Shown: positions 1-64,000 of the stretch, piece after piece | Layout: every line of letters begins with the position of its first letter | Position numbering within the stretch: position 1 is the first letter of the stretch | Source: Candidatus Terraquivivens tengchongensis | Lineage (GTDB): Archaea; Thermoproteota; Nitrososphaeria_A; Caldarchaeales; Wolframiiraptoraceae | DNA length: 64,000 nucleotides | NCBI GenBank assembly: GCA_023261845.1 | Contig: JALNJZ010000004.1 | Coordinates: 1-64,000, forward strand | Reading direction: 5' to 3' | The notes under the pieces: generated by a model | Database searches by the model: none | Told to the model about the DNA's origin: nothing | The model's input: only the letters and a program-made list of their open reading frames with translations | Made by a program: the position numbers and the translations under genes

Positions 1-680
1 AATATGAATAGAATAAATCCTAACAAGCCAGGGTTTGTTTATTCCATGGATGGAGTACCTTCTTTCGTAGTTACGGGAGCTTTTTTTAGCAACATCTCTT
101 AGAAAGGGACTGTATATTCTATTGCAAGCACCTTTTAAACCATTAAAAGATTTTGTTATTGATTACTGGAGCTCTAGAGTAACGTTTGGCGGGCAGAACC
201 CCCTAAAGGAGGTTGCTCGACTTCTCTTACATATTTCACAATCCGTATTTTCAGTCTCTCGCTACAGTTATTTTTATGCATTCCACAATAACCTTAATGG
301 ATTACTTACTGTTTCAGATGCACCGCTGATACTAATTGTTCGATATAGTTTCAAGGTCTAAAGTCTTAATATATCCTTCCCACTCGGACACTTTCTCTCT
401 AGTTGTACTGGAAGCATTATTCTTAGGGTGCTCAGTAGTTGCTTACGACATCCCTGCGATTAGAAGTGTCTATAGAGGCTTAAAGCCGGTTAAAGTTGTG
501 AAAGAATATGATTACGTGAACATGGCTGAAGAAGCGATCAGGATGCTTAAAAGGGATATCGCTGAGCATGAAGAGGAACATTTGGATGAAGACTTTATGG
601 ACTTCCTAAGAATGCACAGTTCTTGGAGAAATGTTGCCAAAGCTGACATAGAAGCAATCAAAGAGATGATCGATCGTTAA
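1..680 (+). pseudogene. GT4-family glycosyltransferase, apparently broken (frameshift near 81-87, internal deletion near 335); 5' end outside window
   Basis: C-terminal ORF 336-680 has the GT4 motif YPSHSDTFSLVVLEALFLGCSVVAYD. Upstream frames read ...FVYSMDGVPSFVVTGAF / FLATSLRKGLYILLQAPF...LLTVSDAPLI, then switch frame straight to LFDIVSRSK, with the expected central part of the GT-B fold missing. Confidence 0.65.
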
Positions 681-694
681 TGGAGATGTATTGC

Positions 695-750
695 GGCTCA
701 GAGCTCAAGATCCATATCATCCTCTCATCCTGGTCAGACTCATCATCGCT
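695..750 (-). ncRNA. box C/D guide sRNA, predicted target tRNA-Leu(CAA)
   Basis: Minus strand: C box ATGATGA (746-740), guide GTCTGACCAGG, D' ATGA, C'-like ATGATAT, guide GGATCTTGAGCT, D box CTGA (701-698). A BRE/TATA-like AAAAACGTTAAAT lies about 25 nt upstream. Confidence 0.8.
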
Positions 751-794
751 ATGACACGTCTTCGCCGTTGGAGGATTTAACGTTTTTGTTACCA

Positions 795-986
795 TCAAGC
801 CTGCGTTATGCGTAGATGCATGTCTACGTGCCCGCAGTTCTCGCATATCCAAACATCTAAGAAGTTATACTTCTTAAGTTCGGTCGGAAGCAGACTCTTC
901 ACCGATATACCTAAAGCGAAAGACTTCGTTAGTGAAGCAACATGCTTCTTCATCCGCCCTCCGCAGTCTGGACATGTTTCCGGCAT
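795..986 (-). CDS. small zinc-ribbon protein (63 aa)
   Basis: CPDCGG and CENCG motifs, ATG start. Confidence 0.75.
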   Translation of the reverse strand: MPETCPDCGGRMKKHVASLTKSFALGISVKSLLPTELKKYNFLDVWICENCGHVDMHLRITQA

Positions 987-1047
987 GCCGTATCGTCTTC
1001 TTGATTTTAGATGACATGATAAGAGTTTTTCACAAACGCAACGTTTG

Positions 1048-1107
1048 GGGGCTTCAGTGGTACTCCCGCATCATCACAGCTCAGAAGGCGGTGCTCATCA
1101 GCGCCCC
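1048..1107 (-). ncRNA. box C/D guide sRNA
   Basis: Minus strand: GGGGC..CTGATGA (C) GCACCGCCTT CTGA (D') GCT GTGATGA (C') TGCGGGAGTACCA CTGA (D) A GCCCC. Terminal GGGGC/GCCCC stem and an upstream TTTTTAA promoter-like box. Confidence 0.88.
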
Positions 1108-1212
1108 GTCCTTAAATGGGGATAAGATGTTAAAAAAGTTTACCGGACTCTAAGCGCGACGTTCAGCCAAGGTTCAACTTTATATCGTTCACCCGCTATA
1201 AATTATGGTGAG

Positions 1213-2107
1213 GTGAAGCCCCTTTATCATAAGGTTTAGGTTTCACGGAAGGGGCGGACAAGGTATCAAGACAGCCGGCCGCATACTCAGCAAGGCCGCC
1301 TTCTTTGAAGGACTGTTCTCCCAGGACTTTGCGATATATGGTGCTGAGAGGCGCGGAGCACCCATAACCGCCTTCGTGAGGTTATCCGACGCTCCGATAC
1401 TGGAGCGCGGTCACATTTTTAATCCAAGTTACGTGCTTGTCACAGCACCTTCACTATTATTTGACCCAACCGTCAAACCGCTAGAGGGTATGGCTGATGG
1501 TTCTGTCCTTTTCGTCAACTCGTCGAAAGAAGTACAGATTGTGCAGCTGAAGAAAGTACATACGATCTACAGGGACATAACCGAGCTCGCGCTGAAGCAT
1601 ATAGGAAGGGACATCCTGAGCGCCGCCATGGGTGCCGTAGCCTGTAAGCTCTCCGGGTTGATAAGCCTTCAATCGTTGGTTGACTCCGTGGAGGAGGAGC
1701 TTGCGGAGCTTGGACTTGCGGCCGACCTGATAGAAAAGAACGTCCAATTGGCCAAAGAATGCTATTCGAGCGTGGAGTCTGTAAGTTTGCGCGGGCTAGA
1801 CTATAAGCCGTCGCATAAAGTAGTGGAAGTCCAGTACATGGGCGAAAGGGGAATCCCAGACCTGCTCTCGATGGGGAACACTATACTCAGGAAAACGGGT
1901 AGTTGGAGAGTATTCACGCCGATCGTGGACAAGAATCTTTGCACGGCATGCGGCATCTGTTACATCTATTGCCCCGAGGCATGCATCTCTTTGGACGAGC
2001 AGGGTTACCCAGTCATAAACTACAACAATTGCAAGGGTTGCCTAGTGTGCACGGTAGAGTGTCCGAGAAGAGCGATAAAAACGGAGAGGGAGACCATATG
2101 GTCCTGA
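1213..2107 (+). CDS. porG: 2-oxoacid:ferredoxin oxidoreductase gamma subunit fused to delta (ferredoxin) subunit; start uncertain
   Basis: Open frame from 1217 reads FIIRFRFHGRGGQG...YGAERRGAP (gamma motifs). The C-terminus has TGSWRVFTPIVD and two CxxCxxCxxxCP clusters. No in-frame ATG/GTG/TTG precedes the conserved N-terminus (see findings). Confidence 0.88.
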
Positions 2108-3321
2108 AGATGCTTACGGGCTCGCAAGCAGTTGCGTGGGCAGCGAGGCTTGCAAGGGCCGAATACATCCCGGCCTATCCGATCACGCCCCAAACCGAGA
2201 TCATAGAGATACTGAGCGAGTGGGTAAGGAAGGGAGAGATGGAGGCAATATTTGTGCAGATGGAGTCCGAGCACTCCTTGTTGACGGCAGCAGGTACTGC
2301 TGCCGCGACCGGTGCTAGGGTATTCACGGCAACATCAAGCCAAGGTCTCCTGTATGGCTTTGAGATGCTGTACAGCATAGCCGGCTGGAGAGCACCATTA
2401 GTGCTGGTCAACGTCGCAAGGGCGCTGGCGGCTCCGATAACGCTCGAGCCCGACCATAATGACGTGCTCGCAGCAAGAGATTCTGGATTCCTCCAGTTCC
2501 ATGCAGAAAGTGTGCAGGAAGCATTAGACTTCGTACTCCTTGCGTATAGGGTGGCTGAAGACAACAGGGTTTTGCTACCTGCTATTGTTAACATCGATGG
2601 CTTCCACCTCTCCTTCACGAGAGAGCGTGTCGACCTACCTGAACAGAGCACGGTAGATGAGTTCCTTCCAGAGTACAAACCCGTCAACCCGATCAGAGCC
2701 TCAGAGCCCGTCGCGAAAGGTATACCGGTCCTCATACCGCCCCTGTATTCGTTCTTCAAGTATCAAATGCATATGGCCTCACGCAATGCTCTTAACGTGT
2801 TCAGGGAAGCGGCAAAGGATTTTGAAAAAATGTTTTTCAGAAGTTATGCAACAGTCGAGGAATACATGTTAGACGATGCTGACACAGTCATCGTCATGTC
2901 CAACTCTTTCGCAGCCGTTGGCAAACAAGCTGTGAATGCTATGAGGGAAGAGGGGCGTAAAGTAGGGCTGCTTAGGATTAGGTTGTTCAGACCGTTCCCG
3001 ACGGATGACATCGTCAAAAGCCTTAGGGGTAAGAAATGCGTGGTGGTCGTCGATCAGAACATATCTATTGGCAAGGGCGGAATAATCTGTCCAGAAATCG
3101 CTGAGGCGCTCTACCACCTAGAAGACAGGCCCAAGGTCATCCTACCGGTCATCGCAGGTCTGGGCGGTAAGTCCATAAGCTTGGAAGAGTTCAGGCACGC
3201 CGTAAGGGTTGCTGAGAGGCTGGCGTCGCTCAAGGCAGGACCGGATGGGCCCTTGCTGTTATTCCGTGAGGACGAGGCGATGCTTGTTGATTCCTTGTTG
3301 AAGATAGCCTCTGGAGGTTAG
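2098..3321 (+). CDS. porA: 2-oxoacid (pyruvate-type):ferredoxin oxidoreductase alpha subunit
   Basis: AYPITPQT, MESEH, TATSSQGL motifs. The true start is probably ATG 2098, overlapping the gamma-delta stop. Confidence 0.92.
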   Translation: MVLKMLTGSQAVAWAARLARAEYIPAYPITPQTEIIEILSEWVRKGEMEAIFVQMESEHSLLTAAGTAAATGARVFTATSSQGLLYGFEMLYSIAGWRAPLVLVNVARALAAPITLEPDHNDVLAARDSGFLQFHAESVQEALDFVLLAYRVAEDNRVLLPAIVNIDGFHLSFTRERVDLPEQSTVDEFLPEYKPVNPIRASEPVAKGIPVLIPPLYSFFKYQMHMASRNALNVFREAAKDFEKMFFRSYATVEEYMLDDADTVIVMSNSFAAVGKQAVNAMREEGRKVGLLRIRLFRPFPTDDIVKSLRGKKCVVVVDQNISIGKGGIICPEIAEALYHLEDRPKVILPVIAGLGGKSISLEEFRHAVRVAERLASLKAGPDGPLLLFREDEAMLVDSLLKIASGG

Positions 3322-3325
3322 CAAG

Positions 3326-4255
3326 ATGAGCATCACGAAGTATAGAACACTAAAGGACGTGCCTAAGGAAGAGTTTCTCGTAGCAGGAACACCACTCTGT
3401 GCTGGATGTGGAGCTCTACTCGTCATAAGGCTTTTCCACAAAGCGCTAGGCGGTAATGTGGTTTGGGTAAACGCGGCCGGTTGCGTGACTTTAATGGCAA
3501 CTTTTCCGTACACGCCGCTAAGGTCTTCGTGGTTTTACACGGCAATGCCATCCGCACCGGCTGGTGCACAGGGCATAAGGGACGCGCTAGACATACTCAT
3601 CAAAAAGGGCAAGCTGGACCCCGCAGAGAACCTCAAGGTTGTAGTCATAACAGGAGACGGTGCCGCCTCGGACATAGGCCTGCAGTCGGCATCAGGGGCT
3701 ATACATAGGGGCCTGGACTTCTTCTATCTATGCGTTGACAACGAAGCATACGGTAACACAGGTTTTCAAGCCTCTTCATTATCGCCAATAGGTAGCGGAA
3801 CTGCGACGACAAAACCCACGCACCTATATCCTGCAGGGAACGTCCTCCCCAAGAAGGACCTCTTCGAGATATGGCGAAGCCACAGACCGCCGTACGTCGC
3901 AACGATATCGCCGTCGCATGTGGTTGACATGCTTAGAAAGGTCGAGAAGGCGCTTAGCTTCAAAGGGCCGAAACTCTTCTTAGCGCTCTGCCCATGTCCT
4001 ACGGGCTGGGGCATTGAACCTTCGGAATCCGTGCAATTAGCTAGGCTCGCCGTCGAGACTGGGATTTGGCCGTTGAAGGAAGCGGTTTACGGTGAGGTAA
4101 CGCATACGCACATTCCCTCAAAAAGAAGACCGGTTGAAGATTACTTGAAAGTCCAAAGAAGGTTCGCCCATTTGTTTAAGCCAATAAAGAACGAGGCTGT
4201 TATCGCAGAGATACAGAAGCAGGTCGACGAATACTGGAGTAAGGTGGAGCGTTAA
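3326..4255 (+). CDS. porB: 2-oxoacid:ferredoxin oxidoreductase beta subunit
   Basis: CAGCG, GDG...DNEAYGNTG TPP-binding motif, CPTGW. Confidence 0.92.
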   Translation: MSITKYRTLKDVPKEEFLVAGTPLCAGCGALLVIRLFHKALGGNVVWVNAAGCVTLMATFPYTPLRSSWFYTAMPSAPAGAQGIRDALDILIKKGKLDPAENLKVVVITGDGAASDIGLQSASGAIHRGLDFFYLCVDNEAYGNTGFQASSLSPIGSGTATTKPTHLYPAGNVLPKKDLFEIWRSHRPPYVATISPSHVVDMLRKVEKALSFKGPKLFLALCPCPTGWGIEPSESVQLARLAVETGIWPLKEAVYGEVTHTHIPSKRRPVEDYLKVQRRFAHLFKPIKNEAVIAEIQKQVDEYWSKVER

Positions 4256-4266
4256 ATTAGGTTCGT

Positions 4267-6600
4267 TCATTTATTTTTTATATTGTGCATGGCCCTAAGG
4301 TCCTTTTCGAATGCCTTGAGCTTTCTTGGTATATCGCATTCTATCGGTTCCTTCAGTGATAGGCCCAGGCTCTTTTTCTTTGCCCAAACGCTAGAGTTAA
4401 ACTCAATGATGGGCTCAGTAAACTTCCTGTATACAGCAGACCATACAGCCTTCGGGAAGGTCTCTAAATGTATGCTGCGTTTGCCATACAGCTGCCTCCA
4501 CAACGCATCCGTTATGAAAGGTGTTATGGGTGCCAATAGTAAGAGGACGTTCTTGAGCACCGTGTGTAACGTAAACCAAGCAGCCCTCTGCTCGCTCTTC
4601 GTGAACCCTACACCGTAAGCCCTCGTCTTGACCATCTCCACGTAATGGTCGGCAAATATATTCCAGACAAAATCTCTAATCAATCTGGCAGGATAAAAGA
4701 AGTTAAAGTCCTTGTAGTGCTTTAAGGATTCGCGTATCAGGGCTGAGAGCTCCGCGAGTATCCATCTATCCGTCGGCATGAGCTTCGCCTTTCTCGGTAT
4801 TGGGAAGGACGATACGAACCTCGATAGATTCCAGAGCTTCGTAAGGAACTTCGTGGCACCAGCAATCCTTGCCTCGGATATCCTGAAGTCGTAACCTAAG
4901 CTGGCCTCCTGCGCGTTCCAAAACCTAAACGCATCGGCACCGTACTCCTCCAGTATGGGAACGGGGTCTATGACGTTACCTTTACTTTTGCTCATCTTCT
5001 CTCCTTTTTCGTCAAGACCTAAGCCAGATATCCAGACGTGCTTGAAAGGCTCCTTTCCGGTGAGCTGGTAACATCTGAGAACGGTGTAGTAGAGCCAAGT
5101 CCTAACTATGTCCTTGCCTTGTGGTCTTATGCTGACAGGATAGATTGTCTTGTAGAATTTTGGATCGCTGTAGTGCTTTGTTATGAATAACGGCGATATG
5201 CTCGAATCCATCCACGTATCGAACGTTCTCTCCTCGCCGACGAATTCTGTGCCTCCGCATTTTTCACATCGTTCAAAAGGAGGTGGCTCACACCATGGCC
5301 TGTAGTACCTGTTAGGCGGCGGTACGTGGGGAGCGCCACAACTTTTGCAGTACCAGATCGGTATTTCGGTAGCATAGTACCTGCGCCTAGATATGGGATA
5401 GTCTATCTTAAGAGAATTTATCCAGTCTAGCAAGAGCTGCCTATGCATCTCTGGATGGAACTTCATCTTCCTTGCTATCCTGTCCAACTCTTTTACCGCA
5501 TAAAGCTGTTTGAGGTAGTACTCCTTCATTGGGATGATTTCTATTGGTGTCTTACTCCTTTCACAGATTGGGGTTCTATGGGTTATATTCTCGACTTTTA
5601 CGAGAATTCCCTCGCGCTCCATATCCTCGACGATCCTCTTCCTCGCCTCCTCAACCTTGAGACCTGCATACCTGCCTGCCTTTTCGGTCATCCTTCCATC
5701 TTCGCCTATTGCCACGACCTCTTCTAAGCCAAGCTCCCTGAATAGCTGGACGTCCGTGTAGTCGCCGTAACTGCAGACCATCATGACACCGGTACCGAAC
5801 TCGGGCTTGGCTGCTGGATGGGGTATTATTGGTACCTCTGTCGAGTATATCGGAACTATTGCGTGTAGCCCATGAATATGCGTATACCTTTCGTCATTTG
5901 GGTTCACGATGACGGCCTTACAAGAACACAGAAGTTCTGGTCTAGTCGATGCGATTATCAAATCTTCATTCGTCTCCTTGACCTTGAACTTCATGTAAGC
6001 AAGTATTGTCGGAAGTTCTTCGTACTCGACCTCGGCGTCGGCTATCGTCGTTCCACACTCCCAACAGTAGTTGTTCGGTCTTGTTGCTTCATAGATCAGG
6101 CCTTCGTTCCAGAGTTTGATGAAGGTCTTTTGTGTTAAGGCTCTGTACTCCGGAGAGTCTGTCCTGTAGTAATTCTTAAAGTCGGCGCTCAAACCCATCC
6201 TCCGCATTATTGATAACATCTCTGCCTCTAACTCATCTAAGGCCTTGCTGCAAAGCTCGATGAACTCTTTCCTTAGTACCGACCTTATCGAGACCTTATA
6301 CGTTTTCTCGACATATAGCTCGACGGGTATACCATTTCTGTCTATACCTATGGGGAACAGCACCTCATAGTCCAGCATCCTCGCAGTCCTCGCTATCATG
6401 TCGATCTGGGAATATTGGGCAGCCGCCCCTATATGCCACGGCCTCCCTGATGGGTACGGTGGTGGTGTGTCTATGACAAATTTTTTCTTCTTGCTCCTTA
6501 CGTTAAACGTGTAAAGGTTTTCCGACTCCCAAATTTCGAGCATTTTCTTCTCGATCGATGGGTCCCATACCTTTTCCTGTATTCTCGGTACCAGCTCCAT
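4267..6600 (-). CDS. valS: valine--tRNA ligase
   Basis: IDTPPPYPSG..HIG, STRPE, ISRRR, DTWMDS, KMSKS. Confidence 0.95.
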   Translation of the reverse strand: MELVPRIQEKVWDPSIEKKMLEIWESENLYTFNVRSKKKKFVIDTPPPYPSGRPWHIGAAAQYSQIDMIARTARMLDYEVLFPIGIDRNGIPVELYVEKTYKVSIRSVLRKEFIELCSKALDELEAEMLSIMRRMGLSADFKNYYRTDSPEYRALTQKTFIKLWNEGLIYEATRPNNYCWECGTTIADAEVEYEELPTILAYMKFKVKETNEDLIIASTRPELLCSCKAVIVNPNDERYTHIHGLHAIVPIYSTEVPIIPHPAAKPEFGTGVMMVCSYGDYTDVQLFRELGLEEVVAIGEDGRMTEKAGRYAGLKVEEARKRIVEDMEREGILVKVENITHRTPICERSKTPIEIIPMKEYYLKQLYAVKELDRIARKMKFHPEMHRQLLLDWINSLKIDYPISRRRYYATEIPIWYCKSCGAPHVPPPNRYYRPWCEPPPFERCEKCGGTEFVGEERTFDTWMDSSISPLFITKHYSDPKFYKTIYPVSIRPQGKDIVRTWLYYTVLRCYQLTGKEPFKHVWISGLGLDEKGEKMSKSKGNVIDPVPILEEYGADAFRFWNAQEASLGYDFRISEARIAGATKFLTKLWNLSRFVSSFPIPRKAKLMPTDRWILAELSALIRESLKHYKDFNFFYPARLIRDFVWNIFADHYVEMVKTRAYGVGFTKSEQRAAWFTLHTVLKNVLLLLAPITPFITDALWRQLYGKRSIHLETFPKAVWSAVYRKFTEPIIEFNSSVWAKKKSLGLSLKEPIECDIPRKLKAFEKDLRAMHNIKNK

Positions 6601-6695
6601 ACGCCAGTTAACCCTCTAGGTGTTCGATAAAGCCTTTGCTTAAGCTTTCTTACAACATCTGAATGAAATTGTCATTAACTGATATGAAGCCTAAC

Positions 6696-7001
6696 TCACT
6701 TGATGCCGAGCATCTTCTTGGCTTCTTCGCTCATCATCCTTGGATTCCATGGCGGGTCGAATACCAATTCCACGTCAACTCTCCGAACACCTTTCACGCT
6801 GTTCATTATTGCCTCCTTCACCTGCTCTACGAGAAAATAACCTATCGGACAACCTGGTGCGGTAAGGGTCATCTTAACGTACACGCTGGCATCGTCCCTC
6901 ACCTGGACGTCATATATAAGCCCTAGGTCCACCACGTTTATTGGAATCTCTGGGTCGTAACAGTTCTTGAGTACTTCAATGACCTCTTTTACGGTGGGCA
7001 T
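6696..7001 (-). CDS. DUF59/SufT-like metal-sulfur cluster assembly protein
   Basis: DPEIPINVVDLGLIY, TLTAPGCP, FDPPW. The start is probably ATG 7001. Confidence 0.9.
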   Translation of the reverse strand: MPTVKEVIEVLKNCYDPEIPINVVDLGLIYDVQVRDDASVYVKMTLTAPGCPIGYFLVEQVKEAIMNSVKGVRRVDVELVFDPPWNPRMMSEEAKKMLGIK

Positions 7002-7103
7002 ATCTTTTTGCAAAAAGCCCTCCCTCAAGACTAAAATTAGTCCTTGTTCTATATAAGGGCTTAATAAGCACGTGCTAACCTTTTATATAGAAAACATCAC
7101 ATA

Positions 7104-7652
7104 TTGAAGGTGGTGTTTAGTTTGAGCCTTTCGGGTAAAAGTGTCGCTATAATTGCCGGTCCTGACTACGAAGACCTAGAGCTTCACTATCCGTTGCTCA
7201 GGTTCAAAGAAGAAGGCGCTGACGTGAAGGTTGTGGCACCGACAAGGGACACGTACAGGGGCAAGCATGGTTTATCGATAGTTCCGGATCTAACTATAGA
7301 TGAGGCCCTCATCAAGGACTTCGACATAATCATAATTCCCGGCGGCTGGGCTCCCGATAGGCTGAGGAGGGATAGCAGGGTTGTGGAGTTCGTTAGGAAG
7401 CATGGACAGAAGGGAGCGATAATAGGTGCTATATGCCATGGACCGCAGCTTCTGATATCTGCTAAGCTCTTGAGCGGAAAGAAAGCGACGTGTGTCAGCG
7501 GAATTAAGGATGATGTAATAAATGCAGGTGCGACGTTTATAGATGCTCCAGTGGTCGTGGATGGAAACATAATAACTTCTAGGGTTCCCGACGACCTCCC
7601 AAGCTTCTGTAAAGCGATAATAGAGGAGGCCTCTAAACTTCGGAGGAAGTAG
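7104..7652 (+). CDS. pfpI: PfpI/DJ-1 family protease/deglycase
   Basis: EDLE, IPGG.APD.LR, AICHGP, TSRVPDDL. Confidence 0.92.
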   Translation: MKVVFSLSLSGKSVAIIAGPDYEDLELHYPLLRFKEEGADVKVVAPTRDTYRGKHGLSIVPDLTIDEALIKDFDIIIIPGGWAPDRLRRDSRVVEFVRKHGQKGAIIGAICHGPQLLISAKLLSGKKATCVSGIKDDVINAGATFIDAPVVVDGNIITSRVPDDLPSFCKAIIEEASKLRRK

Positions 7653-7655
7653 CAC

Positions 7656-8778
7656 GTGTTCTTGGTCGAGGAGAGGTACGACCTCGGAAGGCTTGTGACC
7701 TTCGTCCCGAATAAGAACGTACCAGTCCATAACTGGTTTTTTCTTTAAAGAAGGTTTCTCGAGGGATTTTGTCTGGTTAATGCTTAAGGAGTTCGACCTA
7801 GGTAGAGGAAACTGGGTGCTCGATCCTTTTCTCGGCTCCGGGACGACATCGCTTGCCTGCATGGAAGTTGGTGTAAACTCTTGTGGCGTAGATTCGTCAC
7901 CTTTGGCCGTGTTCGTATCGCAAACCAAGACTACCAGATATGATGCAAATTTGTTAGAAAAGGCAGCAGCGTCGTTGTTCTCGATACCTTTCTCAAAACC
8001 CTCGTTGGACGAGCTCGACCCGCTCGTAAAGAAAGCATTCAGCAGACCAGTCCTTGAAGATGTCGTGTTCTTCAGGGATAAGATAGCCGATATGGACAGG
8101 GATGTCAAGAGCTTTTTCATGCTCGCTCTTATGAGGGCAGCTATGGAGGCCTCCTACGCCTATAAGGACGGCGGTGTGATAAAGATAGTGAAGAAACCGA
8201 CGCCACCATTTAGGAAGTTCTTCAAAAGGATCGTCAAGAAGATGATCACGGACGTTAGGTCGATAAAGCTTGAGGATTGTGAGACCAGGATAATGCTCGG
8301 TGATGCTAGGGTGCTCCAGTTGCCCGACGACATGTTCGATGCGATAATAACGTCACCACCGTACTTGAACAAGATAGAGTACACGACGGTCTATAAAATA
8401 GAGTACGAGCTCTTCCTACCTGGTGTCAAGGCAGATGCTGTCCGCTCATACTTGGGCCTAAACCCGAAAAATGTCGAGGACCCATTTCCCGAGTTGAATC
8501 TACCTATAATCGCGAAGGCCTACTTCTCGGACATGAAGAAGGCTCTATCGGAAATGTTCAGGGTCTTGAAGCCCAAAGGCAAGGTAGCCCTAGTGGTTGC
8601 GGGCGGTGTCTTTCCTGATAGGGTGATTGAGTCCGATATCCTGATTGCGAGGCTGGCCGAGGATATGGGCTTTAAGGTAAACAAGATATGCGTAGTGAAC
8701 AGAAGGATTGCAACGACGAAGAGGGTTATAAAGATAGGCGAAGCGAGGGAGAGCATAGTTTACATGGAAAAACAGTAA
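7656..8778 (+). CDS. N4-C/N6-A DNA methyltransferase, split by a +1 frame break at about 7737-7748
   Basis: DPFLGSGTT and TSPPY motifs in 7780-8778. The conserved N-terminal PVHNWF..KEGFS spans two frames, starting at GTG 7656. Confidence 0.85.
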
Positions 8779-8857
8779 ACCGTACCACGAGGTCTGGTAT
8801 GGAAGGGTGTAGCAAGGATAAATATATGTTCTTGAGGTTCAGATAGGGTGCTCGATT

Positions 8858-9997
8858 ATGAGCAGCTATGATGTCATAGTTGTTGGTGCCGGGCCGGCCG
8901 GTGTCTCGGCGGCAAAAGCGGCAGCCCTAGCTGACGCTAAGACCTTGCTACTGGAGAAGTGCCCGACGATTATGGCAAACAAGCCATGCGGCGAAGCGAC
9001 GAGTCAAACAACGTTCAAAACAGCTGGTGTGGAGCCGAAGCCCAGCATAGTTCTCAACAGGGCGTACGCAAGGGTTTATGCACCGAACATGAAGTTCGTG
9101 GAGATAAAGGACGTAGGTTTTTTGATAAACAAATCACTCTTCCTACAGGAAATAGCCGCTCAAGCCGCTGAGGCTGGTGCTGACATACACGTAAGGGAAG
9201 AAGTATTATCGGTCTGGAGAGATGGAGACATTATGAGGGTAAAGACGAACCGTAGCGAGTATTCAGCGAAGGTTGTCATAGGTGCTGACGGATACAATTC
9301 AACAGTAGCAAGGTGCCTTGGAATAAACGAGCGCTCGGAGCCCATACCGACCGTTCAGTACGTTATGGTTAATTGTAAGCTCGAATGCACGGACGTTGTA
9401 AGGTTCTTCCTCGGCAACGATATAGCTCCAGGCGGATACGCTTGGATCTTCCCCAAAAGCGAGAAGATCGCAGAGGTGGGCATAGGTGTGAGAGGTGCTC
9501 CAGCCAAACTCTACCTCGACAAATTCGTCAAGATGTTCGAGAAAGAACTTGGAAATGCTAAGATAATCGACTACAGAGGTGCGCCCGTACCCATCGGCGG
9601 AATGATAAAGGAGTACATAGTGGATGGTGGCATACTCATAGGAGATTCCGCTGGAATGGTTATACCCTTGACGGGTGCAGGCATACACTCATCGATAGCC
9701 GCGGGTCTTGCAGCAGGCGAGGTCGTTGCGAAGGCGTGTCATGAAGGCGATACCTCAAGGAAGAGGCTTTCAGAATTCAATGAGAAGTACGAACCTTGGA
9801 TAATGAGGATAAACAAGAGCTTGAAGGTCATGCGCGCTTTGGAAAAGATGACGGATGAGGAGCTGAATCTTTTACAGACATTACTTGACGCGACGGATAT
9901 ACTTGACCTTGCAAACGGCCTTAACATTAAAAGGGTTACGATGAAGTTACTTTCGCATCCAATCTTCGCGATAAAACTTGCAAAGGCACTTCTTTGA
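8858..9997 (+). CDS. geranylgeranyl reductase family (archaeal lipid saturation)
   Basis: GAGPAG, KPCGE, GADG, PGGYAWIFPK, GDSAG..PLTGAGI. Confidence 0.9.
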   Translation: MSSYDVIVVGAGPAGVSAAKAAALADAKTLLLEKCPTIMANKPCGEATSQTTFKTAGVEPKPSIVLNRAYARVYAPNMKFVEIKDVGFLINKSLFLQEIAAQAAEAGADIHVREEVLSVWRDGDIMRVKTNRSEYSAKVVIGADGYNSTVARCLGINERSEPIPTVQYVMVNCKLECTDVVRFFLGNDIAPGGYAWIFPKSEKIAEVGIGVRGAPAKLYLDKFVKMFEKELGNAKIIDYRGAPVPIGGMIKEYIVDGGILIGDSAGMVIPLTGAGIHSSIAAGLAAGEVVAKACHEGDTSRKRLSEFNEKYEPWIMRINKSLKVMRALEKMTDEELNLLQTLLDATDILDLANGLNIKRVTMKLLSHPIFAIKLAKALL

Positions 9998-10000
9998 GAG

Positions 10001-10984
10001 ATGGTGTTATTCATGGACTGGGATTATTTTGACTCAAAGGGCACTAGAAAGGCCGCGGTTGTGGGTATAGGAGGTGGTGGCGATGTGCTAGGAACGATAC
10101 CGACGAGGAACTCTTTGAGGAGAAACAAATTCGAAGTATTGATAGGCTCCGTAGTATGGGAAAGGTTCGTCGTGGATCCAAAGCCTGGTCCGAGGTCTTT
10201 GGACGAGCTGGATAATGTGGAGGAATTTTTAAGCGAAACGGTATGCTTAGCGGGAAGTCGAACGAGAATAAAAGGAGGGGTCGTTCCACAAGCGTGCAGA
10301 CTCTCAGCAAAACTGGACGAGAAGGTTCTGCTATTGGACCTGACTAAAGGTGCCAAAGGTCTTGCTAGAGGCATTCACAAGATGGTCGATAAACTCGGCA
10401 TAAGCTTCATCGTCGGAATAGATGTTGGAGGCGACGTTTTAGCTACTGGAAAGGAAGAGGGTCTTAAATCTCCTCTATGCGATTCCTTAACACTTGCAGC
10501 CTTAGTTAACTCAGGTGTTAGGAGCATAGTGGGCGTAGTGGGATTAGGATGCGATGGTGAGCTTAAGTTGCAGGAACTAGAAGCAAGGTTATCCGAAATA
10601 GCATCGATGGGCGGTTTACTTGGTGCGTTGGGTATGACGCGAGATGATGTAAAGCTCATGGAGTTTTTGTCAGAAGGGCTGAATACGGAAGCGAGTAGGA
10701 TGACTATCATGGCAGCAAAGGGCGTAAGGGGCGATGTACCGATAAGGGAGGGGACAAGAACGGCATACGTGTCTATCTTTTCAAGCATAACTTTTTTCCT
10801 TGATGCCCGGATACTTTATGAGGTAAGCGAGCTTGCAAAGGCTGTGGCAAACTCTGAGTCAATAGATGAAGCGAATGAGAGCATGTATAGCCTAGGAATA
10901 GAAACAGAGCTGGACTTCGAGAGGGCCGTCGAGAGGCTTGGCGTCACGTCTTACAGAGATTATGTTCTAAAGACGAAGAGATGA
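10001..10984 (+). CDS. DUF1152 family protein
   Basis: GGGGDV, DVGGDVL, SPLCDS, GCDGEL, TEAS motifs. Confidence 0.8.
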   Translation: MVLFMDWDYFDSKGTRKAAVVGIGGGGDVLGTIPTRNSLRRNKFEVLIGSVVWERFVVDPKPGPRSLDELDNVEEFLSETVCLAGSRTRIKGGVVPQACRLSAKLDEKVLLLDLTKGAKGLARGIHKMVDKLGISFIVGIDVGGDVLATGKEEGLKSPLCDSLTLAALVNSGVRSIVGVVGLGCDGELKLQELEARLSEIASMGGLLGALGMTRDDVKLMEFLSEGLNTEASRMTIMAAKGVRGDVPIREGTRTAYVSIFSSITFFLDARILYEVSELAKAVANSESIDEANESMYSLGIETELDFERAVERLGVTSYRDYVLKTKR

Positions 10985-11495
10985 ACGAATTGGCTAACTC
11001 TTTGGCCCTGCTTAGAAGTCTATACTTTGGTGAACGTATAAGGCCGACCATTCTTAATCCGCTCGGTTTCTCGATAAATAGCGCGTAAAAATTCGGCTCG
11101 GATGCTGTTAGAAGTTCATCTTTTATGTAATCTTCAAAAATCGTAAGCGTCAATACACGACCATCTTCTTTTTTGAGTACAAGCTCCCCGGTCTTAGCAT
11201 CATAACTTAAAACGCTCACCAATACTGATTGTATGGAAGGCTCGTATTCATTTTGCGATAGATCGTCTACGACAAGTTTGACGCTATTCCCTTGCTGAAC
11301 CCTTGAGATGTATGCGTTCACGGCAGAACCGTACCAGAGCCAACCCGGCAATTCTTCGATATTGTAAATCAACGTGTCAGGCAGGTCTGCAATCACAAGT
11401 TTAACAGTATACAGTAACTTACCCCACTTAATACTTGGCACGATGTCCACAACATAACCCAACATTTTGCCAAGGTTCTTGCGCTCCACCTTCAA
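10944..11495 (-). CDS. hypothetical protein, beta-rich (183 aa)
   Basis: Long ORF directly downstream of uS11, same strand, no recognisable motif. Confidence 0.7.
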   Translation of the reverse strand: MKVERKNLGKMLGYVVDIVPSIKWGKLLYTVKLVIADLPDTLIYNIEELPGWLWYGSAVNAYISRVQQGNSVKLVVDDLSQNEYEPSIQSVLVSVLSYDAKTGELVLKKEDGRVLTLTIFEDYIKDELLTASEPNFYALFIEKPSGLRMVGLIRSPKYRLLSRAKELANSFISSSLEHNLCKT

Positions 11496-11516
11496 AGCCG
11501 GACCACGTGTGCGCTT

Positions 11517-11945
11517 CTAGACCCTTCTTCCCCTTCTTCCGCCCTTCTTCCTTATGCTGTCGTGAGGGAGAGGCGTAACGTCCTCTATCCTACCAATCTG
11601 AACGCCGGACCTAGCCACAGCTCTGATCGCTGCCTGCGCACCCGGGCCTGGTGTCCTCGCCTTCACACCACCAGGTGCCCTCACCCTTATATGGACAGCG
11701 GATATTCCTTTTTGCTTTGCAATCTCCATAACATAGTTAGCCGCCCTTGTGGCAGCATAAGGTGTTGGCTCTAGCCTTCCTGCATCAACGAACATCCCGC
11801 CGGAAGCTCTGGCAATCGTTTCGGCACCGCTCAGATCGGTTACATGGACCATTATGTTGTTGTAGCTGGAATAGATATGGACAATCCCCCATAGAGGTTT
11901 CTTTTGACTTTGCCTCTGTTCAACCTGTTGCTTAGCCTCGCTCAT
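11517..11945 (-). CDS. rps11: 30S ribosomal protein uS11
   Basis: [47 protein letters not shown]. Confidence 0.97.
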
Positions 11946-12001
11946 TGCCGTTGACTCAGCAACTTGATGGGAAATATTTAAGGCTTCAAATTAACGCACT
12001 G

Positions 12002-12523
12002 TTATTTGAAGGAAGGAAGCCTTATACCCCTCTGCCCTTGATATTTCCCTCTATAGGGTCTCTCCACGGGCGACGTGAGTTTAGCAAAGACCACATGTAT
12101 GAACCTGTCATTCTCGTAGAGCTTAACCGGGAAATCTCCGCCGACTAGCTCTATCGTCAACTGACCCTCGAAGTTGGCATCTATTATCGTGGGAGGTATG
12201 CTTAGACCTACCCTTGCATAACTACTTCTGAGGTTAACGAAGCCCATCAAGTCAACCGGGAGTCTGATGTACTCCTTCGTGTGGAGAAGTACGTGCTCCT
12301 TAGGGTTTATGATGAAGCTGCTGCCTTGCTCGATCGTGTAAAACTCCTCGACGTCATCGCTCCTAGTGTCAAGGGGTCTTCCGATATTCTTCATCCTAGC
12401 CACAGCCCCACCAATCCTTAGATCTACGCCGTTTTCTCTGACCGTGCTCTCTTCGAAAGGTTCTATTAGCAACCTTCCGCTCCTGATGTAGTTTAATAAA
12501 TCCAAGTCGCTCAATATAGCCAA
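12002..12523 (-). CDS. dcd: dCTP deaminase
   Basis: ILSD, VDLRIG, LRSSYARVG, IDANFEGQLTIE, YRGKYQGQ. Confidence 0.92.
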   Translation of the reverse strand: MAILSDLDLLNYIRSGRLLIEPFEESTVRENGVDLRIGGAVARMKNIGRPLDTRSDDVEEFYTIEQGSSFIINPKEHVLLHTKEYIRLPVDLMGFVNLRSSYARVGLSIPPTIIDANFEGQLTIELVGGDFPVKLYENDRFIHVVFAKLTSPVERPYRGKYQGQRGIRLPSFK

Positions 12524-12635
12524 GCAATCCCCTCCGGTCGGGTTTTCTAAACGTCTCTTTTTAAATGTTTGTTGCCAAGCGCTAGCAACTTCTATGAATA
12601 AATCTTATAAACGTCGTGCTGCATAAAGTTCTTTT

Positions 12636-13364
12636 ATGGTATACGAAATTCCTGAGATAATAAAAATTAAGGAGTACAAAAAGCCCGACGTAAGAGGAGG
12701 CATCGTTATAGATGGGTTTCCATCTTCAAGCCTCGTAACACCACTCGTGGCCAGCTATCTTGTGGCACACTTAAACATGGACCAAGTTGCCTTCATAGAG
12801 TCTGCTCATTTCCCTCCCGTCGCCTTCGTTTATGGAGGCAAGCCAAGATATCCCGCAAGGGTATACGTCGAGGAAGGGCTTAAGCTGGTTGCATTCGTAT
12901 CGGAGTTCAACCTGCCGCTATGGCTTTCAAGAAGCGTGGCGAATACGATCATGGATTGGTCTTTGAAGAATGGTTGCGAGATGATAATCTCAACGTTAAG
13001 CGTTCCCAAAGAGTCTGGAGATACGAAAATTTACGGTGTAGGTAGCACCGGGAGGGCAAGGGAAATGCTATCGAACGCTGGGATAGAACAGCTGAGCATA
13101 GGCGTAGTTCCCGGCGTGCCTGGAGTCTTGCTTTGTGAAGGAAGGTGGAACAATTTTGATGTGGTAGTGTTATTGGCAGAAGCGATGGAGAATACGCCGC
13201 TTTTCGCCGTTGCTGCAATGTTACTAGAGGCTTTAACCAAGCTCGTGCCTAAGATAAAGATAGACCTAGAACCGCTCTACAGAGAGGCGAAGGTTGTGCA
13301 GGACAGGTTACACTCGTTGAGGGAGGTTGCGCAAGCAGCCGAGAGAAAACCAATGTATGCTTGA
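12636..13364 (+). CDS. PAC2-family proteasome assembly chaperone/activator with C-terminal HbYX (MYA)
   Basis: IDGFP, HFPP, PARVY, GVPGVLL; ends in ...PMYA. Confidence 0.85.
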   Translation: MVYEIPEIIKIKEYKKPDVRGGIVIDGFPSSSLVTPLVASYLVAHLNMDQVAFIESAHFPPVAFVYGGKPRYPARVYVEEGLKLVAFVSEFNLPLWLSRSVANTIMDWSLKNGCEMIISTLSVPKESGDTKIYGVGSTGRAREMLSNAGIEQLSIGVVPGVPGVLLCEGRWNNFDVVVLLAEAMENTPLFAVAAMLLEALTKLVPKIKIDLEPLYREAKVVQDRLHSLREVAQAAERKPMYA

Positions 13365-14147
13365 TCAAATCTCATAGCTCTCCAAGTCCTTAGGTACGAT
13401 AACGCTTCCATCGAACGCCTTGGTCAGTAAAATCTTGAGCTCATATTCTCTCCCTTCCCATGCTGGGTAGAGATGCACAGGTATCAAAAGCCTCGGCCTT
13501 ACTTTAGCGGCAACTTCAGCCAACCCTTTCTCTGATGTGTGAAGCCCTAAGAGTTGCTCGTCCGGAAACGAGCACTCATGTATCAGGACGTCTGCATGCT
13601 TTGCAAATTCTATCAAATTTTCGTCTGGAACCGTATCCCCAGAGTAAACTAAGCTTTTACCCTCGGCATCAATCCTATATGCTACGCCGTCGTAGTGCTT
13701 GACCGGCGTGCACTTTATGCGTAATGTAGAAGTCTCCTCCACAAGGCCCTTTGTTACCTCCTTCAGCTCGATGTATTTGAGGCACGAAAGATTTTCTGAG
13801 ATGTATCTGAATTGCGGTATTTCTTCGAAGAGATACCTTATTAGCGTATTTAGACCTAATGGGCCGTAAACCCTAAGATGCAAGGGATTCTGGGAGGGGC
13901 CACCGGAGCGGTCGAAAGCCCTTAGCTTTACTATGGCTGGAAGGTCGAGTACATGATCTATGTGATAATGGGTTAAGAGTAATCTAGATATGGTGTTCGG
14001 GTCTACACCGACCCTCCTAAGCTTTTCTAAGGTCCCAGGACCACAGTCTAGAAGTAGCCTATCGTTCCCTATTTCAAGGAGTATCGCTGAAGAAAACCTG
14101 TTGGTTGTCGGTATTATCGAACCTGTACCAAGAAATGTAAGCCTCAT
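13365..14147 (-). CDS. MBL-fold metallo-hydrolase (RNase Z/BN-like)
   Basis: FLGTG, LDCGPG, THYHIDH, YSGDT, HECS. Confidence 0.88.
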   Translation of the reverse strand: MRLTFLGTGSIIPTTNRFSSAILLEIGNDRLLLDCGPGTLEKLRRVGVDPNTISRLLLTHYHIDHVLDLPAIVKLRAFDRSGGPSQNPLHLRVYGPLGLNTLIRYLFEEIPQFRYISENLSCLKYIELKEVTKGLVEETSTLRIKCTPVKHYDGVAYRIDAEGKSLVYSGDTVPDENLIEFAKHADVLIHECSFPDEQLLGLHTSEKGLAEVAAKVRPRLLIPVHLYPAWEGREYELKILLTKAFDGSVIVPKDLESYEI

Positions 14148-14153
14148 ACTCGA

Positions 14154-14678
14154 TTAGCTCTTCACCATGTATATTATGTGAGGCAACTCATCAGCAAGGA
14201 TTTCGATGGCTGTTCTGGCGGCATCGGGTGAGCCTGGTATGCAGACCACTAGCTTCTCCCTTGCTACGCCAGCCATGGCTCTAGAGAGCATTGCCGCAGA
14301 GCCTACCTTCTGGTAACTTATCATCCGGAAAATCTCAGCAAACCCATCCAGCCTTTTTTCTAAGTACGGTTCCACAGCCTCTATCGTAAGGTCGGACTTC
14401 GTTATACCCGTTCCACCACAAAACACTATCACATCCACATCGCTTCTGTTCAGTAAAGCGAGTAACGCCGATCTTACTTGTCCGATACCATCACCGATTA
14501 AATCACGATACACTACTTCATAACCTTTGGCAAGTATACCGTTCATCAATATATCGCCAGACTCGTCAGTATAATTCTCGCCTCTCATCTTCTGCTCGTA
14601 CCTTGAAGTGCTTACTGTTACTATAGCTACGTTGACCTTTTTCGGTGCCTTTTTCCTATGGTGTTCATGGGACATCAA
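14154..14678 (-). CDS. moaB: molybdopterin adenylyltransferase MoaB/Mog
   Basis: TVS, DESG, GGTG, GFAEIFR, AMLSRA, PGSPDA. Confidence 0.92.
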   Translation of the reverse strand: MMSHEHHRKKAPKKVNVAIVTVSTSRYEQKMRGENYTDESGDILMNGILAKGYEVVYRDLIGDGIGQVRSALLALLNRSDVDVIVFCGGTGITKSDLTIEAVEPYLEKRLDGFAEIFRMISYQKVGSAAMLSRAMAGVAREKLVVCIPGSPDAARTAIEILADELPHIIYMVKS

Positions 14679-15117
14679 GGCGCTGCTTCACCTTACTAAT
14701 AACCCTGATATCCGTTATCTCCGTGATAGGGTACTGACCGTTTTCATCTTTCTCATATGCTTTGAGCACATCCCAAATATTAAGGAGAGCAACTGTTAGT
14801 GCGGTAAGAGCCTCCATCTCTACGCCAGTTTTTTCTGTAGCTGTGACCTTTGCGGTCGCTTCCACAGCTGAATCGGTAAGCCTCAATTCTAACTCAACAT
14901 GTTCTAGCTTGAGCTGATGACACAACGGCATAAGCAAGGGCGTGAGTTTAGCTGCCTGTATCCCGGCGAGCCTAGCTACCTGGAGCGGGTCGCCTTTTTC
15001 CACTTCACCCCTCCTTATACGCTCTATGGTTTCGGGCCTGAGCTTTATACGGCCTGCTGCTATCGCGATCCTTTTCTCCGGAACCTTCTCTGAGATATCA
15101 ACTTGCTTTATTTTCAT
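14665..15117 (-). CDS. moaC: cyclic pyranopterin monophosphate synthase
   Basis: VDISEK, KGD, AAK, PLCH, TGVEMEAL. Confidence 0.95.
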   Translation of the reverse strand: MKIKQVDISEKVPEKRIAIAAGRIKLRPETIERIRRGEVEKGDPLQVARLAGIQAAKLTPLLMPLCHQLKLEHVELELRLTDSAVEATAKVTATEKTGVEMEALTALTVALLNIWDVLKAYEKDENGQYPITEITDIRVISKVKQRLDVP

Positions 15118-15155
15118 GGTTAATCGTTATGCTCGGAGCTAAATAAGCACATCCT

Positions 15156-15302
15156 TTATGAAACTCTGCTAAGCCTATGGCCCTCATGGAGTTTTGGGGA
15201 ATCGAACATGTTGTACAATTTGCTAGGTAGCTCCCCCTCCGGCTCCACTTCCATTATAAAGCGCTTACAATCAAGACAATAATAAATCACCTTTTTCTTC
15301 AT
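15156..15302 (-). CDS. 48-aa zinc-finger microprotein (CxxC...HxxH), not in ORF track
   Basis: MKKKVIYYCLDCKRFIMEVEPEGELPSKLYNMFDSPKLHEGHRLSRVS*, ATG start, fills the intergenic gap upstream of moaC. Confidence 0.6.
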   Translation of the reverse strand: MKKKVIYYCLDCKRFIMEVEPEGELPSKLYNMFDSPKLHEGHRLSRVS

Positions 15303-15460
15303 AACTTTCCAAGATTATCAAAAAGGTAGACTTTATCCTTTTCTCCTGCAAAAATTCAGCAAAACATGCATGATACAGTATAACATTATGAATTTTTTGC
15401 CTATAAACAACGATTAAAGAGAAGCCGCACTCTATCTATAAGCACATATGGTGATAATTA

Positions 15461-16063
15461 TTGAAAATGGTTGAAGTGCCAAGCATACCTGAGCCACAAA
15501 AGGTTAGTCTGGATGCAAAATCTTCCGCCCTTATAATCGTGGATATGCAGAACGACTTTGTGAATGAAAAAGGTAAGCTCTATGTAGGTGATGTTGCAAG
15601 GCGCACGATTCCAAATATAAAGCGGTTGTTAGAAAAGGCTAGGAAAAGCGGCGCCACAGTCGTGTTCACACAAGACTGGCACCTAGAAGATGACCCAGAG
15701 TTCCCGATATGGGGAAAACATTCGGTCGCTGGTACCTGGGGTTCTGAGATAATCGAAGAGTTAAAACCCATCGAGGGCGAAGTAATCATAAAGAAGCTAA
15801 GATATGATGCCTTCTTCGGAACACCGTTAGACCATGTGCTTAGGATAAAGGGCATAAAGAACGTGGTCATTACAGGGACCGTATCTAACATCTGCGTCCT
15901 GCATACGGCAGGTTCTGCTGCCTTGAACCTCTACAAAGTATACTTACCTATTGATTGCGTGTCTGCGCTTACGGAGTTCGACCAGCTGGCGACCTTCCGC
16001 CAGATCTCTTTTCTGTATAGGGGCATACTGACCAGTTCTGAGCTGCTAGACTTCACACCGTAA
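15461..16063 (+). CDS. pncA: isochorismatase/cysteine hydrolase, probable nicotinamidase
   Basis: VDMQNDF, QDWH, K..YDAF, NICV; directly upstream of NAPRTase. Confidence 0.82.
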   Translation: MKMVEVPSIPEPQKVSLDAKSSALIIVDMQNDFVNEKGKLYVGDVARRTIPNIKRLLEKARKSGATVVFTQDWHLEDDPEFPIWGKHSVAGTWGSEIIEELKPIEGEVIIKKLRYDAFFGTPLDHVLRIKGIKNVVITGTVSNICVLHTAGSAALNLYKVYLPIDCVSALTEFDQLATFRQISFLYRGILTSSELLDFTP

Positions 16064-16065
16064 AG

Positions 16066-17277
16066 GTGACTAAGTTGCCTAAGCTCTACATAGCTCTGGA
16101 GTCTGATATAAAGGAAGGGAAGGTAACGGATGTATACTTTGAAAGAGCTACTGAGGTCATAAGGAAGTTTAAGCTAGATAATGTTTCAGTAGCCATGGAG
16201 GCGCACGCATACTCGTTACCTTCAGGTTATGAATGGGCAGCCTTAGGCGGCATAGAGGAAATGGCACATGTTCTAGAGGGAAAACCGGTTGACGTGTACG
16301 CCATGGAAGAGGGTACAATCTTCAGGATGATGGAGCCGATCGTAAGGCTGGAGGGGAATTATGCGTCCTTCGGTTACATGGAATCAGCAATCCTTGGGAT
16401 TTTGCGTCATAGTACGGGCATCGTAACCAAGGCGGCTAGATGTAGACTGGCGGCGGGCGAAAAGACGTTGTTGTTTTTCGGTATAAGGTGCGTTCATCCA
16501 GCAATAGCTCCCATGGTGGATAGGTCGGCGTTCATAGGTGGTTGTGACGCTGTCTCGGGCGTGCTTGGTGCAGAGATGATAAACGAAAAGCCCGTGGGAA
16601 CGATGCCACACTCGCTCATAATCCTTTTCGGCGACCAAGTTAGAGCATGGAAGGCATTTGACGAGGTCATGCCGACAGAAGTTCCGAGGATTACGCTTTG
16701 CGATACGTGGTACGATGAAAGGGTGGAGGCAATGATGGCAGTTAATGCCCTGGGTGAAAGGCTTTACGGGGTAAGGCTTGATACACCGGGTTCAAGAAGG
16801 GGGAACATGAAGAAGATAGCGCTGGAGACGAGGTGGGCTCTAGATATGGCTGGTTATAGGAACGTAAAACTGTTCGTCAGCGGAGGCATTGATGAAGTCG
16901 ATATCATGAACCTCAGGGATGTAGTTGATGGGTTTGGCATAGGCACATGCATCGCCTTTCCACCCTCGGTCGATATTGCCCTTGATATAGTCGCGACAGG
17001 AGATAGGCCAATTTCAAAGAAGGGCAAGCTACCCGGTAAAAAACAGGTCTATAGGTGTAACGAGTTTCACGACATAGTTACATCCTATGATAGAGTGATT
17101 GATAGATGTCCATTATGCGGTGGGAGCGTAGAGCCACTACTGAAGCCGTTGATGATCCAGGGAAGATTAGTTCGTGAGATACCTAGTGCTAAGGAATTGA
17201 GGAACAAGGTACTGGAGCAGCTCAAAAAAATTTCGACGATTAAGGATTTCCGCTCAGAGCCCTACTTCCTTTGCTGA
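16066..17277 (+). CDS. pncB: nicotinate phosphoribosyltransferase
   Basis: TDVYF, FFGIR, GTMPH, VRLDTP, SGG, GFGIGT. Confidence 0.92.
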   Translation: MTKLPKLYIALESDIKEGKVTDVYFERATEVIRKFKLDNVSVAMEAHAYSLPSGYEWAALGGIEEMAHVLEGKPVDVYAMEEGTIFRMMEPIVRLEGNYASFGYMESAILGILRHSTGIVTKAARCRLAAGEKTLLFFGIRCVHPAIAPMVDRSAFIGGCDAVSGVLGAEMINEKPVGTMPHSLIILFGDQVRAWKAFDEVMPTEVPRITLCDTWYDERVEAMMAVNALGERLYGVRLDTPGSRRGNMKKIALETRWALDMAGYRNVKLFVSGGIDEVDIMNLRDVVDGFGIGTCIAFPPSVDIALDIVATGDRPISKKGKLPGKKQVYRCNEFHDIVTSYDRVIDRCPLCGGSVEPLLKPLMIQGRLVREIPSAKELRNKVLEQLKKISTIKDFRSEPYFLC

Positions 17278-18689
17278 GCGTTGCTTTTCGTGAAGAATCC
17301 GGGTATAGTCATCCTCTTGAGGTCTAAGATCCTATCTATCTCATCCTCTCTCATCCCAAAATCCTCGGCTAGTATAGCCCTCAAGCTTTTCTTCTTTAAC
17401 AGGGCCTTCTTAACCAGCTCTGTTGTCTTCTCATAACCTATGACGGGAGCCAAGGCCGTTAAGATTGCTGCAGAGGACTCGGCGTATGTCCTGCACCTCT
17501 CAGAATCTGCCTTTATGCCTTTTATGCACTTATTGCTTAGCGCTGAACAAGTATTCGTCATCAACTTTACAGACTGTATCAGCACGTAGGCTATCAATGG
17601 TAATCCCATGTTTAGCTCCAGCTCACCTAGCTGGGAAGCCATGGTTACGCATACGTCGTTTGCTATGACCTTGACTCCAGCCTGACATGCGGCCTCTAGG
17701 ATGACTGGATTCACCTTACCCGGCATCATTGATGACCCTAACTGTAGAGCAGGTATCTCTATCTCACCAAAGCCTGTATTCGGTCCAGAAGAGAGCAGCC
17801 TTAAGTCGTTACATATTTTTACAATTGCACACGCAAGGTTTTTTAAGGTTGAGGACAGGGCAACGAACGCGCCAGCACTTCCGATGGCCTCAAACCTGTT
17901 TTCAGCTTCCCTAACATTTAGGCCAGTAATTTCCCTTAAAGATTCAATAACAAGCCCTGGAAATTCTGGATGCGTATTGAACCCTGTCCCGACTGCTGTT
18001 CCGCCGATGGGCAACTCCTCAAGCACTTGCATCGTCTTCTCTATCTCCATCCTCGCCTTCTTTATCATCATAGCATAACCGCTGAATTCCTGTCCAAGCG
18101 TGACCGGTAGCGCATCCCTTAGGTGAGTCCTGCCAGCCTTTACCACATACTTAAACTCGTCAGATTTCCCGAGCAGCTCCTCGTATAGAGTATCGAGGCT
18201 GGGCAATAGCTTCTTGTTTATTAACTCAAGGAGAGCGACGCGTATGGCTGTAGGGAAGACGTCATTCGTTGACTGTCCAAAGTTCACATGATCGTTGGGA
18301 TGGATGGGTCCGGATGCGCTTCTCGGACCTCCCATAATTTCTGATGCCCTGGTAGCTATGACCTCGTTCACGTTCATGTGTATCGATGTTCCGCTTCCTG
18401 TCTGAAACACATCAACGGGGAATTCCTCATCGAAAAGACCTTCAGCAACTTCCATGGAGGCCTGCATGACGGGACCTGCGATCTTTTCATCCAGAATTTT
18501 TAACTTTAGGTTTGCATAGGCAGCAGCATATTTTATTAAGCCCAGTGCTCTAATGAGCTCCCCTGGAAAACGTAGATCGGAAAATTGAAAGTTCGTAAGA
18601 GCCCTATAGGTAAAGGCACCATAATATTTGGACTTCGGAACCAATACTTCTCCAAACGGGTCCCTTTCTATTCTTTTATCGTCTTCCAT
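17262..18689 (-). CDS. fumC: class II fumarate hydratase / aspartase family lyase
   Basis: FQTGSGTS..MNVNEV, HPNDHVN.GQSTND, GRTH, GSSMMPGKVNP. The start is probably ATG 18689. Confidence 0.88.
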   Translation of the reverse strand: MEDDKRIERDPFGEVLVPKSKYYGAFTYRALTNFQFSDLRFPGELIRALGLIKYAAAYANLKLKILDEKIAGPVMQASMEVAEGLFDEEFPVDVFQTGSGTSIHMNVNEVIATRASEIMGGPRSASGPIHPNDHVNFGQSTNDVFPTAIRVALLELINKKLLPSLDTLYEELLGKSDEFKYVVKAGRTHLRDALPVTLGQEFSGYAMMIKKARMEIEKTMQVLEELPIGGTAVGTGFNTHPEFPGLVIESLREITGLNVREAENRFEAIGSAGAFVALSSTLKNLACAIVKICNDLRLLSSGPNTGFGEIEIPALQLGSSMMPGKVNPVILEAACQAGVKVIANDVCVTMASQLGELELNMGLPLIAYVLIQSVKLMTNTCSALSNKCIKGIKADSERCRTYAESSAAILTALAPVIGYEKTTELVKKALLKKKSLRAILAEDFGMREDEIDRILDLKRMTIPGFFTKSNAQQRK

Positions 18690-18968
18690 ATAAACACCGT
18701 TAACTACGAAACGTATAAAGCTTAACGTAAGATTAACATGTAGAAAGTCGGCAAATTGATAAGTTGGAAAACATAATAAATGAAATAGCTGAGCCATTAT
18801 TCCATCCAATCTTCTTGCCTTGACGTCGCTTTGCAACATCATATGATATTAAAGAAAGTTGGTTATCTCATCTATGGAGCGGTATTTCAAATTGTAGCTT
18901 TTATGCACGATAAATATATACATAAGGAACTTTCAACATAAACTCGATAAACCTTGGTTGGGACTAGC

Positions 18969-19874
18969 ATGTCTCCCCAAATTCTTGGGGAGAAGATAAA
19001 GCAAGCTACGGTTAAGCTCTTGATGATTGCCGCCGTATACCTTCCAAGCGATGTTAAGAGCGCACTGGAGGAGGCATACAACAGAGAGAAAGGTGAGCTG
19101 CAGAAGAAGATGCTCCGCGCGATCCTTGACAACCTCGAAATAGCTGAGAAGGAGAAGAGGCCATTATGTCAGGATACAGGTGCAATACTTTTCTACGTCA
19201 AGGTTGGCGAGAAGTTTCCATACATGGGTTCCCTACCGAGAATATTGCGCGAAGCTACTGCCGAAGCCACGGAGCTCATACCACTTAGGCCGAACGTCGT
19301 GGATGTCATAACGGGGAAGAATACCGGGAACAACGTAGGCAATTATCTACCTTGGATAGACTGGGAGGTCGTCCCAAATAGCGATGAAGCTGAGATAACC
19401 GTGATGCTTAAGGGCGGGGGCAGTGAAGCTGTGAGCATGATGAAAGTGCTTACGCCCGCTGAAGGCTTAGAAGGTGCATTAAAGGCCGTAGTGGACACGG
19501 CATTTGAAGCAGGTCCCAGAACCTGTCCACCAAACATCATAGCACTTGGCATAGGTGCCACGGGCGATATAGCCACCAAGATGGCTAAGAAGGGTTTACT
19601 TAGACCCGTAGGCGAAAGGCATCCCGATCCTAGAATCGCAGAGATCGAAAAGAAACTACTAGATGCTGTGAACTCATTAGGGTGGGGCGTTCATGGTACT
19701 GGCAGCGGGCCTACGGCGTTGGATGTGCATGTTGAGATAGCCGAGAGGCATCCTGCCACATATGCTATATCCATAATGGTTTTCTGCTGGGCTGCTAGAA
19801 GGGCGACCATGAAAATCACTGCAGACGGAAAAGTTACTTACCCAAGCCACAGCTTTCTTGAAAAGGAGGGATGA
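18969..19874 (+). CDS. class I Fe-S fumarate/tartrate hydratase alpha subunit
   Basis: PLCQDTG, PLRPN, KGGGSE, CPP, FCWAARR. Confidence 0.9.
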   Translation: MSPQILGEKIKQATVKLLMIAAVYLPSDVKSALEEAYNREKGELQKKMLRAILDNLEIAEKEKRPLCQDTGAILFYVKVGEKFPYMGSLPRILREATAEATELIPLRPNVVDVITGKNTGNNVGNYLPWIDWEVVPNSDEAEITVMLKGGGSEAVSMMKVLTPAEGLEGALKAVVDTAFEAGPRTCPPNIIALGIGATGDIATKMAKKGLLRPVGERHPDPRIAEIEKKLLDAVNSLGWGVHGTGSGPTALDVHVEIAERHPATYAISIMVFCWAARRATMKITADGKVTYPSHSFLEKEG

Positions 19875-20476
19875 GTATGGCGGAATATAAGTTGAGAACA
19901 CCGGTCAGTGAAGAGGAGGTTAGGAAGCTTTCGATCGGCGACGTAATATATCTCACCGGAACCATTTATACGCTGAGAGATGCGGGTCATAAGAGGGCGC
20001 TGGAGCTTATAGCGAAAGGAGAGAAACTGCCAGTGGATTTCAGAGGTATGGCTATATACCATATGGGCCCGATAGTCAAGAAAAAAGACGGTGAATGGGA
20101 AGTCGTCTCTGCAGGGCCTACAACGAGTACTAGGATAGAGGCATACGAGTATGACTTCATAGAGAAGTCTGGGGTGAGGATAATTATCGGAAAGGGCGGT
20201 ATGGGAAAGCGTACGGCTGAGGCTTGCAAGAAGTTCGGCGCGGTTTATACGATATTCACCGGGGGCGCTGGTGCATTGGGTGCTAAAGGTATACAAAAGA
20301 TTGCGGGCGTTCATTGGCTAGACTTAGGCATTCCTGAGGCCATATGGGTCATGGAGGTAAAAGAATTCGGGCCGTTGTTTGTCATCATAGACTCTAATGG
20401 GAACAACTACTACGAGCAAGTAAAGGAAAAAGTAGGGCAGAACCTGAAGGAAGCCTACGCAAAGCTGAAACTTTAG
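19871..20476 (+). CDS. class I Fe-S fumarate/tartrate hydratase beta subunit
   Basis: RDAGH, GPTTS.R.E, IGKGG, LGIPEA. Confidence 0.9.
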   Translation: MSMAEYKLRTPVSEEEVRKLSIGDVIYLTGTIYTLRDAGHKRALELIAKGEKLPVDFRGMAIYHMGPIVKKKDGEWEVVSAGPTTSTRIEAYEYDFIEKSGVRIIIGKGGMGKRTAEACKKFGAVYTIFTGGAGALGAKGIQKIAGVHWLDLGIPEAIWVMEVKEFGPLFVIIDSNGNNYYEQVKEKVGQNLKEAYAKLKL

Positions 20477-21516
20477 CTGAGCTCGGCCTCCCTGAGCAGA
20501 CGCCTTACGTCCGACTCAGTCAACCTTAGCTTATGGAGAATTGTGTACCTATCCGGCCTTATGTCTGGTGCCATGAGAACCGCCTTCACGAAGGTCTGCT
20601 CGTCAACCCCCAACTCCGATAAATTTGAAGGAGTACCTATCGAGGATAATGCAGATTTAACTCTTTTCCATGCAGCTTTATGTACAAATGCCGCGAATAT
20701 CGTAGAAACCCCACACCTTTCACCGTGTAGCGGAGGGTCTTCCATTAAACGGCCTAACGCGTGACTTATCAAATGTTCAGAACCACTGCATGGTCTACTA
20801 CTCCCAGCTATGCCCATCGCCACGCCCGCGCTTATCAGGGCCTCAACAACCGTCCTGATACTGTCCTGTTTTCTCTTACCTATCTTTTTTGCATTCCTGA
20901 AGATTATCTCAGCGCCCATGTACGCGAGGCTTGCAGCGTAATCTCCAAAGTACTCACCGGTAACTTTATGGCTCAACTTCCAGTCCTTAATCGCTGTATA
21001 TTTGGCTACAAGGTCTCCGCAACCGCTTGCTAGGTATCTGTGCGGAGCCTTTTCTATGACATCTATGTCCGCTACTATAGCAAACGGCATGTTCACCATT
21101 CTAGAATACGGCTGACTGCTGTCCATCGCAGAGACCACGGGGCTCGCTATGCCATCGTGAGATGCAACCGTCGGAACGCTTACGAACCTCAAGCTCGCCT
21201 CATGCGCCGATGCTTTAGATACATCTATTACCTTACCGCCACCTATCCCTATGACCGTACCAAACCTTTTTTTAGAAAGGATTGTATGGATAGTTTCTAA
21301 CTCTTGAGAAATTTCTGCCTCGACCAGATGTACCTCGACATCAGTCCTTTCTCCTATTGCTTCGGAAATCGAGCGCCCGTATATGTTATAGGCGGTCTTT
21401 CCCGTAACGATAAGTACCGGCTCACCTCCTGATGCCGTAAGCGCAACCTCGACGACCTTGTCCTTCAAACCCCTTCCGATGACTATTATGTTGGGGAGCT
21501 GCATTATATGGGCCAA
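20473..21516 (-). CDS. egsA: sn-glycerol-1-phosphate dehydrogenase
   Basis: GGGKVIDV.K, PTVASHDGIASP, SRPCSGSEH..SH, HGE, DRYTIL. Confidence 0.93.
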   Translation of the reverse strand: MAHIMQLPNIIVIGRGLKDKVVEVALTASGGEPVLIVTGKTAYNIYGRSISEAIGERTDVEVHLVEAEISQELETIHTILSKKRFGTVIGIGGGKVIDVSKASAHEASLRFVSVPTVASHDGIASPVVSAMDSSQPYSRMVNMPFAIVADIDVIEKAPHRYLASGCGDLVAKYTAIKDWKLSHKVTGEYFGDYAASLAYMGAEIIFRNAKKIGKRKQDSIRTVVEALISAGVAMGIAGSSRPCSGSEHLISHALGRLMEDPPLHGERCGVSTIFAAFVHKAAWKRVKSALSSIGTPSNLSELGVDEQTFVKAVLMAPDIRPDRYTILHKLRLTESDVRRLLREAELS

Positions 21517-21626
21517 GGCACTTCAGCCTTTACAAAAGATATAGAACGGTCAGACAAATACGTTTGCTGTTCCTAAACGTAACAGAAGATTATAAATCGC
21601 CGTAACCAGCATAATATCAGGACGAT

Positions 21627-22553
21627 ATGTTTCCTCCGTGTGAGATAATGGTTCAGGATTTTTTACCAGCAATGAGGGGACTAGTCGCGCTTGAGCTCAG
21701 GAAGGGTGGGATGAGTCAATCAAGGATAGCCACCCTTCTTGGAATAACGCAAGCGGCCGTTAGCCTGTACCTATCAAAAGATGCCACCTATTATAAGAAG
21801 AGGCTTCAGTCTATTGGCATACCCCTAGACGAGGTTGATAAACTTGTGAAGCTCATCTCCAACGATGTGTTGGAGAGTGCAAGAAAAGCAAACGAGATAT
21901 TTTATGCCTTCTGGAAAGAATTGCTCTCTAGGGGCTTACTCTGTAATTATCATAAAAGCATATATCCGTTGCTGAGTGAGTGCGATGTATGTCTCAAAGC
22001 TCCAATATACCAATCTGTTGAACATATGGAGGTACTAAGAGATTTAGAGCACGCGCTCTACATGCTGGAAGGTGCAAGTTATTTTGTAAAGCTAATACCT
22101 GAAGTGGCAGTTAACATCGCTGTGTCGTTAAGGGAGGCTAAATCTGAGTTGGACGTTGCTGCCGTACCAGGAAGGATCGTCGCCCTGAAGGACCGACCAA
22201 AACCTATGAGCAGACCTGAGTTTGGTGCCTCGAAGCATATGGCAAGGGTGCTCCTACGGGTTAGGATGGTCAAGAATGACATTAGAGCGGTCATGAATAT
22301 GAAATACGATGAGAACGTAGAGCTCGTGGCCAGAAAGTTGGGAATGAATGTAGCCTATACAGAAAAGGGAGACGTAGGTAATGAGGAAGCCGTGATAAAC
22401 GCTGTCGCTGTAGCTTTCAAGAAGTATGGCGAGCTGGATGCTGTATTCGATAAAGGAGGTGTCGGTTTGGAACCTATGACGTACATCTTCGGTAAGTCGG
22501 CTACCGACGTCGTAAGGAAAGCGTTAAGGATAGCGAGAAGCTATATAGGCTAA
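21627..22553 (+). CDS. thiR: HTH-ThiN fusion, ThiR-type regulator / thiamine-phosphate synthase family
   Basis: N-terminal PCE...SQSRIATLLGITQAAVSLYL HTH; ThiN domain LIPEVAVN, PGRI, PEFGASKH.A, G.GLEP. Confidence 0.8.
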   Translation: MFPPCEIMVQDFLPAMRGLVALELRKGGMSQSRIATLLGITQAAVSLYLSKDATYYKKRLQSIGIPLDEVDKLVKLISNDVLESARKANEIFYAFWKELLSRGLLCNYHKSIYPLLSECDVCLKAPIYQSVEHMEVLRDLEHALYMLEGASYFVKLIPEVAVNIAVSLREAKSELDVAAVPGRIVALKDRPKPMSRPEFGASKHMARVLLRVRMVKNDIRAVMNMKYDENVELVARKLGMNVAYTEKGDVGNEEAVINAVAVAFKKYGELDAVFDKGGVGLEPMTYIFGKSATDVVRKALRIARSYIG

Positions 22554-22578
22554 ATTATCTTGAATCGAAGGACAAAAA

Positions 22579-23109
22579 CTAGCCATGTTTTGATGCGCTG
22601 AATATCTGGTCTGGTTTGATCACAGATATACCAGTTAGGCCGCCCAGAACTTCAACAAGAACAACCCAATCAGGTCTCTCTAGATTGACCTTCCTGTTGA
22701 TCTTGGCAGCTACCGCCTCTATTATATCCTTACTCGAAAGTTGTGTATGCCTCTTTTCGACGGTGACTCTAAACGTATGGTCCTCGGGTATGATTTGGGC
22801 AAGTCTGGAGGCAACTTCGGCTATCTTTTCTAAGTTCGTCTCAACAACTTCTTCGACAGGTATGACCCTTTGTATGTTTCTGATAAGCCAAGGTTCCTTC
22901 TCTACCATGTTCTTTAACCTCTCAACAATCTCGACAGGGTTTAGAGAAGTCTTAGCAGTCAAAATCCCTGAAATCTTAGTCTGCTCGACCTTAGGGGACG
23001 GGTCGCCCATGCGGTTCAATATGTCTATAAACTCAGATGCCGATACCGGCTCCATCCCCCTTAACGTTGTAACGATCAGGTTAAACCTATCTGGACTCAT
23101 TCGGAGCAC
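22579..23109 (-). CDS. THUMP domain RNA-binding protein
   Basis: FNLIVT, RVIP, FRVTVEKR, KVNLERPD. Confidence 0.85.
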   Translation of the reverse strand: MLRMSPDRFNLIVTTLRGMEPVSASEFIDILNRMGDPSPKVEQTKISGILTAKTSLNPVEIVERLKNMVEKEPWLIRNIQRVIPVEEVVETNLEKIAEVASRLAQIIPEDHTFRVTVEKRHTQLSSKDIIEAVAAKINRKVNLERPDWVVLVEVLGGLTGISVIKPDQIFSASKHG

Positions 23110-24304
23110 TCTCCATCGTTGTTAGGTTGATGAGGGAATCAATCGACTCTTTACTACCTTTTATTATAAGAACATCGCCCGCTTCTATTTTGGTATCGCC
23201 CTTCGGATAATATTCCCACTTACCAGTGAGTGCCTTCCTTATTGTCACTATCTGAATGCCCATATCGGATTGAAGTCCGCATTCTGTAACCGTCAGACCG
23301 TCCAGCTTACTGTTTGGTTTAACTTCTATTTTGCTTATCACCTCATCGCTTTCTTCCATCGCCGACACAAATATTGGATGTAAAGAAACACCACTCAGGA
23401 CGACGTTTGCCATTTCGACGCTAGCATCGGCTATAGTCTCTAACGCCCAAGCGAGCCTCAGCAATCCTCTTAGAAGCTTCACGTTATCGGTCACTTTTGC
23501 GAAGAGCAAAATCTCATACTCTACAGCCTCCTGCATACGGTCCATCCTTTCCTCTACTTTTAACACCTCGTCGGCTATTTCTTTATTATAGAATATCGTT
23601 GAGGAATACGCAAGGTCCACAGAAAGTTGTGAAAGGTTCATCATCTCGACCAGCATTTCTCGTATCTTCCTTTGAGACTCGGGCTCCATTAATTCTGATA
23701 TGCTTGGCATCATGACATGCTTGCCCATTATTAAAACCTCAAAATTGGAAAGAGCCTCGAACGGCCCCTTTGCTATCAACCTATCGCCTGCCTTCAAGGT
23801 TATTTTACCGTCAGGTTTTATCAACCATTGACCGTTCCTCTTCATCGTAATTATCTGCATGCCCGTCTCCTTCTCAATATAGTCCAGTCGCTTTCCGACA
23901 ACAGTCGAATTCTCAGGCACGACTAATGACGTTATCGTCTCCTCGATGAGATGCATTGTCTTAAAGAATGCTTTTGGAAGGCCGATGTCCCTAAGTTCTA
24001 TCGTTGCCATCTCAACAGCGGCGTTGCTGACCTTTTCGGCTGCCTGAATTATTTGAAGAATTGCTGATAAGCTCTCAACCTCTTTTATACCCTTTGACGC
24101 CAGCATGACAACTTCTCTTGCCTTGAAACACAACTCCGTCATCTTCTCCTCCAACTCAAGAACTTCTTCTGCAAAATAGTCCTCCTCGAAGAGTATCGTC
24201 GAGAAGGCAAGGTCCAGCATTAACTCTGACGTGTCTTTCATCTGGATTATTATATCCTTCAAATTTACAGGCTTTAGCTTTCGTTGTTTGGAGGTTTTAG
24301 ACAA
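23087..24304 (-). CDS. tandem PhoU/TrkA-C domain protein (transport regulator)
   Basis: Two repeats of MK..SEL..DLA(F/Y)S, each followed by an RCK_C-like segment (GDRLI.KG). Confidence 0.82.
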   Translation of the reverse strand: MSKTSKQRKLKPVNLKDIIIQMKDTSELMLDLAFSTILFEEDYFAEEVLELEEKMTELCFKAREVVMLASKGIKEVESLSAILQIIQAAEKVSNAAVEMATIELRDIGLPKAFFKTMHLIEETITSLVVPENSTVVGKRLDYIEKETGMQIITMKRNGQWLIKPDGKITLKAGDRLIAKGPFEALSNFEVLIMGKHVMMPSISELMEPESQRKIREMLVEMMNLSQLSVDLAYSSTIFYNKEIADEVLKVEERMDRMQEAVEYEILLFAKVTDNVKLLRGLLRLAWALETIADASVEMANVVLSGVSLHPIFVSAMEESDEVISKIEVKPNSKLDGLTVTECGLQSDMGIQIVTIRKALTGKWEYYPKGDTKIEAGDVLIIKGSKESIDSLINLTTMESAPNESR

Positions 24305-24375
24305 CTGTACCTCCTAACCTCGTTATTTTCATTATGCAGGCTCGATATATAATTTAGCACAACCCTTTATAAATA

Positions 24376-24945
24376 CTAAACTAACCCGAACATTTTTGCG
24401 ATGAATAAAATGCTCGCGATGCTTAGAAAATCACCTATGAGCGTTATCATTGGCATTACTACTGTATCGGGATTATATCCTTTCTTAAAGCTTAACACAG
24501 ACAAGAATATACCGAATAATAATGTGAAGAACACGCTCATCATACCAGCAAGCATAACTATGATCAGCACTGTGAACAACATGCCGTTCATGTCCAAAGT
24601 CACTGAGTAGATAGGAGAAAGAACAAAGCCTATGTAAAGTATGACGATCGTGCTAACTAACATAAGTGAGAGTAGATTCGTACGTAGTCCTCTATTCTTG
24701 CGCAATTTTGGTTCGATAGAACCAAGGTAGAAGGCTGTCGTGAGTCTTGCAACAATGATTGTGCCGAGGTCACCTGCCATATCGTTAAGCGGCGGAATTA
24801 TGGCTAGCAATATAGGCAAGGATATGAGTGCTTCCAATCGTGCCTCCAGCAAGGCTCCTGAAAGCACACCGACCGCAGCAGCTAAAGTTAAAGGTATCTG
24901 ACTTTCCTTTAAGATGTTCCAGAAAACTTTGCTCATATACCCCAC
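24376..24945 (-). CDS. MgtE-family divalent cation transporter membrane subunit
   Basis: Hydrophobic, ARLTT..LG, NPDT...P.IT..GD. Confidence 0.85.
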   Translation of the reverse strand: MGYMSKVFWNILKESQIPLTLAAAVGVLSGALLEARLEALISLPILLAIIPPLNDMAGDLGTIIVARLTTAFYLGSIEPKLRKNRGLRTNLLSLMLVSTIVILYIGFVLSPIYSVTLDMNGMLFTVLIIVMLAGMMSVFFTLLFGIFLSVLSFKKGYNPDTVVMPMITLIGDFLSIASILFIAKMFGLV

Positions 24946-25496
24946 ACCTTAACTGAGGTTATGATTGTCAAAAGACCTATCGTATCACCAATCGTCGTTA
25001 TGTACGGCCCGATGACATTGTCAGGGTCTATCCCGCGCTTGTAAAGCCATATGTCCGAAAAGAACGTTACAGTGATCATTATCACGTTAGAAAGAAATCC
25101 GGCAAAAACAAAGATTCCTAACAGATAAGGTAGGGAAGGGCTAACACCCATACATAAGGATGCTAGATACGCGAATATGCCAATAAGTATTGATTGGGAT
25201 ATGCCTAACGTAAAGGATGCAAGTACCTCCTCAAGAGCAAGGCCCTTTAACTTATAATTGGGTTCCAGCTCGCCGATGTGAAGCCTTGTAGAGATCCTTG
25301 CACCAAACGAGGAAAATATGGCTCCCCTCATATTTAGGAAGGCAGGTATCGCCGCTAACATACCAGGGACTCTTTCCAGAATGTCTGTCATCGAAGAAAG
25401 AATGATGCCTGCTATTATGCCACCGCTGACAGAGAGGAGCTCGGCAACCGTGGATTCCTTCACTATTTTCTTAACTTCACTCATGTCGGCGAGCAC
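24933..25496 (-). CDS. MgtE-family divalent cation transporter membrane subunit
   Basis: ARISTRLHIG, GIDPDNVIGPYITTIGD. Confidence 0.87.
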   Translation of the reverse strand: MLADMSEVKKIVKESTVAELLSVSGGIIAGIILSSMTDILERVPGMLAAIPAFLNMRGAIFSSFGARISTRLHIGELEPNYKLKGLALEEVLASFTLGISQSILIGIFAYLASLCMGVSPSLPYLLGIFVFAGFLSNVIMITVTFFSDIWLYKRGIDPDNVIGPYITTIGDTIGLLTIITSVKVWGI

Positions 25497-25551
25497 CTAC
25501 TCAGCCCTTACGAGTAAGCGATAATAAAAGTTTGCTGTATCTTTTACGAAA

Positions 25552-26367
25552 TCACTTTTTCTTTACTATCTTTTTTTCAAAATCCTCCAATATGGATTGA
25601 AGAGCTTGTCGGTCTGCAGCAGAAATACCTTTCCAGTCTATGACGGCCACACTGGGCTCTTCGACTGTCATCTCAAAGGCCTGCAATACTGCATCCCTAG
25701 TTACTGGGAACGCATATTTCGGTATCATATGGCCAAACGAATATTCACCGGAAAGTACAAGCTTTGTGAATAGCGGGGCATAATGTCCGCCTCCGAAGCC
25801 TACAGCAGGTTCCAAAAGCTTCGGCTTTTCGATCGCAGCAACAGTCGCGGCTGCCACAACCTCTGCCGCATTAACATTGTTTAACTCGTTCTCCGGACCT
25901 CCAAACTCCACAAATATTAAGGGCTTTGTGCTAAATGGGCCGTGATGCGTTACTTCGAGACCTACAGACCAGCCACGTAAAGAGCTTGACTCATCGTGTA
26001 GAGTTACTAGAGAAGTCGTGAGTGCGGCACAGGATGTTTTAGAGACCTTAAACGCTCTACCGCCTTGACTCGTGTCTGGGCCCCAGTTTCCAGCAGGATG
26101 TGTAAGCAGCGCCTTTATGCCCTTCTCTGACACATGCCTCGAAGCAGCTACGATAAGGGATACGTCTAACATTTCGTCCATACCCTCTGCATGTATTAGA
26201 GGCACATCGAGTGTCAAGAGAACTATGTCGTTTTTCATAAAGACTGGACTACCGTTAAAGCACCAATCGGACTCCTTAAATCCAAAGCTTTCTATCAGAA
26301 TGTTTCTCACAAGCATAGACGCTGTGTCCTTCGTGGAAGTCAGTATTGCGGCCTTCGCCTTTATCAC
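25552..26367 (-). CDS. dtdA: archaeal D-aminoacyl-tRNA deacylase (DTD2)
   Basis: SRH, THPAGN, EVTHHGP, FVEFG, GFGGGHY, GHMIPKY, IDWK. Confidence 0.9.
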   Translation of the reverse strand: MIKAKAAILTSTKDTASMLVRNILIESFGFKESDWCFNGSPVFMKNDIVLLTLDVPLIHAEGMDEMLDVSLIVAASRHVSEKGIKALLTHPAGNWGPDTSQGGRAFKVSKTSCAALTTSLVTLHDESSSLRGWSVGLEVTHHGPFSTKPLIFVEFGGPENELNNVNAAEVVAAATVAAIEKPKLLEPAVGFGGGHYAPLFTKLVLSGEYSFGHMIPKYAFPVTRDAVLQAFEMTVEEPSVAVIDWKGISAADRQALQSILEDFEKKIVKKK

Positions 26368-26407
26368 GAGATTCTGCTTAAATAGACTGGGTTTTAACCG
26401 TTCTCTG

Positions 26408-27268
26408 ATGAAGTTCGTCCCCGTTAATGAGCCATTACTTGTTGAACCGGTAGCGAAGGAATTGCTTGACGCTAAGAGGCGCGGTCTTTCCGAAGTCGCA
26501 CTTTCTTTCGACCTTGCGCTCTCAAAAGAGTCGTGTAGGTTGACAGAGACAGGCGTAGAAGTTAGAGGGAGGTTTGTGGATTGGAAAGTAGTCGGAGAAT
26601 CTGCAAAAAGACCGCGAGATGTGTACGTTTTAAGGGCCGGAGCCGTAGAACCTGCGGCAATAGTCAGCGAGCACTTTTACAAACTTGTAATGGTGAAGTG
26701 GGGAAAGCCACCAACACTGGAAATCGACGGCATACATATGCATAGGATAAAGGACGTTACGCCAGATGAGGATACGAGGCTTAAGCTTAGGAACGTGGGA
26801 AGCTTCCGCGGTAAGAGCGTCTTAGATACCTGTATGGGCCTAGGCTACACAGCTATAGGCGCCATCTTGAAGGGTGCGGCCTCCGTGGTCACCGTAGAGA
26901 TTGACAAGAACGTGCTAGAACTTGCTAGGATAAACCCTTGGTCAAGAAAGCTGGCCGATGAAAATGTTGAAGTAATCCTTGGTGACGTATACGAAGTTGT
27001 GGACAGTTTTGGGAAAGAGTTTAACGTTATAATACACGACCCACCAAGATTTTCCCTCGCCGGCCACCTTTATAGCACAGAGTTTTATAAGAAACTCGCC
27101 ACGGTCTTAAAGCCAGGGGGCATTTTAGTTCACTATGTCGGTCAGCCTGGAATAAAAAGGGGAATAAGGCTCTGGGTGGGCGTGATGAGGAGGCTTAGGG
27201 AGGCAGGCTTCTCTGTCCGCTTTGACGAAGCTTCTATGAGCGTGGTCGCCCGGCTTTCTAACTTTTGA
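26408..27268 (+). CDS. archaeal SAM-dependent methyltransferase
   Basis: PTLEIDGIHMH, VLDTCMGLGYTA, NPWS, HDPPRFS; ATG at 26408. Confidence 0.85.
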   Translation: MKFVPVNEPLLVEPVAKELLDAKRRGLSEVALSFDLALSKESCRLTETGVEVRGRFVDWKVVGESAKRPRDVYVLRAGAVEPAAIVSEHFYKLVMVKWGKPPTLEIDGIHMHRIKDVTPDEDTRLKLRNVGSFRGKSVLDTCMGLGYTAIGAILKGAASVVTVEIDKNVLELARINPWSRKLADENVEVILGDVYEVVDSFGKEFNVIIHDPPRFSLAGHLYSTEFYKKLATVLKPGGILVHYVGQPGIKRGIRLWVGVMRRLREAGFSVRFDEASMSVVARLSNF

Positions 27269-27327
27269 TGATTTGCCCATCCTAAGCTAAAACTTTTAAG
27301 GCTCGCTCCTCTATGGGGCTTTATCCG

Positions 27328-28920
27328 ATGAAAACGAGCGAAATAATCGGAAAAGGAACGTGGCTAGACAAAGTAGCCAGTAAGATAATCGAGCGCGAAT
27401 TATCGCTTGGAAGGGACACAAGCATGATAAGAACTGAAAGCGGTCTTGGTGCTTCAGGAATACCGCATGTTGGAAGCCTGTCGGATGCTGTTAGGGCCTA
27501 CGGTGTAACGCTGGCTCTCAGGAACTTGGGCTACAATTCTGAAACCGTGGCCTTTGCGGACGACATGGATGGTTTGAGGAGGGTACCTTCTGACATGCCC
27601 TCTTGGCTCCAAGAACACTTGTTAAAGCCCGTGTCTCATATACCAGACCCGTTTGGTTGCCACAATTCTTATGGTGAGCACATGAGTAGCATGTTAAGGG
27701 ATGCCCTTGACGCAATCGGTGTGGAATACAGATTCTTTTCAGCTAGGAAGGTTTACGAAGAGGGTATGCTGGTCAAAGAGATAGACACGATTCTAAGGAA
27801 TTCGTCCACTATAGGCCAGATAATCTACGAGACAGTAGGGCAAGACAAATTCCTTAGGGTTCTCCCGTACTTCCCTATATGTAAAGGATGTGGTAGGATA
27901 TACACGGCAAACGCATACGAGTATGATCAAAAAAGACTCATCGTGAAATACAGATGTGAAGGTGTCGAGATAAAGGGTAGGAAGATAGAAGGGTGTGGAT
28001 ACGAGGGCGAAGCAGACATAAGGAAAGGTGACGGAAAGCTGGCTTGGAAGGTAGAGTTTGCCGCCAGATGGGCTAGGCTTGACGTACGGTTCGAGGCTTA
28101 CGGAAAGGACATAGCAGATTCTGTTAAGGTAAATGACCTGGTATCTGAACGCATTCTGGGCTTCATACCGCCTTATCACATCAGGTACGAGATGTTTCTG
28201 GATGAGCATGGAAGAAAGATATCCAAGTCTAAAGGCAACGTCTTCACGCCGCAGGAGTGGCTGAAATACGGGACGCCGGAGAGTTTGCTCCTTCTCGTGT
28301 ATAAAAGATATGCCGGAACTAGGAGAATATCATATAAGAGCATACCTAAGTTGATGGACGAGGTCGACTACATAGAGGATGTTTACTTCGGTAAGCAAAA
28401 AGTGACAACAAAAACTGTTGAGATGCGCCTAAAAGGTCTGTATGAATATATTCATCACCTTAGGCCGCCAAGCAAGCCCAAGACGCATGTTCCCTATAAC
28501 CTGCTCGTGGAGCTAGCCAGCTTTGCACCTCAAGGAAAGGTTGAGGAATTCGTGATCTCTAGACTCACGAAGCACGGTTACAAGGTTGATGATGAAGTGC
28601 TGAAAAGGGTCAGGCTGACGATAAACTATGCGCGTAAATTCGGTAGGCTGGAGAGGGGTTTGGTAGAGCTGAGCGAGAATGAGAAGGCGGCGGTCAGACA
28701 ATTAGCATCAAAGATACGCGAGGTTAACAGTCCAGAGGAACTCCAGCACAGCATCTTCGAGCTCGCCCGCTCCAATGGAATAGAACCCTCACAATTCTTT
28801 AGGAAACTTTACGAGATATTCCTGGGCGTACCTAGGGGTCCAAGATTAGGTCCCTATTTGTTTGATATAGGCAAGGACGAAGTTCTCAAGTTACTCGAAC
28901 CATACCTGCGCCCTGCTTGA
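27328..28920 (+). CDS. lysS: class I lysine--tRNA ligase
   Basis: SGIPHVG, KLAWKVEF..RW, E.YGKD, KISKSKGN, GPRLG. Confidence 0.95.
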   Translation: MKTSEIIGKGTWLDKVASKIIERELSLGRDTSMIRTESGLGASGIPHVGSLSDAVRAYGVTLALRNLGYNSETVAFADDMDGLRRVPSDMPSWLQEHLLKPVSHIPDPFGCHNSYGEHMSSMLRDALDAIGVEYRFFSARKVYEEGMLVKEIDTILRNSSTIGQIIYETVGQDKFLRVLPYFPICKGCGRIYTANAYEYDQKRLIVKYRCEGVEIKGRKIEGCGYEGEADIRKGDGKLAWKVEFAARWARLDVRFEAYGKDIADSVKVNDLVSERILGFIPPYHIRYEMFLDEHGRKISKSKGNVFTPQEWLKYGTPESLLLLVYKRYAGTRRISYKSIPKLMDEVDYIEDVYFGKQKVTTKTVEMRLKGLYEYIHHLRPPSKPKTHVPYNLLVELASFAPQGKVEEFVISRLTKHGYKVDDEVLKRVRLTINYARKFGRLERGLVELSENEKAAVRQLASKIREVNSPEELQHSIFELARSNGIEPSQFFRKLYEIFLGVPRGPRLGPYLFDIGKDEVLKLLEPYLRPA

Positions 28921-28998
28921 ACCAAATCTTAGTGCAGAATTACAAACACTTAAATATATCCCGCAAAACCTAATGACAAAAAAGCGTGGTAAAAGAGG

Positions 28999-29424
28999 TT
29001 GAGCGGGTTAGTAAAAATCAGTAACCTGAGCCCGTGGTCGCGCTCGGTAAACCTTCTTGCGAAGGTTGTAAAAAAAGGCGAGGAAAAGTTCGTAGCTTCG
29101 AAGTTTGACCAAAGGGAGCATAAGCTTAGTGAGACGTTGATTGCCGACGAGACCGGTGCCATAACGCTGGTTCTCTGGGATGAGAACATAGACAAGGTAA
29201 ACGAAGGGGACGTAGTCATGATCACCAACGCTTTCGTAAAGCCGTTTAAGGGCTTCATGCAACTAAATCTTGGAAGGTACGGTTCAATAGAGATGGTTAA
29301 CGAAGAAATTCCGAATGTAAACGTAGAGAACAACCTTTCAACAAAGGCCATACCTCGCGAAGAGGGTTATAGCGGACCACGAGGGAGAAGGTTCCAGACA
29401 GGAAGAAGAGGTAGGCAAAGGTAG
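28999..29424 (+). CDS. ssb: single-stranded DNA-binding protein, crenarchaeal single-OB type
   Basis: DETGAI.L.LW, NAFV..FKG..QLNLGRYG, R/G-rich tail. Confidence 0.88.
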   Translation: MSGLVKISNLSPWSRSVNLLAKVVKKGEEKFVASKFDQREHKLSETLIADETGAITLVLWDENIDKVNEGDVVMITNAFVKPFKGFMQLNLGRYGSIEMVNEEIPNVNVENNLSTKAIPREEGYSGPRGRRFQTGRRGRQR

Positions 29425-29494
29425 AAAAAAGGACCAATAACGGCAGCCGTATCTAAGCTAAAACGCTAATTAGCGAGCGCTATGACCTTTATGA

Positions 29495-29561
29495 CTGATG
29501 ATGAAAGCGGGTATTTCGGAGTTACTGCGTAACGATGAAGAATCCGAGCAGGAACTGATAC
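29495..29561 (+). ncRNA. box C/D guide sRNA
   Basis: ATGATGA (29498) AAGCGGGTATTT CGGA (D') GTTAC-TGC-GTAAC hairpin, ATGAAGA (C') ATCCGAGCAGGAA CTGA (29555-29558). Confidence 0.8.
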
Positions 29562-29646
29562 TGAGGTATTAAGGCAGTCATCCAGTCTGTTCCCTACTAA
29601 CAATATTTTTATATTCAAAGGTTAAATAGATTCGAGAGAAAAGCCC

Positions 29647-31128
29647 TTGACAGAGGAAGGAGTCTTTAGGGAAAGCGAATCGGTCCAGAAAGCAGAAGAA
29701 CTACTGCGTCGATTGGATAAAGCCGGCATTTCGCTACAAAAGCTCGAAGATTTTCTTGATGCTGTCGAAAGTGCCGCAAAGGAACCCTCAAAGATTAGGT
29801 ATTATGCCACCGCTATGACCAGACTAAGAAAGCTGGAAAAGGAGACCGGGAAGAGCATAGGCGCCCTGCTGAAAGAGTACGAGAAGAAGGCAAGGGAACT
29901 TGTAACGATAGAGTACGCAATAGACGACCTGAAAAAGAAGAGAACAAGACTTGAGGAAGACTTAGAGATCTATATGCAACAAAGAAAGCTTACCTTGGAG
30001 ATAGTAAACAGGGTCAACTCCCTGCTCTCGGTTTTAGAACAATTTAAGCTAGGTTTAGAGGATGTTGAAAGGCTTGTTGCCGTATTGAACTCTATAAAAA
30101 ACACACAGGGCAACCCGAACGAAGTGATTGAACAGGTAATCAAGGCTGGCGATTTAAGCAGGCAGATAACGGAGCTGGAGCGGAAGTTAAAAGAGGTTGA
30201 GGGGCTGGTAAATGAGGCCAGCATAAAGCGGGATTCCCTCCTTCGTGAGTGCGCTGAGCTTCTTAACGTCGAGTCGGAGGCTACCACGATAAAGTCTACT
30301 TTAGAGGAGTTAAGGGTTCAACGCGATAGCCTAAGACAAGAAGTCGAGGAGCTGAAGAGGTTACGTGAAACCCTTTACACAGAATACTCGTCGTTACTTG
30401 AGGTGAGAGGTACTGTAAAGGAATTGCTTTCGGCATTAGAGAGTAAAAAAGAGGAACTTAAAAAGTTGGACGAAGAGGTGTCAAAGAAACAGACAACCCT
30501 TAAGGAGCTGGAAGATGAGCTAAATGCCACTAGGTCCCTACTCACACTACTATCCGAGCCCCAAAATACCCAGCCCGAGGACATAGAGGCCATCATCCAA
30601 CAACTGAACAACATACTGAAAATAAAGCGCGGCGAGCTCCCGATGCTAAAGCCGCTGGAGGGTCACCTTCTAGAGAAGGCGAGAAAAAGACTAGTGGAGC
30701 TTGTCATACCGGCCCTTTCCGGCGAGTTTGTTCCCAAGTGGGTCTTCGAAAGGTTGGAGAAACAATTCGAAAGCCTAGTAGAGAAAAGGGCAAAGTTGGA
30801 GGAGGAGCTACAGTCCCTAAAGAGTGCTCTCAAATCTATGCAAGCCGAGGTGTCTGCCGGAGCACCCGTTGGGGCACCAAAGGAGGCTGAACAAGTAACT
30901 TTCCTAGTAAAAACCACTACGGGAGAAAAGATTCCTAAGGCGCCGAGCGATAAGAAAGCAAAGATAATATGCAGATATTGTAGGACTGGAACCTCAGTCT
31001 GGCTCCCCACCACCGAGGAGCTAGTAGAACTGAAGAGCAAAGGAGAAACTATGAAGATGGTATGCCCTTCTTGTAATAGACCCAACATCATAGACCCAGA
31101 CATAGTACTTAAGCTCTACCAGAGGTAG
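29647..31128 (+). CDS. long coiled-coil protein with C-terminal zinc ribbon, no ATPase motif
   Basis: E/K/L heptads over most of 493 aa; CRYC...CPSC at the C-terminus. Confidence 0.8.
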   Translation: MTEEGVFRESESVQKAEELLRRLDKAGISLQKLEDFLDAVESAAKEPSKIRYYATAMTRLRKLEKETGKSIGALLKEYEKKARELVTIEYAIDDLKKKRTRLEEDLEIYMQQRKLTLEIVNRVNSLLSVLEQFKLGLEDVERLVAVLNSIKNTQGNPNEVIEQVIKAGDLSRQITELERKLKEVEGLVNEASIKRDSLLRECAELLNVESEATTIKSTLEELRVQRDSLRQEVEELKRLRETLYTEYSSLLEVRGTVKELLSALESKKEELKKLDEEVSKKQTTLKELEDELNATRSLLTLLSEPQNTQPEDIEAIIQQLNNILKIKRGELPMLKPLEGHLLEKARKRLVELVIPALSGEFVPKWVFERLEKQFESLVEKRAKLEEELQSLKSALKSMQAEVSAGAPVGAPKEAEQVTFLVKTTTGEKIPKAPSDKKAKIICRYCRTGTSVWLPTTEELVELKSKGETMKMVCPSCNRPNIIDPDIVLKLYQR

Positions 31129-31137
31129 AGCAACACA

Positions 31138-31560
31138 ATGAGTAAGCTTCACCCCATAGTCATGATGCTTAGTTGGAAAACAAGGTTGCTGAAACCAGAA
31201 GATGTGGAGGCAATTTTGGCCGCTGTAGCGAACATACGCGTTCAGCCCTTTACGTTAACGCAGATAGCTGAATTCCTACCACCAGAGATTACCAAAGATA
31301 GGAAGAAGAGGAGGAGTATATCGAACTTACTCCAGGCTCTCGTCCAGATAGGGTACCTTTCAAAACCTTCTGAGAGAAAATGGATCAAAAATTCGCCGTC
31401 ACTCAGCCATTTTCTTAGCCCTTTGCTCATAGAGCTTGGTGAAGTTGAAAGGAAGGTCTTTAGTAGACCAGCCGAAGAAAGGGTAATAAAGCTTAACCAT
31501 GCACCAGAAAGGGAACAATACAAACAAGTGCAAACAAGAAAAGACACGTCAAGGGCTTAG
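31138..31560 (+). CDS. putative winged-helix protein
   Basis: FTLTQIAEFL...SISNLLQALVQIGYLSK..RKW pattern; starts 9 nt after the coiled-coil gene. Confidence 0.65.
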   Translation: MSKLHPIVMMLSWKTRLLKPEDVEAILAAVANIRVQPFTLTQIAEFLPPEITKDRKKRRSISNLLQALVQIGYLSKPSERKWIKNSPSLSHFLSPLLIELGEVERKVFSRPAEERVIKLNHAPEREQYKQVQTRKDTSRA

Positions 31561-31980
31561 GTCTTTAGGTCTTCGCTTTATCATAATTGGACGGTCTGTA
31601 TCTTCCGAGATTTCGACGAACTCCCATCCATAGCCCATAAATCTGACCGCTAAGACAGGTCTTGCTGTAATTTCCCCTCCACAATGCGGGCATCTTAAGC
31701 GGAACATTCTACAAAACTCGAGGAGCCTCTTGACCTGCTCCTTGTATAGCACGACATAAGGTTTCCTGCTTGACTTAACCTCTATCGCATACAGCTCTCC
31801 ATTCTCGACCGCTATGATATCTGGCTTTGCCATCTTTCCGCTTCCACTTCCAGACGTCCTCACGGCATACCATCCCGGACGTCCTTTCCCGACCAATTTT
31901 TTGACTAGGGAGTACTCGCTCTCGTAACCGACCCTTGCCTTGTACCTTGGTGAGAGCACATCCTTAGGTTTCTTAGGCAT
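31549..31980 (-). CDS. hjc: Holliday junction resolvase Hjc-like nuclease with CPHC insertion
   Basis: G...E..LV, VRTSGSG, PDIIA, AIEVKS, Q..RL.EF, PVLAVRF. Confidence 0.85.
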   Translation of the reverse strand: MPKKPKDVLSPRYKARVGYESEYSLVKKLVGKGRPGWYAVRTSGSGSGKMAKPDIIAVENGELYAIEVKSSRKPYVVLYKEQVKRLLEFCRMFRLRCPHCGGEITARPVLAVRFMGYGWEFVEISEDTDRPIMIKRRPKDLSP

Positions 31981-32083
31981 TTATACGCACCGCTTTGACT
32001 TTACGAATTCTATACTCCTCCTATAAACCGCTTCTTTTTCCTATGCTGTCGGACATTCTTAGGGTAAAACGACTTTTTCTTCC

Positions 32084-33322
32084 TTATTCCAGCCTAGTCT
32101 GGTTTTTCAAGAAATCCAGCAACCAGCTTGCCCTTATCCACTTTTCAATAGGAAGCTTTAGCTTCGTTGATAAAAGCGACAAGGCCTCGTCCAGGCTACT
32201 TGCTCTGGTGGACCGCATACTGAGTGCTCTCCTGCTAATCTCTCTAAGTCTCCAAACACCAAGCGGCAACCATCCGGGGAAGACCTCAATAAACACGAGA
32301 GCCGCCGCTTGTCTCTTTCTAGCCGATAAATGTTCCAGCACTGGGAGTCTTACTGCATGGTAGGCACCGCCAATATTTTCAGGGTACCTATCCGGGAAGC
32401 CGGGGAATTCGTGGTCCGAGTAAGGAAGCCTGCTGGGCATGTTATGCCAGTATTCAAGAACCTCAAACATCCATCTTAACGGAAGCAGGAGGATGTAAAC
32501 TCTATTATACAGGGCCTCAAACCCGTAAATCTCGTAGAGGTCTATTAATGGATTCTTCATAACTTCCTTTCTGAGCGACTTGCCAATTATCTCATCAACG
32601 GCCGTTATGCTCCACTCTGTAGGAACGACTTTCCTCTCATTCTTCGCACCAAGGAGGCCGATTGAGAGGAGTCGGGTTATATGCTCCTGCCTAATGCCGG
32701 AACGATACATCGTTATAATGGCATCCGCTGCCCTCAAATCTGTATCCGCTACTACTTTTTCGACAGTCCTTGGAACGCTAGGGTTCTCTACGAGTCTCAC
32801 CTTTAGAAGTGGCGCTGAAGGACCTATAGGAGGTTCTCTTACGTAAAAGAGAGGCTTTAGTGATGGTTTGCTCTCAAACTCCATCTCGGCATCCACTGGT
32901 GTTGAGGACATAGCCAGCTCTTGAAAAGACTCGAGAAGCTTATTCGGTGTCCTTGCTGATGTAACGCCGACCTTTTTCTTACCATGAAGTAAGCTGAGTC
33001 TCATGAGCAAAAGCTCGTCCATGGAAAAATCCAACCATTTTTCATACATATCCAGCAACCCCACAAAGTTCTTTTCCATAGCGGAAACGGCAGGACCGAC
33101 GTTTACTTTTGGATATCCCCACTCGCCCACTAACACTGTTGGTGGGCTTGCTCCAAACACCAGCCTATCCTGAAACCTTTCTATAGGTATCCAAGCAGAC
33201 AACTTCTTAACGAAGGGACATATGGCGGGTCTGCATTCGGAAAGCTTGCCCCTACAGACTGGACAGAATTTCCTCCGCTCACCCTTTGCCTCAAGCTCAC
33301 TAATCTCGTATTCGTGTAGCAA
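32084..33322 (-). CDS. nreA: Nre-family DNA repair protein
   Basis: CPVCRG...C...CP, GASPP..VGE.GYP.V..GP, VPTEWSITAVD, IGGAYHA.RL, PLGVW, C-terminal QTRL PIP-like motif. Confidence 0.9.
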   Translation of the reverse strand: MLHEYEISELEAKGERRKFCPVCRGKLSECRPAICPFVKKLSAWIPIERFQDRLVFGASPPTVLVGEWGYPKVNVGPAVSAMEKNFVGLLDMYEKWLDFSMDELLLMRLSLLHGKKKVGVTSARTPNKLLESFQELAMSSTPVDAEMEFESKPSLKPLFYVREPPIGPSAPLLKVRLVENPSVPRTVEKVVADTDLRAADAIITMYRSGIRQEHITRLLSIGLLGAKNERKVVPTEWSITAVDEIIGKSLRKEVMKNPLIDLYEIYGFEALYNRVYILLLPLRWMFEVLEYWHNMPSRLPYSDHEFPGFPDRYPENIGGAYHAVRLPVLEHLSARKRQAAALVFIEVFPGWLPLGVWRLREISRRALSMRSTRASSLDEALSLLSTKLKLPIEKWIRASWLLDFLKNQTRLE

Positions 33323-33357
33323 ATCCGATAAATTTTGTTAAAAGGTTTTTAATTTCC

Positions 33358-33666
33358 TTATCTCATCGGGCACCTACATGGTGATGAAGAACATCTAGGA
33401 CATCCATTACCGTACTTTTTTAAGACAGCTTCTTCAAGGTCTATGTCGAGCAGGTTACAAAAGCTGCAAAGCCACGCGAATACGTCAGCTACCTCTTCCT
33501 TCATGGCGCTCAAATCTCGCTTCAGATAAGCATCGCTCAGTTCGCCCAACTCCGATGCCAGCCAAAGCAGGGTCTTGTCAGAACCCCTACTCAGATCCCT
33601 AGATATGTAGAGTTCTCTGAATAGTTTCTGAAAACTTGCAAGGGATTTTAACGAACTATAACTCAT
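33358..33666 (-). CDS. MazG-like nucleotide pyrophosphohydrolase
   Basis: SELGEL, EEVADVFAWL, KYGNGCPRC..PC.C. Confidence 0.88.
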   Translation of the reverse strand: MSYSSLKSLASFQKLFRELYISRDLSRGSDKTLLWLASELGELSDAYLKRDLSAMKEEVADVFAWLCSFCNLLDIDLEEAVLKKYGNGCPRCSSSPCRCPMR

Positions 33667-33755
33667 GACACGTAGTAAAACAAAGTCATATAAACCTCTT
33701 CCCTTAAGCCTACGAAAGCTAAAAATAGGACAACAAATCCCTAAAGCCTGTAGGT

Positions 33756-34241
33756 ATGGGAGATCCTAAAAGACACCGTAAGAAGTATGAAACGCCAAGG
33801 CATCCTTGGAGAGCTGATGTCTTAGCGGAAGAGCTGAAGCTCGCGGGCGAGTACGGGTTAAGGAATAAGAGGGAGCTTTGGAGGGCGGCAGCAACCCTAA
33901 GGAAGTATAGGGCGATAGCTAGGTCCCTCTTCGTTCTTAGCGGCGAAGAGCGGAAAGAAAAGGAAGGGATACTTATAGGAAAGCTAGCGAGGCTTGGCGT
34001 TCTGCCTTCCACGGCGACGCTAGACGATGTGCTAAGGCTTACGGTCAGAGACTTTTTAGAGAGAAGGTTACAAACGGTTGTTTACAAACTTGGAATGGCT
34101 ACATCAATACACCATGCAAGGCAACTGATAGTTCATGGTCATGTATTCGTAGGAGATAAGAAAGTTAGGTCGCCGAGCTATCACGTCATGGCTGGTGAGG
34201 AGAGGCTTATCAGGGTCTTGCTACCTCAACTTGCTAAGTAA
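33756..34241 (+). CDS. rps4: 30S ribosomal protein uS4
   Basis: MGDPK..RKKY.TP.HPW, YGLRNKRELW, LERRLQT, ARQLIVHGH. Confidence 0.97.
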   Translation: MGDPKRHRKKYETPRHPWRADVLAEELKLAGEYGLRNKRELWRAAATLRKYRAIARSLFVLSGEERKEKEGILIGKLARLGVLPSTATLDDVLRLTVRDFLERRLQTVVYKLGMATSIHHARQLIVHGHVFVGDKKVRSPSYHVMAGEERLIRVLLPQLAK

Positions 34242-34247
34242 CTTCTA

Positions 34248-34706
34248 TCAATGTTTTGCGCTAAGCCACGCATAAGTCCCATCTTCGTAGACTTCTTTCT
34301 TGAAAAGCGCGGGTTCAGTCTTATATCTCCTAACAGCCTCCTCCAAAGCTGGAAAGACCTCCTCTCTACTTTTGCCCGCTATAACCACCAGTACAAGGGG
34401 CTCGCCGACCTTAAAACTGCCTTTTAGGTGCCATATACCAACGAATTCTAAGTTGAACTTCTCCTTCGTCTCTTCACATATCGCCTGTATCACGGGGTTT
34501 GCGTGTCTGTCGTATGCTTCTATCTCTAAATACTCAACCCTTTTGTCGTTGTTACCGATGGACTTAACGATGCCCAAGAAGCTGACGACGGCTCCAGAGC
34601 CACCATCAGAGAACATGTCCTGCATACTTGGCAGCAGCTTCCATAAGTCGAGTTCTTCCTTTTTGTAAACTCCGGGCGAAGGCAACCCTTTTTTCTCGAA
34701 CTGCAC
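34248..34706 (-). CDS. moaE: molybdopterin synthase catalytic subunit
   Basis: GAVVSFLG.V, LE.EAY, H..G...VGE, R.E.F, FKKE. Confidence 0.85.
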   Translation of the reverse strand: MQFEKKGLPSPGVYKKEELDLWKLLPSMQDMFSDGGSGAVVSFLGIVKSIGNNDKRVEYLEIEAYDRHANPVIQAICEETKEKFNLEFVGIWHLKGSFKVGEPLVLVVIAGKSREEVFPALEEAVRRYKTEPALFKKEVYEDGTYAWLSAKH

Positions 34707-34708
34707 CC

Positions 34709-35773
34709 TCAGCTCCCCCCGCCCATTCCTTTCCTCTTGTAGGTTATAACTGAAACGCTACTTGCTATAGCGTAGGCTATCCTTCTGAACGCTTCCGTCG
34801 ATTCGGATTTCGGTGCCGCAATTACAACCGGATTTCCGAGGTCACCATTGACCCTTATGTCTGGACTTAGTGGTACCTCGCCCAAAAACCTCGTTCCTAA
34901 CCTCTCACAAGCGGCCTTGACGCCGCCTCTCCCAAATATCTCAGATATATGACCGCAGTTAGGGCAGACAAAGTAACTCATATTCTCGACTATGCCTATT
35001 ATCTCAACGTTCAGTTTCCTAAACATATTCAGGGCCTTAGTGGCTATCCTCAGCGCAGCATCCTGAGGCGTGCTAACTATGACGACACCAGTAAGAGGAA
35101 TGCTCTGTGCCAGTGTTAGCGAAGCATCACCGGTACCGGGCGGAAGGTCCACTATAAGGTAGTCAAGCTCACCCCACTCCACCTGCGTTAAGAACTGCCT
35201 GATAGCGTTTGTCACGAGCGGCCCCCGCCATATTACAGGCTCTTCATCTTGGAGGAGAAAACCTATGGACATTACCTTTATGCCGTTGTAGCTTATTGCT
35301 GGCACTATCTTATTACCAACGCTGGCAGGCCCTATTTTGATTCTCAAGATCTTGGGTATTGTCGGCCCATATATGTCTGCGTCGAGTATGCCTACGCTTG
35401 CACCGGTCTCGCTTAAGGCTAGGCCTACGTTCACGGCTACTGTGGATTTGCCGACGCCGCCCTTGCCGCTAGCGATTGCAATTATATTCTTTACACCTGG
35501 AAGAATACCATCCTCAGTTCTTGCAGGGGCCACGCGAGCAACCACGTCCACTTTTACCTCAGAGACTCCAGCCAATCTCTTTAAAACACTCTCGACGTTT
35601 CCCTTCAGTTGGCTACGAAACGGGCAGGCTGGTGTCGTCAACTCTAAAGTCACTTTGATTGTATCACCTTCCGTGCTGACGTCTTTTACCATTCCTAAGG
35701 AGACTATGTCAACACCGAGCTCCGGGTCAACAACACTCTTAAGGGCTTGAATAACGTCCTCTTTTGTTGGCAA
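34709..35773 (-). CDS. mrp: Mrp/NBP35 Fe-S carrier ATPase with N-terminal DUF59
   Basis: DPELG, TTPACP, SGKGGVGKST, DADIYGP, WRGP, DLPPGTGD, ENMS..CPNC. Confidence 0.93.
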   Translation of the reverse strand: MPTKEDVIQALKSVVDPELGVDIVSLGMVKDVSTEGDTIKVTLELTTPACPFRSQLKGNVESVLKRLAGVSEVKVDVVARVAPARTEDGILPGVKNIIAIASGKGGVGKSTVAVNVGLALSETGASVGILDADIYGPTIPKILRIKIGPASVGNKIVPAISYNGIKVMSIGFLLQDEEPVIWRGPLVTNAIRQFLTQVEWGELDYLIVDLPPGTGDASLTLAQSIPLTGVVIVSTPQDAALRIATKALNMFRKLNVEIIGIVENMSYFVCPNCGHISEIFGRGGVKAACERLGTRFLGEVPLSPDIRVNGDLGNPVVIAAPKSESTEAFRRIAYAIASSVSVITYKRKGMGGGS

Positions 35774-35833
35774 AAGGGACGACCTACTTTAGTTAAGAAA
35801 GCCCATTTAAAAAACTTTAATGAAAGGTAGCCT

Positions 35834-35856
35834 CATTGGTTGGCTAGCCACCAATG
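35834..35856. repeat. near-perfect palindrome in divergent promoter region
   Basis: CATTGG T TGGCTAGCCA CCAATG. Confidence 0.55.
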
Positions 35857-36125
35857 TTATTAAGCGGATTCAGCCTATTTATGGCCAACCTTGCGAGTCG
35901 GCAGACGAGTTCGTTGTGCCCATTTTTTCTCTTGACGTTCAGTTGATGTGCAAATTTTGTTTTATTTTCAAACGATAGTGTTAAACAAATTAGTAATTTG
36001 TGATAACTCGCGAACATTTGCTGTCTGAAGATTAAACACGTGTGAGCGAGAGTTGTCAGACGTGTCCAACCTTACGTGTGCGGGTGAATATTTATAATTT
36101 AGTTTGTAGAGCAAATAGACAAAAA

Positions 36126-36554
36126 ATGTTGAGTAACTATAAGTTGACCACCTTCGAGAAGGATGGGGACAACATAGTCGGCAAGCACGTTTATGGGAAC
36201 CTTTACGGATGCGACGTCCGTCTGATAGCTAATGAGAGGTATCTAAGAAAGCTGGTAAGGGAGGCTGTCAAGATAGCGAACATGCACTTGGTTGAACTTA
36301 AGTCATGGAAGTTCTTCAGCAAAAAGGGCGGCGTATCGGTCATAGCCCTAGTTACGGAGAGTCATGTTGCTGTACATACATGGCCTGGTTACCAATACGC
36401 AACGGTTGACGTGTACACCTGCGGTCATGAAAGCCAGCCTGAGAAGGCCTTCGAGTACATAGTCAAAGGGCTAGCCCCGAAGGAGTACACAAAGCACTTT
36501 GCTGACAGGTCGTCCGTCGTGGTCAGGACCGAAGTGGTCCGAGAAGGTGTCTAA
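36126..36554 (+). CDS. pyruvoyl-dependent decarboxylase of AdoMetDC fold, probably arginine decarboxylase
   Basis: ESH cleavage motif, [19 protein letters not shown] and [11 protein letters not shown] resemble the crenarchaeal ArgDC paralog rather than SpeH. Confidence 0.8.
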
Positions 36555-36604
36555 AACTTTTAAATTTTTTATTTTTTATCCGTACACGGTAAGGTCTAGC
36601 TTGG

Positions 36605-37711
36605 GTGCTGGGTTTGATTGGTGAGTCCCAGATAGCTGAGCTCATAAAGAGTTACGATACGCGAGCTTTAACTGTCAGCTGCATAGGTAGCCATTCAGCC
36701 TTAGAGGTTTTCGATGGTGCAAAGGACGAGGGGCTTTCGACGATAGCTGTATGTCAAAAGGACAGGATGAGGGCCTATACGCATTTTAGGAGAATAGTTG
36801 ACAGGATAATTGTAGTTGACAGGTTCGCTGAGGTTCTAAGAGAAGACGTAATGAACGAGCTAAGGATGTCAAACTCCATCTTCGTTCCCAACAGGTCCTT
36901 TACAACCTACGTACCCTACGAGGGTATAGAGAACGAGTTCTTAGTGCCAATATTCGGCAATAGAGCCTTATTGAAGGCAGAGGAGAGGTGGGCAGAAAAG
37001 AACCAATACTACCTCCTTTCAAAGGCCGGTATAAGGACGCCCATGAGGTTCAGCTCGCCTGATGAAATAGACAGGCCTGCGATAGTGAAGGTGCAGGAGG
37101 CTAAGAGGAAGGCGGAAAGAGCCTTCTTTGTTGTATCCTCACCATCAGAATATAGGCGGAAGGTTCGGGAAAGGATCGAGGCGGGTCTGATATCCGAGGA
37201 GGAGGTATCCAAGGCCGTAATAGAGGAATTTATTATAGGTACGCTCTTCAACTTCAATTACTTTTATTCACCCATCGATGGTAGGCTCGAGTTTCTTGGT
37301 GCGGATAGAAGGCTTCAAACAAACCTCTACGACTTTGTTAACCTCCCTGCTAGGGAGCAGCTGGAGGTGAATATCCTACTCCAGAACATAGAGGTAGGTC
37401 ATCAACCAGCGTCGGTAAGGGAGTCGCTGCTGGAGAAAGTCTTAGAAGTTGGCGAAAGGTTCGTAGAGGCCGTAAGGGAGGAGTATCCGCCGGGCATAAT
37501 AGGGCCGTTCGCTCTTCAGGGCGCAATAAACAAGGATTTAGAGTTCGTGGTCTTTGACGTCTCGCTGAGAGTCCCAGGAAGCCCTATGCTAACCACGACT
37601 AGCCCTTATTCAAAATATTACCACGGGTTTGTTTTAGGCGTCGGCAGGAGGATAGCGATGGAGCTCAAAAGGGCAGCGGAGCAGAATAGGCTAAAGGAGG
37701 TGGTTACATGA
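36605..37711 (+). CDS. purP: PurP-like ATP-grasp protein (AICAR formate ligase family)
   Basis: GSHSALE..DGAKDEG, PNRSF, FGNR, RESLL, PPGIIGPFALQ. Confidence 0.88.
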   Translation: MLGLIGESQIAELIKSYDTRALTVSCIGSHSALEVFDGAKDEGLSTIAVCQKDRMRAYTHFRRIVDRIIVVDRFAEVLREDVMNELRMSNSIFVPNRSFTTYVPYEGIENEFLVPIFGNRALLKAEERWAEKNQYYLLSKAGIRTPMRFSSPDEIDRPAIVKVQEAKRKAERAFFVVSSPSEYRRKVRERIEAGLISEEEVSKAVIEEFIIGTLFNFNYFYSPIDGRLEFLGADRRLQTNLYDFVNLPAREQLEVNILLQNIEVGHQPASVRESLLEKVLEVGERFVEAVREEYPPGIIGPFALQGAINKDLEFVVFDVSLRVPGSPMLTTTSPYSKYYHGFVLGVGRRIAMELKRAAEQNRLKEVVT

Positions 37712-38727
37712 ACACATCCGTCGCTACTTATGGCTCACACTCAGCCCTTCAGATACTAAAAGGCGCCAAGGATGAAGGGCTTGGGGCTGTACTTCTATGC
37801 CCTAGGAATCGCCGTAAGTTTTACGAGAGGTTCAGACTGGCGGATAAGTTGCTCTTGGTAGACTCTGTGGAAGACCTACTAAGGAAGGATATACAGGATA
37901 GTCTAATGGGTATGGGAAGCATACTCGTACCGCATGGAACGATAATATCGGACGTTGAGATTAGCAGGTTTGTCAAGGACTTCAAGGTTCCGATCTTTGG
38001 GAACAGAGAGCTCCTCGTTTGGGAATCGGACAGAGAACTCAAAGAAAAGCTCCTTAAAGAAGCAAGTATAGAGGTGCCGAGGGCCTTCAGCTCACCAGAC
38101 GAGGTGGACTGTCCAGTCATAGTTAAGCTGCCCGGCGCAGAGGGAGGGAGAGGTTACTTCTTAGCGAGCGGAAGAGAAGATCTGATAAAAAAACTGACGA
38201 AAATGGGCGCAGGAACGAGCTGTGAGCTTTACATACAAGAGTACGTGATAGGCGTAACGGTATACCCCCACTTCTTCTACTCACCTCTTAAAGAGGAGGT
38301 GGAATTGCTTGGTGTTGACAGAAGGTATGAAACCAATGTCGACTCTTTGGGAAGGATACCGGCATCAGACCAGCTGAATCTTGACGTGCAACCAACCTAT
38401 GAAGTTGTAGGCAACATACCTCTAGTCATAAGGGAATCCATGCTGGAAAAATTCTTCGATATCGCCGAGAGTTTTGTGGAAGCTACGAAAAGGCTCGTAC
38501 CACCAGGAATTATAGGACCTTTCTGTATAGAGGCGATCTGTAGGTCACCCGACGACATCGTTGTTTTTGAATTCTCAGCTAGGATAGTCGCTGGCACAAA
38601 CCTCTTCATAAGCGGTTCGCCCTACTCATACTTACTGCATGGCGAGGGGATGAGTATGGGCAGAAGGATAGCCAAGGAGATAAGGCTTGCATGCGAAACT
38701 TCCGACCTAAAGAAACTCGTGACCTAG
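37708..38727 (+). CDS. purP: formate--AICAR ligase PurP
   Basis: GSHSALQILKGAKDEG, PHG, GA.GGRGYF, DRRYE.NVD, FEFSARIVAGTN, MSMGRRIA. Confidence 0.9.
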   Translation: MNTSVATYGSHSALQILKGAKDEGLGAVLLCPRNRRKFYERFRLADKLLLVDSVEDLLRKDIQDSLMGMGSILVPHGTIISDVEISRFVKDFKVPIFGNRELLVWESDRELKEKLLKEASIEVPRAFSSPDEVDCPVIVKLPGAEGGRGYFLASGREDLIKKLTKMGAGTSCELYIQEYVIGVTVYPHFFYSPLKEEVELLGVDRRYETNVDSLGRIPASDQLNLDVQPTYEVVGNIPLVIRESMLEKFFDIAESFVEATKRLVPPGIIGPFCIEAICRSPDDIVVFEFSARIVAGTNLFISGSPYSYLLHGEGMSMGRRIAKEIRLACETSDLKKLVT

Positions 38728-38772
38728 TTAATCTTTAAATTCAGCCGTCAAATCAATGGGCTAAGGGATTAA

Positions 38773-40233
38773 GTGGTCGTAAAGGAAATAGAGAAAGGTT
38801 TAACCTTCGACGACGTTCTTCTTGTGCCTCAGAAATTCTCTCTACATTCAAGAAAGGAGGTTTCAACGGAAACTTTCTTCACGAAAAAGATACGTCTGAA
38901 TATACCAATAGTCTCTTCGGCGATGGATACCGTTACGGAATCGGAGATGGCAATTACAATGGCAAGACACGGAGGGATAGGTGTTATCCATAGATTCATG
39001 TCTATCGAGCGCCAAGTCCAAGAGGTTCAACGTGTCAAGAGGGCCGAAAACATCATAATAGAAAAACCGTACGTGTTGCCCCTAAAAAGCACGGTCGGAA
39101 AAGCGAAAGAACTCATGGAAAACTATGGTGTAGGAGGGCTTTTAGTTGTTGATGAGGAGGGAAAGCTCAAAGGTCTGGTTACGAAGCGCGACATACTCTT
39201 CGAAGAAGACTATGAGAAGCCTATAACAGAGGTTATGACGCCTAAAGAAAGGCTCGTGGTCTCGACCCGTAAGATAACGCTTGAGGAGGCAAAAGAGATA
39301 TTTAAAAAGTACAAAGTTGAGAAACTACCGCTCGTTGATGAAGAAGACAAAGTAGTCGGCCTTGTAACGGCAAAAGACATTATGATCAAAAGCATGTATC
39401 CGAATGCTGCGAGAGACCAGAAGGGCAGACTTCTGGTCGCTGCTGCAATAGGAATAAAGGAAGGTTATCTAGATAGGGCAAAAGCACTCTTGGATGCTGG
39501 TGCGGATGCTTTAGTCATAGACGTTGCCCACGGTCACACGGACGAAGTCATAAGGGCTGTGAGGAAGCTTAAAGAAACTTTTGGCGACATTCAGTTAGTT
39601 GCTGGTAACGTAGCTACGCCTGATGGGTTTGAGGACCTTGCCTCTGCTGGTGCGGATGCCGTCAAAGTCGGGATAGGTCCGGGAGCCGTGTGCACCACGA
39701 GGATTGTGACTGGTGTCGGCGTACCGCAGCTTACCGCAATACTCAACTGCGCTGAAAAGTCCATCGAGATGGATGTGCCGATGATAGCTGACGGGGGTAT
39801 ACGTAATAGCGGGGACCTCGTCAAAGCGATTGCTGCAGGAGCATCAACCGTAATGATAGGCAGCCTCCTTGCCGGTACGGATGAGAGTCCCGGTGCAACA
39901 ATATCCAGAGGTGGCAGGAAGTATAAGGTCTATAGGGGTATGGCATCATTCTATGCCATGCTAGCCAGAGACTTAAAAGAAGGCAAGCAGATAGATTTTG
40001 ACTTGGACGCTATAGTGGATTATGCTTATACCTCCGAAGGGGTCGAGGCATATGTACCATATAGAGGGAGTGCTTCGGAGCTCCTTAGACAGCTCGTATC
40101 GGCTCTAAGAGCTGGCATGAGCTACTGTGGCGCAAGAAACATCAGAGAACTCTGGAGCAATGCTAAGTTTATCAGCCTATCCGAGGCTGGTATAAAGGAA
40201 AGCTATCCGCATGACGTGGAGGTAATAGAGTGA
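38773..40233 (+). CDS. guaB: IMP dehydrogenase with CBS pair
   Basis: [34 protein letters not shown]. Confidence 0.96.
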
Positions 40234-40236
40234 ACG

Positions 40237-41517
40237 ATGCCGGCCATAATAATCATTGGTCTCCAATGGGGCGATGAAGGCAAAGGCAAGATCGTAGACT
40301 TCATATCAGAAAACGCGGATTTAGCGGTAAGATACCAAGGTGGTGCCAACGCGGGCCATACTGTCGTCCTTAATGGGAAGACCTACAGGTTTCATCATTT
40401 ACCAGTAGCCGCACTTAGGGGTAAGCACGTCTGTCTTGCTTCGGGCATGGTAATAGACCCTGTAAAGCTCCTTGAGGAGCTTGGGTTATTGAACAAGGAA
40501 GGCATACGACCGAAGCTAACGATAGACGGCAAGGCGCACATAGTGCTGGACGTCCATAAAATGCTGGATGAGGCAGAAGAATCATCTGGTAAGGGTGTTG
40601 GAACGACTAGAAGAGGCATAGGCCCTGCCTATACCTATAAGGCTGCAAGGGTTGGCATAAGGTTCTCTGATTTGGCTGAGATAGAATCCGTCAAGCCCAG
40701 GCTTAAGAAGGCCGTAGACATGACAAGAGCCCTCCTATCCGATGTCTACAACATGGATGTAGAGTTGAACGTTGAACATGTAAGCCAGTTTCTTTATGAT
40801 GTTGCCTCAAAGTTAGGAAAATACGTTGGGGACGTGTCGCTTCTTGTCAACGAGACGTTAGATCGGGGAGGAGTTGTTATACTGGAAGGAGCTCAGGGAA
40901 CGCTATTGGACATAGACCACGGAACCTATCCTTTCGTTACCTCTTCTAACACGACAGCAGGAGCTGCATGCAATAGCGTGGGCATAGGTCCGAAGAGGGT
41001 TGATGAGGTAATAGGCGTAACTAAAGCGTACACCACGAGGGTCGGTAAAGGCCCATTTCCGACTGAGATGGAAGAACCAATAGCCTCGATGGTAAGGGAG
41101 AAGGGTAAAGAATACGGAACAACGACCGGGAGACCTAGAAGGGTTGGCTGGTTTGATGCGGTAGCCGTAAAGTATTCTATAATGCTGAATGGTGCTACCT
41201 CTGTGGCTGTTACGAAAGTAGACTGCCTTTCTGGTATAGACCCAGTCAAGGTCTGTCTGGCTTATGAGTTCAACGGTCAAGAGCTTGAAAACTTCCCAAG
41301 CTCGCTACATGTCTTAGAGAAGTGTAAGCCTGTTTATGTCGAGCTGGAGGGGTGGAGGGACCTTTCAGAAAAGGAAAAGATCGAGGCCCTGAAAGGAAAC
41401 TTCGATGTTCTTCCAAAGCAGCTGAGGAATTATATTGAATTTCTGGAAGAGCTTTTGGCTCGCCCAATTAAGTATGTATCGATAGGTGCAGAAAGACATG
41501 AAACTATTGTAAGGTAA
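40237..41517 (+). CDS. purA: adenylosuccinate synthetase (long form)
   Basis: QWGDEGKGK, GGANAGHT, EGAQG..LD.DHGTYPFVTSS, GTTTGRPRR. Confidence 0.96.
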   Translation: MPAIIIIGLQWGDEGKGKIVDFISENADLAVRYQGGANAGHTVVLNGKTYRFHHLPVAALRGKHVCLASGMVIDPVKLLEELGLLNKEGIRPKLTIDGKAHIVLDVHKMLDEAEESSGKGVGTTRRGIGPAYTYKAARVGIRFSDLAEIESVKPRLKKAVDMTRALLSDVYNMDVELNVEHVSQFLYDVASKLGKYVGDVSLLVNETLDRGGVVILEGAQGTLLDIDHGTYPFVTSSNTTAGAACNSVGIGPKRVDEVIGVTKAYTTRVGKGPFPTEMEEPIASMVREKGKEYGTTTGRPRRVGWFDAVAVKYSIMLNGATSVAVTKVDCLSGIDPVKVCLAYEFNGQELENFPSSLHVLEKCKPVYVELEGWRDLSEKEKIEALKGNFDVLPKQLRNYIEFLEELLARPIKYVSIGAERHETIVR

Positions 41518-41521
41518 ACCT

Positions 41522-41539
41522 TTTACCTTTTTAGGTAAA
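41522..41539 (+). terminator. hairpin/T-rich terminator-like element after purA
   Basis: TTTACCT TTTT AGGTAAA. Confidence 0.45.
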
Positions 41540-41688
41540 CCATAAACAAAGTTCATTGCACAAAAGAAACCTTTTTTGTTAATTCGCTCTGTAGCGGTTT
41601 ATTTTTACAAGTGTACGATTCTCCAACCGATTCGTATCCAAGGCCCTATTAAAAGGCGAAAAAGACAGAGTATCTAGGACCTTATAAC

Positions 41689-41711
41689 GCTCCAGAAGAT
41701 CGAAAGGGGGT
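41689..41711 (+). other. ORB-like element (candidate replication-origin recognition box)
   Basis: GCTCCA-GAA-GATC-GAAA-GGGGGT has the TCCA-N3-GAnn-N4-G-string spacing of archaeal ORBs and is followed by an AT-rich tract. Confidence 0.45.
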
Positions 41712-41788
41712 CTTAATTCATTACGTATTGGATTAATTTATTTCATATTGTTCGTTAGCAACTGATTTGCAATAATTTTTGAATTGGC

Positions 41789-41821
41789 AAGGTTTACCAT
41801 CAAACGTAGATGGTAAACCTT
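41789..41821. promoter_or_regulatory. perfect 13-bp inverted repeat overlapping the TATA box of the next gene
   Basis: AAGGTTTACCATC-aaacgta-GATGGTAAACCTT followed by ATAA. Confidence 0.7.
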
Positions 41822-41854
41822 ATAACTTTCAAATCTCTCTTAATCAAGACAGAC

Positions 41855-42118
41855 ATGAAGTCAACGAAGCAAACATCGTTAAAGAAAAAACAAGAGAGGC
41901 TAAACAAGAAATTCTTAGCTGAAGCAGTAAAGCTAGCCATGAAACAACCAAGGCTTACATTTTACTCACCACTTTCGGCCGCAGTTTTTAACTACAGGAA
42001 AAGCCTATTACCTCGCTACAGCATAAGCGATGAAATAGCCAAGATAATCGAGGCAGAAGTCCGAAGAAGATGGCCAGAACTTTCAAAAATTGTAGAACGA
42101 CTATTAAAACGAAGGTGA
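41855..42118 (+). CDS. small basic protein, possible ribbon-helix-helix DNA binder
   Basis: 87 aa from ATG 41855; RLTFYSP strand then two helices (SISDEIAKIIEAEV). Confidence 0.6.
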   Translation: MKSTKQTSLKKKQERLNKKFLAEAVKLAMKQPRLTFYSPLSAAVFNYRKSLLPRYSISDEIAKIIEAEVRRRWPELSKIVERLLKRR

Positions 42119-42157
42119 GGATGAAATTTTATATCTAACTGAAACATTGAAACAAAC

Positions 42158-43162
42158 ATGAAACCAAGGGTATTCGTCACGAACAGGATACCAGAACCTG
42201 GCATAGAGGTTTTAAGAAAAGAGTGCGAAGTGATCTACAGGGAGAAAGACGAGCCGATACCACATGAAGAGTTTGTTAAAAGTGTAAAAGACGTTCAGGC
42301 TATACTCTGCCACCTAACAGCCAAAGTGAGTAAGGAGGTAATAGATGCTGCACCAGATCTTAGAGTCATAGGCACAATTACTGCAGGCGTTGACCATATA
42401 GACGTTGAATACGCTACATCCAAGGGCATATATGTTACAAATTCTCCGGCAGCATCCGAGCCTGTATCTGAAGTCGCTGTAGGTCTTATGCTCGCGATTG
42501 CTAGGAGAATAGTCGAAGGTGACAGATACATCAGAGAGGGGAAGTGGAAGATTCAATGGACGCCCTTCATGATGTTAGGAACAGAACTTAAGGGTAAGAC
42601 ATTGGGCATAATTGGACTTGGTAAGATAGGTTATGCAACGGCCGTAAGGGCAAAAGCATTCGGCATGAACCTAATCTACTATGATATTGTTAGGAATAAG
42701 AAGGCCGAAGAAGAGCTTGGAATAAAATTCGTTAGTCTTGAGGAACTCTTAAGAACGTCCGATTTCGTCTCCATACACGTATTCCTATCCAAAGATACAT
42801 ACCATCTGTTAAACGAAGATAGGCTTAGGATGATGAAGAAGACGGCATTCTTGATAAACACTTCAAGAGGGGCAGTTGTGGACGAGAAGGCGTTAATAAA
42901 GGCCTTAAAGGAGGGCTGGATAGCCGGCGCGGCACTTGATGTTTTTGAAGTTGAACCACTACCTATGGACAGTCCGTTGCTGAATCTTCCAAACGTAATC
43001 TTAACACCCCACATAGGTAATGCAACATACGAAGCAAGATATGCTATGGCGGAGACAGGTGCGTTAAACGTCGTCAAAGTCTTGAAGGGTGAGCAACCGA
43101 TCTCATTATTCAATCCGGACGTCATGAAAATTAGACCTCTTGACAAAGTCAAAGTGATTTAG
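42158..43162 (+). CDS. gyaR: glyoxylate reductase / D-2-hydroxyacid dehydrogenase
   Basis: GVDHID, GIIGLGKIG, INTSRGAVVDE, AALDVFE.EP, TPHIG. Confidence 0.88.
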   Translation: MKPRVFVTNRIPEPGIEVLRKECEVIYREKDEPIPHEEFVKSVKDVQAILCHLTAKVSKEVIDAAPDLRVIGTITAGVDHIDVEYATSKGIYVTNSPAASEPVSEVAVGLMLAIARRIVEGDRYIREGKWKIQWTPFMMLGTELKGKTLGIIGLGKIGYATAVRAKAFGMNLIYYDIVRNKKAEEELGIKFVSLEELLRTSDFVSIHVFLSKDTYHLLNEDRLRMMKKTAFLINTSRGAVVDEKALIKALKEGWIAGAALDVFEVEPLPMDSPLLNLPNVILTPHIGNATYEARYAMAETGALNVVKVLKGEQPISLFNPDVMKIRPLDKVKVI

Positions 43163-43177
43163 GAAAGAGACGCTGAA

Positions 43178-43963
43178 TTGGAGTCGATAATAAAGAGGGC
43201 ACTGGAGGCAGCTAAGGTAGCGATAGACAGCCTAGAAGACAAAGGACGTGAGCTGAACGTCGGCGCTTTTGGTGATATATCTACTGTGGCAGACGTCACC
43301 TCTGAGAAAGCTATAATCGACGTGCTAAAGAGCGCCATACCAAACATAACAATAATTAGTGAGGAGGCAGGACTCATCAGTGATGTAGAGAATTCTGAGT
43401 ACTTGGCCGTCGTGGATCCTGTGGATGGAACGGTAAACCTAAAGCAAGACCTGCCTTTCTACTCTGCGGCCGTAGCGATATCTAGGGGAAGGGGGTTCTC
43501 AGACATACTAGCCGCCGGCATAATTAACCTGGTTAACGGCGAAGTTATAATAGCCAATGAAAGAGGCGTGTACCTTAACGACAAACCAGTCAAACCATCA
43601 AATACATGTTCATTAAATGAAGCTGTGGTTTCACTTGATCTAAAGGTATTCAAACATGATGAGAGATTATCGATGTTCGCTGAACGCGTAGTATCAAAGG
43701 CTCTCTATGCAAGGTTCATGGGTTCTGCGGCCCTCGAGACAGCATACGTGGGCTGTGGAAGATTAGATTGTTTCCTTGCATTAGACGGAGTGAGAGTAGT
43801 TGATATGGCGGCTGCGGCATATATAGTAATGCGAGCGGGCGGTGCTTTTAAATGTTTGGACATATCTCTGGAAAACTTAGACCTGTTCTATAAAGGGAAT
43901 GTCAGGTACATTGCAACCGCTAACGATAAGTTGCTGAAGGAACTCATAGAAATTTTTCCGTAA
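43178..43963 (+). CDS. suhB: inositol monophosphatase / FBPase (class IV)
   Basis: SEE, DPVDGT.N, R.MGSAALE, D.AAA. Confidence 0.85.
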   Translation: MESIIKRALEAAKVAIDSLEDKGRELNVGAFGDISTVADVTSEKAIIDVLKSAIPNITIISEEAGLISDVENSEYLAVVDPVDGTVNLKQDLPFYSAAVAISRGRGFSDILAAGIINLVNGEVIIANERGVYLNDKPVKPSNTCSLNEAVVSLDLKVFKHDERLSMFAERVVSKALYARFMGSAALETAYVGCGRLDCFLALDGVRVVDMAAAAYIVMRAGGAFKCLDISLENLDLFYKGNVRYIATANDKLLKELIEIFP

Positions 43964-44000
43964 TTGACGGCCCATTCTCTTAAAGCCCATGTATAATTAT

Positions 44001-45113
44001 TTAACCTACGCGGTACTTTTCTAACTTCTCCCAATTTAGCTCTATACCTAAGCCCGGATCCTTGGGCACTTCAGCATAACCGTCATCTATCCTTATCGGC
44101 TCCTTTAGCATATCTTTAAAGAGGGGTACATCCGAAATGTCTCTTTGAACTATCAAACAACCTTCGGTCGCTGCAACAAAGTGTAAGGTCGCCGCAAAGC
44201 CAACCTCGGAACCATAGAAATGCGGTGAGAAAGGTAGACCGCTCGAATTTATTAGCTTAGCTATCTTAATACCATCCGTTATGCCGCCAGTCTTACTGAC
44301 GTCGGGCATGAGAATGTCAGCTGCCCTCTTTTTCACCATTCTTTCAAACTCAGCAAAACCATAAGCATTTTCTCCAGCACCAATCCATGTATCAAGCTCG
44401 GCCGCAAGCCTTGACATACTATTCAAGTCATCGCATATAATGGGCTCCTCGAGCCAAAAGAGCTCATATCTCTCCAATCTCCTTGCCATCTCCAATGCCT
44501 TTTCGTAATCCCAAGCCATGTTCGCATCAGCAATCAGTCTGACACTTTTGCCTACAGCTTCCCTCACATTCTTCACGAGCTCTATGTCCTTCTCAGGGTC
44601 GAACCCTATCCTGAGCTTTAGAGTATCGTATCCTTCAGACACCAACTTCTTTGCATGTCCAACTGGGTCGCTAACACTAAGTCCTGTTGCGTAAAGTTTT
44701 AACTTCTGCTTCGGGTTATCGGAAATAAGCTTACATATAGGTTGGTTTTTTACTTTTCCGAGTATATCCCAAAGAGCTATGTCTATTCCGCTAATCACTT
44801 GAATTATAGCACCTTTGCAGCCACCTTGAAGCCCCATCTTTACGAGTGGTGCATATATCTTTTTCCATATAGCTTCAATATTCGTGGGATCTTCGCCCAG
44901 AAGCAGTTTTTTCACATTCTCAAGCGTTACTTTCCTCTCCTCGACCGACCACGGTGGGAAATTCACAAAAGTTTCTCCGAGACCAACTATACCCTCATCT
45001 GTGTGAACTTCAATGAGTGCAAAAGGTCTCTTCTCGAGTGTACCGACGGACAATCTCATGGGTTCCTTAAGGGGCGAGTACAATGGCACAAGCTTCACGT
45101 CAGTTATCCTCAC
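44001..45113 (-). CDS. mandelate racemase/muconate lactonizing enzyme family
   Basis: DIALWDI.GK, KLR, DAN, WLEEP, GE, PD..K.GGIT, PGLG. Confidence 0.9.
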   Translation of the reverse strand: MRITDVKLVPLYSPLKEPMRLSVGTLEKRPFALIEVHTDEGIVGLGETFVNFPPWSVEERKVTLENVKKLLLGEDPTNIEAIWKKIYAPLVKMGLQGGCKGAIIQVISGIDIALWDILGKVKNQPICKLISDNPKQKLKLYATGLSVSDPVGHAKKLVSEGYDTLKLRIGFDPEKDIELVKNVREAVGKSVRLIADANMAWDYEKALEMARRLERYELFWLEEPIICDDLNSMSRLAAELDTWIGAGENAYGFAEFERMVKKRAADILMPDVSKTGGITDGIKIAKLINSSGLPFSPHFYGSEVGFAATLHFVAATEGCLIVQRDISDVPLFKDMLKEPIRIDDGYAEVPKDPGLGIELNWEKLEKYRVG

Positions 45114-45210
45114 ACCCTATGCACCAATTCCTATCTTCATCATTGCTCGTATAAATTTATCCTCCACCATTGTTAAGCATATATGCCACCAAGCCTATTG
45201 GTAAGTTTAG

Positions 45211-46182
45211 ATGTCAGCGATCCCGATGTATAGACCATCCAGGGATGAAGTTAAAGCACTAGAAAAGTTCAAGAAAGCAGGATATAGGATAGTAGGCAGA
45301 CATTCTGCTGTGAAGATCTGTCATTGGACGAAGACCGCGCTGAGAGGTGGGAAATTCTGTTACAAAAGATGGTATGGTATAAGAAGTCACAGGTGCATCC
45401 AGATGACGCCGACACTTCAATACTGTAACATGATGTGTATATTCTGCTGGCGCTTTCATAGTATAAACAGGGTTAGTCCTTATGGCGGAGATTGGGATGA
45501 ACCAAAGACAATACTCGATGGTTGCATAGCCGCACAAAAAGAGCTCCTTTCTGGTTTTAAGGGCAATCCCAAGGTTACTATTCAAAGGTTCAATGAGGCC
45601 ATGGACCCAAAGCACATAGCTATATCGCTGGATGGTGAGCCAACGCTTTACCCTTATCTTTCCGACCTGATAAAGGAAGCTAAAGTAAGGGGTATGACGA
45701 CGTTCCTCGTGACGAATGGAACGATGCCCGAAGTACTCAAAGAACTCGAGACACTGCCAACCAACCTGTACATAAGCCTATATGGACCTGACGAAGAAAC
45801 GCATAAACAGATCACAAGACCGCTCATAACGGATAGTTGGCAGAGAACGATAAAGAGTTTGGAGCTTATGAGCTCACTTAACTGTAGGAAAGTCGTGAGG
45901 TTAACGTTGGTGAAAAATTACACGATGAAGGATGCCGAAAAGTATGCTGATTTAATAAAGCTAGCCATGCCTGAGTTTGTTGAATGTAAAGCTTACATGC
46001 ATGTAGGAGAATCGCAGAAGAGGTTGCCGAGAGAAGCTATGCCGAATATGGAAGAGGTCTCAGCTTTTGCTAAAGAGCTCAAGGATTTTTTAGGTTATGT
46101 GTTAGTCACTGAGGATTCTGACAGCAGGGTGGTGCTCTTAGCAAGATCTGACGTGGAGTTATCAAAGATTGCATCCTTCTAA
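45211..46182 (+). CDS. taw1: 4-demethylwyosine synthase (radical SAM TYW1)
   Basis: HSAVKICHWT, FCYK..YGI.SHRC.QMTP, CNMMCIFCWR, ISL.GEP. Confidence 0.93.
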   Translation: MSAIPMYRPSRDEVKALEKFKKAGYRIVGRHSAVKICHWTKTALRGGKFCYKRWYGIRSHRCIQMTPTLQYCNMMCIFCWRFHSINRVSPYGGDWDEPKTILDGCIAAQKELLSGFKGNPKVTIQRFNEAMDPKHIAISLDGEPTLYPYLSDLIKEAKVRGMTTFLVTNGTMPEVLKELETLPTNLYISLYGPDEETHKQITRPLITDSWQRTIKSLELMSSLNCRKVVRLTLVKNYTMKDAEKYADLIKLAMPEFVECKAYMHVGESQKRLPREAMPNMEEVSAFAKELKDFLGYVLVTEDSDSRVVLLARSDVELSKIASF

Positions 46183-46260
46183 GTCCGCTCCTGAGGGGTG
46201 CTTTTGTTCTCATAAGGACGGTAACAACTCCTAGCGAGTTAAAATTATGATGTAAATTTA

Positions 46261-46911
46261 TCAGAGATTACAACTTTCTAGCTTTGCAACAAGTTTAGGG
46301 AGATCTGTTATTTTAGCAATTACGTAATCGAAACTATTTCTCATGAGGTCAACATCAATTGTTGAAAATTCTGCAACTCCAACAGATAACATACCTACAG
46401 CTCTTGATGCAAGACCATCCTCAGGCATATCGCCAACGGAGATAACCTCCGACGGTGTCGTCCCAAGTCTCTTGAGCATTTCTTTAAACATCTCAACCTT
46501 TTTCATGCCTTCACCGCTACCTATTCTTCTTGCAATAACCGGACCTACAGGAAACCCGTACCTCTTCAGGAAATCTAATGCTAACTGCTCCTTAGGTCTA
46601 CCCGTCACGTAACCTATCCTGTAGATTGATGCTAGAACGTTTAGGGTCTCGACAGTGCCTTCTATCGGTCTGTCCAATGCGTAAAGCACCTCATTCTCTA
46701 GAAAGTGTTCCTCAACTTTTTTAACAAGTTCGCTGTTGGGTTCGAAACCAAGCGCTTTTATGATTTGTGGGAATCCTTTTTTCCTCATGTGTAAGTAAAG
46801 CTCGTCAGGAATTGTTATGTTCATAGTTAGCTCTATCGCTCTCCTCTTCCTTTCCGTGTTGTCACATATTGTCGCATCGATGTCAAATATTATGGCCTTA
46901 AATTTTCCCAT
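46261..46911 (-). CDS. HAD-family hydrolase
   Basis: FDIDAT, VTGR, VGD..ED. Confidence 0.85.
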   Translation of the reverse strand: MGKFKAIIFDIDATICDNTERKRRAIELTMNITIPDELYLHMRKKGFPQIIKALGFEPNSELVKKVEEHFLENEVLYALDRPIEGTVETLNVLASIYRIGYVTGRPKEQLALDFLKRYGFPVGPVIARRIGSGEGMKKVEMFKEMLKRLGTTPSEVISVGDMPEDGLASRAVGMLSVGVAEFSTIDVDLMRNSFDYVIAKITDLPKLVAKLESCNL

Positions 46912-46933
46912 GTAGGAATCACTGACTAATGAC

Positions 46934-47419
46934 TTACTTCTCTTTAAGGAAGTGGACTACAAGTTTATCATAAGTGTCGCTCAATAGCTCGGGCATCACT
47001 TTCACGTTACCCACGACAGTCATGAAGTTCGTATCACCAGACCATCGTGGAACAACGTGGAAATGGACGTGCCCCTCAACACCAGCGCCTGCGACCCTTC
47101 CCAGGTTTATGCCCACATTGAAACCATCAGGAGTTAAGGCTTTTTGTAGAACTGCTATGGACTTCACTATCAGCTCCATGAGTTCACTCCGCTCGTCCAC
47201 ATCCAGCTCCGTTAAGTTGCCCACATGCCTGTAGGGTGCCACCATGAGGTGGCCGGTGTTATACGGATAGAGGTTCATTAGTACGAAGCACTTCTTACCC
47301 TTGAAGAGAACTAGGTCTTCCTTTTCGTTCAATGATGCACCCTTCGTGCAGAAAACACAATTCTTAGGTCCGCCGGAGCTTATGTAAGCCATGCGCCAAG
47401 GAGCCCATAACCACTTCAA
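46934..47419 (-). CDS. HIT family hydrolase
   Basis: LWAPWR, CVFC, NLYPYN.GH, AGAG...HVHFHVVPRW.GD.NF. Confidence 0.92.
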   Translation of the reverse strand: MKWLWAPWRMAYISSGGPKNCVFCTKGASLNEKEDLVLFKGKKCFVLMNLYPYNTGHLMVAPYRHVGNLTELDVDERSELMELIVKSIAVLQKALTPDGFNVGINLGRVAGAGVEGHVHFHVVPRWSGDTNFMTVVGNVKVMPELLSDTYDKLVVHFLKEK

Positions 47420-47476
47420 GGCCGCTTTTTATCTACGATTGAAAGGATATAAAGCCATTTACATGTTAATCTTTAT

Positions 47477-47535
47477 GGGGGATGAGGCAGCCGTCCCAGA
47501 CTGATATGTGATGTCGGAAGAGCCGAGCCGACCCC
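47477..47535 (+). ncRNA. box C/D guide sRNA, predicted 23S rRNA target
   Basis: GGGG/CCCC terminal stem; C-like GGGATGA, guide GGCAGCCGTCCCAGA, D' CTGA, C' GTGATGT, guide CGGAAGAGCCGAG, D CCGA. Confidence 0.78.
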
Positions 47536-47683
47536 AATTCTCTGCTGCAGCCTTCTTCAATCGTCGTTTTTCGTGATCAATCTGTTTGAAGGATTTTGTA
47601 ACTCTGGATTCTTAAGACTTCCAGTTGATTGTTTATTCAATTTCTTTTAAGATTTTCACCGAAGGTGTATTCATTTACAAAAA

Positions 47684-48337
47684 TTAATAGAACTTGCAGT
47701 CAGTTCTTTTGAAAAACAAAAATTTCCAAATCGCCCAAAGCAACCAAACGTATCGCATTAAAAATATTTTCCAACCATCATGATATCTCTTTAGGACGTG
47801 TAGAAGTCTTTTCCTGTCATGTTTTAAGAATACGTAAACGCTGTGCTTCTCATTTAACCACCTTTTTCTTTCAGCCCCTTCTGTTGATGAATGGTGGATA
47901 TATCCGCCTTCCACATATTTTATCCGTAATATCCCTGCATTCTCAAGTTTCTTTAGTGTGTAGTGCATCTCAATATCTTCTGACATGAACGGTATCCTTT
48001 CGTCAAATCCCCCAGTTAAGACGAAAAGATTTCTATCTATGCCAAAAATTAACGGCTGGGTGTTCCAAATCACGTTTTTTCTATCTTCTGATATTAATGC
48101 CAGCCATTTTCTAAAATGTTCTGGATCTATTTCCACATCATCATCAATAAAGAACAATGTAGCTACATCTTTTTCTTTCTCAGCACCCTTATTCCTCGTC
48201 TTTGACACATTCTTGTATACATCGAGCATGTAAACAATATTTACTTGAAAATCCTTTAGAGACTCTCCTACATATTTTTGGGCTTTTGATACATCTAGGG
48301 TCGGCACTATTACGGAAACTTTCATAATCTTTTGCAC
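47684..48337 (-). CDS. GT2-family glycosyltransferase, AT-rich
   Basis: VSVIVPT, RN.GA, FIDDD, GGFDE, ED.E. Confidence 0.82.
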   Translation of the reverse strand: MQKIMKVSVIVPTLDVSKAQKYVGESLKDFQVNIVYMLDVYKNVSKTRNKGAEKEKDVATLFFIDDDVEIDPEHFRKWLALISEDRKNVIWNTQPLIFGIDRNLFVLTGGFDERIPFMSEDIEMHYTLKKLENAGILRIKYVEGGYIHHSSTEGAERKRWLNEKHSVYVFLKHDRKRLLHVLKRYHDGWKIFLMRYVWLLWAIWKFLFFKRTDCKFY

Positions 48338-48417
48338 GTTATTTTTCCATTCTTTTTAAATGTTTTGTCTTCTGTACACTTTTTATAAAAATAAAAAAAT
48401 TCACTCTTAGAAAGTGT

Positions 48418-49341
48418 TCAACTTACAAAGAAAACAGGAATTTTGATACCGAATGTTTCCAAAAAGCTCCCTATAAGTACGCCTGCTATCATGAGGAGGC
48501 CGAAGCGGAGCGTAAGTTGCGCCGTTAGCGGGTCCGCGGCATCAGGTATGCTATGCTTGAATGTTCTGACCAACCTTATCGCGTTAGGTATCGTTAAAAT
48601 TACGAGAAGCGTCGTCGGAGGGAGCATGGTTATGGCTACCAGCACAAAGATTATCAGATAAGCAGACAGTAGCGAGTATTGGTAAAACTTGAGGGAACGC
48701 TCTTTTCCAAGGATTATCGGGAGGGTGGTGATGTTTACCGCCTTATCATAATCTACATCGCGTAAGTTGTTCGCAAAGAGAACTGCCATAACCAATACGC
48801 CTATGGGTAGGGATACGATTACTGGCAGAACGTCCACCTTACCAGTTAGGACGAAGTAGGTCCCGCCTACCATAAGAGGACCCCACGTCAATAGTACAGA
48901 GATTTCGCCTAAAGCCCTATGCTTCAACGGAACCGGATCAGCTGTGTAGAAATAGCTGAAAAACAGACCAGCCACGGTAAAGGCTAAAACGATAGGACCT
49001 CTCACAAACGAGAGATATGTTGCGATGCTTAGCACAATCGCGTACAAGAATACGACAACAGCTTGGAACGATCTAATTTCTATCTGACCAGATACTAGGG
49101 GATGTGGTCTGTATCTGGTAGTAGGCGCACCTTGTCTATCAACAGTATGCTTCACGTCGTAGTAGTCGTTCAGCATGTTGCTTGCTGCGTGAAATGCTAT
49201 CAGACCAAAAAGCGTGAGCAGGAAGTGTAAAGGCTCAAAGGAGCCAGACCTCCAAGCAAGGGAGCCAGCTAATCCTACTGAGACGATCGTCATCACGAAC
49301 GACCATGGTCTCGTAGCTAGGAACCACATTTTTAGACTCAT
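48418..49341 (-). CDS. menA: MenA/UbiA-family prenyltransferase
   Basis: W.LATRPWS, NDYYD...VD, YT..P..LK..ALGE, NNLRD...D, TLP..LG. Confidence 0.85.
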   Translation of the reverse strand: MSLKMWFLATRPWSFVMTIVSVGLAGSLAWRSGSFEPLHFLLTLFGLIAFHAASNMLNDYYDVKHTVDRQGAPTTRYRPHPLVSGQIEIRSFQAVVVFLYAIVLSIATYLSFVRGPIVLAFTVAGLFFSYFYTADPVPLKHRALGEISVLLTWGPLMVGGTYFVLTGKVDVLPVIVSLPIGVLVMAVLFANNLRDVDYDKAVNITTLPIILGKERSLKFYQYSLLSAYLIIFVLVAITMLPPTTLLVILTIPNAIRLVRTFKHSIPDAADPLTAQLTLRFGLLMIAGVLIGSFLETFGIKIPVFFVS

Positions 49342-49383
49342 GTTTAACCAACTTTGTGGAAGAAAAAATCTTTAATAAATTTT

Positions 49384-49983
49384 TTACGTAAGTGGTAAAA
49401 ATACGAAAACTAGCTCCGTCCATGTGATGTGCGATAGCACTATGCTTTGCAACGAGCTTGTCTTAAGGTAGGCGGCACCCCAGCAAAGGCCCATGATTAA
49501 AGCTATGAACATTAAAGGCAAGTTTAAGGTCCATATGTGTACGCTTGAGTACACTGCGGAGGCGGCAAGTAAGCCCTTTATACCTCCCAGCCTCTCTTGA
49601 AGCTCATGTTGTACGAACCCTCTCCAGTATGCCTCTTCCCCGAAGCTTGTAAAGATAAGCAAAAGAGCGATGAACTCTTGTGGTGCTTCATGTCTTAACA
49701 TGTAAACCTCCTCGGCACCCTTGGCGACGAATGGTTTAAAAATCACGTATCCAAGGTAAAGCAACCAATAGAGCAAGAAGCCTGATACTATGCCGAGCAG
49801 TATCATAGACATCCGAACACGGAAGCGCAATTTTAATAATTCAGGCCTTCCCATGAAGGTCACTAGAACGAGTAATGAGACCGCCAAGAGTATCCTAGTC
49901 CAGAAATTCATAAACTCTGTCCTGAACACCATGAACCAAAGCGGATAGGCCGGAAGTATGAGAAACAATCTTCGTGAAGACAA
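49384..49983 (-). CDS. CPBP (CAAX protease-like) intramembrane metalloprotease
   Basis: EEAYWRG, Y..VH, H..W motifs; probable TTG start at 49983 after GGTG. Confidence 0.85.
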   Translation of the reverse strand: MSSRRLFLILPAYPLWFMVFRTEFMNFWTRILLAVSLLVLVTFMGRPELLKLRFRVRMSMILLGIVSGFLLYWLLYLGYVIFKPFVAKGAEEVYMLRHEAPQEFIALLLIFTSFGEEAYWRGFVQHELQERLGGIKGLLAASAVYSSVHIWTLNLPLMFIALIMGLCWGAAYLKTSSLQSIVLSHITWTELVFVFLPLT

Positions 49984-50050
49984 GGCACCTATCGTATATG
50001 GATTCGCATAAATTACTCCTAAAATAGTTTTGTACCGTTCGTCAACTTGT

Positions 50051-51112
50051 TTAGAACAAAACACGCCACCTCTTATCTTTCTTCGTATAACGGCCTCTCA
50101 ACGGCACAGGCGTATTGCACCTAGGGCACCTGTTATCGTTGTTCAAATTGTAAGACAATACCTCATAACCACTCCTCGCTATCAGCAGCTTTCCGCAAGT
50201 TGGGCAGCAGGTGCTCTCGAGTTCCGGTAAACCAACGTTCCCTATGTAGACGAATTTCACGCCGGCTTCTTGGGCCATCTTCTTTGCCGTCAGCAACTTT
50301 TCGAGGGGCGTGGGCGGCGCAGCATACTTGTGCGCTGGGTAGTACCTGTTGATGTGTAGCGGAACGTCTTCTCCAAGCATCGAGACGTGCTTTTCTATAA
50401 CCCATCTTATACAATCATCCTCATCGTTAAACCTAGGAACTACAAGGAAGACCATTTCTACGTGTGCGCCAAGTTCTATCGCGTACTTTGCATTGCTCAA
50501 GACGGTATTTGGGTCCACACCTCTTAAGATCTTAATGTGAGCTTTTGGACAACCCTTGATGTCTATGGAAAAGCCATCGCATCCCGATTCGATTAAAGCC
50601 TTAAGCGAGGCACGACTGAAGTATCCGTTCGTGACCACCGTGGAGTAGAGCCCTTCCCTGCTACCTAGTGAGAACGTATCCAAAAGGAAGTCAATCTGTG
50701 TGGCGGGTTCGTTAAAGCTTGCACAAAGACCTTCGTCGCCGAATGTCTTTGCCATCTCAACTAAATCATCCGGAGCGTATCTAACGCCGGATTCCACAGG
50801 AGGTCTGCTAAAACTGATGCTGTGATTCTGGCACCATGGACAATAGAAGTTACAGCCCCAGTTCGAGAAGGTAAGCGCGGAAGAGCCGGGCCAGTAATGG
50901 AAGAACGGTTTTATCTCTATAGGTCTGCTTTCGATAGAGCTTAGGAGTCCGTAACCTATATTCAGGAGCGTTCCGTTGATGTTGGCATAGTTACCGCATA
51001 TCCCCTTGCCTCCTTCCCTTACTTTACAAAACCTCATGCAGGTCGTGCATCTTACCGTTGCGTTCACCCTTTCCTGAAATTTTGCGACTGGGTATCTCGA
51101 CCTTTCGTTCAT
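50051..51112 (-). CDS. AmmeMemoRadiSam-type radical SAM enzyme
   Basis: C..C.R.C, PIE.KP.FH..PG, GCNFYCPWCQN..IS, YIGNV, CP.CG. Confidence 0.88.
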   Translation of the reverse strand: MNERSRYPVAKFQERVNATVRCTTCMRFCKVREGGKGICGNYANINGTLLNIGYGLLSSIESRPIEIKPFFHYWPGSSALTFSNWGCNFYCPWCQNHSISFSRPPVESGVRYAPDDLVEMAKTFGDEGLCASFNEPATQIDFLLDTFSLGSREGLYSTVVTNGYFSRASLKALIESGCDGFSIDIKGCPKAHIKILRGVDPNTVLSNAKYAIELGAHVEMVFLVVPRFNDEDDCIRWVIEKHVSMLGEDVPLHINRYYPAHKYAAPPTPLEKLLTAKKMAQEAGVKFVYIGNVGLPELESTCCPTCGKLLIARSGYEVLSYNLNNDNRCPRCNTPVPLRGRYTKKDKRWRVLF

Positions 51113-51230
51113 AATTCTGTAGACCAGGCTTATGAATATGTCATGTAAAGTTTATAAACCTGACACGTAATCTGGCAAGCATCTTTCGCTTGGCAAACGT
51201 ATAAAAGCGCATATCTTCATTACTATATAC

Positions 51231-53285
51231 GTGCCAAATAAGCTCATAAAAGAAAAGAGCCCTTACCTGCTCAGAAACGCCCAAAGCCCCGTAAATTGGC
51301 ACCCATGGGGAGAGGAAGCTTTTAAGAGGGCGAAGGAGGAGGACAAGCCAATTCTTCTCAGCATAGGCTACAGCGCATGTTATTGGTGTATTGTAATGGA
51401 AAAGGAGACTTACGATAACCAAGAGGTCGCCGAATTGATTAATGAAAACTTCATTCCGATAAAGGTCGATAGGGAAGAACTGCCTGAGGTCGACGAGGTC
51501 TACATAAAGTTCGTGGAGCTCATGACAGGCCAGGCCGGATGGCCGTTAACGGTATTTCTCACACCAGACTTGAAACCTTTCTTTGGCGGAACTTACTTTC
51601 CTCCGTATAGGAGTGGGCCGTTGCCTGGACTTGTAGAAGTCTTGAGGGTGATAACAGATACATGGAAGAATAACAGAAATGACATAATTGAGGTCTCTAA
51701 TCGTGCCACGGAACTGCTCAAAAGAGCTTACTCTTACAAACCATCAAAGGATGTGTTATCCATGGACATCATGGAAGTTGCATACGAACAACTTGTAAGC
51801 AAGTACGATGAAGGGTACGGAGGCTTCTCTTTCCATCCAAAGTTTCCGATGCCAACTTTCCTATTCTTCCTGCATAGGTTTTATTGGAGGTATAGAAAGG
51901 ATTTTGCCATTAAAATGTCTTTAAACACGCTAACAAATATGGCTCTAGGCGGAATACATGACCATCTGGCTGGAGGATTTCACAGATATTCTACAGACAG
52001 GTACTGGATGATACCTCATTTCGAGAAAATGCTTTACGACAATGCGCTTTTAGCAAGGGCCTATCTCGAAGCATATCTTTTGACAAAGGACGATTTTATG
52101 AAAGGTGTTGCAATTAAAACCCTAGACTGGATGCTATCAGAGTTATCTTCACCAGAGGGTGGATTCTATACATCTATCGCGGCAGGATATGGGTACGATG
52201 AGGGGTCATACTACCTATGGACCATGGATGACATTGTAGGGTTACTGGGTGAAAAAATCGGCAAGATCGTATGTAAGTACTATGGCGTAACGCAACGAGG
52301 AAACTATGGGGGCGGTAAGAATGTTTTATACGTAAGGCGTTCAGCAGAATCTCTGGCATCGGAATTTAATTTATCCGTTGAGGAAGTTAAGAACATCGTT
52401 GAAGATTCAAATAAAATTTTATTAAACGAGAGGAGAAAAAGAAGGATGCCAGATATTGATGATAAAATACTAACTTCTTGGAATAGCCTTGCGATTTCTG
52501 CGATGTGTATGGGATTCCAGGTCTTAAGAAATGAAAGATATCTGAAGTCTGCTGTGTCCGCTGCAAACTTTATCGTAAACAACATGTATAAAAACGGTGT
52601 TCTATTGCGAAGGTACAGAGATTCAGATGCGGCATATGCGGGCACGTTAGAAGACTACGCGTTCTTTATGAATTGTCTTTTAGACCTATTTGAGACAACG
52701 TTCGACCCGAATTGGTTGGAGCTTGCGCTGGAATTGAAAGACGAAATCATAAACAGATTCTACGATAAAGAGCACGGCGGTTTTTTCAAGACGGAAGACA
52801 GGTTTTCCGATATAATCCTAAAAGACGGAAAAGATGGTTCTATACCATCTGGAAACTCATTTGCTATAATGAACTTGATCAGGTTATCAGAAATCCTTTG
52901 TGTTCCAAAGTTGTTAGAGATAGCGAAAAAATCCTTTTTGACATTCTGGGACCGTATAAAACAAAATCCCGTCGAGTATACGTATATGCTAACGGCACTG
53001 GATTACTACATATCTCCAAAGAGTGAGTTCATCTTCGTATGCAGCGATAACGATTGTGCGCCCTTTTTGCACATCCTATGGTCAGAGTTTATTCCGAACA
53101 AGGTCGTCTTAGTATGTAATTCGGAGAACAGGGAACGTATTGAGAGGATTACGCCCATTATCAAAGATAAGAAGGTTGTTGGGGGAGGGGCCTCAGTATA
53201 CATCTGCGAGAATTATACCTGCAAGCTACCGATCACGTCCTTGGACGGTTTCTATAACTACTTGAAAAGTCTGCGTTCTGCATAG
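51231..53285 (+). CDS. thioredoxin-domain / glycosidase-like YyaL (SSP411) family protein
   Basis: [44 protein letters not shown]. Confidence 0.9.
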
Positions 53286-53288
53286 TAA

Positions 53289-53378
53289 AGCCGGGGTCGG
53301 GATTTGCACCCGAGTAGAGCGGCTCTGCAGGCCGCCGCCTAGCTGCTCGGCCTTCGGTGGCTTTTCGCCAACCCCGGC
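53289..53378 (-). tRNA. tRNA-Cys(GCA) with 18-nt intron at position 8/9 (53353-53370)
   Basis: Spliced form GCCGGGG TG GCC GAGCAGCTA GGC G GCGGC CTGCAGA GCCGC TCTAC TCGGG TGCAAAT CCCGA CCCCGGC T folds to a full cloverleaf with U73. Confidence 0.88.
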
Positions 53379-53433
53379 CTTTCCCCGGCCGACGTTCTTG
53401 TATAGCACGGGGCTTATTGAATTTTTTGTTGTA

Positions 53434-55023
53434 TTAAGCCGGGATCTGGGGTAGGCTGAGCTTTACCTCCATCGGGCTGATCCTTAGAGCCTTCGAGACG
53501 TCGTAGCCCATGGACTTCGCAGACTTCTCTATGACCTTTACTACCAAGTTGGCGCCGAAGTGCGCTATTATATTGAACGCCAGCTTTAAGAACGGGTTCA
53601 GTCTTATCAACCGGGATGGAAGCCTGTTCAGCTCTATAAGTATGTGTCTCCATGCCCTATATATCACGCACATTTGCGCTTCAGTCAACTTACTCGCGTC
53701 AAAGAAATCCTCACCCCTCAACGCTCCCATTGGTACAAAGAAGAGCGGGGTGGCCGTGAAATGAGCCCTCTCGCCTATCTTCTCCGGCAGAATATTTTCC
53801 ATCGCATCTAAGAGCCTTACGGTATCCCAAGCATCGTCGTCAGTTTCTGTCGGAAGCCCTATCAGTAACGTGAAACCTGGGAACCAATAATTCATGTTAA
53901 ATATTGCTGTTCCATTTATCACAACTTCTGGCCACTCTTCAGGGCTGAAGGGTTTAGCCTTTAATGGCATGTACCTAGCAAGCAGGCTTCCGGAACCTGT
54001 CTCCATGCCGCACTGTATACCTATCCAATGTTCCGGTGAGCCCCTTAATATCTTAGAGAGTTGATGTATAAGCATAGGGTCGGCAACCGCCGGCGCTACC
54101 GTACCATGTGTTGGGTTGCTATGTCTTATACCTGGCACAGACATTACTGATGAGAAAAGTTCGACAAGCGCATCCCTATTTGGATAGAAATTCTTCTTAT
54201 CTTCAACTCTGTACAGGAAGATGTCCTCACTATGAATCCATGCATTGTGGATTCCGTGCTTTGTGTTAACTCTAATCTCTTCTAATACGTTTTCTATTGG
54301 TATGTACCTTGCAACCCTCAACGTCGGGTCACAGAACTCGCAATTTCTTCCGCAACCTCTCATGACCTCTACGAGGCCATGTATGCTCGGATTAACTATC
54401 AGCGGTATATCTTCCAGTCTTGGCGGCTTCGTAATCTTTATGGTCTCTGGTGGGTCGCCCTCCTCGAATTCGCGGAATAGCATCGGCGCCACATGATCGG
54501 TCTCACCTATCACGACGTGGTCTATGTTCAGCTCATTCCTTACATGAGATCTCACATCAAGATACCATGCACCAGGACCTCCCACGACAATTTTGAACTT
54601 AAAGCCGTTAGCCCTTCTTACTGCATTAAGTTTCTTAACGAGTTCCACGAAATATTTTTTCGAGAACGATGTGAATTTGCCGGTCGTGAATGCAAGGCTT
54701 AAAGGACCTAAGCCGAGCGGGTCCATCTCGTATATTCCGACGACCTTCGTTTCCTCACCGATAAAATTTTCAACATAGTCTGGGTGTGCAACCACTAAGT
54801 CATCCTCGCTATAAGCCCTACGTAAAGATGCCTCGATCTTCCTAAGACCATAAGGTGCGTAGGGCAACACACCATCCACGGCCGGTATTTGTGGTGCTAA
54901 AAATTTGAAGAGAAACTCAGGAACTTTCTCGGAGGGAGCGCAGGGAAGGAAATCCAAGAGCGGTACATGTCTGTATTCACTCGTCAAGGTTCTATCGCAA
55001 GTTAAGACTATCCGCCTACCCAT
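53434..55023 (-). CDS. B12-binding-like radical SAM protein
   Basis: APYGLRKIEA, GGPG, EVMRGCGRNCEFC, G.ETGS. Confidence 0.85.
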   Translation of the reverse strand: MGRRIVLTCDRTLTSEYRHVPLLDFLPCAPSEKVPEFLFKFLAPQIPAVDGVLPYAPYGLRKIEASLRRAYSEDDLVVAHPDYVENFIGEETKVVGIYEMDPLGLGPLSLAFTTGKFTSFSKKYFVELVKKLNAVRRANGFKFKIVVGGPGAWYLDVRSHVRNELNIDHVVIGETDHVAPMLFREFEEGDPPETIKITKPPRLEDIPLIVNPSIHGLVEVMRGCGRNCEFCDPTLRVARYIPIENVLEEIRVNTKHGIHNAWIHSEDIFLYRVEDKKNFYPNRDALVELFSSVMSVPGIRHSNPTHGTVAPAVADPMLIHQLSKILRGSPEHWIGIQCGMETGSGSLLARYMPLKAKPFSPEEWPEVVINGTAIFNMNYWFPGFTLLIGLPTETDDDAWDTVRLLDAMENILPEKIGERAHFTATPLFFVPMGALRGEDFFDASKLTEAQMCVIYRAWRHILIELNRLPSRLIRLNPFLKLAFNIIAHFGANLVVKVIEKSAKSMGYDVSKALRISPMEVKLSLPQIPA

Positions 55024-55113
55024 GAGACCACCGTTATTACGACTATTTTTATTATGTAGCGACTTTCAAAAATATTTAAGCATCATCCAACGTTTCCTAG
55101 CAAGCCGAGTTAA

Positions 55114-55413
55114 TTAACCAAATATTCTTCCAAAGCCCTCGAGGGCTGCCTCACCTTCTTCCTCGAACTTCGAAAGTACTCTCTTCATCTCTTCGCCTTT
55201 GACCTCTTCTGCAATGTCCTTCGCGAGTTCTAAAGCTCTGGAGCACTGTTCATCGGTTCCTATAATTCGGACGTAGTAGCCCTCTTCTCCCAGTATTTTC
55301 GCATCCCTAAACAGAACGTTAGCCCTTGACACAATGTCGTCATTCAATAAGACGTTCCTTGCTTTGTCAACATTTTCTGGGCTTACCTTCAACACGAGCT
55401 CCAGCTCAACCAC
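55114..55413 (-). CDS. hypothetical protein with acidic tail ending GFGRIFG
   Basis: 99-aa ORF with normal composition. Confidence 0.75.
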   Translation of the reverse strand: MVELELVLKVSPENVDKARNVLLNDDIVSRANVLFRDAKILGEEGYYVRIIGTDEQCSRALELAKDIAEEVKGEEMKRVLSKFEEEGEAALEGFGRIFG

Positions 55414-55516
55414 CGACCATTATGACATAAGACATAGTATAAATCTATATCTATAACGGCGGTGAGTATGAAAAGTTCAACATTTAAATGATTGTCAAAG
55501 GATTCTATTCTATAAC

Positions 55517-57433
55517 ATGTTGCCGTTCGCAGCATGGCTTTCGTGGTTGATACCCATCGTCGGCTCCGTGTTTGTCCCTATAATCTTCAGATTAAATAAG
55601 AAGGCAGGTGAAACGTATCCAGTCCTTCTAACATCACTTTCCGCCGCATTCTCACTCTCCATAGTCCTTGATGTATGGGGAGGCAAGGTCGTAGAGGAAA
55701 AGATAAAGTGGATACCCCTACCAGATGGTAGCTGGATCGAGGCGGGCGTCCTAGCAGACCCGTTGTCCGTATTGTTCGCATCCATCGCGTCGTTTCTCGG
55801 CACCCTTATCATCCTTTACTCTATAGGCTACATGGAACATGAGGAGGGGCTTCCGAGATACTACTTCTTCATGCTCTTCTTCGTGGGTGCGATGATCGGC
55901 CTCGTGCTTTCCGACAACCTTTTACAGACGTACATATTCTGGGAAATAGTCGGGCTGTGTTCCTATGCGCTAATCGGCTTTTGGTACAGAAAACCATCCG
56001 CAGCGCATGCAGGAATAAAGGCATTTATCACCACAAGGGTAGGCGATGTAGCATTCTTAATTGGCATACTCTTGCTTTACAGATCGCTTGGCACGTTTAG
56101 CATGCGTGAAATATCAGTCGGTCTGGAAGAGTTGCTTTCAAAAGACCCGAGCGCTCAAGGCTTTGTTATTGCATGTATGCTACTCATCTTTGGTGGCGCG
56201 ATGGGAAAGTCGGCTCAATTCCCCTTACATGTATGGCTACCTGACGCTATGGAAGGCCCAACACCGGTCAGCGCCCTCATCCACGCGGCAACGATGGTAA
56301 AGGCAGGCGTTTACCTTGTTGCTAGGACGGCATTCACGATCGCTCCGCTGGAGGCCTTTAGGGGAATTCTAGCTCCTTGGTACGAAACCATAGCGATAAT
56401 AGGAGCAATAACCGCTTTCTTGGCTGCCACGATGGGTTTAGTGATGAACGATATAAAAAGAGTCGTGGCGTATTCTACGATAAGCCAGCTCGGGCTAATG
56501 TTCACCGCCCTCGGCCTAGCATCTGAACTCGGATGGTTCTCCAGCCAGTTCCATGTTCTCAGCCACAGCATATTTAAAGCCTTATTGTTCCTCTCAGCCG
56601 GAGTAGTAATACATGCCGTTCATACGAACAACATCGATGAAATGGGAGGATTAGCAAGAAAGATGCCGCTCACCTTCATCGCATCACTTTTTGGTGCACT
56701 TGCACTCTCCGGTATACCTCCATTCAGCGGCTTCTTCAGCAAAGATCTGATAATAGAGGCGACGATCGAATCCGGAAACGTTGTAATTTATTTACTCGTC
56801 GTCTTCACGTCGATCTTAACGGTTACATACACAATGAGGTGGATCTATAAGATATTCCTAGCACCACCAAGTTTAGAATCGTCCCATACACATGAGGCCC
56901 CAAAGGTTATGACTGTGCCGCTACTCATACTTGCTGCGTTAAGCTTACTGACTGGTTTCTTTGAAGAGCCTTTCATGAGCTATATCGGCCTACATTACCA
57001 CTTCAAGCCCAGCCTACCAGCATATGCAACGTCGGCAATCATACTCGTATTCGGCCTGCTACTTGCATACGCCTTCTATCTCTCCGCAACGTTAAGAGGT
57101 ATGCCGCTCATCAACCCTATTAACATAAGGAAGAGCGGGCTGGGCTCTGTGCTTCACAAAATTTTGGTTAACAGATATTACATCGACCATGCATACTACA
57201 AAGTTTTTGTGGACGGAACAATTTGGTTGTCGTCAAAGGTCAGGAAGTATGTTGAAGAGAAGGTCATAGACGGCTTCAACTATGCTCTGGCTAGGGCGAC
57301 ACAATCTTTTGTCCAGGCCTTTAGATACCTACAGACCGGTAGCAGCAATGTCAACATAAGTGGATACGCCTTGGGAATTGCAATACTCTTGATCATATTC
57401 TTACTCTTGCTTTTCGGAGGTCTTCATATATGA
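55517..57433 (+). CDS. nuoL: NADH-quinone oxidoreductase subunit L-like antiporter module
   Basis: WE.VG.CSY.LIGF, KSAQFPLHVWLPDAMEGPTPVSALIHAATMV, DIK..AYST.SQ, FKALLFL. Confidence 0.9.
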   Translation: MLPFAAWLSWLIPIVGSVFVPIIFRLNKKAGETYPVLLTSLSAAFSLSIVLDVWGGKVVEEKIKWIPLPDGSWIEAGVLADPLSVLFASIASFLGTLIILYSIGYMEHEEGLPRYYFFMLFFVGAMIGLVLSDNLLQTYIFWEIVGLCSYALIGFWYRKPSAAHAGIKAFITTRVGDVAFLIGILLLYRSLGTFSMREISVGLEELLSKDPSAQGFVIACMLLIFGGAMGKSAQFPLHVWLPDAMEGPTPVSALIHAATMVKAGVYLVARTAFTIAPLEAFRGILAPWYETIAIIGAITAFLAATMGLVMNDIKRVVAYSTISQLGLMFTALGLASELGWFSSQFHVLSHSIFKALLFLSAGVVIHAVHTNNIDEMGGLARKMPLTFIASLFGALALSGIPPFSGFFSKDLIIEATIESGNVVIYLLVVFTSILTVTYTMRWIYKIFLAPPSLESSHTHEAPKVMTVPLLILAALSLLTGFFEEPFMSYIGLHYHFKPSLPAYATSAIILVFGLLLAYAFYLSATLRGMPLINPINIRKSGLGSVLHKILVNRYYIDHAYYKVFVDGTIWLSSKVRKYVEEKVIDGFNYALARATQSFVQAFRYLQTGSSNVNISGYALGIAILLIIFLLLLFGGLHI

Positions 57434-58896
57434 TGGAGACAAATTACTTGCTTTTCATCAGCGTATTCTTGCCTTTACTTACCTCGCCTTTCACCTACCT
57501 ATTGGGGAAACGTTCATGGAAATACGGAGCCATGCTATGCCACATTTCCTGTCTCATACCGTTCCTGATAATCATCTACTATACGCCGACAATAATGGCT
57601 GGTGAGCGGCTCTACGAGGCATACAGCTGGATACCGGCATTCGGTCTCAACCTGAACTTGATGTTGGATAGCCTAAGCTACACGTTCGCCCTACTCATAT
57701 CTTTGATGGGGTTCTTGGCTAGCGTTTACTCGCACAGATACATGGAGCACGAAAGTAGGCTGGAAGTCTACTATCCTCTGCTCCAAATATTCCAGACGGG
57801 TATGATGGGTGTTGTCCTTTCTTGGAACCTATTCATGCTCTACATATTCTGGGAAATCATGCTTATACCATCCTACTTCCTTATAGCGTACTGGGGAACG
57901 GGGAACCCGAGGCTCATAGGCTTCAAGTACTTCATCTTCACACATGCTGGCGCTCTTTGTATGCTTCTCGGCATAGCTTGGTTGAATTCTATATTCGGTA
58001 ACATGGACATGTCAATACTCTTAGAAAACGTTCCCCGTGCCTATGAAATCCACAGAGCATCGCTGCTGAGCATAGCAGCGTTGATATTCGTGGGTGCGGC
58101 CGTTAAGATGGCAGTGTTTCCGTTCCACACTTGGCTTCCAGATGCTCACGCCGAGGCACCAACACCGATAAGCGTCCTCCTGAGTGGCGTCATGATAAAG
58201 ACAGGCGTTTATGCTTTTGCAAGACTGCTGCTTGGGCTCATGCCGGCGGCAGTATCCGAGATGTCGGCTTGGCTCATACCCCTTGCGATCGTAACCATGC
58301 TTTGGGGAGGTATTATGGCCCTCGTTCAGAACGACGTTAAGAGACTTTTGGCGTACAGTAGCATCAGTCAGATGGGCTACATACTCTTCGGTCTCTCATC
58401 GCTCGCACCGCTTGGTGCTTCCGGTAGCCTGTTCCATGTTCTGAATCACGGCTTTGCAAAAGGGCTACTCTTCATGGGTGCTGGAGCATTAATACATGAG
58501 GTTAAGGAGAGAGATTTGTCGAAACTCGGCGGCCTAGCCTCCAAGATGCCCGTCACTGCCATAACGATGCTTGTGGCAGGATTATCGATAGCCGGGACGC
58601 CGCCGCTTGGAGGCTTCGCGAGTGAATGGATGATATTTTCTGGGGCCTTCATGTCCGGCGCGATAATTCCGACATCCATCGCAATAATCGCAACCGCTAT
58701 CACGGCCGCATACTACCTTAGAATGATTAGGGCCATTTTCTTTTTGGAGTTAAAGCACGAAAAGGTAAAGGAGGCGCCCGTTGGTATGCTATTCTCCATG
58801 AACGTATTACTGCTACTAGTCATCGTCTTGGGATTCATTAACGCTCCGATACTCAGCATAATAGGAAGGGCTGTAAGCACTTGGATAGGGATGTAG
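57430..58896 (+). CDS. nuoM: NADH-quinone oxidoreductase subunit M-like antiporter module
   Basis: FWE..LIP, K...FPFHTWLPDAHAEAPTP.S, D.K..LAYSS. Confidence 0.88.
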   Translation: MMETNYLLFISVFLPLLTSPFTYLLGKRSWKYGAMLCHISCLIPFLIIIYYTPTIMAGERLYEAYSWIPAFGLNLNLMLDSLSYTFALLISLMGFLASVYSHRYMEHESRLEVYYPLLQIFQTGMMGVVLSWNLFMLYIFWEIMLIPSYFLIAYWGTGNPRLIGFKYFIFTHAGALCMLLGIAWLNSIFGNMDMSILLENVPRAYEIHRASLLSIAALIFVGAAVKMAVFPFHTWLPDAHAEAPTPISVLLSGVMIKTGVYAFARLLLGLMPAAVSEMSAWLIPLAIVTMLWGGIMALVQNDVKRLLAYSSISQMGYILFGLSSLAPLGASGSLFHVLNHGFAKGLLFMGAGALIHEVKERDLSKLGGLASKMPVTAITMLVAGLSIAGTPPLGGFASEWMIFSGAFMSGAIIPTSIAIIATAITAAYYLRMIRAIFFLELKHEKVKEAPVGMLFSMNVLLLLVIVLGFINAPILSIIGRAVSTWIGM

Positions 58897-58964
58897 CTGG
58901 CGCAATGTTCTGTAAAGCAAAAATTAATATGCGTTATAGATAAAAATAGACAGGGTGCTCAAGC

Positions 58965-59999
58965 TTGAGCAGACCTTGGCACGCCCTTACATTGCTCTTA
59001 ATACTAGTACTCTTCATACCAACAATCCATGCTGAGGCCTTTACGATGAGCATAAACGATGATTCTGTCAAGATAGAGCTGAGCTATCCGACAGAGGTGA
59101 AACCGAGCACGTGTTTTAGTATTAGGGTTGACGTGACGGTATTGAAAGCCGTGTCGAACCTTAAAGTGCACCTAAAGGTCCTTTATCATACAGGCACGTC
59201 TACCACGACGCTATACGATGCTGATCTTGTGACATCTTTCACGGATGGACCTGGCTTAGTGTATAGCGGCGTGTTGACGCTTTGTCCACCCTCGACGTTC
59301 GGCACGCTTGTGTCTGCAAGGGTTAACGCCACTTATACAGGCGGAGGCCTCTTCCAAGAGTTTTACATGGCAGGCGTTAGGAGCAAGTACTACTCGGAAG
59401 TAACAGCTGAGCTTGACGCTGCGAAGTCAACGATAAGCATACTTCAGTCCGAGGTTTCGAGCCTAAGAGGCACAATTGATGCGCTCAAGTTGGAAGCAAG
59501 AAAGCTTAAGGATGAAGTCTCGAAGCTGAATGAGTTGATTAACGAATTGGAAGTTGAGAATGAGCTACTAGAATACAAGCTCGCCTCAGCCGAGACACTT
59601 AACAAGCAGCTGAAGGAGAGGTTATCCAAGCTTGAGGTTGAACTCTCTTCAGTCCGTAATAGCTATCTTAACCTATCTTCCGAATACGCCATCTTACAGG
59701 ACAGGTATGATTCACTGCTAAAGTCTGAGGAGAGTATCAGGCAGAAGTATGAGGATCTCAGCTCCGACTACAACTCGCTCAGCAAAGACCACGCAATGCT
59801 CATGGCACTATACAATGACTTGAGGAGCATGTATCAAGACCTTCAGGCAAGGTACGAAGACGCTCTGGAAAAGATAGGAAGTCTACAGGAGTTGTTGAAA
59901 GAAAGCGAGGAGGAGTACAAGACCTTAAGTCAACAGTACGCCGTTGCTAGCTGGGAGAGGGGCGTGGTGATATGGGTTGCCATAGCCCAACCTACGTAA
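58965..59999 (+). CDS. secreted protein: signal peptide, beta-rich domain, long coiled coil; C-terminal anchor apparently truncated
   Basis: Hydrophobic N-terminus, heptad repeats over the C-terminal half, ends VVIWVAIAQPT*. Confidence 0.75.
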   Translation: MSRPWHALTLLLILVLFIPTIHAEAFTMSINDDSVKIELSYPTEVKPSTCFSIRVDVTVLKAVSNLKVHLKVLYHTGTSTTTLYDADLVTSFTDGPGLVYSGVLTLCPPSTFGTLVSARVNATYTGGGLFQEFYMAGVRSKYYSEVTAELDAAKSTISILQSEVSSLRGTIDALKLEARKLKDEVSKLNELINELEVENELLEYKLASAETLNKQLKERLSKLEVELSSVRNSYLNLSSEYAILQDRYDSLLKSEESIRQKYEDLSSDYNSLSKDHAMLMALYNDLRSMYQDLQARYEDALEKIGSLQELLKESEEEYKTLSQQYAVASWERGVVIWVAIAQPT

Positions 60000-60121
60000 G
60001 GGACCATGCCCGCCATCATTCCGGCTGCACCGATAAATGCTCCGGTGCCTATGAGGATTAAGCCGCCTATAATCTCAAGTATCGCTAGGACCGTTACACC
60101 GAATGGCCTTTCTTTTTGCAT
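59930..60121 (-). pseudogene. truncated small membrane protein (RP.GVT.LAIL..I.G N-terminus)
   Basis: First TM helix intact; the frame then runs into the antisense of the convergent gene at about 59990. Confidence 0.55.
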
Positions 60122-60161
60122 AAATTGCACATAACCTTACAGCATTTAAGCCTTTCGATTT

Positions 60162-60626
60162 TTATGTTTCGATGAATTCTACAGCATCCGTTGATTCATC
60201 ATAAACTATAACGGAATCCCACCCCGGGTTGAGGGCTAGTGTACCGTCAAACCTCTCGCATCTACGCTTATGTGTGTGCCCGTGAATGACGATATTATAC
60301 ATCCCGCTTTTCACGAGTGCTTCTACGAGTTCGGAATATTCACCATGAAGCACGGCTATCTTCTTGCCGTTTAAGTTAAGCGATGCAAACCTGCCCTCCA
60401 AGCTGGAGCCTATCTCCCTCAAGGTTTTCTCCAGTAAAAGGAGGTCTCCGTCATTGTTGCCAAGGACTGATACGACCTTTAATCCCTTAAACTCTCTAAC
60501 CGAGAACGGCGCTACCCAGTCACCGCAATGGATGACGAGCTCGACCTTTCGCTCCTTAAAGAGCTGAACTGCTCTTCTTATCCTATCTAAGTTATCATGT
60601 GTGTCCGATACTATGCCTATTAACAC
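60162..60626 (-). CDS. YfcE-type metallophosphoesterase
   Basis: SDTH, HCGD, GNND, HG, HGHTH, NPG. Confidence 0.92.
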   Translation of the reverse strand: MLIGIVSDTHDNLDRIRRAVQLFKERKVELVIHCGDWVAPFSVREFKGLKVVSVLGNNDGDLLLLEKTLREIGSSLEGRFASLNLNGKKIAVLHGEYSELVEALVKSGMYNIVIHGHTHKRRCERFDGTLALNPGWDSVIVYDESTDAVEFIET

Positions 60627-60707
60627 CTTAGTTCACCACTTTACGCTCCCCGCTACCATCCTAACGATCGGTAAAAGTTTTTAGTTTTTTCTAGCATTAA
60701 ATAGACT

Positions 60708-61817
60708 ATGGTTAAGTGGAGACTGCTGGACCTGGGCTTTGCGGACCACTTGATGGCTCAAACATTCTATGAGGCAACTGCGAAGGTCCTTGACGAAGGC
60801 TTAGTAACCAACACACTCATACTTGTAATTCCGAAAAACCCTTACGTCTGTATAGGGTTTCATCAAGAGCTGGAGAAAGAGGTAGATGTAGAGTATTGCA
60901 AGCAAGCGGGCTTGCCGATAATCCGTAGGACGCAAGGAGGTGGGGCCGTCTATCTTGATAGCAACCAGCTCTTCTATCAGGTTGTGGCAAGAAAGGATGA
61001 CGAGCTCGTGCCGTCGAATGTGGAAAGGCTTTTCGAGAAATTCCTAGGCGTGACTGTGTATGTTTACCGAAAGCTAGGCCTACCAGCTGAGTTTAAGCCG
61101 ATTAACGACGTCGTGGTTAGGGGTAAAAAGATATCTGGAAACGGTGCAGGCGTATTCGGAAACAATGCAGTGATTCTCGTAGGCAACATAATACTCGACC
61201 TAGATTACGAGTCCATGTGTAGGATTCTAAGAGTCCCAGATGAGAAGTTCAAGGATAAAATGGCCCGCAGCATGAGGGAGTGGGTTACATCTCTGAAGAA
61301 TGAGCTGGGTTATGTGCCGGAACTTGAAGAAATCAAGAGACTTATAATTGAAGGTTACAGGGAGCTGCTTGGAATCGAGCTCGAGGAGGTAAGTCCATCA
61401 AAGGAGGAGCTTGAAATATGGGAGAACGAGGTGAAGCCTAGGCACCTATCTGCAGAATGGCTCTACATGCTGGAGGGGAGGCATGGATGGCTGGCGGACG
61501 GTAGGGTTGTTAAAGTTTCATCCTCTGTCAAACTGGTCGAAGTGGCTTACAAGGCGAGTAAGCTCATCAGGATAACGGCCGAGGTTGTTGATGGTAAACT
61601 GTCGGATGTTTTAATCTCTGGCGACTTTTTCATGATCCCGGAAAGCAACGTCGTTAAGCTCGAGGAAGTGCTGAAGGGCTCTCCGCTAGAAATGAACGAA
61701 ATACTCAAAAGGATTGAAAGCTTCTACCAAGAAACAGGCACGCAGACACCGGGGATAACTGCTGAAGATTTTGCTAAAGGTATCCTGAAGATTAAAGAGG
61801 CAATAAAGGGTGTTTAA
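60708..61817 (+). CDS. lplA: lipoate--protein ligase A
   Basis: IG.HQ..E.EV, RR..GGGAVY.D, ND....KKISG; C-terminal ISGDFF domain. Confidence 0.88.
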   Translation: MVKWRLLDLGFADHLMAQTFYEATAKVLDEGLVTNTLILVIPKNPYVCIGFHQELEKEVDVEYCKQAGLPIIRRTQGGGAVYLDSNQLFYQVVARKDDELVPSNVERLFEKFLGVTVYVYRKLGLPAEFKPINDVVVRGKKISGNGAGVFGNNAVILVGNIILDLDYESMCRILRVPDEKFKDKMARSMREWVTSLKNELGYVPELEEIKRLIIEGYRELLGIELEEVSPSKEELEIWENEVKPRHLSAEWLYMLEGRHGWLADGRVVKVSSSVKLVEVAYKASKLIRITAEVVDGKLSDVLISGDFFMIPESNVVKLEEVLKGSPLEMNEILKRIESFYQETGTQTPGITAEDFAKGILKIKEAIKGV

Positions 61818-61868
61818 GTTTTTGAAAGTAATCAATAAATATTTACAGATGACACCTTCCGGCTCGAA

Positions 61869-63254
61869 ATGAACGATTATCCTAAAAAAAGAGTTGCATT
61901 GCTTGTCACCACGATTGGGTCTTTTCTTACACCGTTCATGGGCTCTTCAATAAACGTCGCCCTGCCATCTATGGCGAAAGAGTTCGCGATGGACGTTATC
62001 CTCATGAATTGGGTAGCTATGTCGTTTCTTCTGGCGGCCGCGGCATTCCTCGTGCCTTTCGGGAGAGTTGCTGACCTTTACGGAAGAAAGAGGGTCTTCT
62101 TATATGGCTTGATTGTTTACACGATTTTTTCATCTCTTTCGGCCACTTCCACATCTCCTATTCTCATAATCTTCTATAGAGCATTCCAAGGTGTTGGGGG
62201 TGCGATGATATTCGCCACTGCCGCAGCAATACTGACTTCGGTATTCCCACTTGGCGAGAGGGGGAAGGCCCTCGGCATAAACGCAGCTTCAATCTACTTG
62301 GGGCTTTCGCTAGGCCCGTCTCTAGGTGGCTTGATGACCCAGAACCTAGGTTGGAGGAGTCTCTTCATCTTGAACGCGGTTATCGGTCTGATAGCAATCC
62401 TCATCGTTTTTTGGAAGTTAGATGGTGAGTGGGCCGAAGCGAAGGGTGAAAAGTTTGACTTGATAGGTTCTACAACCTACGGACTGGCGCTCGTCGTCAC
62501 GATGTACGGTATATCTTTACTTCCTTATGAGTTGGGGTTGCTTTTGGCAGGCCTAGGTGTTTTAGGCCTCACGACGTTCGTCGTTTGGGAATCTAGGATG
62601 AAAAGCCCTGTGCTCAACATAAGCCTGTTCAGAAATAACGTTACGTTTGCATTCTCCAATCTTGCGGCTCTGATAAACTATAGCGCGACGTTTGCCGTAG
62701 GCTATCTGTTGAGTCTCTATCTACAGAACGTGAAGGGGCTTAGTCCCCAGAATGCTGGTATGATACTGCTCGTCCAACCTGCCATGATGGCTATCTTTTC
62801 ACCGGTTGCGGGCAGGCTTTCAGACAAGATAGAGCCGAGGGTTCTTGCATCGGTCGGTATGGCATTAACGGCTGTATCGCTTTTCCTATTCACTTCCCTC
62901 AGCGAGCAGACAACCACAGGCTTCATAACGGCCAACTTACTTTTGATAGGACTCGGGTTCGGACTCTTTTCATCTCCCAATACGAATGCCGTCATGAGCT
63001 CCGTAGAGAGGAGGTTTTATGGAGTCGCATCCGCGACGCTTGCGACGATGCGGTCCGTTGGTCAGATGCTGAGCATGGGCATAGTAACTACTGTATTCGC
63101 CGTCTACATGGGCAGAGTCCAAATAACTCCTGAATACTATCCGGTTTTCCTGAAGAGCGTTAACTTGGCGTTCATAATCTTCTCAGCACTCTGCTTTGTA
63201 GGTATTTTCGCGTCGTTGTTAAGAGGCAGACTAAGTAGTTTTCCGAGGCATTAA
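61869..63254 (+). CDS. MFS transporter, 14-TM DHA2-like
   Basis: INVALP, G..AD..GRKR, RAFQGVGGA, ERGKALG, GP..GG, WR. Confidence 0.92.
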   Translation: MNDYPKKRVALLVTTIGSFLTPFMGSSINVALPSMAKEFAMDVILMNWVAMSFLLAAAAFLVPFGRVADLYGRKRVFLYGLIVYTIFSSLSATSTSPILIIFYRAFQGVGGAMIFATAAAILTSVFPLGERGKALGINAASIYLGLSLGPSLGGLMTQNLGWRSLFILNAVIGLIAILIVFWKLDGEWAEAKGEKFDLIGSTTYGLALVVTMYGISLLPYELGLLLAGLGVLGLTTFVVWESRMKSPVLNISLFRNNVTFAFSNLAALINYSATFAVGYLLSLYLQNVKGLSPQNAGMILLVQPAMMAIFSPVAGRLSDKIEPRVLASVGMALTAVSLFLFTSLSEQTTTGFITANLLLIGLGFGLFSSPNTNAVMSSVERRFYGVASATLATMRSVGQMLSMGIVTTVFAVYMGRVQITPEYYPVFLKSVNLAFIIFSALCFVGIFASLLRGRLSSFPRH

Positions 63255-63320
63255 GTGAATAATAAACAAACTAGGCTAGACTGTTCGGTAACCCTATCAT
63301 CACCTTTACAGCATTTAACC

Positions 63321-63431
63321 CTAAGATTGCTTCGCACCAGAGGCTTTCGACCTACACTTGTCACATACTCTTTTGCCTTCAACATAGTACAGATTTTCTG
63401 TCTTCCTTCCACATATCTGACACTTCGGCAT
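63321..63431 (-). CDS. 36-aa C4 zinc-finger microprotein, not in ORF track
   Basis: MPKCQICGRKTENLYYVEGKRVCDKCRSKASGAKQS*. Confidence 0.7.
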   Translation of the reverse strand: MPKCQICGRKTENLYYVEGKRVCDKCRSKASGAKQS

Positions 63432-63480
63432 GTCAATCCCTTATTAGTATTACATCAGCGCATATTTTTGCTTTCCATCC

Positions 63481-63513
63481 AATGTCCCTTATATTGGACC
63501 TATAAAGGACATT
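63481..63513. repeat. inverted repeat downstream of tRNA-Ser
   Basis: AATGTCC-C-TTATA ... TATAA-A-GGACATT. Confidence 0.5.
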
Positions 63514-63536
63514 AGGGGGTGTACGATGAGTTTAGG

Positions 63537-63629
63537 CGCCGGGGGCGGGATTTGAACCCGCGCGGCCATAGGCCACCGGTTTAGCAGACCGGCCCCTTCG
63601 GCAGACCTACCGGGCTAGGGCACCCCGGC
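63537..63629 (-). tRNA. tRNA-Ser(GCT) with 10-nt intron at position 22/23 (63597-63606)
   Basis: Spliced form GCCGGGG TG CCCT AGCCCGGTA GGGG G CCGGT CTGCTAA ACCGG, long variable arm TGGCC-TAT-GGCCG, C GCGGG TTCAAAT CCCGC CCCCGGC G. Confidence 0.9.
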
Positions 63630-63779
63630 TGAAAGCACGCGTAACACTCTCTTCGTCTCCTTTCTATCTTACCATTTCATAAGCTTTTACTAAGGGTCCC
63701 GATGTGTTTCTCTGCGTTCTACGATTTTAAGAAAAAAGGAAAGTCGGCTACTTTCTAAAAGGATCTTCTAGGTTGTTTA

Positions 63780-63896
63780 CCGAAAAGCTTATATTCTTTC
63801 GCTGGAGTTTATAAAGTACCCAGCAAAAGGGGCACCAGCGAGAGGTTGGGAGAATAAAGTGGCCTAATTCCCGGAAAAACCGGGGAATTAGGCTCG
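63780..63896 (+). promoter_or_regulatory. CRISPR leader
   Basis: BRE/TATA-like GAAAAGCTTATA at about 63782, non-coding, directly precedes the first repeat. Confidence 0.6.
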
Positions 63897-63998
63897 GAAT
63901 CTCAAAAAGAGAATTGAAAGTTTGGATGCCTTTTGCAATACCTGGTGCAAAGAGGCCGCAACATGTGAAGGTAAGAATCTCAAAAAGAGAATTGAAAG
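63897..63998 (+). CRISPR. start of CRISPR array (2 identical 24-bp repeats, one 54-nt spacer); probably continues beyond the window
   Basis: GAATCTCAAAAAGAGAATTGAAAG at 63897-63920 and 63975-63998, with the typical ATTGAAAG end. Confidence 0.88.
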
Positions 63999-64000
63999 TT

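Follow-up and report, generated by a model that had tools for sequence, protein, structure and literature searches.

The only tRNA-Cys gene in the genome studied here is interrupted between positions 8 and 9 by an 18-nt intron whose bulge-helix-bulge splice motif takes up the 5' strand of the acceptor stem, and an exact second copy of that strand lies a few nucleotides upstream. Comparative sequence evidence and modelled folding make it fairly likely that this leader copy holds the 3' end of the precursor and leaves the real 5' strand free for splicing. This is what the original prediction had proposed, on the argument that the copy could pair with the 3' strand; the support that we can add is comparative and thermodynamic, and it suggests that the copy is probably a functional placeholder strand. 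On the prevailing view, archaea tolerate a tRNA intron at any site that allows a bulge-helix-bulge motif. To our knowledge, earlier work has not addressed how a motif that consumes part of the acceptor stem can win against the helix that is otherwise the most stable one in the tRNA. A surrogate strand encoded in the leader would be a simple structural answer to this competition. The leader would then join the exon-intron pair as a third player in defining the splice site, and the surrogate would predict the order of processing and constrain where introns can be gained.

A tRNA-Cys gene with an intron between positions 8 and 9

In the window, that is, the whole stretch of 64,000 nucleotides that was analysed, the tRNA-Cys(GCA) gene with its 18-nt insert spans 53289-53378 on the minus strand. 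Direct reading and in-silico splicing place tRNA positions 1-8, GCCGGGGT, in exon 1 (53371-53378). The intron (53353-53370) contains a GGC/GCC inner helix with the loop GAAAA, followed by ACCG and AA. Exon 2 (53289-53352), delimited by a local Rfam match and by ARAGORN after splicing, covers positions 9-73, from G9 to U73, and holds the D arm, the GCA anticodon arm, the T arm, the 3' acceptor strand CCCCGGC and the discriminator U73, read as a T at 53289 after CCCCGGC. CCA is absent from the encoded 3' end. U73 is an identity element of tRNA-Cys, and all tRNA-Cys orthologues in the order Caldarchaeales end in GGCT.

Gene finders pass over this locus. The Rfam tRNA model matches it locally (53297-53352, model positions 9-63), scoring 26.1 bits where the gathering threshold is 29, and ARAGORN calls no tRNA there, either in the genomic sequence or in an unspliced control. 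After in-silico removal of 53353-53370, ARAGORN calls a tRNA-Cys(GCA) cloverleaf with the anticodon in a 7-nt loop. The minus strand reads as it had been quoted, and together with this call it bears out the claim of a tRNA-Cys with an 18-nt intron at 8/9. As ARAGORN misses the sole tRNA-Cys and the Rfam score is below threshold, such genomes can seem to be without a tRNA-Cys.

In the splice motif, the outer helix pairs g-1, G1 and C2 with G10, C11 and C12, and the central helix pairs C3-G6 with ACCG by three Watson-Crick pairs and one G.A mismatch. The two bulges, G7 U8 | U and A A | G9, would each be cut after the second nucleotide. The canonical archaeal motif is described as a 4-bp helix between two 3-nt bulges (PMC4090602), and the motif drawn here has that geometry, with the bulges on opposite strands; constraint folding accepts it, and the predicted hBHBh' motif with 3-nt bulges and one G-A mismatch is thereby upheld. 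Intronless orthologues read GCCGGGGT and then directly GGCCGAG, and because the spliced product must equal them, the splice points are unique. Exon 2 is identical (100%) to that of an intronless gene of the same genus. A second genus has a 23-nt intron with the same geometry, a perfect CGGG/CCCG central helix and a 6-bp inner helix that includes a compensatory change from C-G to U-A. The motif takes up positions -1 to 8 and 9 to 12 together with the intron between them, and its formation is impossible as long as the acceptor stem holds the real 5' strand; the predicted incompatibility with the acceptor and D stems is therefore correct. Two other parsings were rejected: with the first copy as the true 5' strand, no single excision gives U8, and an 11-nt tandem duplication fails because the 4 nt ahead of the first copy are unlike the spacer.

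This locus is the only tRNA-Cys candidate in the 99.42%-complete Caldarchaeales (Aigarchaeota) genome of this hot-spring archaeon, and a GCA anticodon arm with a T arm after it occurs a single time genome-wide, in the window. A second ARAGORN "Cys" call, on contig C11, was rejected since its discriminator is A73 and its acceptor, D and T arms are those of a tRNA-Gly; the intact tRNA-Cys elsewhere that would have pointed to a pseudogene was thus not found. The genome also encodes CysRS (393 bits), RtcB (579 bits), an archaeal RNase P RNA (165.9 bits) and, in two ORFs (189 and 192 aa), proteins that carry the EndA catalytic domain (PF01974; 105 and 61.5 bits). Heterotetrameric EndA together with non-canonical introns has been described from Aigarchaeota (PMC3082918, PMC5829648). 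The neighbouring genes encode a DUF255 thioredoxin-like protein and a radical-SAM protein, and there is no integrase or transposase beside the tRNA-Cys gene. A "terminator" predicted here by a sigma-70 promoter scan was discarded, as it is the repeat read on the other strand and such a scan is unsuited to archaea.

RNA data were available as assembled contigs, from which rare forms are dropped, of three metatranscriptome runs, and these contain no splice joint. The one contig over the locus, from run X16 (53181-53550), is unspliced and may represent DNA or precursor; the contigs of X20 carry the intronless tRNA-Cys genes of relatives, and those of X22 have no match. The absence of spliced RNA from these contigs, like the failure of ARAGORN and of the Rfam gathering threshold, would fit a decaying pseudogene, or a gene that is never spliced and whose upstream repeat arose by chance. 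We consider this extremely unlikely: a genome with a CysRS has no other tRNA-Cys candidate, 62/64 positions of exon 2 and 17/18 of the intron are invariant in five species of the genus with diverged flanks, and the motif geometry is kept, with its compensatory change, in the second genus. Judged from its sequence, the locus is the functional and sole tRNA-Cys(GCA) gene, with a real 8/9 intron.

The leader copy in relatives and in other tRNA genes

The leader copy GCCGGGG (53383-53389, minus strand) equals tRNA positions 1-7 and is complementary to the 3' acceptor strand. The spacer aaag (53379-53382) separates it from position 1, and the last G of this spacer is position -1, a possible partner of C12 when the outer helix of the motif forms. 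Direct reading thus agrees with the prediction of an exact copy 4 nt upstream. A TATA-like box, TTCAATAA, lies at 53414-53421 on the same strand, a few nucleotides past the stop codon that ends the radical-SAM ORF (53434-55023), and presumably serves the tRNA gene as promoter. Five species of the genus keep it, in the form TTCAATAA or CTCAATAG. As had been noted, the copy begins about 24 nt past the box, where the transcript should begin: the distance from the end of the box is 24 nt in both genera and 23 in one species, and in intronless relatives of the family 31-33 nt separate box and +1. From this spacing to the putative box, the transcript probably starts at the copy or within about 2 nt of it, and the start could lie inside the copy.

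With both strands counted, the 64-kb window holds six instances of GCCGGGG where 4.9 are expected, and this near-expected abundance does not account for two same-strand copies 4 nt apart. Among 44 T-arm/acceptor candidates genome-wide, the tRNA-Cys gene is the only one with two separate exact upstream 5' strands; tRNA-Gly(TCC) has two overlapping near-matches of its 5' strand, 3 nt apart. By a rough estimate, an exact 7-mer at a spacer of 3-8 nt has a chance of about 4e-4 per gene, and it was seen in 10/11 intron-bearing genes, which again speaks against a chance repeat beside a pseudogene.

Across the order, 7 of 54 tRNA-Cys loci have an 8/9 insert, and the copy is exact in all seven, at spacers of 4-6 nt (AAAG, AAAG, TAGG, TAAAAG, GAAG, CAAG and GAAG) that vary in sequence and length and share a constant final G. 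The 43 scorable intronless loci include one exact copy (spacer 0) and one 6/7 match, and none of the 43 has a copy at a spacer of 4-6 nt. We also searched 401 genomes of the phylum with the leader copy as no criterion (36 rows). True 8/9 inserts were present in 11 genomes, each with the leader element, so that no relative in this search has the intron and lacks the repeat, the combination that the original prediction had named as a refutation. Ten of these copies are exact. The divergent one, GCTGGGG, has a C-to-U change that leaves it 6/7 identical to the 5' strand and able to pair fully with CCCCGGC through a U.G pair. Since every one of the 11 genes has GCCGGGG as its acceptor stem, true two-sided covariation is absent, this single U.G being the sole variation. 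An 8/9 intron outside GCCGGGG-type tRNAs was found neither with the pattern GCGGGGG N3-8 GCGGGGGT (23 rows) nor with the copy-blind pattern GCSSGGGT (35 rows).

The intron-bearing tRNA-Cys genes belong to two genera of the order and to a third family. Their introns look homologous between both genera and G398, with TGGC..GCC.CCGA. in common. In two further families the 8/9 insert sits in tRNA-Ser; these introns are unrelated to the others, and the spacers measure 3 and 6 nt. The inner helix of the tRNA-Ser inserts is only 1-2 bp long in G311 and G401, which makes their motif a relaxed one, and reaches 5 bp in G368. The cases of intron plus copy come from few lineages and probably go back to 3 to 5 events, and related genomes do not count as independent.

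Within the genus, all 7 positions of the copy are invariant in the five species, compared to 2/24 positions just upstream of it and 1/30 in the trailer; the flanking radical-SAM protein is 86-90% identical among the same species. Pair counts were taken from anchored slices, as a MAFFT alignment put a gap inside the copy of one row. Exon 2 of this genus is 91-94% identical to that of another family and 83-86% to that of its own family. The intronless tRNA-Cys gene of the same genus (G002) is without a leader copy and lies at a non-syntenic locus, so it does not demonstrate a joint loss of intron and copy in place. A metagenome scan returned six stretches, of which one is identical to the window over the region read and five are intronless, and no variants.

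It is conceivable that the copy has no role in splicing and was left behind when the intron arrived, or when the 5' end of the gene was altered earlier. A mobile element carrying a 5' part of a tRNA might have integrated and been partly deleted, a transposon might have left a footprint in the form of a 7-bp target duplication, or slippage might have occurred. Copy and intron would then travel as one inherited or transferred unit. A mobile-element model in which a 5' tRNA fragment forms a direct repeat has been proposed in the same order (PMC3293823). The homologous look of the tRNA-Cys introns and the closeness of exon 2 to that of another family fit transfer as a unit, and direct repeats of the 5' strand also occur at tRNAs without an 8/9 intron. 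A neutral scar is expected to decay, however, and the copy is invariant between flanks that are not. Moreover, what is duplicated never departs from the exact 7 nt that pair with the 3' strand, spacers of unrelated sequence range from 3 up to 8 nt, the element recurs with the unrelated tRNA-Ser introns, the sole divergent copy has changed in a way that preserves pairing, and neither integrase nor transposase is encoded beside the gene. A by-product without function is therefore unlikely in our opinion. A scar that was later kept because it had become useful would still agree with a placeholder strand.

The leader copy is not exclusive to genes with an 8/9 intron. Without that intron, copies precede tRNA-Ser(GGA) in G113 (spacer 7), tRNA-Asn(GTT) in G137 and G158 (spacers 5 and 4) and tRNA-Leu(CAA) in G039 and G031 (GCGGGGG, spacer 3), and an intronless tRNA-Cys in G061 has a tandem copy. 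Such copies, two of which recur across families, would fit selection for something other than freeing the 5' strand, and so would the fixed 24-nt distance from the TATA-like box. The copy might set promoter output as an initially transcribed sequence, or form part of a leader structure by which RNase P is modulated; it might also shield the 3' end, or keep the acceptor/T minihelix in shape until 3' processing and CCA addition have taken place. The last two, where they act while the real 5' strand is engaged, are variants of the placeholder explanation and no rivals to it. Against such another role, every intron-bearing gene has the copy, while no intronless orthologue keeps it at the usual spacer and the intronless gene of the same genus lacks it. 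We regard another role as quite improbable, and a placeholder strand for splicing remains our preferred explanation.

Folding energetics and a proposed processing pathway

Energies of defined conformers were evaluated with ViennaRNA under the nearest-neighbour model. At 37 C, the precursor of our gene has -41.0 kcal/mol in a cloverleaf-like fold, -41.4 with the motif formed and the copy paired and -25.8 with the motif alone; at 75 C, the values are -12.0, -12.9 and -4.1. For the second genus, they are -46.0, -50.8 and -35.8 kcal/mol at 37 C. Without the copy, the splice-competent fold of our gene is thus about 15 kcal/mol less favourable than the cloverleaf-like fold at 37 C, and the two are level when the copy pairs. 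After splicing, the native cloverleaf (-35.3) and a cloverleaf paired with the copy (-35.5) are again level. At 37 and 60 C, the copy is bound to the 3' strand in the minimum-energy fold; for our gene, an extended hairpin that leaves the copy unused is lowest in energy at 75 and 85 C.

In the ensemble, the strict motif stays improbable when the copy is present, at 2e-6 to 2e-4 in our genus and at about 1e-3 to 8e-3 in the second genus. In the latter, shuffled copies equal the real one, and removal of the copy costs 1.6- to 12-fold. This modelled gain for the second genus is small, and it adds to what speaks for another role of the copy. The shuffle is a poor control, as a shuffled G5C2 heptamer still pairs with the C-rich 3' strand, and we relied on the conformer energies instead.

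We propose a pathway by which the leader copy would act in vivo. The hairpin of the splice motif would form first, during transcription. The emerging 3' acceptor strand would then pair with the free leader copy and not invade the motif, giving a tRNA-like body with a protruding splice motif. A putative (alpha-beta)2-type EndA would cut after U8 and before G9, and RtcB would ligate the exons. The real 5' strand could then displace the copy, aided by the D stem and the tertiary core, and RNase P would cut off the leader including the copy, making the swap irreversible.

Whether this reflects a general rule for how archaeal tRNA genes are built is more doubtful. We suggest only tentatively that an intron that needs the acceptor 5' strand persists only if the leader supplies a surrogate for the 3' end. 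If so, the leader copy would represent a new class of element that acts in cis on the pre-tRNA and serves it as a built-in chaperone, and the order from splicing to strand exchange to RNase P would be obligatory, helping to explain which intron sites are permissible. The copies at tRNA-Asn, tRNA-Leu and tRNA-Ser genes without the intron would then be either pre-adaptations or remnants from introns since lost. By the same logic, introns that adjoin the 3' strand might have copies in the trailer.

Relation to known systems

The original prediction had tentatively supposed that neither 8/9 introns nor such a leader had been described. The first half of this needs correction, in that the position alone does not make the intron novel: introns located in the acceptor stem and at junctions form a known class (PMC12397907; bioRxiv 10.64898/2026.10.13.758758). 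PMC4090602 names 3/4, 20/21, 22/23, 25/26, 29/30, 30/31, 45/46, 53/54, 56/57 and 59/60 among the non-canonical positions, and 8/9 is absent from this list, which ends in "etc." The second half fared better, since a leader copy of an acceptor strand, like an explicit 8/9 intron, is undescribed in the available text of the literature searched, a scope that covers papers other than the main intron catalogues.

The closest known counterparts of this intron are the non-canonical introns of Thermoproteota (Thermoproteales and Caldiarchaeum), which are cut by an (alpha-beta)2 EndA and described with the same motif, the same cuts and the same pairing between exon and intron (PMC4090602, PMC3082918, PMC5829648). 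Two ORFs with an EndA domain, RtcB and a short intron of 18-23 nt are further points of likeness. Unlike in those introns, the tRNA-Cys motif consumes the 5' strand of the acceptor stem, and the 8/9 intron always comes with an accessory leader copy that lies outside the exon-intron unit.

In the split and permuted tRNAs of Nanoarchaeum, Caldivirga, Thermofilum and Cyanidioschyzon, sequence outside the tRNA likewise pairs to enable the splicing endonuclease, and RNase P is described as acting after that enzyme, as in our proposal (PMC4090602, PMC3218864, PMC3978253). There, leader and trailer pair together to build the motif, whereas here the leader copy is outside the motif; it duplicates an exon strand and would occupy the normal partner of that exon. 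The tRNA-Cys gene is contiguous and colinear, and its leader element equals the 5' strand and is not the complement of a trailer, so it is not a split or permuted gene.

The mobile-element model for Caldiarchaeum, which belongs to the same archaeal order, places a tRNA-Thr fragment upstream of an intron-gaining tRNA-Thr; that fragment is a long 5' piece, 1.8 kb (or >500 kb) off, flanking a recombinase-encoding element (PMC3293823). Our repeat is unlike it in being exactly 7 nt long, conserved and located in the leader 3-8 nt off, with no mobile gene nearby. Duplication of an integrase attachment site gives a direct tRNA repeat of tens of nucleotides that flanks an integrated element with its integrase. 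Here the repeat has 7 nt, lies 4 nt away and has integrase-free neighbours, which does not fit such a duplication.

Alternative pairing also underlies attenuator anti-terminators and riboswitch expression platforms, where two helices that exclude each other depend on the same strand and the outcome is set by a third strand. The leader switch proposed here would by analogy also consist of two exclusive helices that compete for one strand, with a third strand settling the choice. It would differ from them in that no ligand or ribosome takes part: the proposed switch would be resolved by EndA and then by RNase P, which would remove the competitor.

Anatomy of the tRNA-Cys gene and its splice motif

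The tRNA-Cys(GCA) gene of the window lies on the minus strand in an intergenic region, between a DUF255 thioredoxin-like ORF (plus strand, end 53285) and a radical-SAM ORF (minus strand, end 53434). On the minus strand, a TATA-like box (TTCAATAA, 53421-53414) is followed by 24 nt of leader, the heptamer GCCGGGG (53389-53383), which repeats tRNA positions 1 to 7 (the copy), a spacer (aaag), exon 1 (GCCGGGGT, positions 1 to 8, 53378-53371), an insert of 18 nt (53370-53353) and an exon 2 of 64 nt (53352-53289) with the D arm, the GCA anticodon arm, the T arm, the 3' acceptor strand CCCCGGC and a final T. This confirms the arrangement from copy to exon 2 described in the original prediction. ARAGORN found no gene at this locus in the genomic sequence, with the intron option on or off, and the local Rfam tRNA match begins exactly at 53352, from model position 9 onward, with 26.1 bits (gathering score, 29). 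After in-silico removal of 53353-53370, ARAGORN returned a tRNA-Cys(GCA), and the unspliced control returned nothing. Because intronless orthologues join GCCGGGGT straight to GGCCGAG, with no gap, the splice points are unique.

In the canonical bulge-helix-bulge motif, two 3-nt bulges enclose a central helix of 4 bp, and the exon strand lying 5' of the first cut is part of that helix (as outlined in PMC4090602). The motif of tRNA-Cys has this geometry, with positions 3 to 8 taking the role of 32 to 37. In the central helix, C3-G6 pairs with ACCG close to the intron's 3' end through three Watson-Crick pairs and one G.A. The bulges are G7 U8/U on the 5' side and A A/G9 on the 3' side (a slash marks the cut), the inner helix GGC/GCC closes a GAAAA loop, and the outer helix joins g-1, G1 and C2 with G10, C11 and C12. 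Since positions 1 to 6 and 10 to 12 are used, the motif excludes the acceptor and D stems, which bears out the incompatibility that had been predicted. A second genus of the order Caldarchaeales (Aigarchaeota), from another family, has a 23-nt intron with a perfect central helix (CGGG/CCCG), and its 6-bp inner helix carries a compensatory C-G to U-A change between the two species.

The genome to which the window belongs (1.22 Mb, 14 contigs, 45% G+C, rated 99.42% complete; the window is contig C6) encodes the EndA catalytic domain in two ORFs, as well as RtcB, the archaeal RNase P RNA and CysRS. A heterotetrameric EndA together with non-canonical introns within the D, V and T arms is reported for Caldiarchaeum (PMC3082918). 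The same tRNA-Cys arrangement is present in public records of Candidatus Terraquivivens and Candidatus Pelearchaeum. In the whole genome, only the window locus has a GCA anticodon arm with a T arm after it; as the sole such gene, it must therefore work and its insert must be removed. A second intact tRNA-Cys, which the original prediction had named as pointing to a pseudogene, is absent from this genome, the candidate on contig C11 being Gly-like. That candidate (C11:2162-2249, minus strand; according to ARAGORN a tRNA-Cys(GCA) interrupted by 13 nt of intron) matches tRNA-Gly in its acceptor, D and T arms, bears A73, and is probably a tRNA-Gly(CCC) whose intron has a relaxed bulge-helix-loop form; however its anticodon loop is read, U33 is lacking.

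ARAGORN and the Rfam model together give only about 44 tRNA genes in this genome, with several wrong anticodon labels, and several expected anticodons (e.g., Trp, Lys-CUU and Val-GAC) are absent from the calls. Many of its tRNAs probably carry non-canonical introns that neither parses. For tRNA-Ser(GCT) in the window (63535-63629, minus strand), ARAGORN sets the start at 63615, yet the strand that pairs with the 3' end (GCCGGGG) is 63623-63629; the gene scores only 26.7 bits with the Rfam tRNA model, and its 5' part is unusual or interrupted. At the end of the window, two CRISPR direct repeats lie on the minus strand (63897-63920 and 63975-63998; Rfam CRISPR-DR45, 37.4 bits each), and the array probably extends past the window end.

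Association of the leader copy with the 8/9 intron

On both strands of the window, GCCGGGG occurs 6 times (4.9 expected), and only one of the 44 tRNA candidates genome-wide, the window tRNA-Cys, has two separate exact 5' strands upstream. We searched 76 genomes of the order; a tRNA-Cys match was present in 52, and 54 loci were examined. Three were dropped, two of them cut or chimeric at contig ends and one with an insert after the anticodon, which by eye has neither an 8/9 insert nor a copy. The 8/9 insert was found at 7 of the 54 loci, in five species of the window's own genus and in the two species of the second genus, and all seven carry an exact copy with a spacer of 4 to 6 nt. For 43 of the 44 insert-free loci the best match to the own 5' strand within 30 nt upstream could be scored: it was 7/7 in one (G061, spacer 0), 6/7 in one, 5/7 in 8, 4/7 in 20, 3/7 in 12 and 2/7 in one. 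The tandem copies with spacer 0 at intronless tRNA-Cys genes (exact GCCCGGG at L070 in G061; GCTCGGG, 6/7, at L062 in G058) lie mostly upstream of the expected transcript start, going by a TATA spacing of 25-26 nt.

A search of 401 genomes of the phylum left the leader unspecified (GCCGGGGT, 10-40 nt, GGCCGAR-N-R-G) and returned 36 rows. In 12 of these, from 11 genomes, a tRNA carries an insert between positions 8 and 9. Another 3 are ordinary tRNAs whose D and anticodon arms are bridged by the pattern, and for 21 a 3' acceptor strand is missing within 260-300 nt. The seven genomes of the order and four others make up the 11. G398, from another family, has a tRNA-Cys with an intron built as in the window, a spacer of 8 nt and further introns. 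In G311 and G401 the gene is a tRNA-Ser(UGA) whose insert measures 18 and 15 nt, respectively, with a 6-nt spacer and a motif that has a perfect CGGG/CCCG helix and almost no inner helix. The tRNA-Ser of G368 has several introns; its 8/9 insert is 22 nt long, with an inner helix of 5 bp and a spacer of 3 nt. The leader element is present in all 11 genomes and exact in ten, so that relatives with the intron and no leader repeat, which had been named as evidence against a role for the copy, number 0 of 11. In G368 the element (GCTGGGG) differs from the 5' strand, yet it pairs with CCCCGGC at 7/7 positions through U.G, a variant predicted by pairing at the RNA level and not by repeat identity at the DNA level. 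The acceptor is identical in every 8/9-insert case, and a wider pattern allowing four acceptor types (35 rows) gave no further case. A scan of all prokaryotes (one genome per species; a tRNA-Cys-specific, copy-blind pattern) gave 21 stretches, four of them real and all four with the copy; the others are one bacterial tRNA-Cys without insert and 16 non-tRNA stretches from high-G+C bacteria.

The reverse search (GCCGGGG, 3-8 nt, GCCGGGGT) gave 34 rows, and a reversed-pattern control matched in roughly two dozen genomes. Of the 13 rows at tRNA 5' ends, 10 have the 8/9 insert. The tRNA-Ser(GGA) of G113, without insert, has its copy only 6 nt after a TATA-like box, and this copy is probably untranscribed. 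Intronless tRNA-Asn(GTT) genes in G137 (L112) and G158 (L197) have an exact copy with spacers of 5 and 4 nt; these genomes represent two other families of the phylum, and the leader copy recurs in this one isoacceptor. The same search with GCGGGGG (23 rows) found one lineage, the tRNA-Leu(CAA) of G039 (L151) and G031 (L152) of the same order, with an exact copy 25 nt after an AT-rich box, a 3-nt spacer, a canonical anticodon-loop intron, no 8/9 insert and, in G039, one more insert. By a rough estimate, an exact heptamer at spacer 3-8 arises by chance in about 4e-4 per gene, or about once if the sample holds roughly 2,800 tRNA genes of the GCCGGGG type (a number extrapolated from 7 in the own genome). 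The copy is not exclusive to the 8/9 intron; the 8/9 intron was never seen without the copy in these searches. At L108 and L109 (G381, G203) and L110 (G162), GCCGGGG, a short spacer and GCCGGGGT directly follow TATA-like boxes; the downstream sequence is not tRNA-like, is conserved between two genomes, and may represent a small RNA or a tRNA piece.

Across the five own-genus species, in which the upstream radical-SAM protein is 86-90% identical, the copy is invariant at 7/7 positions, the intron at 17/18 and exon 2 at 62/64, against 2/24 for the leader from TATA to copy and 1/30 for the trailer (its first 30 nt). Spacers differ in both sequence and length, and their final nucleotide is always G, able to pair with C12. 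The predicted distance of about 24 nt from the TATA-like octamer to the copy holds for the own genus, with 24 nt and in one species 23 nt, and for the other genus, where CTCAAAAA precedes the copy by 24 nt. The family's intronless relatives have the box 31-33 nt before +1, and the three other lineages have an AT-rich box about 20-27 nt upstream of the copy, ambiguous in their AT-rich leaders. This spacing fits a transcript start at or just before the copy.

The tRNA-Cys introns seem to be related across the three groups. In the own genus, exon 2 has 91-94% identity to its counterpart in another family, against 83-86% to that in its own, and the gene's acceptor and T-loop variants are common to that other family; the sequences hint at a lateral replacement of the gene. 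An intronless tRNA-Cys gene of the same genus lies at a non-syntenic locus. From the related introns, these identities and this locus, it is therefore plausible that the gene, or its 5' part, was transferred as a unit, comparable to the mobile-element model proposed for Caldiarchaeum (PMC3293823). Such transfer could account for the co-inheritance of intron and copy within tRNA-Cys, but it does not account for an invariant copy, for the copy's recurrence alongside unrelated tRNA-Ser introns or for the pairing-preserving GCTGGGG. Copies at tRNAs without the 8/9 intron suggest that 5'-strand repeats now and then arise independently, and these may be what permits an 8/9 intron to survive.

The copy as a proposed placeholder for the acceptor strand

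Defined conformers were evaluated with ViennaRNA (kcal/mol). For the own gene, the cloverleaf-like fold with the real 5' strand in the acceptor stem has -41.0 at 37 C and -12.0 at 75 C, the motif with the 3' strand bound by the copy -41.4 and -12.9, and the motif with the 3' strand free -25.8 and -4.1. The corresponding values for the second genus are -46.0 and -13.5, -50.8 and -17.7, and -35.8 and -9.5. At 37 and 60 C, the copy is paired to the 3' strand in the unconstrained minimum-energy fold of the own precursor; with the copy removed in silico, the acceptor helix contains the real strand at all temperatures computed. After in-silico splicing, the native cloverleaf (-35.3) and the copy-paired form (-35.5) are level, so the swap would need to be driven by the D stem and tertiary core, together with irreversible cleavage by RNase P. 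Several results speak against a placeholder role: even when the copy is present, the ensemble gives the strict motif a very low probability, the own genus prefers another register of the 5' hairpin, shuffled copies equal the real one in the ensemble calculation for the second genus, and the own gene has an extended hairpin as its minimum-energy fold at 75-85 C. Nearest-neighbour models leave out tertiary structure, proteins and the growth temperature of the organisms, and the energies illustrate the logic of a strand swap, short of proof.

Alongside the observed anatomy, enzymes, intron-copy association and conservation, we infer a series of steps in which the copy would be transcribed, would pair in vivo and would be needed. 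Because all parts of the motif lie in the first ~50 nt of the transcript, it can form before the 3' strand exists, and it would do so early. The emerging 3' strand would then meet a free, perfectly complementary 5'-terminal heptamer, the copy; in its absence, the 3' strand would be expected to invade the motif, the thermodynamically favoured outcome. EndA and RtcB would act on the motif next, the real strand would displace the copy, and RNase P would remove the leader last. The original interpretation, that the copy frees the 5' strand for splicing, is supported, as a probable placeholder role, by comparative and thermodynamic evidence.

Relation to known tRNA introns

Non-canonical introns are reported at many positions, including acceptor-stem regions and junctions (PMC4090602, PMC12397907, bioRxiv 10.64898/2026.10.13.758758), and, so that introns close to the ends are caught, tRNAscan-SE 2.0 is described as lengthening its candidates by 60 nt (PMC8450103). 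Because acceptor-stem and junction introns are already known, the 8/9 intron adds one more member to the known class of non-canonical introns. For a leader copy of the acceptor strand, a literature search whose reach stopped short of the main intron-position catalogues and supplements found no description. Among known systems, split and permuted tRNAs come closest in logic; in them, leader and trailer pair to make the motif, whereas in this tRNA-Cys the leader would stand in for an exon strand.
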